From Octopus sinensis (taxonomy: Eukaryota), in the NCBI RefSeq assembly GCF_006345805.1, contig NW_021833115.1:1-64000 (forward strand): a DNA stretch of 64,000 bases. The letters run 5' to 3'. Positions 1-64,000 of the stretch are shown here, piece after piece. How positions within the stretch are numbered: position 1 is the stretch's first letter; each line of letters opens with the position of its first letter. Below the pieces are notes generated by a model that saw only the letters and a program-made list of their open reading frames with translations, ran no database searches and had not been told where the DNA came from. The position numbers were made by a program, and so were the translations under genes.

Positions 1-15
1 AACAACAACAACTAT

Positions 16-47
<32 letters not shown>

Positions 48-55
48 GAAGAAGA

Positions 56-113
<58 letters not shown>

Positions 114-118
114 GAAGA
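1..118. repeat. (TAC)n/(GAA) trinucleotide microsatellite
   Basis: Direct reading of tactactac runs. Confidence 0.95.
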
Positions 119-326
119 ACAGCAGATCACGGGCCATGAATATGGTCGTGATTAATGTAGACCAAGGATTCTCAAACATCTTTTATCCATGGACCCTTCT
201 GGTGGACCCGCCATAACCATTTGATGTTTAAGATCCAGTTTTGTAGGCAATTCTTCCAAAATCCCACCTTTTTTTTCACACATTAATTTGTAGGTTCAAC
301 TATAAAAAAAAACCTAATTCTTTCTT

Positions 327-423
327 GGTCGATAAATCAAGTACCAGTTACGCACTGGGGTCGATGTAATCGACTGGCCACCCTCCCTCTAAATTTCGGA
401 CCTTGTGCTTAGAGTAGAAAAGG
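327..423 (+). mobile_element. SINE family A 3' fragment with tail type 2
   Basis: ggtcgataaatcaagtaccagttacgcactggggtcgatgtaatcgact followed by the tail-2 sequence ...aatttcggaccttgtgcttagagtagaaaagg. Confidence 0.8.
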
Positions 424-518
424 CTGCTCATGCTAAGCTGTAAGATATCGATCTCAAAATCACCCTTCAATACATCGATACTCCTACCATTATCACCCTA
501 ACCCTGCCGTGATATACT

Positions 519-918
519 CTTTTACTCGTTTACTTGTTTCAGTCATTTGACTGCGGCCATGCTGGAGCACCGCCTTTAGTCGAGCAACTCGACCCCGGGA
601 CTTATTCTTTTGTAAGCCCAGTACTTATTCTATCGGTCTCTTTTTGCCGAACCGCTGAGTGACGGGGACGTAAACACACCAGCATCGGTTGTCAAGCAAT
701 GCTAGGGGGACAAACACAGACACACAAACATACACACATATATATATATATACATACATATATACGACGGGCTTCTTTCAGTTTCCGTCTACCAAATCCA
801 CTCACAAGGCTTTGGTCGGCAAGAGGCTATAGTAGAAGACACTTGCCCAAGATGCCACGCAGTGGGACTGAAACCGGAACCATGTGGTTGGTAAGCAAGC
901 TACTTACCACACAGCCAC
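519..918 (-). mobile_element. SINE family B (bipartite: tRNA-like head, CORE-like ttgggcaagt, internal TA/TG microsatellite, right arm)
   Basis: Reverse complement of the copy at 2562-2960; B-box-like ggttcagtcc. Confidence 0.9.
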
Positions 919-1360
919 TCCTGCGCCTGATCTGTATACATTTTCATTATATCACACTCACGTGCGATGCTCATATAGCGAAAAACAAAAGGCAGGATGG
1001 TCATAATTGGAATATTATTGATCACAGATAAACTCGATGGCCCGGTTCTATATATATTGACTGTCAATTGTTTGACCTTTTGACTTTTTGTCGACCTTAA
1101 ATTACTTAGAATTCTCCGTGAAGGTTATTAAGTTGCGAAGGGAAATAACTCTATTGTGAGTTATTTCCCTTGACACAGAAAACTGCTATAGAACTGTGTA
1201 CGGTCCAGAAATGTGTTTTTATTTTGATTGTCGAAACGATGTCTGTTTAATTACAGTATTTTAGTATTCTCTAGTATGGTCTTTGGATATTATACTGTAT
1301 TCCTCAGCGTGGTTGACCTTTAATTTCCTAATACCTGGTAACATTACGTATATGTATCCA

Positions 1361-1771
1361 GAAAGGCGAGCTGGCAGAAACGTTAGCACGCCGGGCGAAA
1401 TGTGTAGCCGTATTTCGTCTGCCACTGCGTTCTGAGTACAAATTCCGCCGAGGTTGACTTTGCCTTTCATCTTTTCGGCGTCGATTAAATAAGTACCAGT
1501 TACACACTGGAGTCGATATAATCGACTTAATCCTTTTGTTTGTCCTCTCTGTGTTTAGCCCTTGTAGGTTGTAAAGAAATAGGTATTTCGTCTGTCTCTT
1601 TACGTTCTGAGTTCAAATTCCGCCGAGGTCGACTTTGCCTTTCATCTTTTCGGCGTCGATTAAATAAGTACCAGTTACGCACTGGGGTCGATATAATCGA
1701 CTTAATCCGTTTGTCTGTCCTTGTTTGTCCTCTCTGTGTTTAGCCCCTTGTGGGTAGTAAGGAATAGGTAT
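1361..1771 (+). mobile_element. SINE family A dimer (head plus two bodies with tail type 1)
   Basis: Head gagctggcagaaacgttagc, B-box gagttcaaattcc, junction aaagaaatag|gtatttcgtctg near 1580. Confidence 0.9.
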
Positions 1772-1843
1772 ATGTACCCACAAGGCTCTTTTACATACTT
1801 TCAGTTTGGGCCGATCTAAAGAAATATGCTCGCACGCACACAC

Positions 1844-1878
<35 letters not shown>

Positions 1879-2064
1879 ACACACGTAGGCACGTCCTACC
1901 TGAAATCGACGTTGTCGACGTTAGGCCGACATAAATATCAAAACATACAATAATTACATTCGTTCCGCATTTAGTTTCATCTCTTAATTCGAATTCTGCG
2001 TTCAATCCTCTTCGAAGTCGATATTTGATTTCTTTCTCTCTCTTTTTTTTTTCATATTTATTTG

Positions 2065-2309
2065 TCTTTCATCTTTTTATTTGTTTCAGTCTTTTTACAA
2101 AACGGCCATGCTGGGGCAACGCCTCGAAGAATTTTTAATCGAATGAATCGATCACAGTATTTCTTTTAAAGCCTGGTTCGTACTTTATCGGTCCCTTTTG
2201 CCGAACTGTTACCAAGCGGTGGCGGGGGAGGGTAACACAGATACAAAGTGAGAGAGAGGGGAGAGAGAGAGAGAGAGAGAGAGAGAGGACAGACAGACAC
2301 ACAAACACT

Positions 2310-2352
<43 letters not shown>

Positions 2353-2510
2353 CGGGTTTCTTTCAGTTTCCGTCAACCAAATCCACTCTCAAGGCTTTGG
2401 CTGACCCGAGGCTATAGTAGAAGACACCAACCCAAGGTGTCACGCATTGGGACTGAACCGAGAACCATGTGGGTGGGAAACAAGCTGCTTACCACACAGC
2501 TACGCCTGCG
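2065..2510 (-). mobile_element. SINE family B, diverged
   Basis: Similar to the other family B copies, with internal GA/CA microsatellite. Confidence 0.8.
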
Positions 2511-2561
2511 CCTGTTTATATATTTTACTTTTATTATATTATTTTTTGTTAGTTTCGAGAG

Positions 2562-2960
2562 ACAGTGGCTGTGTGGTAAGTAGCTTGCTTACCAACCACA
2601 TGGTTCTGGGTTCAGTCCCACTCCGTGGCACCTTGGGCAGGTATCTTCTACTATAGCCTCGGGCCAACCAAAGCCTTGTGAGTGGATTTGGTAGACGGAA
2701 ACTGAAAGAAGCCCGTCGTATATATGTATATATATATATGTGTGTATGTGTGCGTTTGTGTGTCTGTGTTTGTCCCCCTAGCATTGCTTGACAACCGATG
2801 CTGGTGTGTTTATGTCCCCGTCACTTAGCGGTTCGGCAAAAGAGACCGATAGAATAAGTACTGGGCTTACAAAAGTCCCGGGGTCGAGTTGCTCGATTAA
2901 AGGTGGTGCTCCAGCATGGCCGCAGTCAAACGACTGAAACAAGTAAAAGAGTAAAGAGTA
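2562..2960 (+). mobile_element. SINE family B
   Basis: ggctgtgtggtaagtagcttgcttaccaaccacatggttctgggttcagtccc ... gactgaaacaagtaaaagagta. Confidence 0.9.
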
Positions 2961-2974
2961 ATATATATATATCG

Positions 2975-3160
2975 CAAGTGTTGGGGATTTTCTTTCTCCG
3001 TCTTCCCTCCTTTGGACTTTTTCTATATTTCTGATGAAGAGCTCCGCTCGAAACGTGAAATCCTCTTTCTTTTCTTTCCTTTCCTGAGCGCCCAATAACA
3101 CTGTACTTATTCCTCGTCCTCACATTGTTGTTTTTTCTTGCTTGTTCATGTGTGGATTGA
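2975..3160 (+). mobile_element. Short Penelope-type non-autonomous repeat with decayed hammerhead motif (3027-3061)
   Basis: attt-CTGATGA-a-gagc tcc gctc-GAAA-cg-T-G-aaat; abuts (TA)n; architecture like 24185-24320. Confidence 0.55.
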
Positions 3161-3177
3161 GTATATATATATATATA

Positions 3178-3856
3178 TAACAATAATAAATCTCTGAGCG
3201 AGGTATAAACAGTAACTGCTCTATAATATAAGCGGGATCAGCCATCTGAATGTGGCTAGGGACAGGGCGGGGTGGTGGGGGTGTTACTGATGCATTTAGC
3301 CCCAGGCGACTATCGACGTCACCAGAAGAGCCGACACCATCACGGTGTCCTTGCTAGCCTGCAAGGGAGATCACCGTGATGTTGTCGGCTCTTCTGGTGA
3401 CGTCGATAGTCACCTGGGGCTAAATGCATCAGTAACACCCCCACCACCCCGCCCTGTCCCTAGCCACATTCAGATGGCTGATCCCGCTTATATTATAGAG
3501 CAGTTACTATTTATACCTCGCTCAGAGATTTATTATTGTTATCGAACGGATTTTCTACGCCAGTGACTGTGGTTACTGTGAAAATCTATATATTTCTAGC
3601 CTGTAGAGGAAGTCCCTCAGCGAAGAACGGTGCTTGCCATGCGCTGACAAGAGGCAAATACCTCGAAACCGGTCCGTGTGTAGCATCCGTATCTTCGGTG
3701 AGGCTGATCTCTCTTTGCAGGCTAGCAAGGACACCGTGATGGTGTCGGCTCTTCTGGTGACGTCGATAGTCGCCTGGGGCTAAATGCATCAGTAACACCC
3801 CCACCACCCCGCCCTGTCCCTAGCCACATTCAGATGGCTGATCCCGCTTATATTAT
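3178..3856. mobile_element. Retrozyme/PLE-like element: 360-bp-period partial tandem (3372-3856) plus inverted copy (3178-3371)
   Basis: caccgtgat starts at 3372 and 3732; 3178-3348 is the reverse complement of 3372-3541; both ends abut (TA)n; contains a hammerhead. Confidence 0.7.
3638..3680 (+). ncRNA. Minimal type I hammerhead ribozyme, G8>A variant
   Basis: catgcg-CTGACAA-gagg caaata cctc-GAAA-ccgg-TC-cgtgtg; stem I 6 bp including 2 G-U pairs; palindromic stem III ACCGGT. Confidence 0.7.
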
Positions 3857-3982
3857 ATATATATATATATTGATAAATATAAGGGTAGCAAAAAAATTCT
3901 TGAAAAAATTCTCCGCTACCAGCGGTCTAGTGCTCTTTCTAGTGAGTCGAATGGCCTATCAGGGCCATTCCTTATATTGTTG

Positions 3983-4027
<45 letters not shown>

Positions 4028-4136
4028 CATTAATTAAAATCTTAGGGTAGCAAGAATATTTATCGGAAAAATTCTTAGTTACCATTGGTCTAGCGAGAAG
4101 GAAAAAATTAGTCAATAGACTATACATTATTCCGAG

Positions 4137-4340
4137 AAGAATACGGTGTACATTCAAACCCAAAAGAGATACCGAAAGAATAGGATATCTGACTCACTAG
4201 AAAGAGCAGTTAAACTCCATTTTTCAATCACTTCTGGAATTACAACAATTAGTGGTTTGGAGTTTAACTACTCTTTCTAGTGAGTCAGATATCCTATTCT
4301 TTGGGTATCTCTTTTGTGTTTGAATGTACACCGTATTCTT
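4137..4340. repeat. 83-bp inverted repeat with 38-bp spacer
   Basis: Arms 4137-4219 and 4258-4340, about 3 mismatches. Confidence 0.9.
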
Positions 4341-4355
4341 GTCTCTCTTTCTCAC

Positions 4356-4397
<42 letters not shown>

Positions 4398-4489
4398 ACT
4401 CTGCGTTCAAATTACTCCAGATCATCTTCACTTTTCATGCTTTCGGAGTGAATAAAGCAAAGTGTCAAGATCAGAAGCGTGGATTAGCT

Positions 4490-5600
4490 GAGCTGTTGGA
4501 GCGTAGAGAACTGCGGTCCACACACACGTTTTCCATCGGTGTTGCAGTTCTTGATGAAGTCTTTACCATGTTGCTCAGAAAAAGTCATCAACGGAAGATA
4601 TGACGTCATCCTGACATCACTGCGATACTGGTTTCCCAGCCACGTAGTTTCTCCTGTTGAGGACCAGATGATAGGACGATGGGACCAAATGACGAGGATA
4701 GGGTAGGTAATCAACTGATTCAAGGCCAGTCACATGCAGCAGCCATTGAAAACAAGGAATTCTATGCTGGAGCATTATCCTGATGAAACAATTCCTTATT
4801 CTTTAGATTTTCTAGCCCTTTGGTCTTGATAGCCTTTCGTAAGTGCCTCAGCAACTTGCCATAGTACTCTCCATTGATGGTGTGGCCCTTTTTAAGATAA
4901 ACACAATGCCTTTTGCATCCTCCAAAATTGACGCAATCACCTTTCCTGCAGGTGAAACGACCTTGGTCTTCTTTGCAGCAGGTGAGGCGGTGTTTTCTCA
5001 CTGCATTGATTGTCTTTTTGTCTCTTACCAAAAGCGATGAAACCAACACCCACCCTCGGTTAGGAAACGTCCAAGGAAACCAGCTGTATCTTATTTCTTT
5101 ATTGTCCACAAGGGGCCAAACATAGAGGGGACAAACGGATTAAGTCGATTACATCGACCCCAGTGCGTAACTGGTACTTATTTAATCGACCCCGAAAGGA
5201 TGAAAGGCAAAGTCGACCTCGGCGGAATTTGAACTCAGAACGTAGCGGCAGACGAAATACCGCTAAGCATTTCGCCCTGCGTGCTAACGTTTCTGCCAGC
5301 TGTATCTGCCTGAAACAATATCAGCCTGTTGCACTTTTGATCAGGTGTCAGAAGACGAGGCCCCTACCGAGCAGAAACCTTCGCCATAGACAAATTCATT
5401 ATGCAGAATATCCTCAACTCACACACGGTCTATGCTAATAGCATTGGCTATCAAATTATGGATAATTCACCTGCCATCCAGTATCATGTGGGGAATAGGG
5501 TCAGTGTTTTCGTTGGTGGCAGTTGCAGGATGTACAGACTTTGGGTCATTTTCAAGACTCTCCCTTTCCTCTTAAATTCAGCTGCTCACATTCGTACTGT
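4490..5600 (-). pseudogene. Degenerate mariner (Tc1/mariner) transposase, split by a SINE A copy
   Basis: Frame-shifted motifs AEFKR..ESLENDP, MAKVSARW, YLKKGHTINGEYY, LFHQDNAPA, GNQYRSD. Confidence 0.8.
5094..5302 (-). mobile_element. SINE family A (tail type 1) inserted in the mariner fossil
   Basis: Reverse complement of SINE A head, body and tail. Confidence 0.9.
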
Positions 5601-5948
5601 TGTTAAAGCTGGAGCTAGGAATATACGAACATGCTCAATTAGAACATGGAGGCTCGGTTGATAAGAGATTTTAGAATATTATCGGCATATAGAACAGACA
5701 CAACACTCGGACAAATTACGGAGATCACACAAAAAATAGAAAATATACCAAGCCTCAACAGAACACGTGAATGGCGTAATATATATATCAGGGACAGCTG
5801 ATGAAGGGGAATATTCCTTATATTGTTTGTTTTGTACTCTGTTTTTTCATTGTTAAAAAAGTCCGTTTCCATGTTTGTTTTTATGTTTTCGTTTCTCGTT
5901 GAGTTCTACGTCTATTTGTGGTGTCTGTACTCATAATATATAATATAT

Positions 5949-6011
<63 letters not shown>

Positions 6012-6108
6012 ATATGCATGTATATACATGTAGATGTAGGTACGTACATATATGTATGTATGCATTATATATTTATTTATTAAATTATTATTATTATTAT
6101 TATATATA

Positions 6109-6146
<38 letters not shown>

Positions 6147-6645
6147 GTAAAGAGGCTATAGTAAGAGATAGACCTCCAACTATGACCTCAACGGCCAAGA
6201 AATCTCCCGAAGAAAGATGGAACGGATGGTGCAGAGTAATGTCAACCCCCGAAGATTATGGTCAGGTGAGAAAAGTGGTCGTACATGCGGCTGGTTCGAC
6301 TATCAAAGTTAACACTCAACAGGTATATGTTTAAGTTCAATAACAAAATATACACGCAGGAAAAGTATGCAGCCATCAATGTCGGTATCACTGGCGATGT
6401 GGCTAACCTTTATGGTATTGTGGGATAGGAGACCCAAAGAACGCTTAGCAGAGAGCTCCTAACCATGTACTCCCGTTATGTTGATATCAACACAGAACCA
6501 AAAACACCTCCACAAGACAATATCTATGAACCTGAAATAGAAGCTAGCACATTGGAGAGCATTCACGAATAGTTAATTCCATCCACCAGAATATTAGGGT
6601 GACAGTAGATTATCCCTAGTAAGCACCCCAACTACAGACTACCTA

Positions 6646-6872
6646 TTTCTTTATTACCCACAAGGGGCTAAACACAGAGGGGACAAACAAGGACAGACAT
6701 AGGTATTAAGTCGATTACATCGACCCCAGTGCGTAACTGGTACTTAATTTATCGACCCCGAAAGGATGAAAGGCAAAGTCGACCTCGGCGGAATTTGAAC
6801 TCACAACGTAACGCAGACGAAATACCGCTAAGCATTTCGCCCGGCGTGCTAACGTTTCTGCCAGCTCGCTGC
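6646..6872 (-). mobile_element. SINE family A (tail type 1)
   Basis: Full head, body and tail on the minus strand. Confidence 0.9.
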
Positions 6873-7175
6873 CTTTACACACTGAACTGTGGCTGGAAAC
6901 CAGGAATAAAGAGGCCAAAATTCTCCATTCGCACTATGCCAGACCCACGACCTCCAAATATCTGGTCCACAGGAACGCAGCAATTTGCGTATGATAACAA
7001 GTTCACTATCCTAATAGCTGACCAGATAAGGATGATGAAAAACGTCTCCCGCATATGCAACCCAACGGAACTGGGGGAACATATACAGCACTTCATCCAC
7101 TGTATGCATTTCTCTGGGTACAGCCAAAGAGACAAAATCACAGTCTATAAAGGAACCATGATAGAATGCAAGACC

Positions 7176-7612
7176 ATCACATCATCATCCTCATTGTTCG
7201 ACCGTGGTCGAGACAATGGAATTTACCATGTTACGCCAGACCTCACAGTCCATCATAGCATTACGGAGGTCCTGTTGCTGGATGCCTGTATCCCTGGAGA
7301 TTACATCAGGTTAGGGAGATTGTTCGCCCTCTGGTACCGCGAGCAGATTGCTTCCCGAGGAGAAGAGTAGAAATTACCTCGTTTTCAGCTCTACAACAAT
7401 GTCCAGCAAACTGGACTCTTCTACCTTTCACAAGAGATAATACAGGTGGTAATTTCCCATATATTTGTACTTTGGTTGGATGACGCTTCCACGAGAGATT
7501 TTGAGCTTTCATAAGGAGGCGAGTGTAAGATTCATCCAACTGCCTCTCCAGCTTTTTTGATAACGTCCAGGTTTCTAATCCATATAGTAGACCATCACAG
7601 AGAATGATGCAA
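7176..7612 (-). mobile_element. RTE-clade LINE 3' fragment
   Basis: YTRLLMKAQNLSWKRHPTKVQIYGKLPPV..RRVQFAGHC; (GAT)n tail; matches 38305-38820. Confidence 0.85.
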
Positions 7613-8447
7613 AAGGGACCTGTCCGTTATACAGAAGTAAACTTTGAAAAGCTTAGCAAAAACAAAAAGGAAGATAGGTAAGGTCAATTCATGGTATGCA
7701 AGCCAAAAATACTGAGGTGTTCTATTCGCCTTGAAGGCGAACTAGCGTATCACTTTACGAAGGTCTTTGGTAAGATGATTCTACGGATTAATGTAGTAGA
7801 AAGGCCAGGAAACCCCATAAAATCCCTGGTCTGTAGATCTTACCGATTTAATATAACACCTTGTACGGATAGGAACTCTACAGTGTATAGAGTAAGCCCA
7901 CAGGTAAACTGTAAAACTAATAGTGTAGTCTATAGTATAAGATATACAGAGAGACGGCGCAGAAACAAGACAACGATAATATATTGGAGAGACAGCACGT
8001 AACATAGGTGAGAAGATAAGTGAACACTGGCGGGAAATTTAGGAGAAACGCTCGCTAGGAATATAACAACATGGTCAATTAGAACATGGAGGCTGGTTTA
8101 TAAGAGATTTTAGAATATTATCGGCATATAGAACAGACACAACACTCGGACAAATTACAGAGGTCACACAAATAATAGACAAAGCCTCAACAGAACGCGT
8201 GAATGGTGTAATATATATAATCAAAATAAGCAACAAGGATATCCAAGGTAGTGTTAGTACAATTGTTTTATGCTACTTCATTTTATTATACAATGTAAGT
8301 ATTACATCAGTTTTAAAATGTCGAGCAATCTTCAGCCACATATGGAATTTTTTTTAATTAAATGGACAATGCACATTCTTATACTTATTTCATCTGCCAA
8401 TTACAAACTTAAGTACCATATTCATCTGAATCTAAATTTTGCTGAAC

Positions 8448-8449
8448 TT

Positions 8450-8522
<73 letters not shown>

Positions 8523-8524
8523 AG

Positions 8525-8555
<31 letters not shown>

Positions 8556-8585
8556 GATATATATTATATTATATATATAATATAG

Positions 8586-8624
<39 letters not shown>

Positions 8625-8638
8625 TATATATATATATG

Positions 8639-8712
<74 letters not shown>
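8448..8712. repeat. (TA)n microsatellite
   Basis: Direct reading. Confidence 0.95.
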
Positions 8713-8716
<4 letters not shown>

Positions 8717-9041
8717 CAATAAAGGGTGGAATATAATTAATTAAATAAAATTAATCAATTTCACCTAGTAGATTTGTCGGTATGGAAAAAGACCATATTT
8801 GGTAAGGGTTATAATAATTATAATAAAGGGTTAAATGCAACAAGTTGCTCAAAACCACATACCGAAATATTAGAAATAGCAGCCAAAATTGGTCACCATT
8901 TCTTCTACTAGTAAAAAGTCTCCACAAACAAACAGAATTTGTAAGCTGTATATGGCAAAAAAAGGCAGAAAAAACGAAAACCCAGCCTCTGGATTAATTA
9001 TAGACGACTCGTTTCTGGATGTAAATACACACAGACACACA

Positions 9042-9089
<48 letters not shown>

Positions 9090-10361
9090 CACGTATTTAT
9101 GTGTGTATGCATGCATGTGTGTAAGTATGTAAGGATGGATGGATAAATGGATGGCTAGGTGGCTGTATCAGTTTCTCTCTCTCTCTCTCTCTCAATATAT
9201 ATATATAAATATACACGCACACACATATATACACATTCGTAATGTGTTTATGTCTGTGTATATGACCATATGTGATTATGTGATTGTGTGTGTGTAAGTA
9301 TTAGGTTTTATGATTATGAAGTTAAAAGAAACCGCAAGCATTTGCCGATAAAACAACCAATACATTTTGTAGAATTAAATTTATGATACAGACCAGAATG
9401 ACGCGAAACTTTTACTTCGCCTGTATCGGCTTATTCAGCCATTATAATTTGAAATGTTTAACAATGGTAGTTACAAATGGAATTAAGGAGAAATCCTCAC
9501 AGCAATAATTCTAAGTAACTCTTGTAACACTGAGACCCTTTGTATCTGTCAGCAAAAGTGTTAATTTGAAGTGGTTTGCCTTTGCCGCATGGATTTGAAA
9601 CTCATTAGGTTTCCAAAAACTCAATCAATTATTCTGATTTGTTCGACACGGAACACACGAGACAGAGGGATTGAAAAATTTGGCCGGTAATCAAAGTTTA
9701 CATGTTTCATCGTTCATCTAGTTTAATTCTGGCGGAGATCTGCTAGACTTACCAATTGCTAATCGGATTTACCTTGAAGCATTTCTGCATTTGCAGTCCC
9801 CATCGGTAGTTTAATGAGCGAGGACAGCTTTCTTTAATTTATCGACTCATTCCATACTTACATAAAAACACTGTCGAGGCTTGAAACATACAAATGAAAT
9901 CATTTTAATCTGTGAGACAAGGATGTTAGGCTTGAAGCCATAAATCACTGGAATCCGGCAGTAAACAATGGCAATTGTACATGATATATTGCAGTTTAAT
10001 GCGAATTAAACAAATACGAAAGACGAGAATTCCGTGCGTGGGATGCAACGATGTGTGTTCAGTTGAAATGGTTGGCTGGACAAAAAGATGAAAACAGGCG
10101 TTCTTAACTCCACTCTGATGACTCATGCTAAGTGGCTGAAGGTCACATCGTAATTTCAACCTAACGGTTGGTAGTTCACATCCCGCTACTGTCGTCGGGC
10201 TGTGTGCGCGACCAGGGAAATTAAACTCCCTTTCGACCAGTTTACCTAAGTATAAATAGTTTTAACTGTATGGATTATTGCTGTTTAATACCAAGTAAGC
10301 CCTGAACGAGCATAACTACGATCACAGGTATTCCATCCATGACCATATCGTCTTTTTCAGA

Positions 10362-10580
10362 AGGCGACGAGCTGGCAGAACCGTTACCACGCCGGGCGAA
10401 ATGCGTAGCCGTATTTCGTCTGCCGTTACGTTCTGAGTTCAAATTCCGCCGAGGTCGACTTTGCCTTTCATCCTTTCGGGGTCGATAAAATAAGTACCAG
10501 TTACACTGTAGTCGACTTAATCCGTTTGTCTGTCCTTGTGTGTCCCCTCTATGTTTAGCCCCTTATGGGCAATAAAGAAA
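10362..10580 (+). mobile_element. SINE family A (tail type 1)
   Basis: aaggcgacgagctggcagaaccgtt ... atgtttagccccttatgggcaataaagaaa. Confidence 0.9.
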
Positions 10581-10729
10581 CATATCCTCTTTTTCAGGGC
10601 CGGCCTTAGGAGGTACGGGACTCTATTGGGTACAATTTTGGTGGGCCCCAGATTCCCGCTCAACTTGCATCAAGTGCGTATATATATATATGTATGAATA
10701 TATGTGCGTGTATGTATGTATGTATATAT

Positions 10730-10763
<34 letters not shown>

Positions 10764-11024
10764 CAACAAAATTCTCACAATTTCTTCAGTTTTCATTTCT
10801 TATAACTCCTCAACATCATCATCATCATCACCATCACTACTACTACTATATAGACACAAATTCTAAGTACCAAAACTTCAATAATTCCAGCTCCAAAAAG
10901 CAACCAGTTCCGATTGTCGCAGTTCGAGCTCTCTTACCGAAGCTCTCCGAGGTTTCTTCATCTTCCTCTAATCTCTTTCTCAAATTACCAAGATAGGAAT
11001 TTATCTCAGTATATGAAAATATTA

Positions 11025-11280
11025 AGGCGGCGAGCCGGCAGAATCGTAAGCACGCTGGATGAAATGCTCAGCGGCGTTTCGTCCGTCTTTACGAAGGTGC
11101 TGGCATTGTGCCAAACTTTCAAACCGGTATATGAAAACATTGAGGCGCCGGGCCGGTAGAATCGTAAGCGTACCGGATAAAATGCTTAGCGGTATTTCGT
11201 CCGTCTTTACGTCTTGAGTTCAAATTCTTCCGAAGTCAACTTTACCTTTCATCCTTTCGGGGTCGATAAATTAGTAACCA
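11025..11280 (+). mobile_element. Old SINE family A subfamily with duplicated head
   Basis: gtatatgaaaa(t/c)att(a/g)aggcg.. plus head occurs twice about 117 bp apart; carries the cgtccgtctttacg variant. Confidence 0.7.
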
Positions 11281-11639
11281 CCACCCTAATTTCTTCAAAT
11301 AATGAAAAAAAAAAAAAATCTGATTTCACCTCGAAAACCTTGTACGCGCACAGTTCTTTTCCTTCGCTGGTTGTAAAACGTGTTTGCGCGCACAAGTGCA
11401 CAGCTCGGTGATGATACTGTCCACCGCGCAAGAACATAGACATTCTCTCTGCAAGCTTCTATATATTATACGTCTCCCAAATCTCACCAATTATGCTACT
11501 TTTACCCTACTAACAACAGTAGCATCAACAAAACAAAACGGGCAGCATGGCTGTGTGATTAAGAAGCTCGCTTCGCTATCGTGTCGTGACGAGTTCGAGC
11601 CTACTGTACGACACATTGAATATGTGTTTACTGTCATAT

Positions 11640-12165
11640 CTTCGGGTTGATCCGAGCATTGTGAACTAATATGGGTAGCTGGGAGTTGAGCAGATATCCA
11701 TCGGATTGAGTATGGTTTTGCTGTTCTGGCTTCGGATTGATCCGATCATTGTGAACGAAAATGAGTAGCTGGGAGTTGAGCAGATATCCATCGGATTGAG
11801 TATGGTTTTGCTGTTCTAGCTTCGGGTTGATCCGATCATTGTGAACTAATATGGGTAGCTGGAAGTTGAGTAGAGATCCATCGGATTGAGTATGGTTTTG
11901 CTGTTCTAGCTTCGGATTGATCCGAGTATTGTGAGCGAAAATGAGTAGCTGGGAGTTGAGTAGAAATCCGTCGGATTGAGTATGGTTTTCCTGTTGTAGC
12001 TTCGGATTGATCCGAGCATTGTGAACTAATATGGGTAGCTGGGAGTTGAGTAGAAATCTGTCGGATTGAGTATGGTTTTCCTGTTGTAGCTTCGGATTGA
12101 TCCGAGCATTGTGAACGAAAATGAGTAGCTGGAAGTTGAGTAGAGATCCGTCGGATTGAGTATGC
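11640..12165. repeat. 90-bp minisatellite, about 6 units, with 180-bp higher-order alternation
   Basis: cttcgg(g/a)ttgatccg every 90 bp; units alternate actaatatgggtag and (a/g)cgaaaatgagtag. Confidence 0.9.
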
Positions 12166-12231
12166 TTGTTGCTGAATAGTAACCTTATTCATCTCATCTG
12201 TTTAATAATCTCACTCGACTTCGGACTGTCT

Positions 12232-12518
12232 TTAGTGGAGTTCATTCTCTCCCACATATTCGAAACAGGTTTCCAGTTTGTGGTGAGATAAGTCGATATA
12301 TGAAACTGATGCCTGTTGAAGATACGGAAGGGTATCCAACACTGCGATCGGTTCAGAAGAAGAGTTTGTAATACCTCTGAGTAACTCCTGCATTTTCCGC
12401 GTAGGGCAAAGCATCTTCGCTGTTTTATTTAACCCACAAGTGGTTCTTCCGTCTGCTGTAACACAAATTGTTGTTTCTTCCACCCTTTTCCATACACGTC
12501 TTGTCAGTTTTGGAAGTC
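12232..12518 (-). CDS. Candidate terminal coding exon of an unidentified host gene
   Basis: Minus-strand ctgac-cttttgcag acceptor, then a 95-codon open frame (G)LPKLTRRVWKRVEETTICVTADG...ENELH* in unique sequence; no homology recognised. Confidence 0.25.
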
Positions 12519-12825
12519 CTGCAAAAGGTCAGTTGTATTGCCTTTCTTTTCCAGTCTAAACTAATGCATACACAAACAACATCGGCAAACAATAATAGGC
12601 TAAACAGATGGTTCTTTAAAACATAGAAGATAAATAAACGTGGTTTGCTTCACCTATAGAGTTTATTATTATATCACCTCTTTCATCTTGTTATCGTTCG
12701 GACCTGTAATGATGAAGAACAAGAAACCTAATATAAAGAATTCTATTCGTTACTTTGCTCTCAAATGAAACCATTATAAGGAAATCTATGCCGTGGGGCA
12801 TTCAATGTAATTAATACTGATAGTG

Positions 12826-13150
12826 AGTCACACAACACACACTCACACAAACACACACAAATACACACTCACACAAACACACACTCCCACAAACACACAC
12901 TCCCACAAGCACACACTCACACAAACACACACGCACACGCACACACACTCACACAAACACACACTCCCACAAACACACACTCCCACAAGCACACACTCAC
13001 ACAAACACACACTCACACAAACACACACTCCCACAAACACACACGCACACAAACACACACGCACACGCACACACACTCACACAAACACACACTCACACAA
13101 ACACACACGCACACACATATGCGTACATATATCACACACACACACATATT
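12826..13150. repeat. Compound (CA)n repeat with ctcccacaaa variants
   Basis: Direct reading. Confidence 0.9.
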
Positions 13151-13599
13151 ACACACATATCACACACATACGCATATATATCATTCAGACAAACGTACGT
13201 ACACAGGTACATATATACATACATACAGGCAAACGTACATACATACATATTTCACTTATCCTTTCTCCTCCTTTCTTTATCTCTCATTCCTAATTTCTTA
13301 CTCTCATACACTATCGATCATGCTTTTCTCTTTGTCTCTCTGTCTGTCTGTTTGTCTGCCTCTCTCTCTCTCTCTCTCTCTCTTTGTCGCACCCAGTCTT
13401 TCTCTCCCTGTCTCTTGTTCTCCGCCATTCGCTCGATATATCACCCTCTCACATTTTCTCTCTCTCTCTAAGTCATTATATCGCATTCTCTCTCACTCAC
13501 TATTTTCTCTCCCTTTCTTTCTATCTCCCTATTTATCTCTGGTCCTCAACACCTCTCTCTTATACGCATTATATCCTATTATATCTGTCTATCTATCTC

Positions 13600-13619
13600 T
13601 CTATCTACCCATCTATCAC

Positions 13620-13689
<70 letters not shown>

Positions 13690-13816
13690 AAACTACCTAT
13701 CCATCAATCCATTCATCCATCTACCCATCCATCCGCTTACCTACCTACGTACGTACCTACCTACCTACCTACCTACCTACCTACCTATCTAACTTCCTTC
13801 CTTCCTACCTACCTTC

Positions 13817-13893
<77 letters not shown>

Positions 13894-14302
13894 AATCCAT
13901 CCATCCATCCATCCATCCATCTATCCCTCGTAGGCTTTTCTTCCCACGGATAAACCTTACTTGCTTTCCCCTTTACACCATATATCATAACACTGTGATA
14001 CACGATCCCTATTGATCGTTCTTTCTTTTCCTCTTCCCCCTTTTTTCCCCCTTTTTTCTTCTTTTTTCATTTCTCTTTTCTTTTGTTCCTTTTCCTTTTC
14101 TTTTTTTTTCTTTTTATTCCTTTTTTTTTATTTAATTTTTTTTGTTCTTCTTTTTCCCTTTTACGATCCCTCTTGATCGAAAACCTACGCCACCCCTTTT
14201 TTTTTCTTTTGTTTTTTTTTGTTTTTTTCATCCCCCAAAAGAAAAGCTCTACCTTGTAACTTGTCCCATCTGTGTGCAGCCCTGTGTGGCCAATAAAGAA
14301 AC

Positions 14303-14375
<73 letters not shown>

Positions 14376-14464
14376 CATCCATCCATCCATCCATCTATCT
14401 ATCTATCTATCTATCTATCCATCCATCCATCCATCCATCCATCCATCCATCTATCTATCTATCT

Positions 14465-14498
<34 letters not shown>

Positions 14499-14563
14499 CA
14501 TCCATCCATCCATCCATCTATCTATCTATCTATCTATCTATCCATCCATCCATCCATCCATCC

Positions 14564-14627
<64 letters not shown>

Positions 14628-14650
14628 GTCTGTCTGTCTGTCTGTCTGTC
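13600..14650. repeat. (TATC)n/(CATC)n/(TACC)n tetranucleotide blocks (13600-13925 and 14304-14650)
   Basis: Direct reading. Confidence 0.9.
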
Positions 14651-14991
14651 TATTTTCTCAACCTTTCCCTCTCTCTCTCCTCTCCTCTCCCTTTCTGTCA
14701 ATAACTTCCCACGTTGATCAACACTTCGCATGATATACGAGACCTCATCAACCACCTTACTAATCATATACACATCCACACATACTCATATACATTCACA
14801 TATACACACACACACACATACCATACACATGTGCACAACAATACACTCACGCACACATATTTACATCTACACACATATTTACATCTACACACATACCTCA
14901 CCATACACATATACACCACCAACAACGCACGTCATCACACGCATGCACACACCTCTAAAAACGTAAGAGCATATGCTCATACACACCTCAC

Positions 14992-15026
<35 letters not shown>

Positions 15027-15027
15027 A

Positions 15028-15060
<33 letters not shown>

Positions 15061-15189
15061 GTTTTGAAAGAGTAAATAAACAAAAGCAACTAATTGTTTG
15101 TTTTGGCAACTAAGGCACGCCTTTGAAACCAACACCTGCGCATGCGTTCTGATGTTAAGTCTGCATATGTTTGTGTGTGTGTGTGTGTA

Positions 15190-17470
15190 TTTCCATGCAT
15201 GAATGTGTATGTGTGTGTATATATGTATGTATGTATTTGTGTGTATATGTGTGTGTGTATGTTTACATGTGTTTGGGTGCACTATGTACCATGAATGTGT
15301 ATGTATGTATATATGTATGTATTTATATATGTATGTATGTATGTGTGTGTGTATGTATTTATGCATGTATGTATGTATGTATGTATGTATGTATGTATGT
15401 ATTTATGTATGGATGTTTGTATGTATGTATGTATGTATGTATTTATATATGTATGTATGTATGTGTGTGTGTATGTATTTATGCATGTATGCATGTATGT
15501 ATGCATGTATGTATGTATGTATGTATGTATGTATGTTTGTATGTATGTATGTATGTATGTATGTATGTATGTATGTTTGTATGTATGTATGTATGTATGT
15601 ATGTATGTATGTATGTATGTATGTATGTATGTATGTATGTATGTTTGTATGTATGTATGTATGTATGTATGTATGTGTGTATATGTGTATGTTTGTATGT
15701 ATGTATGTATGCATGTATGCATGTATGTTTGTATGTATGTATGTATGTATGTATGCATGTATGTATGTATGTATGTATGTATGTATTTATGCATGTATGC
15801 ATGTATGTATGTATGTATGTATGTATGCATGTATGTATGTATGTATGTATGTATGTATGCATGTATGTATGTATGTATGTATGTATGTATGCATGTATGT
15901 ATGTATGTATGTATGTATGTATGCATGCATGCATGCATGTATGTATGTATGCATGCATGTATGTATGTATGTATGTATGTATGTATGCATGTATGTATGT
16001 ATGTATGTATGTATGTAGTATGTATTTATGCATGTATGCATGTATGTATGTAGTATGTATGTATGCATGCATGTATGTATGTATGTATGTATGTATGCAT
16101 GTATGTATGTATGTATGTATGTATGTATGCATGTATTATGTATGGTATGTATGTATGTATGTATGCATCATGCATGCATGTATGTATGTATGTATGTATG
16201 CATGCATGTATGTATGTATGTATGTATGTATGTATGTATGTATGCATGTATGCATGTATGTATGTATGTATGTATGTATGTTTGTATGTATGTATGTATG
16301 TATGTATGTATGTATGCATGTATGCATGTACGTATGTACGTATGTATGTATGTATGTATGTATGTATGTATGTATGTATGTATGTATGCATGTATGTATG
16401 TATGTATGTATGTATGTATGTATGTTTGTATGTATGTATGTATGTATGTATGTATGCATGCATGCATGCATGCATGCATGTATGCATGTATGCATGTATG
16501 TATGTATGTATGTATGTATGCATGTATGTATGCATGTATGTATGTATGTTTGTATGTATGTATGTATGTATGTATGCATGTATGCATGTATGCATGTATG
16601 CATGTATGTATGTATGTATGTTTGTATGTATGTATGTATGTATGTATGTATGTATGCATGTATGCATGTATGTATGTATGTATGCATGTATGCATGTATG
16701 CATGTATGCATGTATGTATGTATGTATGTTTGTATGTTTGTATGTATGTATGTATGTATGTATGCATGTATGCATGTATGTATGTATGTATGTATGTATG
16801 TTTGTATGTTTGTATGTATGTATGTATGTATGTATGTATGTATGTATGCATGTATGTATGTATGTATGTATGTATGTTTGTATGTATGTATGTATGTATG
16901 CATGCATGCATGTATGTATGTATGTATGTATGTATGTATGTTGTATGTAGTATGTATGTATGTATGTATTGTATGTTTGTATGTATGTATGTATGTATGT
17001 ATGTATGTATGCATGCATGTATGTATGTATGTATGTATGTATGCATGTATGTATGTATGTATGCATGTATGTATGTATGTATGTATGTCTGTATATATGT
17101 ATGTATGTATTATGTATGTATGTATGTATGTATGTATGTATGTATGTATGTATGTATGTATGTATGCATGTATGTATATATTTCTTTACTACCCACAAGG
17201 GGCTAAACACAGAGGGGACAAACAAGGGCAGACAAACAGATTAAGTCGATTAGATCGACCCCTGTGCGTAACTGGTACTTAATTTATCGACCCCGAAAGG
17301 ATGAAAGGCAAAGTCGACCTCGGCGGAATTTGAACTCGGAACGTAACGACAGACCAAATACGGCTACGCATTTCACCCGGCGTGCTAACGTTTCTGCCAG
17401 CTCGCCGCCATGTATGTATGTATGTATGTATGTATGTATGTATGTATGTATGTATGTATGTATGTATGCA
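15190..17470. repeat. About 2.2-kb (TATG)n/(CATG) tetranucleotide array, interrupted by SINE A
   Basis: Direct reading; source of all the MYVC/HTYI ORFs. Confidence 0.95.
17188..17408 (-). mobile_element. SINE family A (tail type 1)
   Basis: Reverse complement of the full element inside the TATG array. Confidence 0.9.
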
Positions 17471-17806
17471 TGTGTGTATGTGTGTGTACATGTGTTTGCG
17501 TGCACCATGCACCATAAATGTGTATGCATGTATGTGTGTGTATGTATACATGTGCTTGCGTGCACCATGCATATATATATGTGTGTGTGTGTGTGTGTTG
17601 TGTGTGTGTGAGTGTGTGTGCGTGTGTGTGTGTGTGCATGTATATCTGTTTGCATGGCAGGAAGAGGGGAGGTTGGTATGCATGGATGACTGTTGGTGTT
17701 CCATAAAAAACCTTGCCTGCACTTGTGCTTCGGGGAATTTTCTAGGTGCAATCCCATGGTCATTCACGACCAAAGCAGGTCTTAACTCTTTACTCTTCTT
17801 ATAACT

Positions 17807-17844
<38 letters not shown>

Positions 17845-18852
17845 ATGTGTGTGTCAGTGCCTTTGTATCTATTCCCCACCCTGTGACACCTGGTGCTGGT
17901 TTATTTATATCCCTGTGACATAGCAGTTCGGCAAAAGTGACTGAAGAAAAGTAAATATTACTAGGCTTCATTTGTTTGTCCAAACCCTTCACGATGGTGC
18001 CCCAGCATGACCGCAGGTCAATGAATGAAACAAGAAAAAGATAAAAGGGTACAAGTTCCACAGCAAGGTATTCCCTTCATCAGCTCTCAACTGAAACGGT
18101 TTCGGCACTTTTCTATGATATCGCTGAAACCAGAGGTGCAAAGTAGAATTAATGCAACCAGGTTATGTCCAGAGTCTTTTAGCCCCCCACTACTCTGTAG
18201 CATGCTTTCCTCCCAACGTTCATTATCAATGCAGCAGTCACTCTAAACTAGGATCACCTGTAACAATTGCATTCAAGCAAAAAAAAAAAAGAATAGTTAC
18301 ATTCCAAAAATAGTGCATACCGGTAATGAACATGATCCGGAGAGTGGAGCTTTGCAACCGGTAATTCGCTTAATATAAAGAAGATGCACAGGTTTCAACG
18401 AAGACTAATGAGGCTACAGTAAAATTAAATGGCTGAATTAACTTTCAGAGTTGCGCCTACTGGGGATCGGAGAATCCGCATATTACGGAAGAAGATTGCT
18501 TTAATTTGCTGGGAGTTACATTACGGTGTAGCTTATCGTCAAAAGGGAGTTATTGGATCGCATTCTCTAGGCGGTAGTGACTGGTCACTCTATCTTGAAG
18601 TTGCGATAATTTATTATGACAAGCATTCACAAGGACTTTGTTACTGTGTAGATCAGAGAATATTGAAGTTTAGTAATAATGTGATATGTCATACGTCATA
18701 CGTTGAGTTTTATGTTTTGGAAACATGAAATACATCTACACTATCATACTTTGATGAGATTTTTACCAAACAGGTAGATTGGATGAAGGCCTTCGGTAAA
18801 ATACCCTCCACGTTCACCGGACCTCACACTACTAGAAGTTTTTTTTATATAG

Positions 18853-19009
18853 GGAGCGGCTGTGTGGTAAGTAATTTGCTTCCCAACCACATGGTTCCGG
18901 GTTCAGTCCCACTGTGTGGCACCTTGGGCAAGTGTCTTCTACTATAGACTCGGGCCGACCAAAGCCTTGTGAGTGGATTTGGTAGACGGAAACTGAAAGA
19001 AGCCCGTCG

Positions 19010-19052
<43 letters not shown>

Positions 19053-19272
19053 GTGTGTGTGTTTGCGTTTGTGTGCGTGTGTTTGTCCCCCAACATCGCT
19101 TGGCAACCAATGCTGGGGTGGTTGCGTCTCCGTAACTTAGCGGTTCGGCAAGAGAGATCGATAGAATAAGTACTAGGCTTACAATGAATAAGTCCTGGGG
19201 TCGATTTGCTCGACTAATGGCGGTGCTCCAGCATGGACGCAGTCAAATGACTTGAAACAAGTAAAAGAGTAA
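18853..19272 (+). mobile_element. SINE family B
   Basis: agcggctgtgtggtaag ... gacttgaaacaagtaaaagagtaaaga. Confidence 0.9.
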
Positions 19273-19614
19273 AGAACAAAAGACTATGCTTAAACGATGA
19301 AGTTTATTGTACAAAACCGACAATAGTCGACGGATTGAGGGTAGCCATTGAACGAGAACGCGCATAAATACTGAACGAGATGTCTCTTGAAGTTTTACGA
19401 CTTCATTACTCCATATTATTTTGGACCACAAAGGTAATAATTTGAAAAATTTAATGTTCACAAAAAAAATAATAAATTCTATCTGTAAAATCTATTAAAT
19501 TTTAGAAATTAAATGTATTTTAATAGAACTGAGTCTATAATGATTCAAAGTGTGTACATATTTTGAGACATGTGGTGTATATACATACATACTACATACA
19601 TACATACATACACA

Positions 19615-19650
<36 letters not shown>

Positions 19651-19694
19651 TGCACAGTTGTCAAGAACTCAACTGTCAGTTAAATACATTTTGA

Positions 19695-19732
19695 AATCTG
19701 ATGATTACTAGGATCGTATGAAAGCGCTAATT
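19695..19732 (+). ncRNA. Minimal hammerhead-like motif (core intact, weak stems)
   Basis: aat-CTGATGA-ttac taggatc gtat-GAAA-gcgc-TA-att; palindromic stem III AGCGCT. Confidence 0.45.
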
Positions 19733-19885
19733 GGACTCTATGAACATTGCAAAATATTTTATTAATGTTTAACATTATAAAAAAATTTATATTTTTTAAA
19801 CATACCAAAATAGAAAAAGGTGAAAACCTGACAGTGTTTTAACTTTATTCAACTGATATATTCTATACGCATTTACACAAATTTG

Positions 19886-19974
<89 letters not shown>

Positions 19975-19991
19975 CACATATATATATATAT

Positions 19992-20038
<47 letters not shown>

Positions 20039-20075
20039 CATACATATGCATATATATATATATATATATATATAT

Positions 20076-21243
20076 TGTTACGGAATCACCCGTCGTCGCT
20101 CGCCCAAACGGCCCACTAGTTCACCACGGAGCCCAAAGAGGCGGAGAGAGGAGATACAGATAGATACTGCCACAACCTCAACAGCACAGAGATACAGAGG
20201 CACAACCCGAGATACAACCCAAAGAGGCAAGGCAACAACTGGCAACACTGGCTTATATTCAAACAACAGTTTATACGACAATTACAATTGCTACATATCA
20301 AATACATTTAAGGCAGACATTTAAAGGAAGACATGCACGTGACTACTCAATACATCATACAACAGATCAAAGCATAATACAACAGCATGTAACAATATAA
20401 CAGTCCGGAGACACAACAAGTCATATACAGTATTTCAAAGGTACACGTCCGAAGACACAGTTCTTTTAAAGTCTCTTCCTAAACATCACAATCAACAAGT
20501 CATTTACTCTTCTTCTTCACTGTTCATTTCTTTTCACTGTCTCTTTACATCGTGACACGCATCAATACACAATCACATACCTTAATTCCCAACTGAATCG
20601 CCAGTGTCCCATTCTGCACCTCATCTCTCCGTACCGCTAATTCCCCTGTACATATTCCCTTCTGTGCCGCCAAGTTTTCTCGCATCCCAGCTTGCTCGCT
20701 AAGATTCCAACGCTTCTAAGATTCCATCTACTCGCTCTGACTTCCAGGATCCAACTGTCTTCTTCGAGGACCGGCCAGCGACTCCAAGATTCGTCTGTGT
20801 TCCTCGACGACCGCTCAACGACTGCCCAGAACCTCACTTCCTTGTCCTGACTTCCACTCCCTCATCTCCCTCTGTCTACCACCTATAGTTTTCTATTTGC
20901 TATCTGATTCCTTACTCTATCTATATATCCCCTACTGTCCCTTAGCCTCTCTATCTGTCCCTTAGTCTTATATTCTATCTCTCTCATGACAGCTCTACCA
21001 AACTCTCTGCCTGTCCTTCTCTCCTACTGTCAATACCCTCTCCATCTGCTCTTAGATTCCCTTAATCTGTCCCCCTCTTCACTTCTTCAAGGGGTGCTTA
21101 GAATGACCTCCAATCGACCGCACAAGGCCAGAAAGGTCTCATTAATCTCCCAGTAGACAAAGGACCCGTCACATTTTTACCAGACATGCTGGAGCCATAA
21201 TTCCTAAGTGGGTCACCAGAAATGCACTTAGCCAACCGTAACA
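20076..21243 (-). repeat. 3' LTR
   Basis: tgttacgg...ccgtaaca with 8-bp terminal inverted repeats. Confidence 0.9.
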
Positions 21244-21256
21244 CTACCCCCTACCT
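21244..21256 (-). other. Polypurine tract
   Basis: Minus strand aggtagggggtag immediately before the 3' LTR. Confidence 0.85.
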
Positions 21257-21283
21257 AAGCTTTTGTCGACCCGACAAAGCATA

Positions 21284-22474
21284 CTAAACTCGCACCTCCG
21301 AGCAGCAGACTCTCCAGGGGCTGGGGGTCCCCTTGGGTGGTTTCTCCTCCGGGGGTCTCACATCCCACGGCCACCACTTCAGCACCAGCCACAGGTTGGC
21401 ACCTTCCCTCTGCGGCTTGGGTAACACCTCCGCCAACGCCGCCAGGCTTCCTACTAGCCGCCCACAATAGGCGCACCGTCCGAGGAAGTTCCTCAAATCC
21501 CTTCCACAGGCAGGGTCCGGCCAATCCTTCACAGTGGCCACCTTCCTCAGGGCTCTATAGCCCACGTAGCACGTTGCTGTACCATCCCCATTCCGCGCAA
21601 TTATCGCTGACGACCAGGGACCATTCTGTCCTTTCACTGTTACCTGTCGCCGATATCTCCTCTTGCGCTGCTGTACTGAGACCTTCCTCCGGCCTCGCTG
21701 CCTCCTCAAGCGACAACCGCCTTGGTCGACGAAACGTTCTGCCAGGTCCGTGCGACCAGCATCCAACAACCCTCGCGACCAACGTCCTGCGCTTTTCACC
21801 AACAGTTGCCTCTTCCGCAACTGCACCAGCGGACCACGAACTCCCTTAACTTCATCTCTGCACCGGCAGAACTGACCCCGCCGCTGGTTTACCGTCCGGC
21901 GCAGTTCCACGATTTGCCCTCTGCAAATCGCCTGCGCAGCCTTCAATAACTCGGCCGACCCAACCAGCGCTCTGTCAGACTCTGCCTCCACCAGGGTCCA
22001 GCCGACCCTCAACTGAGCTCCTACTATACACTGCCTGTCGGGCTCCACCGGCCCCAAGCAACCATCAACCACAAAGCTCACCCAACGCTGAAGCAGTCTT
22101 CCTGGACTCGGTGGACCCACCGCCGTTCGCAGCCGTCTCGCCTCGTCAACGGGCCTCGTCCTTTTCCTCACCAGCTTCCGTACCGCAGGCCTCACAACAC
22201 ACACGCCCGGCCGCCAGTCCATCCACGCCTGTGGCCTCTCCACAGTGGGAACCATACAGTCCTTCTGGGCCCCAAGACACAAGGGTCCAGACACCAAAGG
22301 ACTCGCACACGGCACAACACCTGCCGCGACCATCACACACAGAGCCGGAACCTCGGATTCAGCGACATCCGCCCCAGACCTCGCCAGCTCTTCGTCCTGA
22401 GCTCCGAGAGACAGGGGTCGAGATGCCAAGGGCTCCAGACACGGAACAACAGCATCAGCCATAACACCTTCCAC
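21284..22474 (-). CDS. 396-aa ORF with fused Gypsy pol remnants; no YxDD, RNase H catalytic core or integrase
   Basis: PWSSAIIARNGDGTATCYVGYRAL (RT N-terminal motif) runs directly into KVATVKDWPDP..DLRNFLGRCAY (RT thumb). Confidence 0.55.
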   Translation of the reverse strand: MEGVMADAVVPCLEPLASRPLSLGAQDEELARSGADVAESEVPALCVMVAAGVVPCASPLVSGPLCLGAQKDCMVPTVERPQAWMDWRPGVCVVRPAVRKLVRKRTRPVDEARRLRTAVGPPSPGRLLQRWVSFVVDGCLGPVEPDRQCIVGAQLRVGWTLVEAESDRALVGSAELLKAAQAICRGQIVELRRTVNQRRGQFCRCRDEVKGVRGPLVQLRKRQLLVKSAGRWSRGLLDAGRTDLAERFVDQGGCRLRRQRGRRKVSVQQRKRRYRRQVTVKGQNGPWSSAIIARNGDGTATCYVGYRALRKVATVKDWPDPACGRDLRNFLGRCAYCGRLVGSLAALAEVLPKPQREGANLWLVLKWWPWDVRPPEEKPPKGTPSPWRVCCSEVRV

Positions 22475-22909
22475 AGGCCTTTTGGTTACTTCACCTCTAC
22501 GGGTTCCAAATCACAAGATTTCTTGGGTACAGCGTCACAAATTTCGGCAACCAGCCCAGGTTCCGCAAAAACACAGCCGGTCCAGCATCACAGATTTCGG
22601 CAACACTTCCTTCACTATCTGTTTCCCTCGATGCTTCGTTCGACGGGCAATCTCTGCCCACAGGACCGTCGCTATCCTCGGTCCAACACCGATCCTTCAA
22701 AGCTGACCCATCCGCAACCTCAAGCTCCCGCTGATCTGCCCACAGGCCCTGTCGCCTCCTGTCCATTCTCTCCACGAACGCGTCCGTCTGCGCCATCTGG
22801 CCCCTTAACATCTCCACAATCAGAGCAAGCGAAATCTCCTCGTCTCCGGTCTGACAACCAGACAAATCCATAGCGAAAAAGAACCGATCGAAACGCAGCA
22901 ATCAGGACA

Positions 22910-22927
22910 ATCCCACCTCTGACACCA
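22910..22927 (-). other. Primer-binding site complementary to the tRNA-Leu 3' end
   Basis: Minus strand TGGTGTCAGAGGTGGGAT, 2 nt after the 5' LTR. Confidence 0.85.
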
Positions 22928-22929
22928 GT

Positions 22930-24101
22930 TGTCACGGAATCACCCGTCGTCGCCCGTCCCGAACGGCTCACACAAGTTCCGCCACGGAACCCAAAGAGGC
23001 GGAGAGAGGAGATACAGATAGATACTGCCACAACCTCAACAGCACAGAGATACAGAGGCACAACCCGAGATACAACCCAAAGAGGCAAGGCAACAACTGG
23101 CAACACTGGCTTATATTCAAACAACAGTTTATATGACAATTACAATTGCTACACATCAAATACATTTAAGGCAGACATTTAAAGGAAGACATGCACGTGA
23201 CTACTCAATACATCATACAACAGATCAAAGCATAATACAACAGCATGTAACAATATAACAGTCCGGAGACACAACAAGTCATATACAGTATTTCAAAGGT
23301 ACCCGTCCGAAGACACAGTTCTTTTAAAGTCTCTTCCTAAACATCACAATCAACAAGTCCTTTACTCTTCTTCTTCACTGTTCATTTCTTTTCACTGTCT
23401 CTTTACATCGTGACACGCATCAATACACAATCACATACCTTAATTCCCAACTGAATCGCCAGTGTCCCATTCTGCACCTCATCTCTCCGTACCGCTAATT
23501 CTCCTGTACATATTCCCTTCTGTGCCGCCAAGTTTTCTCGCATCCCAGCTTGCTCGCTAAGATTCCAACGCTTCTAAGATTCCATCTACTCGCTCTGACT
23601 TCCAGGATCCAACTGTCTTCTTCGAGGACCGGCCAGCGACTCCAAGATTCGTCTGTGTTCCTCGACGACCGCTCAACGACTGCCCAGAACCTCACTTCCT
23701 TGTCCTGACTTCCACTCCCTCATCTCCCTCTGTTCTACCACCTATAGTCTTTCTATTTGCTATCTGATTCCTTACTCTATCTATATCGCCTACTGTCCCT
23801 TAGCCTCTCTATCTGTCCCTTAGTCTTATACTCTATCTCTCTCATGACAGCTCTACCAAACTCTCTGTCTGTCCTTCTCTCCTACTGTCAATACCCTCTC
23901 CATCTGCTCTTAGATTCCCTTAATCTGTCCTCCTCTTCACTTCTTCAAGGGGTGCTTAGAATGACCTCCAATCGACCGCACAAGGCCAGAAAGGTCTCAT
24001 TAATCTCCCAGTAGACAAAGGACCCGTCACATTTTTACCAGACATGCTGGAACCATAATTCCTAAGTGGGTCACCAGAAATGCACTTAGCCAACCGTAAC
24101 A
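22930..24101 (-). repeat. 5' LTR
   Basis: tgtcacgg...ccgtaaca; near-identical to 20076-21243. Confidence 0.9.
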
Positions 24102-24136
<35 letters not shown>

Positions 24137-24184
24137 CATACACACACACATATATATATGTATGTATATATATATATATAGGGA

Positions 24185-24320
24185 GAATTCAAAAAACAAA
24201 AGACGAAGACAGGTGGTGTAGACAACAAACAGATGTATTAGTTTAACGCTCGTGAAGTGAAGAAGTCTTTAACGTTTCGAGCCTACGCTTTTCTACAGAA
24301 AGGAACACAGAAAGAAACAT
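24185..24320 (-). mobile_element. Penelope-type short repeat with decayed hammerhead (24267-24302)
   Basis: Minus strand cttt-CTGTAGA-a-aagc gtag gctc-GAAA-cg-TT-aaag; abuts (TA)n. Confidence 0.5.
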
Positions 24321-25137
24321 ACATATAACTATGTATGTATGTATGTATGTATGTATGTATGTATGTATGTATGTGTATGTATGTATGTATGTATGTATGT
24401 ATGCATGCATGTATATGAATGTATATATATATATATATATATATATATGGAGAGAAAGAGAGAGAGGGAGAGGCAGGCAGATAGATATAAACAAATACAT
24501 ACACACGCACACATTTACTTACATACCTACATAAACACGCACATACATAATACATACATACATACATACTTACAGACGCACATATATCTATATACATTCA
24601 TGCTAGTTAGCTTTTCATATGGAAAGGTGGTCCACAGTGTTTGAGTTTGTTTAGTCTGGTTCGATGTTTCTGCTGAGATTCAAGAGGATGAGTTTATTTA
24701 AATAGCAGCATTTAGAAATAAATTCTGATCTTGTGCTTAAAGTTTCAGTTTATTTAGTAAGGATGAGATATGTTTCAATATTGCAGAGGAATTTTCGTTC
24801 GTTTTCTTGCATTTTGTGTCGCAGTATTCATTCAGCGTAATGTAGGCATAATTGTCAAATTTGTGTAGTTTTCTTTTTTGGTATTATCTGAAGGTACATA
24901 TTTATTTCTAAAGTCTTTGATAATTATGAAGTCAGTTTTGGATTCATGTTGAAAAGCATTGTTTCATTAAAAATAATTCTACTATGTTTACTGGTAATAG
25001 CCTACTATAATGTCATGTGGTTCAGCCCTCTATGAAGCACAAATGCAAACTCGGAAATTATCATAAACTTTCTAATTCTGATTAGGAAATGTTTCCCAAG
25101 AGAACGCAAATTTCATGACTAGAACAGGGAATATCTG

Positions 25138-25365
25138 TTTCTTTATTACCCACAAGGGGCTAAACATAGAGGGGACAAACAAGGACAGACAAACGGATTA
25201 AGTCGATTACATCGACCCCAGTCCGTAACTGGTACTTATTTTATCGACCCCGAAAGGATGAAAAGCAAAGTGGACCTCGGCGGAATTTGAACTCAGAACG
25301 TATCGGCAGTCGAAATACAGCTATGCATTTCGCCCGGCGTGCTAACGTTTCTGCCAGCTCACAGC
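25138..25365 (-). mobile_element. SINE family A (tail type 1)
   Basis: Reverse complement of the full element. Confidence 0.9.
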
Positions 25366-25733
25366 CTTATCATGACTGGAACAGGGAATATCATTAGAGA
25401 TAGAAGGCGCCCTGATCCATCTAATAGGTGCTCCTACCATCAGTTATCAGAACAATCCCACCAGGCTGTATAATAACAAAGGAAAATGCAAACATAGAAA
25501 AAGAGAGTTATGTACCTTGGCTTGTTTGCGCGAAGCTGAAACCACTGAGATACACAACTACAGTGTAAGTCCCATTTAACACACAACTTCTTAGATGATA
25601 CACGGGAATGTGTAAGGGCTGCTTTAAGAGCCGGTGTTTAAAGCATAACACATCTACAAACATACATACATACAAAAGAAATAACACGCTATTATTTAGT
25701 CTTATTTGCCACAAGATGCGTTGTTCCTAAAAG

Positions 25734-25826
<93 letters not shown>

Positions 25827-25842
25827 TATATACATACATACA

Positions 25843-25907
<65 letters not shown>

Positions 25908-26102
25908 TATAGATGAGTGTATTTTACCTTGTTAACAATTAACACGGATAAATAAATAAATAGTTACCAGGGCCAGCAAAAACTCACAAGTAAAGATGTT
26001 GTAACTCCTTGTTTATAAAGGTTGAAACTTCGTGTTTACGTTGAATATTTTGAATAATATGAATAAAAAATGGAGTTAACGCAGGTTTAAACAAGTATTT
26101 TT

Positions 26103-26187
26103 ACTTTCTACATATGTTTCGAAAATTCCACTGATACTATTCAAAAGAATAAAGGTTTAAACAATGAAATCTTCTCTTCAGGAAAGT
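26103..26187 (-). ncRNA. Type I hammerhead ribozyme with intact catalytic core, in a Penelope-type repeat (about 25955-26206)
   Basis: Minus strand ACTTTC-CTGAAGA-GAAGA[about 44-nt loop]TTTTC-GAAA-CATATG-TA-GAAAGT. Confidence 0.75.
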
Positions 26188-26206
26188 GGAATAGCATCAG
26201 TGGAAT

Positions 26207-26903
26207 CAGTGCGTAACTGGTACTTATTTAATCAACCCCGAAAGGATGAAAGGCAAAATTGACCTCGGCGGAACTTGAAATCAGAACGTAGCGTCAGACG
26301 GAATACCTATTTCTTTACTACCCACAAGGGGCCAAACACAGACAGGACAAACAAGGACAGACAAATGCATGAAGTCAATTACATCGACCCCAGGGCATAA
26401 CTGGTACTTAATTTATCGACCCCGAAAGGATGAAAGGCAAAGTCGACCTCGGCGGAATTTGAACTCAGAACGTAGCAGCAGACGAAATACCTATTTCTTT
26501 ATTACTCACAAGGGGCTAAACACAGAGGGAACAAACAAGAACAGATTTAGGTATTAAGTCGATTACATCGACCCCAGTGCGTAACTGGTACTTAATTTAT
26601 CGACCCCGAAAGGATGAAAGGCAAAGTCGGCCTCGGCGGAATTTGAACTCAGAACGTAACGCAGACGAAATACCTATTTCTTTATTACCCACAAGGGGCT
26701 AAACACAGAGGGGACAAACAAGGACAGACATAGGTATTAAGTCGAATACATCGACCCCAGTGCGTAACTGGTATTTAATTTATCGACCCCGAAAGGATGA
26801 AAGGCAAAGTCGACCTCGGCGGAATTTGAACTCAGAACGTAGCGGCAGACGAAATACCGCTAAGCATTTCACCCGGCGTGCTAACGTTTCTGTCAGCTCG
26901 CCA
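26207..26903 (-). mobile_element. SINE family A tandem train (head plus 4 bodies, last one partial)
   Basis: Junctions read aaagaaatag|gtatt(t/c)cgtctg on the minus strand near 26305, 26490 and 26670. Confidence 0.9.
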
Positions 26904-27505
26904 CTTCATATACCCAAATGTATTAAGATTTATCATAAGTTGTTTTGCTCACTGACTTTTGAAGTTTCTGCTGACTATCAAGAAGGATTAAGATTTGCCA
27001 TTAAGTGGATTATAAAATGGTGTTCACAAGACGCAGCTGCTATATTGATATGGCGGTATCAGAAACGAGAGATATGATGGGAGGCTACGAATCCAAAGAG
27101 ACTACGGAGCCAAACAAGTTTACAACATCTAAAGAAATAGTGGGAGCTTTTCCAATACTAGAGGCGATTTCGAAGTGTAAAAGAACTAGAAAGATGGCGT
27201 ATCAGTGCAAAGAAGAATAATGCTGTTTCTATAAATTAGCGTTCTTAATTTACCGATTAGCCTTTAAAACTTAAATCCCATTTTTTTACCAGGTAGTTTC
27301 TTTTTTTATTTTTAGAAAGTCTATCAATGGGTGTTTCATATTTGAGGCTGGGATAAACTACGCCTGCGGATTGAGATAGGGGTGGAGTCGAAGTTCTTCA
27401 GACGTGATCTATATATATTTGAAAATATGCATGAAATGTAATCTGCTTACTTTTAATTTCTCTCTCTATCCATATTATACATATATACGCATATATATAT
27501 ATATG

Positions 27506-27564
<59 letters not shown>

Positions 27565-28359
27565 ATATATACATACAAATATATATATGTGTGTGTATAT
27601 ATATGTTGTATGTACATATATGTATGTATATATGCGTATATATATATTAGTTATATTATTATATGATTGAACGCCAGGCATCCACTTCCAAGTAAGTTCC
27701 TCTTAATAATTTTGATGCGACTCTACCCTGTACTGTTCTCTCCCCTATTTCATTTTATTTCTCTTCCTTTCTCTAATTCCTTTTTTCCTCTTCTCCCCCT
27801 TTCGTTGTTTCTCTCATCCTTTCTCTAATTCTTCACCGTTTTCTATCTGTCTCTCTCGCTCCCTCTTTCTCCTTTACTCACTCGCTCGTTGCTCACACGT
27901 GACTATCGTCCATATTTCTTTTCCTCACCGGATCATCTTTCTTTTCCTTCAAGCTATCGTACAGTCCAGACGCATTCTTATCTGTCTCCTCTTCTATCTT
28001 TTCTGTTATCAAAGACAATATTCCTCCAGCGTTCGCTAACTTACCTCGTCCTGACCTAACGTCCCTCCATATTTGTTTTCGTTTGGTTTGTTGTACGTCT
28101 CCACTGTCCTGATTATGAGACCAACTTTGACTCTCTGCAAATCCCGAGTTTTATTTTGGTTCGTGAGAGCAACTGCCTTTCGAAACCTCGTATTGTCGTT
28201 AAATGCTCGAAATGAGAAGTAGATGGATAGCCGACAACTGATGAAGGGTCTTTCTTTATGTCACTTGTCTTGTTTTCCATTTGTCTGGTTCGCATACCCA
28301 AGTTTGTCTTCGTATTTCATGTTGTTTACGTTTTGTGACATCCTGTACCCATATATGCA

Positions 28360-28397
<38 letters not shown>

Positions 28398-28522
28398 GTA
28401 AAATAATATGTGACAATTATTCAGTAAATTTCCTCTATTTACATAATATTGAGGGTCTCTTTCTTCTTTTGTAATCTTGTTTTTACCAATATATATATAT
28501 TTACACAACACATATATGTATA

Positions 28523-28577
<55 letters not shown>

Positions 28578-28624
28578 ATCTGTCTGTTATATATATATGT
28601 ATATACACACACATATATATATAC

Positions 28625-28702
<78 letters not shown>

Positions 28703-28869
28703 TATATATACATACATATATATATAGTATATATGCATATATATATATATTATATAATATATATAACAAGAGAAGAGATGGGTGTTGTGGATGCCCACCT
28801 CGGCATCCGAAACTCAGAGTTTTATCTTGGGTACCGAATAATTGTCACATATTATTTTACAGATGTATA

Positions 28870-29280
28870 TATATATATATACACACATTATTTTATTCTT
28901 TTGCTGTTTTGTTTCAGTTATTTAACAGCGGCAATGCTGGAGCACCACCTTTTTAGTCGAGCAAATCGACCCTAGGGCTTATTCTTGGCAAGCCTAGTAC
29001 TTATTCTAGCAGTCTCTTTTGCTGAACCGCAAAGTTACAGAGACGTAAACACACCAACATCGCTCGTCAAGCGATGTTGGGTGACAATCACTGACACTCA
29101 AACATATACATGCACACATACACACATACATGCATATATATGACGGGCTTCCTTCAGTTTCAGTCTACCAAATCCACTCACAAAGCATTGGTCGGACCGA
29201 GGCTATAGTAGAAGACACTAGTCGAAGGTGAGAACCATGTGGTTGGTAAGCAAGCTACGTACCACACAGCCATTCCTGCG
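28870..29280 (-). mobile_element. SINE family B, diverged
   Basis: Similar to the other family B copies. Confidence 0.8.
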
Positions 29281-29294
29281 CCTGTATATATATG

Positions 29295-29355
<61 letters not shown>

Positions 29356-29504
29356 GGGTGGTGTGTGTGTGTGTGTGTGTGTGGTGCGTGTGTGGTGTGT
29401 GTGTGTGTGTGTTTGTGTGGTGTGTGTATGTTTTTGTGTGTGATGTGTATTTATATATATATATATTACTATATATGTATATGTATATATATTATATATA
29501 TTTG

Positions 29505-29539
<35 letters not shown>

Positions 29540-29562
29540 GTACATATATATGTATATATATA

Positions 29563-29602
<40 letters not shown>

Positions 29603-29612
29603 TATATACATG

Positions 29613-29684
<72 letters not shown>

Positions 29685-30014
29685 GATATATATATGGAAG
29701 TAAAATTGGAAGTAAAATTATATATATATATATAATTTTACTTCCAAGCAATCTACAGGCTCGGAGACACAAGTCGTGTTATTAAAACTTGCCGAGATTA
29801 CATCACCAATGTATAAAACTATTAGCAGCTTGTAACTTTATGCTTTGTACATTAAATATTATTTATCTCTCACTGGATGGAGTACTATTTTCTGTTGATC
29901 TTATCTTAACAGAAAATTAAACTATGTGTCTATATATATATATATATGAATTTATTGCGTAATGGGATAAAAAAAACAAGGCTGTATAGACATTAGAGCA
30001 TTTATAGATAAAAT

Positions 30015-30069
30015 GCCTTACAGCTGTTTCTAGAATATTAATTAATAATAAATTTCCTTCATCGGAGAC
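30015..30069 (-). ncRNA. Decayed hammerhead-like motif (U4>C)
   Basis: Minus strand gtct-CCGATGA-aggaa...ttcta-GAAA-cagctg-TA-aggc; palindromic ACAGCTGT. Confidence 0.45.
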
Positions 30070-30960
30070 GGTGTGAGAGGAAAAGTTAATTCATAGTTAG
30101 TTTCGATGTGATACAAATAGAGAGTGAGGTGGAGGAAAGAAAATAGATGTTCTATGGTTATTGAATTCATAAATCCGTTTATAGGCATAATGGTATACAT
30201 GTGTAATTATTATATAATATTATATATATATATATATTATATATATATATATATATATAAATACATTTATATATATAAATACATAAATACATTCACACAT
30301 ACATATTACACACACAATCATGTAATGTGGAGAGAGACTGAGAGAGAGAGAGAGAGTTAGAGAGAAAATACAACGTACATGAAAGTAGTTTGTATTAACT
30401 ATTAAACTCTCATATTCTCTACGAGAAATATAAAAGCGATGGTAGTTAAACAACACATCTTTCCTTCTAGATGCAGAAGAAATGGAGCTAGGTCTGACTA
30501 GACTAAGAGTTTATTAATTCCTCATCAGTGATTGGTTATCAGTTTTCTATCAAACAGAGATTAGCAGCTTATGGCTATTTACAGTAGACTCAAACCCGAA
30601 CAGGATTAAACCGGTCTGCTTAGTTTGCTTTGCGAGTGCAAGCGTTGGCAAAATGAATACATAAATTTGTAATAGCATTATAAACCAGAATAATAAATAA
30701 ATATTAATTTCAGCCATGATTTAATTCAACAGAAACCGTGAAAAATAAATGCGTTTAATGACTTCACGGTCAACAACGGCACAGTGTTAGTTCTGCTTCA
30801 GAAGAAATGGTTAATGAGATAGTCCAAGTATATAGTACTTGTGTTACATTTGATAATTTTTTTCTACTATAAAGCCACAAGGCCTGAAATTTTGGGAGCG
30901 GGGACTAGAGTTAGTCGATTAAACCAATCTCAGTGCTTAGGTGGTATTCATTTTTATCTA

Positions 30961-31024
30961 AGGCGGCGACCTGGCAGAAACGTTAGCACACCTGAAGAAA
31001 TGCGTAGCCGTATTTCGTCTGCCG
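30961..31024 (+). mobile_element. 5' head of the SINE A copy hosting the Tx1 LINE (continues at 35143-35335)
   Basis: aggcggcgacctggcagaaacgttagc...cgtatttcgtctgccg; the body resumes after the LINE. Confidence 0.9.
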
Positions 31025-31189
31025 CACATGTGTTCGTGAAGTAAGAATTGCTGTTTCGTGGTGTTAATATTGTTAACAACTGTTGTTTCTTGTTAAACTG
31101 TTGAATAACTTAACTGTTGGAGTTTTCAATTGAAAACACTTAGTGCTTGTGGTAGCACGCGTTGTTCATTCCCCTTTGGGGGGAGAAGA

Positions 31190-32400
31190 ATGTCGTCTAG
31201 CATGGAGCCTACCGTTGGAGCAGAAATACTTGTTTCTCCTGTTGAGAGGAGGAAATACATGTCCGGCGAGGAGCCAACTACAGACAAGGAAATAGGGGTT
31301 TCCCCCGCTACAAGAAGGAATAGCAGAGAGGATAATATATTGATATTTTTGGAGATGTCGTTGAGAGCTCGTCAGAACTTTCACCAGAAGAGTTTCCGAC
31401 TTTGCCAGAGAACAAAGGCATTGTGTCGAAGAGAATAATTGATGTGCCTAGCATCCCAGATAGAACCAAAAATGGAAAAAAAAGTTTTGCGTTGGCTGCG
31501 GGGTGGAACCCAGATACTGTCGACGAATAAAAGCGAAATTATGAAATACAGCAAATGATGGAAAATAAATGACAACAGTGTGTGAAAATTGAACCTCCGC
31601 AAAAGTTATTACAGGAAGAAAAAGCAAAAAACAATAATTTTCAAAACATATTGTCTACAAAATAGAAAAATTGAAAGAATGTCAGAAGAGAAAATAGAAA
31701 AGTGCTTAAAGCCAATATGGGCGACGTAGTATTTCTGAGAAGAGGAAAAAATTCGGAACGGTGGAAGTAAGGTTCACCAATAAAGAAATAGCACACAAGA
31801 ACTCAGTGGAAACGTTGGAAAACGAACGACGTGGAGTTAATACCCTATTATATGGGGATGAGGACGTCGCGAATAAAAATTACAAGGGTCCGCCAGAGGT
31901 CGAACCTATGTGGTTGTTGGCGGCAGTCCTAATCAAAGAGGTAGAAAAAATTACTCTCCTCCAGGCTACCGCTACGGAAAACCCACGCTGGGATGGTAAA
32001 AAACAATTAATCTTCTCATTCAAGCGGACCTAAAATAATTCAAACAATTCCTGAGACAATGAGGTAGGGGAGGAGAACCTCGTGGTGTTTGTTGAGGGCC
32101 GAAAACCTCGATGTTTTTTATGTGGTCAATTAGGCCACATTCGAAGGAACTGCAAGGAAAATGAAGAAGAGGAGGAAGAGGAGAAAAAAGACAAAGAGGA
32201 GAAGATAAAGAAGAAACAGATGAGAAAAAAACAAACAAACAAAAGAAAAAATACAACCAGCAACCCAGCCGAGAGCGGCGACTACTACAGAACAACGACC
32301 AAAAAAGACTGCCAGAAGAGAAAAGAAGAAGAAAAAGGCATAATAGCCGTATACACTAAAGATACTGAGCTCATGAGAGACATTCAACTATAAAGACTGT
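31190..32400 (+). pseudogene. Tx1 ORF1 (gag-like), frame-shifted
   Basis: VFVEGRKPRCFLCGQLGHIRRNC zinc knuckle at about 32085-32150, followed by a K/E-rich tail. Confidence 0.75.
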
Positions 32401-32729
32401 AAAAAAAATTGATAACCTTTCAGAGGAATTTATCAATTACGACATATATGAAGTCTCAAAATAAGACTATAGAATTCTACAAAATAAGTACAGAAAGACT
32501 GTATCTTCATTGAGATTAGATTTTAACAAGTCGATATTTCATGGATTACCAGCTCCGATCCCGCGAGAAAAGGAAAGGTGGAGATTCCCCCTCCACCTGA
32601 TAATTCTGTGTCGGTGGTGAGACGGGATTTTGACAAATCTATTTCCCAAGACCGTCCACTCCGACCCTGGATAAAAAAAGGTGGAGGGTCCCCCTCCACC
32701 GGACAATCCTTAATTAAAAAGGGTAAGTG

Positions 32730-33548
32730 ATGGCTATTCACATTGGGTGTTTTTAATGTTCATGGCCTGTTGTCAAGCTGGAAGCAAGGACGCTTTCTGA
32801 ATGACATCAGGTCGAGAAATTTGGATGTAATTGTTGTGCAACGGAAACCCGGGTGAAGGGGCCAAGAGATCTGCTCCCTCCTGAACGGCTACGAGAAATA
32901 CGTTTCTCCGAGTCGGGCGGGAGGTGGGGGGGTGGGGTGTGTGGCCCTACTAAAAAGAAACCGGGTAGCCGAGAAAAAGTTGGTTTTTTCTGACCCAGAA
33001 GGCAGGCTGGTCGTTCTCGACTTGACATTCAGTTGTGGCAAGACAATCAGGCTGGTCGCTATTTATGCACCAAACATTATTGGCCCGCAAACTGAATATT
33101 TTCGTGGCCTAGGAAAGTTCCTAGCCACGTCGCATTCACTAGTAGTGTTAGGAGACTCTAATACAATATGTGCAGCACACACAGATTGTGTTGGCTCAAA
33201 CTCGAACATGAACAGAAAATGTAACACAGGCTTTCGGGATCTGCTAAGTCAATTTCAGCTAGCAGATCCATATAGGTTGGAGCACCCGAACACTCCACAG
33301 TGGACGTGGTCAAATAGTGACGGGTCTACCAGAACATATCTAGATAGGATTTTAATTAGAGAAAAAGATAAGTCCATAGTTGAGTGGCCACAGTTTTTTC
33401 TAGTCAGCTACAGTGACCACAAGATGGTTACCTGTAAACTGACGGTAGATAAGTTGCATAGACAGGGATCTGGCTACTGGAAACTCAATACGTCCCTTTT
33501 GGCGATTGAGGAGTACAGAAAGCAGATCAAGATGTTAATACAGAGGGC
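32730..33548 (+). pseudogene. Tx1 ORF2 AP-endonuclease domain
   Basis: NVHGL, DPEGRLVVL, IYAPN, VLGDSN, TW, YLDRIL, SDH, GYWKLNTSLL. Confidence 0.9.
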
Positions 33549-33578
33549 ATTCATTTTTATCTAAGGCGGCGTACCACA

Positions 33579-34897
33579 GTGGTACGCCTACGTGAAGTAG
33601 GTAAGACTATTGAGGCTTACGAGGAGGTAGCAGGAGCAAAGATTAACCGGGAAAAGTCGGTCGGCTTGCAGCTCGGCACCTGGGTTGGCAAGTCGATGCC
33701 TTCAGACAGTGTTGTTAGGCGCTGGATGGAGGGACCGGTTAAGTTGCTGGGAGTCTGGTTTGGACCAGGCCTCCAGATAGAGAAGAACTGGACGGAGGTA
33801 TTGAGCAGGGTGGCTGCAGTAGTCAAGACTTGGTCTTGGCGGTGGCTATCCCTGAAAGGGAGGGCGGAAGTGGCCAATGTGTTTATCGCATCGGTCATTA
33901 CCTACCGCCTGACTGTCGTGCCCTGTCCGGATTCGTGGTTGATCAGGTTGGAGAGACAGCTCTTTCGCTTTTTGTGGAAGGGCAGGTCGCCACTTGTGAA
34001 ACGCTCTGTCTGCTGTCAAAAGCCTTTAAATGGAGGTTTAGGGATGCCTTGGTTAATGATGCGCAGACATGCGTTGAGGTTGAGGCACCTCTGGATTCTC
34101 CTGGATAGTGAACGGGTGTGGTCTCCGCTGGCCAGACAAATGTTCCCTGAGTTCAAGAGTTTTTGCGAACAGGAAGCCTGGTGTTCTCGTAGACCGAGGT
34201 CGAGTGAGTGGCATAAAGAGTGCCGTAAGGCCCTCTTGCTGTTCCGGCGCTCGGGCAACGCCAGCGGTGGGGGTTCCACACGGATTTTATATAGTGGGTT
34301 GGTAGAGTCTGAATGCGACGATGGCCTGGGGTCGACTCTAGGTCTCGGATTTATTCAACTGGACAGCTTGTTTCATCGTACATTCGGGTTGAGAACGTTG
34401 GACAACTTCCAAAAGTCCTTAACCTGGCAATGCTACAGAGGTGCCTTGCCCGTTTGGGATAAGCTCGCAAGACATGGTAAACGTCAGTCGCCGACCTGTC
34501 CAAGATGCGGTGGGGACAGGGAAACCGTCCCTCACGCTATTGTTCAGTGTCCGGAGATAACTGAAATGTGGGCTTATGCTGAACATCTGTTGTCCGGCGA
34601 AGGAAGAGTACGGCTGTCGACTGAGTCAATTATAAAAATTGACCCACCGGGAGTTCTAACGAACGAAGGTAAGAATTGTTTTCTCACGGTGTAGCAATAG
34701 CAAAAGAGGCTGTATGGAATACTAGGATAAAAGGAATTAAGACAGGCAACTTTATCTCTGGTGACAATTTACGATCCTTTTTTCTTTTCATTTGAAAAGG
34801 AAACTGTGGCTGGAGAAGAGGTGTCTGTCAGAGTGTACGTTCCAAAAGAGATGGAAGTATGTTGCACGAGTGTTGTGCGTGCAAGGAACCGTGTGAA
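33579..34897 (+). pseudogene. Tx1 ORF2 C-terminal part (post-RT thumb and zinc finger)
   Basis: GAKINREKS, KLLGVWFG, LSLKGRAEV, GGLGMP, CPRCG..ETVPHAIVQC. Confidence 0.9.
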
Positions 34898-35481
34898 TAG
34901 ACGAGGAAAAAAAAAAAAGGAAAAATAAAAAGGTATCAGCGGTAGATCGGGGCTTGTGGGATCGGAGCGTAACTTGATCATCGCTTCATTTGTATTGTTT
35001 TTGTACTGTGTATTCCATTCGATTTTTATGTATTGTATTTTATTTTTGATGTCACATTTATGTAAAATCATATCGATTCACTGATCCCATCAGTTGTACT
35101 GTCCATATCTATGTTTGGCCCCCGGTGGGCAATAAAGAAATTCGTATTTCGTCTGCCGTTACGTTCTGAGTTCAAATTCTACCGAGGTCGACTTTGCCTT
35201 TCATCCTTCCGGGGGTCGATTAAATAAGTACCAGTTACGCACTGGGGGTTGATGTAATCAACTTAATACCTATCTCTGTCCTTGTTTGTCCCCTCTATGT
35301 TTAGCCCCTTGTGGGTAATAAAGAAATAGGTATTTATTTTATCTACACCAGAAGGATAAAAGGCAATGTCAACTCGGCGGAGTTTGAACTCAGAACGTAA
35401 AGACGGAAGGAAGGCTGCTAAGCATTTTGTTCGGCGTATCAATGATTCTGACAGCTCACAGCTTTTGCTATACTTAATAAA

Positions 35482-35890
35482 TCTCTATTCTAAGGCGGCG
35501 AACGGGCAGAAACGTTAGCACGCCGGGTGAAATGCTTAGCAGTATTTCGTCTGCCGCTACGATCTGAGTTCAAATTCCACCGAGGTCGACTTTGCCTGTC
35601 ATCCTTTCGGGGTCGATTAAATAAGTACCAGTTACGCACTGGGGTCGATATAATCGACTTAATCCGTTTGTCTGTCCTTGTTTGTACCCTCTGTATTTAG
35701 CACCTTGTGGGTAGTAAAGAAATAGGTATTTCGTTTCCGTTACGTTCTGATTTCAAATTCCACCGAAGTCGATTTTACCTGTCATCCTTTCGGTGTCGAT
35801 AAATTAAGCACCGGTTGCATGCTGGGGACTATCATATCGATTGGTCTCCTCCCCCAAAATTTCGGGCCTTGTGCCTAGAGTAGAAAAGAA
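35482..35890 (+). mobile_element. SINE A dimer: tail-1 body in front of a tail-2 host body
   Basis: Head, body, tail 1, then gtatttcgtttccg, body and tail 2 (ctcccccaaaatttcgggccttgtgcctagag). Confidence 0.85.
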
Positions 35891-36769
35891 TCTTTAACGC
35901 GCCGGACAAAATACTTAGAGGCATTTCGTCCGTCTTTAGGTTCTGCGTTCAAATTCTGTCGAGATCGACTTTGTTTTCATCCTTTCAGGTCGATAAGATA
36001 AGTACCAGTCAAGCACTGGGGTCAACATAATCGACTGGCTCCCTACAGAATTCCAGGCCTTGTCCCTTTTCTAGAAAGAAACAATTGTTTATACTATAGG
36101 CGCAAAGCCTGAAATTTGAAAAAGAAACTTGTTGATTACATGAACCCTAGAGATCGACCGATATTTATTTTATTGACCCCAAAATGATGAAAGGCAAAGC
36201 TGACCTTGTTTGTTTTAAAGAACACAAGAGACACCTACTATGCCACGGCCACCACGTTACATTTATTATTAACAATAAAAATAATGCCAGTTTTGAACTG
36301 TACATTATCTCCTCTCTTTGTGAATAAATCCAAAATTGTAATCTTCAAAGGATCCCCAACATGAAAGTCTCCTTGGAGTTGTCAAGCTGTTTAGCTAAAC
36401 ATTCAGATGATCTTTTGCAGTGGAGATATGCAATAAACACGCAGTAAAATGAAATGAACTGACCAGTGGAGCAGATAATTTTCAACTTCAGGAAGAACAA
36501 GATATCATAACAGCTGAGCAATTCTACATTCTATTAATATTCGGGCATAAACGTAAGACTCCCTTCTCTTCTCTTTCCGTTTCTCTCTCGCTCTCTCTCT
36601 CTCTTGCTATTTCTCTCTCTCTCCCTCGCTATCACTCTATCTCTCTCGTACGCTATCTCTCTCTCTTTCTCTCTCGCGTGCTATCTCTCTGTCTCTCTAT
36701 CTGTGAAAGGTGTGTGCAACGAGAAGGAAAAATAACTCCACTGGCAGAATCAGAACTTGGAAGAGATAC

Positions 36770-36897
36770 ACATGCATGCACACACACACACGCACACACA
36801 CACACACGCACACACGCACGCACGCACACACACACCACAACACACACACACACGCACGCACGCACCACACACACACACCACACACACACACACACAC

Positions 36898-36928
<31 letters not shown>

Positions 36929-37099
36929 ACACACACACACACACACACGCACACACGCACGCACACACACACACCACACACACACCACACGCACGCACAC
37001 ACACACCACACGCACACACACACACACACACACACACGCACGCACACACACACACACACACACGCACGCACACACGCGCACACCACACACACACACACG

Positions 37100-37158
<59 letters not shown>
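36770..37158. repeat. (CA)n/(CGCA) microsatellite
   Basis: Direct reading. Confidence 0.95.
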
Positions 37159-37160
<2 letters not shown>

Positions 37161-37299
37161 CAGAAACAGGCCACGATGAATTTCGTGTAGCATTTGTTAA
37201 TTCGGAATATGATTTTTTCGCATATTTTCTAAGATGTATCCAATTCTTTTCGATGAAAGTAATCTAGTTTTGTGTTTCTGAAACCGCGAATTAAAAAAT

Positions 37300-37850
37300 A
37301 TATAACACCACCACCACCACCACCACCACCACCACTACCACCACAATCATCTCCGCCGCCATCACTACCACCATCCACCTCACCACGATTCACACCACCA
37401 CCAACAACAATAACAGTAACAACACTTTCGTCACCACCACCACCATCTGCATCACAACCACCACCTTGCACACCACCGCCACCAGCACCACCAACAGCAA
37501 CAACACTACCTCCGCCGCCGCCGCCCCCACAACCACCATCCATACCACCACCGTTCACACCGTCACCACCACAACAACCGCCACCACATCATCTGCCACC
37601 ATCACCACTACCAACCACACCACCAACATCAACACCACCACCACTACATCCACCAAGATCAACACTACCAACCACAACACCAACATCAACACCACCACCA
37701 CTACATCCACCAAGATCAACACTACCAACCACAACACCAACATCAACACCACCACCACTACATCCACCAAGATCAACACTACCAACCACAACACCTCCAT
37801 CACCATCAAGACCACCACCACCACCATCCCCATCACAACCACTACTAATC
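37300..37850. repeat. (ACC)n low-complexity tract with a 57-bp minisatellite (about 3 units, 37608-37795)
   Basis: caccaagatc at 37651, 37708 and 37765. Confidence 0.9.
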
Positions 37851-37893
37851 CTTCTACTCTAGGTACAAAGCCTGACATGTTGGTGGAAAGGGC

Positions 37894-38290
37894 TCATCAT
37901 CATCATCGTTCGACCTTGGCCGAGACAATGCAATTTACTATGCTACGCCAGACCTTACAGTCCATCATAGCATTACGGAGGTCCTGTTGCTGGATGTCTG
38001 TATCCCTGGAGATTACATCAGGGTAGGAGAGTGTGCGCCCTCTGGTATCGCAAGCAGATGGCTTCCAGAGGAGAAGAGTAGAAATTACCTCGTTTTCAGC
38101 TCTACAACAATGTCCAGCAAACTGGACTCTTCTACCTTTCACAAGAGATGACACAGGTGGTAGTTTCCCATATATTTGTACTTTGGTTGGATGACGCTTC
38201 CACGAGAGATTTTGAGCTCTCATAAGGAGACGAGTGTAAGTTCCATCCAAGCGCTTGAGAGGTGGTTGGATGGAACTTACACTCGCCTCA
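37894..38290 (-). mobile_element. RTE-clade LINE 3' fragment with a short 5' inversion
   Basis: Same peptide as the next copy; inverted 20-bp duplication at 38231-38250 and 38266-38285. Confidence 0.85.
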
Positions 38291-38304
38291 TACATACATA
38301 CGTA

Positions 38305-38820
38305 CAGCATCATCATTGCTCAATCGTGGTCGAGACAATGGAACTTACTATGTTACGCCAGACTTCACGGTCCATCATAGCACTACGGAGGTCCTGTTGC
38401 TGGATGTCTGTATCCCTGGAGATTACATCAGGGTAGGAGAGTGTGCGCCCTCTGGTATCGCAAGCAGATGGCTTCCAGAGGAGAAGAGTAGAAATTGCCT
38501 CGTTTTCAGCTCTACAACAATGTCCAGCAAACTGGACTCTTCTACCTTTCACAAGAGATGACACAGGTGGTAATTTCCCATATATTTGTACTTTGGTTGG
38601 ATGACACTTCCACGAGAGATTTTGAGCTCTCATAAGGAGGCACGTGTAAGTTCCATCCAACCGCCTCTCAAACTTCTTTGATAACGTCCAGGTTTCTGAG
38701 CCATATAGTAGAATTGGTTCGACTGTGGCTTTGAAGATTTTAAGTTTGAAATCTCTACTTAGATTTGATGACCAGATCTTATGCATATCATTACAGGCTG
38801 ACCAGGCCATACCTTTTCTA
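38305..38820 (-). mobile_element. RTE-clade LINE 3' fragment (165-aa open C-terminus)
   Basis: KLKIFKATVEPILLYGSETWTL..RRLDG..FAGHC..W; (GAT)n tail. Confidence 0.85.
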
Positions 38821-39987
38821 GTTAGGAAAGGGCTAGTGGATTATATTCAACCAGTTACTTAACTGTTACTTATTCTTATTGTTCCCCAAAAGGATGAAAG
38901 GCAAGATACAATACAGGACGATATAATACAAAAGAGGACGATACAAAACAATATAAGATGATGTGATATGATTTGATATAATGTAGGGTTACAGGAAGGC
39001 GTGGATAGAATAAAATAGCAAAAACAAAAGAACAGTAATTCAAACAAGAAACCCCCCCCCCCAGTAGTGTGGATTTCAAGGCTGCTCGTGGAAACTCAAC
39101 GATAACACGTTTAACCTGACCATTAGGGAAAGTGCTCCGTCTTCATACTCATCTCTCAAGCTATATGGGGTATGCTTTTGGAGTAGGCCTGTTCACTCGG
39201 ACCATCCTTGCTACATTCACCAAATTTCAGTCAATTTGCTCCAAGGCAAGATTTTCCTCTTCACTTTCACTTTCGTTTTCGGTTAATTTAAATAAAAAAT
39301 TGACGGGATCTTGGACAAAGAGGAAGTTCTGCCTTCATCCCTTTCAATCTCTTTCACTAAGAATCAGACAAATCGATTACATTGATCCAAGTGTTCGAAT
39401 GGTACTTTTTTCTTCGACCTCTTACAATAATGATATTAATGTTTTTTATTGACCACAGGCATCCAATAATTTTATATTATAAAAGAGAAGCGGATCTCCG
39501 TCTGTGTTTCTGTCACAGCATCTGTTAGAGAAAAAAGGGGAGGAATTAAAATATACGTCACAATGTATTTTTTGAAGGGAAGGAGAAAAGTTGTTTTTGG
39601 GAAAGAAATATTGAGAGAAAGAGAGGAAGAGAGAGAGAGAGAGAGAAAGAGAGAGAGTGTGTGTGTGTATGTGGTGTGTGTGTGAAATATAGATAGGTGG
39701 GTAGGTAGTGTCGCCATCATAGTAATTAACAAGTTTCGATTAAAAACACAGGGAATTTTAAGCGCAAGTCTGTCAACACAACACAGCTTTAAAAAAGACT
39801 TTCTTTATATAACAATATAGATAGTTATTATTTTTTAGTTGTGTGTATGTGCATGTGTGTGTGTGTTTCTGTGTGTCTTTCAACATATAGACAATGCAAC
39901 ACATACTTTAAAATAAGACTTTCACTGTAAAGAAAAGTTGTTGGTTTTGTAGCTGTGAGAGAAATTCAGAGAGAGAAAGAGAGAGAG

Positions 39988-40023
<36 letters not shown>

Positions 40024-40374
40024 TAGCAATGGCTAAAGACCTAGTAAAAATAAATAATATCAATAAGGAAAAATAATAATAATAACGGTTTCAAATTTTG
40101 GCACAAGGCCAGCAGTTTACTTTCGACACAATGCTTGCAAAAATAATGTTAAATTTAATACTCCTATAATATAATAGATACAATGTCTGAAATTTGGGTG
40201 AAGGGGGTAGCCGATGACATCGACCCCAGTACTCAACTGGTACTCATTTCATTGACCCGGAAGGGAATGAAAGGCAATGTCCACTTCGGCGGAATTTGAA
40301 CACAGAACGTAAGAACGGATGAAAAGCCGCTGAGCATTTTGTCCGCTTGCGAACGATTCTGCCAGCTTAACGCT

Positions 40375-40589
40375 TTACTCTTTTTTTACTCCTTTACTTG
40401 TTTCAGTCATTTGATTGTGGCCATGCTGGAGCACCGCCTTTAGTCGAGCAAATCGACCCCAGGACTTATTCTTTGTAACCCTAATACTTATTCTATCGGT
40501 CTCTTTTGCCGAACCGCTAAGTTACGGGGACGTAAACACATCAGCATCGGTTGTCAAGCGATGTTGGGGGGACAAACACAGACACACAC

Positions 40590-40634
<45 letters not shown>

Positions 40635-40795
40635 CGACGGGCTTCTTTCAGTTTCCGTCTTTTAAATCCACTCACAAGGCTTTGGTCGGCCCGGGGCTAT
40701 AGCAGAAGACACTTGCCCAAGGTGCCACGCAGTGGGACCGAACCCGGAACCATGTGGTTGGTAAGTAAGCTACTTACCACGCAGCCACCCCTACG
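40375..40795 (-). mobile_element. SINE family B
   Basis: Reverse complement of the family B consensus. Confidence 0.9.
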
Positions 40796-41283
40796 CTTAT
40801 AAATAATAATAACAACAACAACGACGAGAACAACAACAACAATAATAATAATCCTTTCTCCTGTAGGCACAAGGCCTGAAATTTTTTGGGGAGGAGATGA
40901 GTCGATCGCATCGACCCCCAGTGTTTCACTGGTACTTGTTTCATCGACCCTGAAAGGATAAAGGGCAAAGTCGACCCCGGCGGATATTTTTATAATGGTT
41001 TTACTTTAAGCACAATCGCTGCAGAAAATAACGATAATTTAAATAAAGAATAATAGAATAATAGAATAATGGTCATGTAAAAAAAAATATTAGTGTATTT
41101 CTGGAAAGATGATTCATCGATAAATAAAAATACAGGACAGAAAAAACTACAATAGTAAGAAGAAGAATAATTACAACTGCAACAATAATAACAACGATAA
41201 AAGTAAAACGATTATAATTCACTATTTTACGCCGCATCCAGTTCAACCACACCAAACCTTATTATTAGTAGCACATGATAATG

Positions 41284-41329
<46 letters not shown>

Positions 41330-41391
41330 TAATAATAATAATAATAGTGATGATGATGATGATGATGATAATAATAATGATAATAATAATG

Positions 41392-41424
<33 letters not shown>

Positions 41425-41444
41425 TAAAAATAATAAAAAAAAAT

Positions 41445-41565
41445 GAACGAACTACTGAGTTTGGTTTAATGGCCTACCAATGTATACTATGAGTTTCTTT
41501 GCCCTAGGAGTCGGGAAGCCACCCGGCAAGAAATGGAAGCAAATTTGAAAGAAGAAAAAAAAAGT
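41445..41565 (+). mobile_element. R4/Dong-type LINE 3' UTR fragment (family D1) in (AAT)n
   Basis: Aligns with the 3' end of the macrosatellite core; tgccctagg..cccggca motif. Confidence 0.6.
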
Positions 41566-41604
41566 AATAATAATAATAATAATATAATAATAATAATAAT
41601 AATG

Positions 41605-41661
<57 letters not shown>

Positions 41662-41663
<2 letters not shown>

Positions 41664-42169
41664 GATTGGAAGTGTTATCATGTACATTGTTTTGTCTTGG
41701 TATAAAAGATGGGCTACAGCAAATATTCTGCTCAATACCACAGATTTGCTTGTCAGTTGTTTGACCTTAACCAGTTGAGCATGTCCCTTGGTGGCGGACG
41801 CTATGTGCATCTCTGATCACGAGCAGAAGTAGTGGGGGAGCATCATAGCCATGTGTTGAGAGGGATTCTTTGGGGTTTTAATAATTCACCTCTGGAAACA
41901 TGGGTGGTTCGTTCAACATCCTTAAACAATCCTTATTCAGGGACATTTTGAGTGGGATGGGCTACTCAACCTGAAGAAAATTCTAACTGGGCCCCCACCT
42001 GCAAGGTCATGTGCTGTTTATCTTGATATGAGTTCACCATGTCGCGCACATATGGTGGTGATGCATGTGCCTGGTGTACCCTTATCAGACGGGTAGTCAT
42101 GATGGGTATATTGGGCTTCGTATATTTTACCCCAGTGTCACTTTGATGGCATGAACTGCTCTCTCGCTC
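41662..42169 (+). mobile_element. 555-bp AAT-flanked element E, 5'-truncated copy
   Basis: Matches the other four copies; lacks the first 48 bp or so. Confidence 0.85.
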
Positions 42170-42226
<57 letters not shown>

Positions 42227-42227
<1 letters not shown>

Positions 42228-42759
42228 GAAGGTAAAGATGTCACCATCCTCTAGGATTTTCCAGTCAACACTGACAACGATCAAGGCTAATCGACCAGAC
42301 ATAATTGTTAAAGACAGGGAAGAAAATACCTGCAGACTAATAGAAGTAAGCGTCCCCACTGATAAAAATGTATCTGTCAAGGAATTTGACAAACTTAGTA
42401 AATATAAGGACCTGGAAATCGAAATACAGAGGATGTGGAATCTAAAACAAAAACTGTTCCTGTTATTGTAGGTGCCCTAGGTATGATAAAAAAGGGATGT
42501 CAGAAACACCTAGACAATATCCCTGGAAAACCATGTCTCAAGGAAATCCAAAAGATTGTGCTAACAAGTACTGCCCACATCCTTAGAAAAACCCTATCAA
42601 TGTAAATGTTTGTGTTTGCATTACATGGAGATATATCTCTACTTCCCCTCCCCAAGCTTTCAGCTATATTTCAACAACTCTTAACCTTCACTTGCCCTAG
42701 GGCGCTGGGTGTGCCCCGGCAGGTGATTGCATCAAACATGCAGATTAAAAGTAAATGAC
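42227..42759 (+). mobile_element. R4/Dong-type LINE 3' fragment (family D2; restriction-like endonuclease domain)
   Basis: ANRPDIIV..LIEVSVP..KLSKYKDLEIE..VPVIVGALG..TAHILRKTLSM*; (AAT)n on both sides. Confidence 0.85.
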
Positions 42760-42833
<74 letters not shown>

Positions 42834-42846
42834 TAGTAATAATAAT

Positions 42847-42987
42847 CCTACGCAGAACACATCTTACGCAGAACACTTTCCATACAATAACCATCAGAGC
42901 ATCACAACAAATCACAGCACATACCCAAGGCACACAGAGCTGCGCTCGGTAGTGAAGTGAAAGCACGCTATAAAAATAAAACTACTA
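42847..42987 (+). mobile_element. R4/Dong-type LINE 3' end (family D3)
   Basis: EHILRRTLSIQ* plus a 3' UTR closely matching 50248-50458. Confidence 0.75.
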
Positions 42988-43025
<38 letters not shown>

Positions 43026-43065
43026 TAATAATAATAATAATAAAATATTATTATTATAATAATAA

Positions 43066-43565
43066 AAGCACTGGCTCTTCTGGCTGATTAGAAGTGTTAT
43101 ATACATGTTTTGTCTTGGTAGAAAAGATGAGCTACAGCAAATGTTCTGCTCAGTACTATAGATTTGCTTGTCAGTTGATTGACCTTCACCAGTTGAGCAT
43201 GTCCCTTCGTGGCTGACGATATGTGCATCTCTGATCACGAGCAGAAGTAGTAGGGGAGCGTCATAGCCATGTATTGAGAGGAATTCTTTAGGGTTTGGAT
43301 AATTCACTTCTGGAAACATCCTTAAACAACCTTTATTCAGGGACTTTCTGTGTGGAATGTGCTACTCGACTAGAAAATTCTAACTGGGCCCCACCTGCAA
43401 GGTCATGTGTTGTTTACCTTGATATGAGATCACCATGTCGTGCACATATGGTTGTGATGCCTGTGCCTAGTGTACCCTTATCAGACAGGTAGTCATGATG
43501 GGTATATTCGGCTTCGTATATTTTACCCCAGTGTCACTTTGATGGCATGCACTGCTCTCTCACTC
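43066..43565 (+). mobile_element. Element E, diverged copy with internal deletions
   Basis: Same 3' end ctctctcactc|aataat. Confidence 0.8.
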
Positions 43566-43620
<55 letters not shown>

Positions 43621-43636
43621 TAATTATAATAATAAA

Positions 43637-44191
43637 TGCCCTGATGCAGTACCAGGCAGTGGCTCTCAAGGCTTCTGATCTTAACTGATTGGAAGTGTTA
43701 TCATGTACATAGTTTTGTCTTGGTATATAAGATGGGCTACAGCAAATATTCTGCTCAATACCACAGATTTGCTTGTCAGTTGTTTGACCTTAACCAGTTG
43801 AGCATGTCCCTTGGTGGCTGACGATATGTGCATCTCTGATCACGAGCAGAAGTAGTGGGGGAGCATCATAGCCATGTGTTGAGAGGGATTCTTTGGGGTT
43901 TGAATAATTCACCTCTGGAAACATGGGTGGTTCTTTCAACATCCTTAAACAAACCTTATTCAGGGACCTTTTGAGCGCGATGGGCTACTCGACCTGAAGA
44001 AAATTCAAACTGAACCCCACCTGCAAGGTCATGCGCTGTTTATCTTGATATGAGATCACCATGTCGCGTACATATGGTTGTGATGCATGTGCCTGGTGTA
44101 CCCTTATCAGACGGGTAGTCATGATGGGTATATTGGGCTTCGTATATTTTACTCCAGTGTCACTTTGATGGCATGAACTGCTCTCTCACTC
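43637..44191 (+). mobile_element. Element E, full length
   Basis: aataaa|tgccctgatgcagtacc ... ctctctcactc|aataat. Confidence 0.9.
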
Positions 44192-44212
44192 AATAATAAT
44201 AATAATACTAAT

Positions 44213-44246
<34 letters not shown>

Positions 44247-44306
44247 TAATATAATAATAATAATGGTGATGAATGACGATGGCGATGACGATGATGATGA
44301 CGATGT

Positions 44307-44354
<48 letters not shown>

Positions 44355-44445
44355 CGACGATGATGATGGTTGCGATAGCGGTTTTAGTGGTTGTGCTGAT
44401 ACTCATGACGATAATGCTGATGACGATGATGATGACAATAATAAC

Positions 44446-44622
44446 GGGCGAAATGCTTAACAGTATTTCCTCTGTCGCTGCGGTTCTGAGTTCAAATTCT
44501 GCCGAGGTCGACTGTGCCTTTCATACTTTCGGGGTCGATTAAATAAGTACAAGTTTCGCACTGGGGTCGATGTAATCGACTTAACCCCCTCCTCCCCCAA
44601 GTTGCCATTGTGGCAAAATTTG

Positions 44623-44627
<5 letters not shown>
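44446..44627 (+). mobile_element. SINE A with tail type 3, ending in (ATC)n(ATT)n
   Basis: Body plus ccccctcctcccccaagttgccattgtggcaaaatttgaaatc. Confidence 0.75.
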
Positions 44628-44677
<50 letters not shown>

Positions 44678-44773
44678 TATTATTATTATTATTATTATTA
44701 TTACTACTATTATTACTATTATTATTAATATTATTATTATTATTATCATTATTATCATCATTATTATTATTAA

Positions 44774-44835
<62 letters not shown>

Positions 44836-44836
44836 G

Positions 44837-44897
<61 letters not shown>

Positions 44898-44898
<1 letters not shown>

Positions 44899-44965
44899 CC
44901 TCTTTCTTCAAATTTCCTTCCGTTTCTCGCCGAGTGTTTTCCGTACACCTAGGGCAGAGAAGCTC
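44898..44965 (-). mobile_element. R4/Dong-type 3' UTR tip (family D4), reversed inside the (ATT)n tract
   Basis: Minus strand tgccctaggtgtacggaaaacactcggcgagaaacggaaggaaatttgaagaaagaggg|aataat. Confidence 0.65.
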
Positions 44966-44971
44966 ATTATT

Positions 44972-45006
<35 letters not shown>

Positions 45007-45036
45007 TATTATTATTATTATTATTATTATTACTAA

Positions 45037-45075
<39 letters not shown>

Positions 45076-45087
45076 CATTATATTATT

Positions 45088-45180
<93 letters not shown>

Positions 45181-45218
45181 ATTATTATTATTATTGTTGT
45201 TGTTGTTATTATTATTAA

Positions 45219-45249
<31 letters not shown>

Positions 45250-45779
45250 GGCATCATGTTGCCTTCGCATGTAAATGTTAATCGTGAAAGCAATGTGTGT
45301 GTGTGTGGGGGGGGGGGGCGGTGGAACTGGCTGTGACTGTGTTGGGTGGTGGGATGGGTGGTAGGGGGAGGAGATGGACGGCGAAGCGGTGGAGTAGACT
45401 ACACTGAACAGTGTTTTTTTTTTCCAAGTGTGGGAACAGATTGTTGGCGGACAAGAAAATGGAAAATAATGATGCAAACGAGGAAGTCATTGACCTTTCT
45501 TTGAAGACTTCTTTACAAGACACACAGACAGACAAAAGGATATTAAGATAGGCAGAAGGAGAGGGAAAGAGAGAGAGGGGGAGAGAGAAAGAAAGTGTGG
45601 GTCTGTGAGAGAGAGAGAGAGAGAGTGGTTTGGGTAGAAATATGAATTAGTAAATGATGGAATATTTCAGACTGAAAGTTTTAAATAATATTGGAAGGTG
45701 GTGGTGGTGGGGGGGGGAGAAGGAAGATAAGAAAGAAAGACGGAAGGAAGAAGATGAAGATTATGGTAATGAGGAGGAT

Positions 45780-46270
45780 GGTTATGACGGTGACGTAGAC
45801 GGTGGCGGCGACGGTGACGATGACGACGAAGAAGACGAAGAAGACGAAGAAGAAGAAGACGAAGAAGAAGGAGAAGAAGAAGGAGAAGAAGAAGAAGAAG
45901 AAGAAGAAGAAGAAGAAGAAGAAGAAGAAGAAGCAGAAGACGAAGAAGAAGAAGAAGAAGAAGAGAAAGAAGAAGACGAAGAAGTCGAAGAAGAAGACGA
46001 AGAAAAAGAAGAAGACGAAGAGGAAGACGAAGAAGAAGAAGAAGAAGAAGAAGGAGAAGAAGGAGAAGAAGACGAAGAAGAAGAAGACGACGACGATGAC
46101 GAAGAAGAAGAAGAAGAAGATGAAGAAAAAGAAGACGATGACGACGATGACGAAGAAAAAGAAGACAAAGAAGAAGAAGAAGGAGAAGAAAACGACAGCA
46201 AAGTAGAAAAACACGAAAAGGAGAAGGAGGGAGAGGAGGAGGAAGTAGAGGAGGAGGAGGTGGAAGAGGA
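45780..46270. repeat. (GAA)n/(GAC)n purine microsatellite
   Basis: Direct reading. Confidence 0.9.
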
Positions 46271-46800
46271 AGTCGATCATATTTTAGAGGGCAGAGGTAA
46301 GCAGATAACTAAGAAAACAAGTACAAAAAAAAATTTGGAAGGAGATGTAAACAGAAAATTTCAATAAAGAAACAAAATAAATAAATAAATGCAATCCATC
46401 ATCAAAATCTAAAAATAAACTGCAACTGGTTATCTGACCTCGTGACCTTTAATATTCATAAAATCATGTTGAGTTCTATTAACATTTCACTGTTTCAACT
46501 TCTTGGTCATTGTATTACAAAAGAAAGCGTTGAGGAGATTTTCCAATATAGCATTCATTGATAAAAAATATATATTATTATACTGAAAATATTATTCTGG
46601 CGATTTATTTTTTTATTATTATTTAGATTATTGGATTAACATATTGGCAAGATTGACCGTCTGTTCATTCTTTGGTAAAGAAAATCGGGTAGATTTCTTA
46701 TTTTTTCCTTGCGGCTATGGTGAAGATAGTCATAAGGTGAACGCGGATGAAAAAAACGTTTGACAGCCTTTATAAGATTGTTTGAATATCATTTGAAGTT

Positions 46801-47785
46801 AGCGGTATTTCGTCTGCCGTTACGTTCTGAGTTCAAATTCCGCCGAGGTCGACTTTGCCTTTCATCCTTCCGGGGTCGACTAAATAAGTACCAGTTACGC
46901 ACTGGGGTCGATGTAATCGACTTAATCTGTTTGTGTGTCCTTGCTTGTCCCTTCTGTATTTAGCCCCTGGTGTATAGTAAAGAAATAGGTATTTCGTCTG
47001 CCGTTACGTTCTGAGTTCAAATTCCGCCGAGGCTGACTTTACCTTTCATCCTTTCGGGGTCGATAAATTAAATACCAGTTACGCACTCGAGTCGATATAA
47101 TTGACTTAATCCCTTTGTGTGTCCTTGTTTGTCCCTTCTGTGTTTAGCCCCTTGTGGGTAGTAAAGAAATAGGTATCTCGTCTGCCGTTACGTTCTGAGT
47201 TCAAATTCCACCGAAGTCGACTTTGCCTTTCATCCTTTCGGGGTCGATTAAATAAGTACCAGTTACGCACTGGGGTCGATGTAATCGACTTAATCTGTTT
47301 GTCTGTCCTTGTTTGTCCCTTCTGTGTTTAGCCCCTGGTGTATAGTAAAGAAATAGGTATTTCGTCTGCCGTTACGTTCTGAGTTCAAATTCCGCCGAGG
47401 CCGACTTTGCCTTTCATCCTTTCGGGGTCGATAAATTAAATACCAGCTACGCACTCGAGTCGATATAATCGACTTAATCCCTTTGTGTGTCCTTGTTTGT
47501 CCCTTCTGTGTTTAGCCCCTGTGGGTAGTAAAGAAATAGGTATCTCGTCTGCCGTTACGTTCTGAGTTAAAATTCCGCCGAGGTTTACTTTGCCTTTCAT
47601 CCATCCTTTCGGAGTCGATAAATTAAGTACCAGTTACGCACTGGGGTCGATATAATCGACTTAATCCGTTTATCTGTCCTTGTTTGTCCTCTCTGTGTTT
47701 AGGGTTAGTTCCGCACTGGCGTAGACCTCAACGACTGGTCCCCTCCCCCAAAATTTCGGATCTTGTGCCTAGAGTAGAAAAGAAA
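46801..47785 (+). mobile_element. SINE A tandem train, 5 bodies at 184-bp period, ending in tail 2
   Basis: gtat(t/c)tcgtctgccg at 46805, 46989, 47173, 47357 and 47540. Confidence 0.92.
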
Positions 47786-47990
47786 AGAATATGACTTGAA
47801 GAAAAAGTAGGGTGGTAAAAAAAAGGGAGGTGCTGCCCTCCGTAAGAATGGCAAAATCGACGTGACGAACTGCCAAATGGCAACGCTGAACCGCTTAGGA
47901 GCTATGGTGAACAGACTTGTGGCTATGTTGACCAAGACACAGACACGCAGAATAATAATAATAATAATGATAATCATAATAATGATGTTG

Positions 47991-48040
<50 letters not shown>

Positions 48041-48041
<1 letters not shown>

Positions 48042-48380
48042 TGAAGGCGCATGGCTCAGTGATTAAAGCGTCGAGCTTACGATCGTGAGGTTGTGAGTTC
48101 GAATCTCGGACAGGACTGCGTGTTGTGTTCTTGAGCAAAACACTTTATTTCACGTTGCTCCAGTTCACTCAGCTGTAGAAATGAGTTACGACGTCACAGG
48201 TGCCAAGCTGTATCGACCCCTTTGCCTTTCCCTTGCATAACACTGGTGGCGTGGAGAGGGGAGGCCGGTATGCATGGGCGACTGCTGGCCTTCCATAAAC
48301 AACCTTGCCCAGACTTGTACCTTGGAGGGTAACTTTCTAGGTGCAAACCCATGGTCAGTGTCATGACCGAAGTGGGTCAC
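48041..48380 (+). mobile_element. SINE family C (tRNA-derived head, CORE-like domain, (AAC)n tail)
   Basis: A-box tggctcagtg, B-box gagttcgaatc, gtgttcttgagcaaaacacttt; partial copy near 17645-17790. Confidence 0.85.
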
Positions 48381-48423
48381 AACAACAACAACAACAACAA
48401 TAATAATAATAATAATAATATAA

Positions 48424-48454
<31 letters not shown>

Positions 48455-48460
48455 AATAAA

Positions 48461-49015
48461 TGCCCTGATGCAGTACCAGGCAGAGGCTCTCATGGCTTCT
48501 GATCTTAACTGATTGGAAGTGTTATCATGTACATTGTTTTGTCTTGGTATAAAAGATGGGCTACAGCAAATATTCTGCTCAATACCACAGATTTGCTTGT
48601 CAGTTGTTTGACCTTAACCAGTTGAGCATGTCCCTTGGTGGCTGACGATATGTGCATCTCTGATCACGAGCAGAAGTAGTGGGGGAGCATCATAGCCATG
48701 TGTTGAGAGGGATTCTTTGGGGTTTGAATAGTTCACCTCTGGAAACATGGGTGGTTCTTTCAACATCCTTAAACAACCCTTATTCAGAGACCGTTTGAAC
48801 GGGATGGGCTACTCAACCTGAAGAAAATTCTAACTGGGCCCCACCTGCAAGGTCATGTGCTGTTTATCTTGATATGAGATCACCATGTCGCGCACATATG
48901 GTTGTGATGCATGTGCCTGGTGTACCCTTATCAGACGGGTAGTCATGATGGGTATACCGGGTTTCGCATATTTTACCCCTGTGTCACTTTGATGGCATGT
49001 ACTGCTCTCTCACTC
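48461..49015 (+). mobile_element. Element E, full length
   Basis: Same termini as 43637-44191. Confidence 0.9.
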
Positions 49016-49073
<58 letters not shown>

Positions 49074-49275
49074 GTATCAAATTTTGTCACAATTCTTGAA
49101 ATTTTGGGAGAGAAAAGCTTGTTTACCAGCCACATGGTTCCGGGTTCAGTCCCACTGCTTGGCACCTTGGGCAATTGTCTTCTACTATAGCCTCAGGCCG
49201 ACCAAAATTTTATGAGTGGATTTGGTAGACGGAAACTGAAAGAAGGCCGACATATGTGTGTGCGTGTATTGAAAC

Positions 49276-49741
49276 GACCTCGACGGAATTTGAACTCAGA
49301 ACGTCAAGGCATACGAAATACCTATTTCTTTACTACCCACAAGGGGCTAAACATAGAGGGGAACAAACAAGGACAGACATAGGTATTAAGTCGATTACAT
49401 CGACCCCAGTGCGTAACTGGTACTTAATTTATCGACCCCGAAAGGATGAAAGGTAAAGTCGACCTCGGCGGAATTTGAACTCAGAACGTAACGGCAGAGG
49501 AAATACCTATTTCTTTATTACCCACAAGGGGCTAAACATAGAGGGGGACAAACAAGGTCAAACATAGGTATTAAATCGATTACATCGACCCCTGTACTTA
49601 ACTGGTACTTAATTCATCGACCCCGAAAGGATGAAAGGTAAAGTCGACCTCGGCGGAATTTGAACTCAGAACGTAACGGCAGACGAAATACTGCTAAGCA
49701 TTTCGCCCGGCGTGCTAACGATTCTGCCAGCTCGCCGCCTT
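49276..49741 (-). mobile_element. SINE A tandem train (head plus 2 full bodies and 1 partial)
   Basis: Minus-strand junctions aaagaaatag|gtatttc near 49320 and 49505. Confidence 0.9.
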
Positions 49742-50184
49742 CAGCCGAAATCACAGTCACAGACCATTTCAAACAGTAAGATTCGTTAAATTCAGATTAA
49801 GTTAATCCTTCCTTCTTTGCGTAAATCTTAAATTTCTAAAACGCACACTTTATTCATTCATAATCTAATAGAAATCAGCTCTCTGAAATATCCAGACTGC
49901 TACCATGCTCAACCTATTGTTAAAATCACATATATTTCCTCTCTCTCTGTCCCTCTGTCTTTTTACCACCACTCTCTCTATGTCTCTCTCTGGCAGTAAA
50001 AAATCGTCATTGCTTGGCAGTAAAAAATCATCTCTGGCAAAAATCATCATTGCTTGGAAGTGCAATAATTCTTTGCAGGGTTCTTGAAGCATGACCAGGA
50101 AACAAATGTCACCTTAGTCTCTTGATTGTGAACAGCCGACTCTTTCCATCATACCCAGCAAAATAAGCTGTGAGTTTTCATCAC

Positions 50185-50247
<63 letters not shown>

Positions 50248-50251
<4 letters not shown>

Positions 50252-50455
50252 CAGACAAATACATAACAAAAACACCAGGACTTACAAGCACATATAACAT
50301 ACAGAAAATCGCACTACTGGGCACTGCACACATCCTCCGCAGAACATTTTCAATACAGTAACCATCAGAGCATCACAACAAATCACAACACATACCCAAG
50401 GCACACAGAGCTGCGCTCGGTAGGGAAGTGAAAGCATGGTATAAAAATAAAACTA

Positions 50456-50458
<3 letters not shown>
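50248..50458 (+). mobile_element. R4/Dong-type LINE 3' end (family D3)
   Basis: TDKYITKTPGLTSTYNIQKIALLGTAHILRRTFSIQ*; (AAT)n on both sides. Confidence 0.8.
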
Positions 50459-50490
<32 letters not shown>

Positions 50491-50519
50491 TGATGATGAT
50501 GATGATGATAATAATAATG

Positions 50520-50604
<85 letters not shown>

Positions 50605-50701
50605 TGATGATGATGATGATGATGATGATAATAATAATGATAATAATAATAATATAATAATAATATTAATAATAATAATAATAATAATAGTAATAATAAT
50701 C

Positions 50702-60163
<9,462 letters not shown>

Positions 60164-60463
60164 AATAATACCATAATAATAATATAATTATATAATAATA
60201 ATAATCATACTAATAACAATAATTAATAATACAACAATAATAATAATAATGATAATAATAATAATGATAATAATGATAATGATAATAATACAACTACAAT
60301 ATTAAATAACTAATTATAATGCTAAAATAAATAATAACAACAATAATATAATGATGATAATGATAATAATAACAACAACAACAATATTAATAATAATGAT
60401 AATAATAATAATTAATAATGATAATAATAATAATAACAACAACAACAACAATATTATAATATA

Positions 60464-60495
<32 letters not shown>

Positions 60496-60525
60496 TAATA
60501 AAATAATAATAATAATAATGATAAT

Positions 60526-61075
60526 CCCTGTGCAGTACCAGGCAGTGGCTCTCATGGCTTCTGATCTAACTGATTGGAAGTGTTATATCATTACATTGGT
60601 TTGTCTTGGTATAAAAGAGTGCTACAGCAAATATTCTGCTCAATACCACAGATTTGCTTGTCATTGTTTGACCTTAACCAGTTGAGCATGTCCCTTAGTG
60701 GCTGACGATATGTGCATCTCTGTTCACGAGCAGAAGTAGTAGGGGAGCATCATAGCCATGTGTTGAGAGGGATTGTTTGGGGTTTGAATAATTCACCTCT
60801 GGAAACATGGGTGGTTCTTTCAACATCCTTAAACATCCCTTATTCAGGGACCTTTTGAGCGGGATGGGCTACTCAACCTGAAGAAAATACTAACTGGGCC
60901 ACACCTGCAAGATCATGTGCTGTTTATCTTGATATGAGATCACCATGTCGCGCACATATGGTTGTGATGCATGTGCCTGGTGTACCCTTATCAGACGGGT
61001 AGTCATGATGGGTATATTGGGCTTCGTATATTTTACCCCAGTGTCATTTTGATGGCATGAACTGCTCTCTCACTC
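60526..61075 (+). mobile_element. Element E, near full length
   Basis: ccctgtgcagtaccaggcagtgg ... ctctctcactc|aataa. Confidence 0.9.
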
Positions 61076-61196
61076 AATAACAATAATAATAATAAGAAGA
61101 ATGATGATAATAATGATAATAATAATAATAATGATAATAAAGATATTAATGATAATAATAACAACAACAACAATAATAATAATAATAATAATAATA

Positions 61197-61237
<41 letters not shown>

Positions 61238-61240
<3 letters not shown>

Positions 61241-63863
61241 TCTGGGCAGAAGAAAAAACACACAACGAAAAGGCCCCCCTGGATTGACAGAATATCTACA
61301 GAACTGGACCCCTTAGAAGAGCAAAAGGGGGAGGGTGTCAAGGTAGAAGATATAAGATCTGCTCTCAGGAGGTCAAGCAAATGGAAGTCTCCAGGAAAGG
61401 ATAAAATTCCTAACTTCTGCTGAATGCCTTCCCAGAGAGCCATGAACTGCTAACAGAACTGTACAATGATGTTTTGCAACACCCTAGTAGGATGCCTCCT
61501 TGGCTAGTTAATGGGTTAACATTCCTGCTTCCAAAAAGTGAAGAAACAAATGAACCAAAAACTATAGACCCATAACCTGCTTAACAACTATGTACAAAAC
61601 ACTAACATCTGTCCTGACGGAATATACCTATAGTTTTTTAACAGACAGCAGCATATTCCCTAATGAACAGAAAGGATGTAAACGTGGATCCTACGGCTGT
61701 AAAGACCAACTACTCATCAATAAGATGATCTTAGAAGATTGTCACAAACGACACAAAAACTTATCAATAGCCTGGATAGACTATAAAAAGGCTTTTGATA
61801 GCCTACCACATAGCTGGATTAGGAAATGCCTTGAAATGTATAAGATAGCACCAACTCTGCGAAACTTCTTGACTGTAAGTATGAGATCATGGAGAACCAC
61901 ACTAACTCTGAACAGTGACAGTGAATCCCTAAATGCTGGTGATGTAAAAATTTCGTGTGGCATTTTCCAGGGTGACTCACTGTCACCACTCCTCTTTTGT
62001 TTATCCTTAATACCTCTCTCAAAGCTGCTCAATGACGCGCAGTACGGGTATATAAAATGTTTGATAAAAATATAAATCATCTCGTTTACATGGATGATTT
62101 AAAGCTTTTTGCAAAAAATGATCAACAACTCAAGGGCTTACTAGCGATAGTCAAACAATTCAGTGACGACATCAGAATGCAATTCGGCCTCGATAAATGT
62201 GCAAAGGCTACCTTTATCAAAGGAAAAATGACAGAAACATCTAACGTTAACCTTGACCAACAGAATGTCATAAAAAAACTAGACCCAGCGGAGAGCTACA
62301 AGTACCTAGGGGTAATTGAAGGGAACGGAATAAGGCATTCAGAGATGAAGGAAAGGATCAGGAGAGAATGCTATCGAAGAGTGAGAGCAATACTCAAGAC
62401 AGAGCTGAATGCAAGAAACAGGATCGAAGCAATCAATGCATTAGCTATACCAGTCGTGACTTACAGTTTCAATATTGTTAACTGGTCAATTACTGAAATA
62501 TGTCAGCTCGACAGAAAAATAAGGAAACTGTTGACAATGCATAGAATGCACCACCCTAAGGCAGATACAGAACGACTCTATCTGCCAAGAAAAGAGGGAG
62601 GCCGTGTGGTCTTTTGCAACTGGCAATAACAATGAAGATTGCTACAATTGGCCTAGACACCTACCTGAAAAACTCTGAGGACTGGATGTTAAAACTTGTC
62701 TCAAAACATGAAAACAAGAAAGCATCATACTCAGTCACAAAACAGGCAAAGGAATATCTAAGTGAATTCCGAATACAACCAATTTCGGAATTAGAGATAG
62801 ACATACAAGAAACAAGCACAGAAAAAGCTAGGCGCATGAAAACCCGTGCCAAAACTGCGGCCTTAGATATTCTGAATAATAAATGGCAAGAAAAACTCTC
62901 TACGGCAAATACCCAAAGAGAGCGAATAATGCAGATATCGACAAAGCCCTGACCCATCAATGGCTAATGGCCTCTGGCTTAAAATCTGAAACAGAGGGGT
63001 TTATCATAGCAGCTCAAGATCAATGCCTACCAACAAGAAACTACCAGGCCAACATATTAAAGATCAGAAGCAGTCCAACGTGTCGTGTATGCAAGCACAA
63101 AATGAAACCATTGACCATGTGGTCTCCAAGTGCAGTCTTCTAGCGCCTACAGAGTATCTCAACAGGCACGATAGAGCTGCACAATATATTCACTGGGTAA
63201 TCTGTAAAAACCTGGATTTGCCCCATGAAAAAAACTGGTGGGAACACAAACCACCCCCAGTGCTTGAAAATGACCACATCTCACTCCTCTGGAACTTCAC
63301 CATTCAAACTGACAGGAAGATAGATGCAAATAGGCCAGACATCATATTGAAAGACTTCAAACAAAGAACATGCCTCCTCATTGATATGACTGTCCCAATC
63401 GATATAAACGTATCTGTCAGGACCTACCAAAAACTGAGCAAATATAAAGATCTTGAAATAGAAATCAGCAAAATGTGGAAGCTGAAGACTAAAACAATAC
63501 CTGTTGTCATAGGTGCCCTGGGAATGATAGCAAAAGGGGCTGATAGCTACCTAACTCAGATACCAGGAAACCCAAAAATGGCAGAAGTTCAAAAGATAGT
63601 GCTCATGGGAACTGCTCATATCCTACGCAAAATACTCTCTATGTAACCTCAAGGTTAAAACAACCATAATTTTCGGTTTAAAAAAAAAAAAAAAAAAAAA
63701 ACTTTTTTTTTTTAGACATTCATTAGTACAACATCCCCACCCCCCCAAATATATGGCACACTAGGCATAACAACAACATGAACTTCCAACCCTGTTGTCT
63801 CTTGAGGTCTCTGGGTGAGACTTGGAGCCAACTTGTACAAATATAAAGCAAAAGTCAAACATA

Positions 63864-63864
<1 letters not shown>
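61238..63864 (+). mobile_element. 5'-truncated R4/Dong-clade non-LTR retrotransposon (RT, CCHC, restriction-like endonuclease; family D5)
   Basis: WKSPG, NYRPITCL, EQKGC, WIDYKKAFDS, GIFQGDSLSPLLF, YMDD, GLDKC, CRVC..ETIDHVVSKC, RHD, RPDIIL..IDM..KLSKY; stop at 63646; (AAT)n on both sides; several frameshifts. Confidence 0.92.
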
Positions 63865-63904
<40 letters not shown>

Positions 63905-64000
63905 TGGCTCGATCTAATGGACTGACCTCCTCGTTTCAAATTTCAGGCTTTGTGCCTATAGTAGAAAGGATTATTATTATTGTTGTTGTTGTTATTGTTT

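What the first reader, a model, noticed from the sequence alone, without database searches (positions are those of the whole stretch)
30961..35335. A Tx1 LINE that targets its own partner SINE: shared tail and shared 16-bp target site
Seen: the Tx1-type LINE is flanked by a 16-bp TSD, CGTATTTCGTCTGCCG (31009-31024 and 35143-35158), which lies between the A-box and B-box of SINE A. Its last ~45 nt (ctatgtttggcccccggtgggcaataaagaaa) match the SINE A type-1 tail (ctatgtttagccccttgtgggtaataaagaaa). Established: SINEs borrow the 3' tail of the LINE that mobilises them, and many Tx1-clade endonucleases are sequence-specific (Keno for U2 snRNA genes, Mutsu for 5S rDNA, Tx1L/Tx2L for host transposons). 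Inference: this LINE mobilises SINE A and also uses SINE A as its target, so the parasite creates new landing sites for its helper. I do not know whether this loop has been described.
Basis: partly seen in the sequence, partly recalled or inferred. Interest (0 to 1): 0.88.

Follow-up and report, generated by a model that had tools for sequence, protein, structure and literature searches.

The report
Site-specific LINE that lands in its SINE
A young, probably still active jumping gene (an L1/Tx1-like LINE) in this octopod genome inserts almost only into one 16-base site inside an abundant short repeat (a SINE) that shares its 3' tail and insertion site, so the helper and its hitch-hiker appear to feed each other.

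Summary
The exact 3' end of this LINE occurs 137 times. In 126 cases NGTATTT follows it, and 4 of the 8 exceptions I examined are mutated copies of the same SINE site. All 20 copies that I extended are full length (about 5.35 kb). Each sits in a different SINE copy, in the same orientation, at the same nucleotide, with a matching duplication. They differ from each other by about 0.6%, and at least two have both reading frames open. The window copy is a dead one that has lost 1,258 bp of its reverse transcriptase.

The SINE shares the terminal 48 nt, far above shuffled controls. Its own tail is joined to the same site 16,443 times, forming arrays of about 184 bp. Its insertions outside SINEs start with a related motif, (G)RTAT. 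I therefore consider the partner-and-target loop well supported, although mobilisation itself remains an inference. Three caveats apply:
- Most SINE copies are older than this LINE subfamily.
- The arrays grow partly by local duplication.
- I could not test Tx1-clade membership.

The closest precedent is crocodilian SINEU/Tx1-Mar, where the shared target is a Mariner transposon. I rate this a new variant of a known kind.

The parts
30943..30959 (+). 5' copy of the host SINE's own target-site duplication (GGTATTCATTTTTATCT)
   Evidence: It matches GGTATTTATTTTATCT at 35329-35344. It begins with GGTATT, like the canonical internal site.
30960..31024 (+). Host SINE A, 5' part (consensus 1-65), ending with the 5' copy of the LINE's duplication
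   Evidence: blastn against the SINE consensus: q1-65, 91% identity.
31009..31024 (+). 5' copy of the 16-bp target-site duplication CGTATTTCGTCTGCCG
   Evidence: The same junction occurs in 20 of 20 other full-length copies.
31025..35142 (+). L1/Tx1-like LINE, a dead copy with an internal deletion (4,118 bp; intact copies are about 5,360 bp)
   Evidence: It aligns to an intact copy (the L039 element) at positions 1-2523 (98.0% identity, many small indels) and 3782-5360 (99.4%). Pfam finds CCHC, Exo_endo_phos and zf-RVT.
31190..32714 (+). ORF1 remnant (CCHC zinc knuckle), broken by frameshifts and stops
   Evidence: The intact 509-aa ORF1 in L039 has zf-CCHC.
32730..33551 (+). ORF2 N-terminal part: APE-type endonuclease
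   Evidence: PF03372, E = 6e-07 in the window copy and 2e-10 in the intact copy.
33552..33572 (+). Filler of about 21 nt at the deletion junction, copied from window 30949-30968 (host flank plus the first 9 nt of the SINE); it replaces 1,258 bp of the reverse-transcriptase core
33573..34886 (+). ORF2 C-terminal part (end of the reverse transcriptase, zf-RVT)
   Evidence: PF13966, E = 6e-08. Aligned at 99.4% to intact copies.
35095..35142 (+). LINE 3' tail shared with SINE A (...CTATGTTTGGCCCCCGGTGGGCAATAAAGAAATT), no poly(A)
   Evidence: Local alignment 37/48, co-terminal, about 11 standard deviations above shuffles. The exact 26-mer occurs 137 times in the genome.
35143..35158 (+). 3' copy of the 16-bp target-site duplication
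35143..35328 (+). Host SINE A, 3' part (consensus 50-233) with the SINE tail at about 35281-35328
   Evidence: blastn q50-233, 92% identity.
35329..35344 (+). 3' copy of the host SINE's own target-site duplication
35492..35840 (+). Comparator: an uninterrupted SINE A (35492-35724) with an unoccupied target. Its tail is followed directly by a second unit that starts at the target (35726-35840), giving a SINE-tail-to-target junction.

Best explanation
The insert is a copy of a young, sequence-specific non-LTR retrotransposon. It has ORF1 with a CCHC knuckle, ORF2 with APE endonuclease, reverse transcriptase and zf-RVT, belongs to the L1 superfamily, behaves like Tx1 elements, and has no poly(A). 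Its endonuclease nicks the bottom strand just 5' of [C/G]GTATTTCGTCTGCCG inside SINE A. Reverse transcription of the LINE RNA is primed from that nick. The top strand is cut 13-16 bp downstream, which produces the duplication. SINE A carries the same roughly 48-nt 3' tail, which could be the recognition element for the reverse transcriptase. SINE A is found joined to the same nick site and to related (G)RTAT sites elsewhere. It is therefore, or was, mobilised in trans by this LINE lineage. Each new SINE copy adds another landing site where a 5-kb LINE insertion does little harm, so the pair reinforces itself.

Shown here: the site specificity, the duplications, the independence of the insertions, the youth and intactness of the family, the tail homology, and the shared junction.

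Inferred: that the endonuclease, rather than homology, reads the site; that the tail is what the reverse transcriptase recognises; that the SINE is mobilised by this lineage; and that the arrangement benefits either element.
For: (1) All 30 fetched 3' junctions read ...AATAAAGAAATT|[C/G]GTATTTCGTCTGCCG plus a SINE 3' half. That half differs between loci, while the 163 bp of LINE next to it is identical.
(2) Across the genome, 126 of 137 exact LINE tails are followed by NGTATTT. Of the 8 exceptions I read, 4 are mutated SINE targets, 3 are target-like sequences (GATATT..., GGTATTGCGTCTGTG twice), and 1 is a tandem LINE.
(3) All 20 extended copies are about 5.35 kb, begin with CACATGTGTTCG, and follow a SINE 5' half. 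The outer flanks differ in every locus, and the first base of the duplication (C or G) matches on both sides in 21 of 21 loci.
(4) There is discrimination at the level of single bases. Unoccupied targets have A6/C6/G13/T1 at the first duplicated position. Occupied ones have C59/G40/T1/A0.
(5) The family is young. Mean pairwise divergence is 0.57%, ORF1 (520 aa stop to stop; 509 aa from the first Met) and ORF2 (1,134 aa or more) are open in at least 2 of 20 copies, and the domains are RVT_1, Exo_endo_phos and zf-RVT. The best solved-structure relative is human L1 ORF2p at E = 2e-64.
(6) The tail match is 37/48, co-terminal, and far above shuffled controls.
(7) The SINE-tail-to-target junction AAAGAAATA|GGTATTTCGTCTGCCG occurs 16,443 times, which is 22.5% of all exact targets. 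One locus (L031) also shows the 5' junction of a SINE nested in the site.
(8) SINE insertions outside SINEs have duplications that start with GGTATT, GATATT, CATATC, GTATAT or ATATAT.
(9) In Argonauta hians, a LINE relative (61% nucleotide identity) and neighbouring SINEs share the homologous tail ...GGCCCTTGTGGCTAATA[A/G]AGAAATC.
Against: - The LINE tail differs from the majority SINE tail at 4 of 32 positions, and I found no SINE subfamily with the LINE's exact tail.
- SINE copies are roughly 3-15% from a rough consensus, whereas LINE copies are 0.06-0.7% from theirs. Most SINE amplification therefore predates this subfamily.
- Units within an array are more alike (0.94) than units from different arrays (0.90). 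Many tail-to-target junctions were therefore copied locally and are not independent insertions.
- SINEs sit at thousands of non-SINE sites that share only a short motif. The machinery that spread them was much less selective than the present LINE.
- Nested SINE junctions nearly always have G at the first position, whereas the LINE favours C.
- No biochemical or retrotransposition data exist, and Tx1-clade placement is untested.
Confidence: 0.8

Rival explanations
1. The LINE does target SINE A, but SINE A was spread by a different, older and less selective LINE (a related lineage or another family with a similar tail). On this view the present LINE exploits an existing repeat as a safe harbour, and there is no ongoing loop.
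For: There is an age gap: LINE copies are about 0.6% diverged and SINE copies several percent. The tails differ at 4 of 32 positions. SINE insertions at non-SINE sites show only a short motif. Related LINE families exist, one 82% identical at the same site and a third family with a target-like 5' end. The Argonauta relative is not inserted in a SINE-internal site.
Against: The SINE tail is joined to the target at the same nucleotide as the LINE tail, 16,443 times. The older relative seen in L058 sits at the same target. The tail partnership is conserved between two octopod lineages. Together these point to one evolving LINE lineage rather than an unrelated helper.
Confidence: 0.15
2. Targeting works through nucleic-acid homology rather than endonuclease specificity. 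LINE transcripts would carry flanking SINE sequence by read-through or an upstream start, and would anneal to SINE copies.
For: The last 3 nt of the 5' duplication copy read TCG in 31 of 65 full-length junctions, while the 3' copy reads CCG in 18 of 21. The T/C state also tracks LINE subfamily. This suggests that a few upstream bases travel with the RNA.
Against: - The SINE halves on both sides are diverged and locus-specific beyond those 3 nt.
- The off-target sites resemble only the 13-15 nt at the nick.
- The duplication has a fixed length and fixed position.
- One base at the nick is discriminated, with A never used.
Confidence: 0.1
3. The SINE-LINE-SINE arrangement is one composite unit spread by segmental duplication, or it is an assembly artefact.
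For: The window lies on a small unplaced contig (C9586), and its LINE copy has many small indels.
Against: The copies lie on at least 25 chromosome-scale contigs. Their outer flanks are unrelated and their host SINEs carry different mutations, while the LINE itself is nearly identical between copies.
Confidence: 0.01
4. The shared tail is secondary. On this view the LINE picked up the SINE's 3' end by template switching while inserting into SINEs, and no trans-mobilisation is involved.
For: Template switching does occur in this family. The window copy carries a 21-nt filler copied from its own upstream flank. Every insertion places the LINE beside a SINE.
Against: The tail is at the LINE's extreme 3' end, followed by the target and then about 180 bp of SINE before the SINE tail, so capture would need a precise internal jump. 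The same tail is shared by a LINE relative and SINEs in Argonauta, where the LINE copy is not inside a SINE. This rival also does not explain why SINE tails are joined to the same nick site.
Confidence: 0.05

Closest known systems
Tx1-Mar LINEs and SINEU SINEs of crocodilians (Kojima 2015, PMC4494074)
   Same: A group of target-specific Tx1 LINEs and a SINE family show the same insertion preference for a particular transposable element. That shared preference is the argument that the LINE mobilises the SINE.
   Different: In crocodilians the shared target is a third party, the DNA transposon Mariner-N4_AMi, and insertions cluster in two regions of it. Here the target is one nucleotide-precise site inside the partner SINE itself. 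The SINE and LINE also share a clear 3' tail. The crocodilian elements are old (85-91% identity); this LINE is under 1% diverged.
Classical target-specific Tx1-group elements: Tx1L in Tx1D (piggyBac), Keno in U2 snRNA genes, Kibi/Koshi in microsatellites (cited in PMC4494074; Kojima & Fujiwara 2004; Christensen et al. 2000)
   Same: APE-type LINEs of the L1 group that insert at one sequence in a multicopy target, in one orientation, with precise junctions, and that can form tandem copies.
   Different: None of those targets is a SINE that shares the LINE's tail. Clade membership of the octopod element was not tested here.
Stringent-type LINE/SINE pairs with a shared 3' tail (eel UnaL2/UnaSINE1, Kajikawa & Okada 2002; survey in PMC3747384)
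   Same: The SINE and LINE share a specific 3' terminal sequence rather than a poly(A), and the sequence has a small predicted hairpin.
   Different: Those pairs insert without strong sequence specificity, and the SINE is not the LINE's target.
R1/R2-type rDNA-specific LINEs and their non-autonomous derivatives
   Same: Safe-haven insertion into a multicopy sequence, with a few bases at the 5' junction that may come from co-transcribed target.
   Different: R2 uses a restriction-like endonuclease and targets a host gene. Here the haven is itself a parasite whose number is raised by the same machinery.

Membership tests
Tx1 clade of the L1 group (non-LTR retrotransposons) | ORF2 with an N-terminal APE-type endonuclease followed by a reverse transcriptase | tested here: met
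   The intact copy L039 has Exo_endo_phos (2e-10), RVT_1 (3.5e-29) and zf-RVT (2e-07) in that order.
Tx1 clade of the L1 group (non-LTR retrotransposons) | Closer to L1-group elements than to other LINE groups | tested here: met
   Best solved-structure hit is human L1 ORF2p, E = 1.9e-64 over residues 5-867. R2 proteins score about 1e-20 on the reverse-transcriptase region only. The PDB holds few LINE clades, so this comparison is coarse.
Tx1 clade of the L1 group (non-LTR retrotransposons) | Reverse-transcriptase domain groups with Tx1 reference elements in a phylogeny (the criterion used by RTclass1 and Repbase) | not testable with these tools
   No named Tx1 reference sequence was available. 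Two protein searches returned almost only unnamed relatives; the nearest named one is from Argonauta hians at 62%. Published octopus repeat annotations list recently active 'L1-Tx1' families (PMC13282606), but I could not link them to this element.
Tx1 clade of the L1 group (non-LTR retrotransposons) | Sequence-specific insertion (typical of the clade but not universal) | tested here: met
   126 of 137 exact tails lie at the target, and all 20 extended copies have the matching 5' junction.
LINE/SINE partnership by shared 3' tail | Homologous, co-terminal 3' end sequences | tested here: met
   37/48 identities, score 25 against 9.8 +/- 1.4 for shuffles.
LINE/SINE partnership by shared 3' tail | The same insertion-site signature for SINE and LINE | tested here: met
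   The SINE tail is joined to the same target nucleotide 16,443 times. Duplications at non-SINE sites begin with (G)RTAT. The LINE's off-target sites begin with GATATT or GGTATT.
LINE/SINE partnership by shared 3' tail | Overlapping periods of activity | tested here: inconclusive
   LINE copies are 0.06-0.7% from their consensus. SINE copies are 3-15% from a rough 8-copy consensus. An older related LINE sits at the same site.
LINE/SINE partnership by shared 3' tail | Mobilisation of the SINE by the LINE's proteins shown by experiment | not testable with these tools
   This needs a retrotransposition assay.
tRNA-derived SINE (SINE2) | A head recognisable as a tRNA, with A and B boxes | tested here: inconclusive
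   ARAGORN finds no tRNA in the window or in the consensus at normal thresholds. The Rfam tRNA model gives no hit at E <= 10. A B-box-like GAGTTCAAATTCC and an A-box-like TTAGCACGCCGGG are visible by eye.

The most novel reading that the evidence does not exclude
The LINE/SINE pair forms a closed positive-feedback loop. The same site-specific machinery, acting on a target that lies inside its own passenger, would also create the abundant SINE tandem arrays of about 184 bp. When a SINE cDNA is made at a SINE target, the cut top strand can pair with the cDNA at the homologous 15 nt and not at its end. That would add exactly one unit (target to tail) without duplicating the head. This would be a retrotransposition route to satellite-like arrays, and a case of a LINE evolving specificity for its own parasite. 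The Argonauta relative has the same tail partnership but no SINE-internal target.
Probability: 0.4. Interest if true: 0.8.

Novelty: new variant of a known kind. Interest (0 to 1): 0.66.

Why it matters
Target-specific LINEs are usually explained as a way of avoiding harm to the host by landing in multicopy genes or in other transposons. Here the landing pad is the LINE's own dependent SINE. The number of safe sites (about 73,000 exact copies) is therefore set by the activity of the same machinery, which changes how LINE, SINE and host coevolve.

The system offers a concrete explanation for two features of octopus genomes. SINEs make up more than 10% of the genome, and there are very many short SINE-derived tandem arrays.

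It also provides a natural endonuclease and reverse transcriptase with a defined 16-bp target, about 140 nearly identical recent insertions, and intact copies. That makes the determinants of APE-endonuclease specificity and of 3'-tail recognition directly testable. Comparison with Argonauta suggests that the tail partnership is old and the SINE-internal target is a later acquisition, so the evolution of specificity can be dated across octopods.

Tried and rejected
- tRNA origin of the SINE head. ARAGORN on the window and on the consensus, and the Rfam tRNA model, gave nothing usable. I dropped my own guess that the target is a tRNA-Arg anticodon arm.
- Naming the clade. Two searches of the large protein collection returned almost no named relatives and no Tx1 reference. 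The PDB search separates only L1-like from R2-like.
- Composite unit or segmental duplication. Rejected, because the outer flanks and host SINEs differ while the LINE is identical.
- Transduction of the whole upstream SINE half with the LINE. Rejected, because the 5' halves are as diverged as the 3' halves (about 0.80 ungapped identity each). Only the last 3 nt look inherited.
- Arrays as purely independent nested insertions. Rejected, because units share private mutations and identity within arrays is higher than between arrays.
- 3' hairpin. The same shape is predicted for both tails, but the folding energy is no better than for shuffles. It is not evidence.
- Literature. Six full-text searches found no description of an octopus LINE inserted in a SINE, or of a LINE that targets its partner SINE. 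Repbase Reports and subscription journals are not covered by that library.
Full report
**Observation.** CGTATTTCGTCTGCCG occurs at 31009-31024 and at 35143-35158, on either side of a 4,118-bp insert. With the insert and one repeat copy removed, the flanks form one continuous SINE: 30960-31024 aligns to consensus positions 1-65 and 35143-35328 to positions 50-233. The insert carries a CCHC knuckle, an APE-type endonuclease, and the C-terminal part of a reverse transcriptase with zf-RVT. The quoted tails differ at 4 of 32 bases. A local alignment extends the match to 48 columns (37 identical), ends at the 3' terminus of both elements, and scores 25 against 9.8 +/- 1.4 for 2,000 shuffles.

**The window copy is defective.** Compared with an intact genomic copy of 5,360 bp, it retains positions 1-2523 (98.0% identity, many small indels, ORF1 broken) and 3782-5360 (99.4%). 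The missing 1,258 bp of reverse-transcriptase core is replaced by a filler of about 21 nt. That filler is a copy of window 30949-30968, the sequence 40-60 bp upstream of the insertion point.

**The family.** The window belongs to a 2.72-Gb genome. The nearest named protein relative is from the octopod Argonauta hians, at 62% identity in the reverse-transcriptase region.
- The last 163 bp of the LINE has at least 40 identical copies.
- The exact terminal 26-mer occurs 137 times and the exact first 20-mer 87 times.
- All 20 copies that I extended upstream are full length, 5,322-5,362 bp. Mean pairwise divergence is 0.57%, and copies are 0.06-0.7% from their consensus. Three sub-lineages are visible.
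- At least two copies have an open ORF1 (509 aa from the first Met, CCHC) and an open ORF2 (1,133 aa from the first Met; Exo_endo_phos, RVT_1, zf-RVT).
- The best solved-structure relative is human L1 ORF2p at E = 2e-64, against about 1e-20 for R2.

This is a very recent and probably still active L1-superfamily LINE. I could not test whether it belongs to the Tx1 clade, because no Tx1 reference sequence was available. Published octopus repeat annotations do list recently active 'L1-Tx1' families (PMC13282606).

**Site specificity.**
- All 30 fetched 3' junctions read ...AATAAAGAAATT|[C/G]GTATTTCGTCTGCCG, followed by a SINE 3' half whose substitutions differ from locus to locus. The adjacent LINE sequence is identical in all of them.
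- Across the genome, 126 of 137 exact tails are followed by NGTATTT.
- I read 8 of the exceptions. Four are mutated SINE targets. One is GATATTAAAATT in non-SINE DNA. Two are GGTATTGC[A/G]TCTGTG at the start of another LINE-like family. One is a tandem junction with the 5' end of a related LINE that is 82% identical.
- At the other end, all 20 full-length copies plus the window copy begin with CACATGTGTTCG directly after a SINE 5' half. The DNA outside the SINE is unrelated between loci. The first duplicated base (C in 16 loci, G in 5) is the same on both sides in 21 of 21 loci, so these are real target-site duplications in independent SINE copies.
- A 5'-truncated copy (L009) and a differently deleted copy (L020) have the same 3' junction and appropriate duplications.
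- The exact 15-mer target occurs 72,975 times. The same pattern read backwards occurs twice.
- Single bases matter. Unoccupied targets in my sample carry A6/C6/G13/T1 at the first duplicated position. Occupied ones carry C59/G40/T1/A0.
- LINE and SINE were in the same orientation in every case I read.

**Is the SINE a passenger of the same machinery?** Four observations go beyond the tail match.
1. The SINE's own tail is joined to the same site at the same nucleotide. AAAGAAATA|GGTATTTCGTCTGCCG occurs 16,443 times, which is 22.5% of all exact targets. In 255 kb of sampled sequence, 33 of 56 SINE tails are followed by the target. The only things found directly in front of the target were the SINE's own head, a SINE tail, or the LINE tail.
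2. One locus (L031) also shows the matching 5' junction of a slightly truncated SINE nested in the site.
3. SINE copies that are not nested have duplications that begin with a related motif. The host SINE in the window has GGTATT(C)ATTTTTATCT. Others have GATATTCCC, CATATCGTC, GTATATGTA and ATATATTGG. These resemble both the start of the canonical site and the LINE's off-target sites.
4. In Argonauta hians, a LINE relative (61% nucleotide identity) ends ...GGCCCTTGTGGCTAATAAAGAAATC. Four neighbouring SINEs with a different head end ...GGCCCTTGTGGCTAATAGAGAAATC. All are followed by TAT....

The tail partnership therefore looks older than the genus. The SINE-internal target may be a later, lineage-specific development, but that rests on a single Argonauta locus.

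**Caveats.**
- The LINE tail is uniform across copies and differs from the majority SINE tail at four positions.
- Most SINE copies are several percent diverged, so they predate this LINE subfamily. Ancestors of the lineage, such as the 82% relative found at the same site, must have done most of the spreading.
- The SINE reached thousands of non-SINE sites that share only a short motif, so specificity was looser then, or is looser for the SINE.
- The tandem arrays consist of one full SINE followed by n units spanning consensus 51-233, with a period of about 184 bp. At least one whole array (L061) is flanked by a single duplication. Unit identity is higher within arrays (0.94, up to 0.99) than between arrays (0.90), and some arrays have two-unit periodicity. 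Many junctions were therefore copied locally.
- Head duplications are rare. This fits a model in which the cut top strand pairs with the SINE cDNA at the homologous 15 nt, adding one unit per event. It fits unequal exchange after a founding event equally well.

**Mechanism proposed.**
1. The bottom strand is nicked 5' of [C/G]GTATTT. Inferred from the junctions.
2. Reverse transcription is primed from that nick on an RNA ending ...AAUAAAGAAAUU. The shared 48-nt tail would be the recognition element. Inferred; the predicted hairpin is no more stable than in shuffles.
3. The top strand is cut 13-16 nt downstream.
4. The 5' end is joined. The last three bases of the 5' duplication copy read TCG in 31 of 65 junctions, while the 3' copy reads CCG in 18 of 21. 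The T/C state follows LINE sub-lineage: 8T:1C in the older and intermediate sub-lineages against 3T:8C in the youngest. A few upstream bases therefore probably travel with the RNA, and the true duplication may be 13 bp.

**Comparison with known systems.** The nearest precedent is Kojima 2015 (PMC4494074). Crocodilian SINEU SINEs and Tx1-Mar LINEs share a preference for the DNA transposon Mariner-N4_AMi, and that shared preference is taken as evidence of mobilisation. Other Tx1-group elements target U2 genes, a piggyBac derivative or microsatellites. Three things differ here: the target lies inside the partner SINE, the site is nucleotide-precise, and the family is young with intact copies. Six full-text searches found no description of this arrangement in octopus or elsewhere. 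Repbase Reports and much of the subscription literature are outside that library.

**Verdict.** I classify it as a new variant of a known kind, with interest 0.66.

Noticed in passing
window 33552-33572 (copied from 30949-30968): The 1,258-bp deletion in the window's LINE copy is bridged by a filler of about 21 nt, CATTTTTATCTAAGGCGGCG(T). It duplicates the host flank plus the first 9 nt of the host SINE, 40-60 bp upstream of the insertion point, with ATT microhomology at the left edge. It looks like a template switch during integration or repair.
   Followed up: partly
5' junctions of L031-L050; genome-wide list: The 5' duplication copy reads ...CTGTCG|CACATG in about half of the full-length copies (31 T to 34 C), while the 3' copy is almost always CTGCCG. 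The T/C state correlates with LINE sub-lineage. The element's RNA probably starts about 3 nt upstream of the apparent boundary.
   Followed up: partly
window 26207-26902 (-), 46799-47702 (+), 49275-49741 (-), 1365-1764 (+), 35492-35840 (+): Tandem arrays of the SINE 3' unit (consensus 51-233, period about 184 bp), each unit starting at the LINE target. The array at 46799-47702 alternates two unit variants, giving a two-unit higher-order repeat. Genome-wide there are 16,443 exact tail-to-target junctions.
   Followed up: partly
L040, L045, L047, L062, L063 (for example L062 668-669): A second recurrent junction occurs: a SINE tail ...AATAAAGAAATA joined to SINE position 17 (AGAAACGTTAGC...), giving units of about 217 bp. 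This could be microhomology (AAGAAA with CAGAAA) or a second preferred break point.
   Followed up: no
L058 (C14:38245167) and L056/L057 (C7:61841923, C7:70733314): L058 has the LINE followed by CGTATT and then the 5' end of a related LINE that is 82% identical, so tandem LINEs sit at the same site. In L056 and L057 the LINE is inserted at GGTATTGC[A/G]TCTGTG, right at the start of a third LINE-like family whose ORF1 start resembles this one. Several related families may therefore carry or use target-like sequence.
   Followed up: partly
L065 (Argonauta hians BAAFZT010000001.1, locus 4745-8650 and 9620-11309): A LINE relative and at least four SINEs in Argonauta share the homologous 3' tail (...GGCCCTTGTGGCTAATA[A/G]AGAAATC) and are followed by TAT.... 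The Argonauta SINE head is different and lacks GTATTTCGTCTGCCG.
   Followed up: partly
window 35329-35465 (-) and about 30900-30942: The host SINE is itself inserted in an older, reverse-oriented SINE relative (78% identity to consensus 1-138). Its duplication GGTATT(C)ATTTTTATCT lies in the reverse complement of that element's GATAAATTAAGTACC region.
   Followed up: no
window 31025-33551: The 5' part of the window's LINE copy has 35 gap openings against an intact copy, while the 3' part has 3. Many fall in the A-rich ORF1. On a small unplaced contig, some may be assembly errors rather than mutations.
   Followed up: no
G000 C6:39757794 (-): One genomic site has the LINE-like upstream CATATCTATGTTT followed by a SINE-type tail, AGCCCCTTGTGGGCAATAAAG. 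It could be an older LINE variant or a SINE variant that bridges the two tails. I could not fetch it.
   Followed up: no
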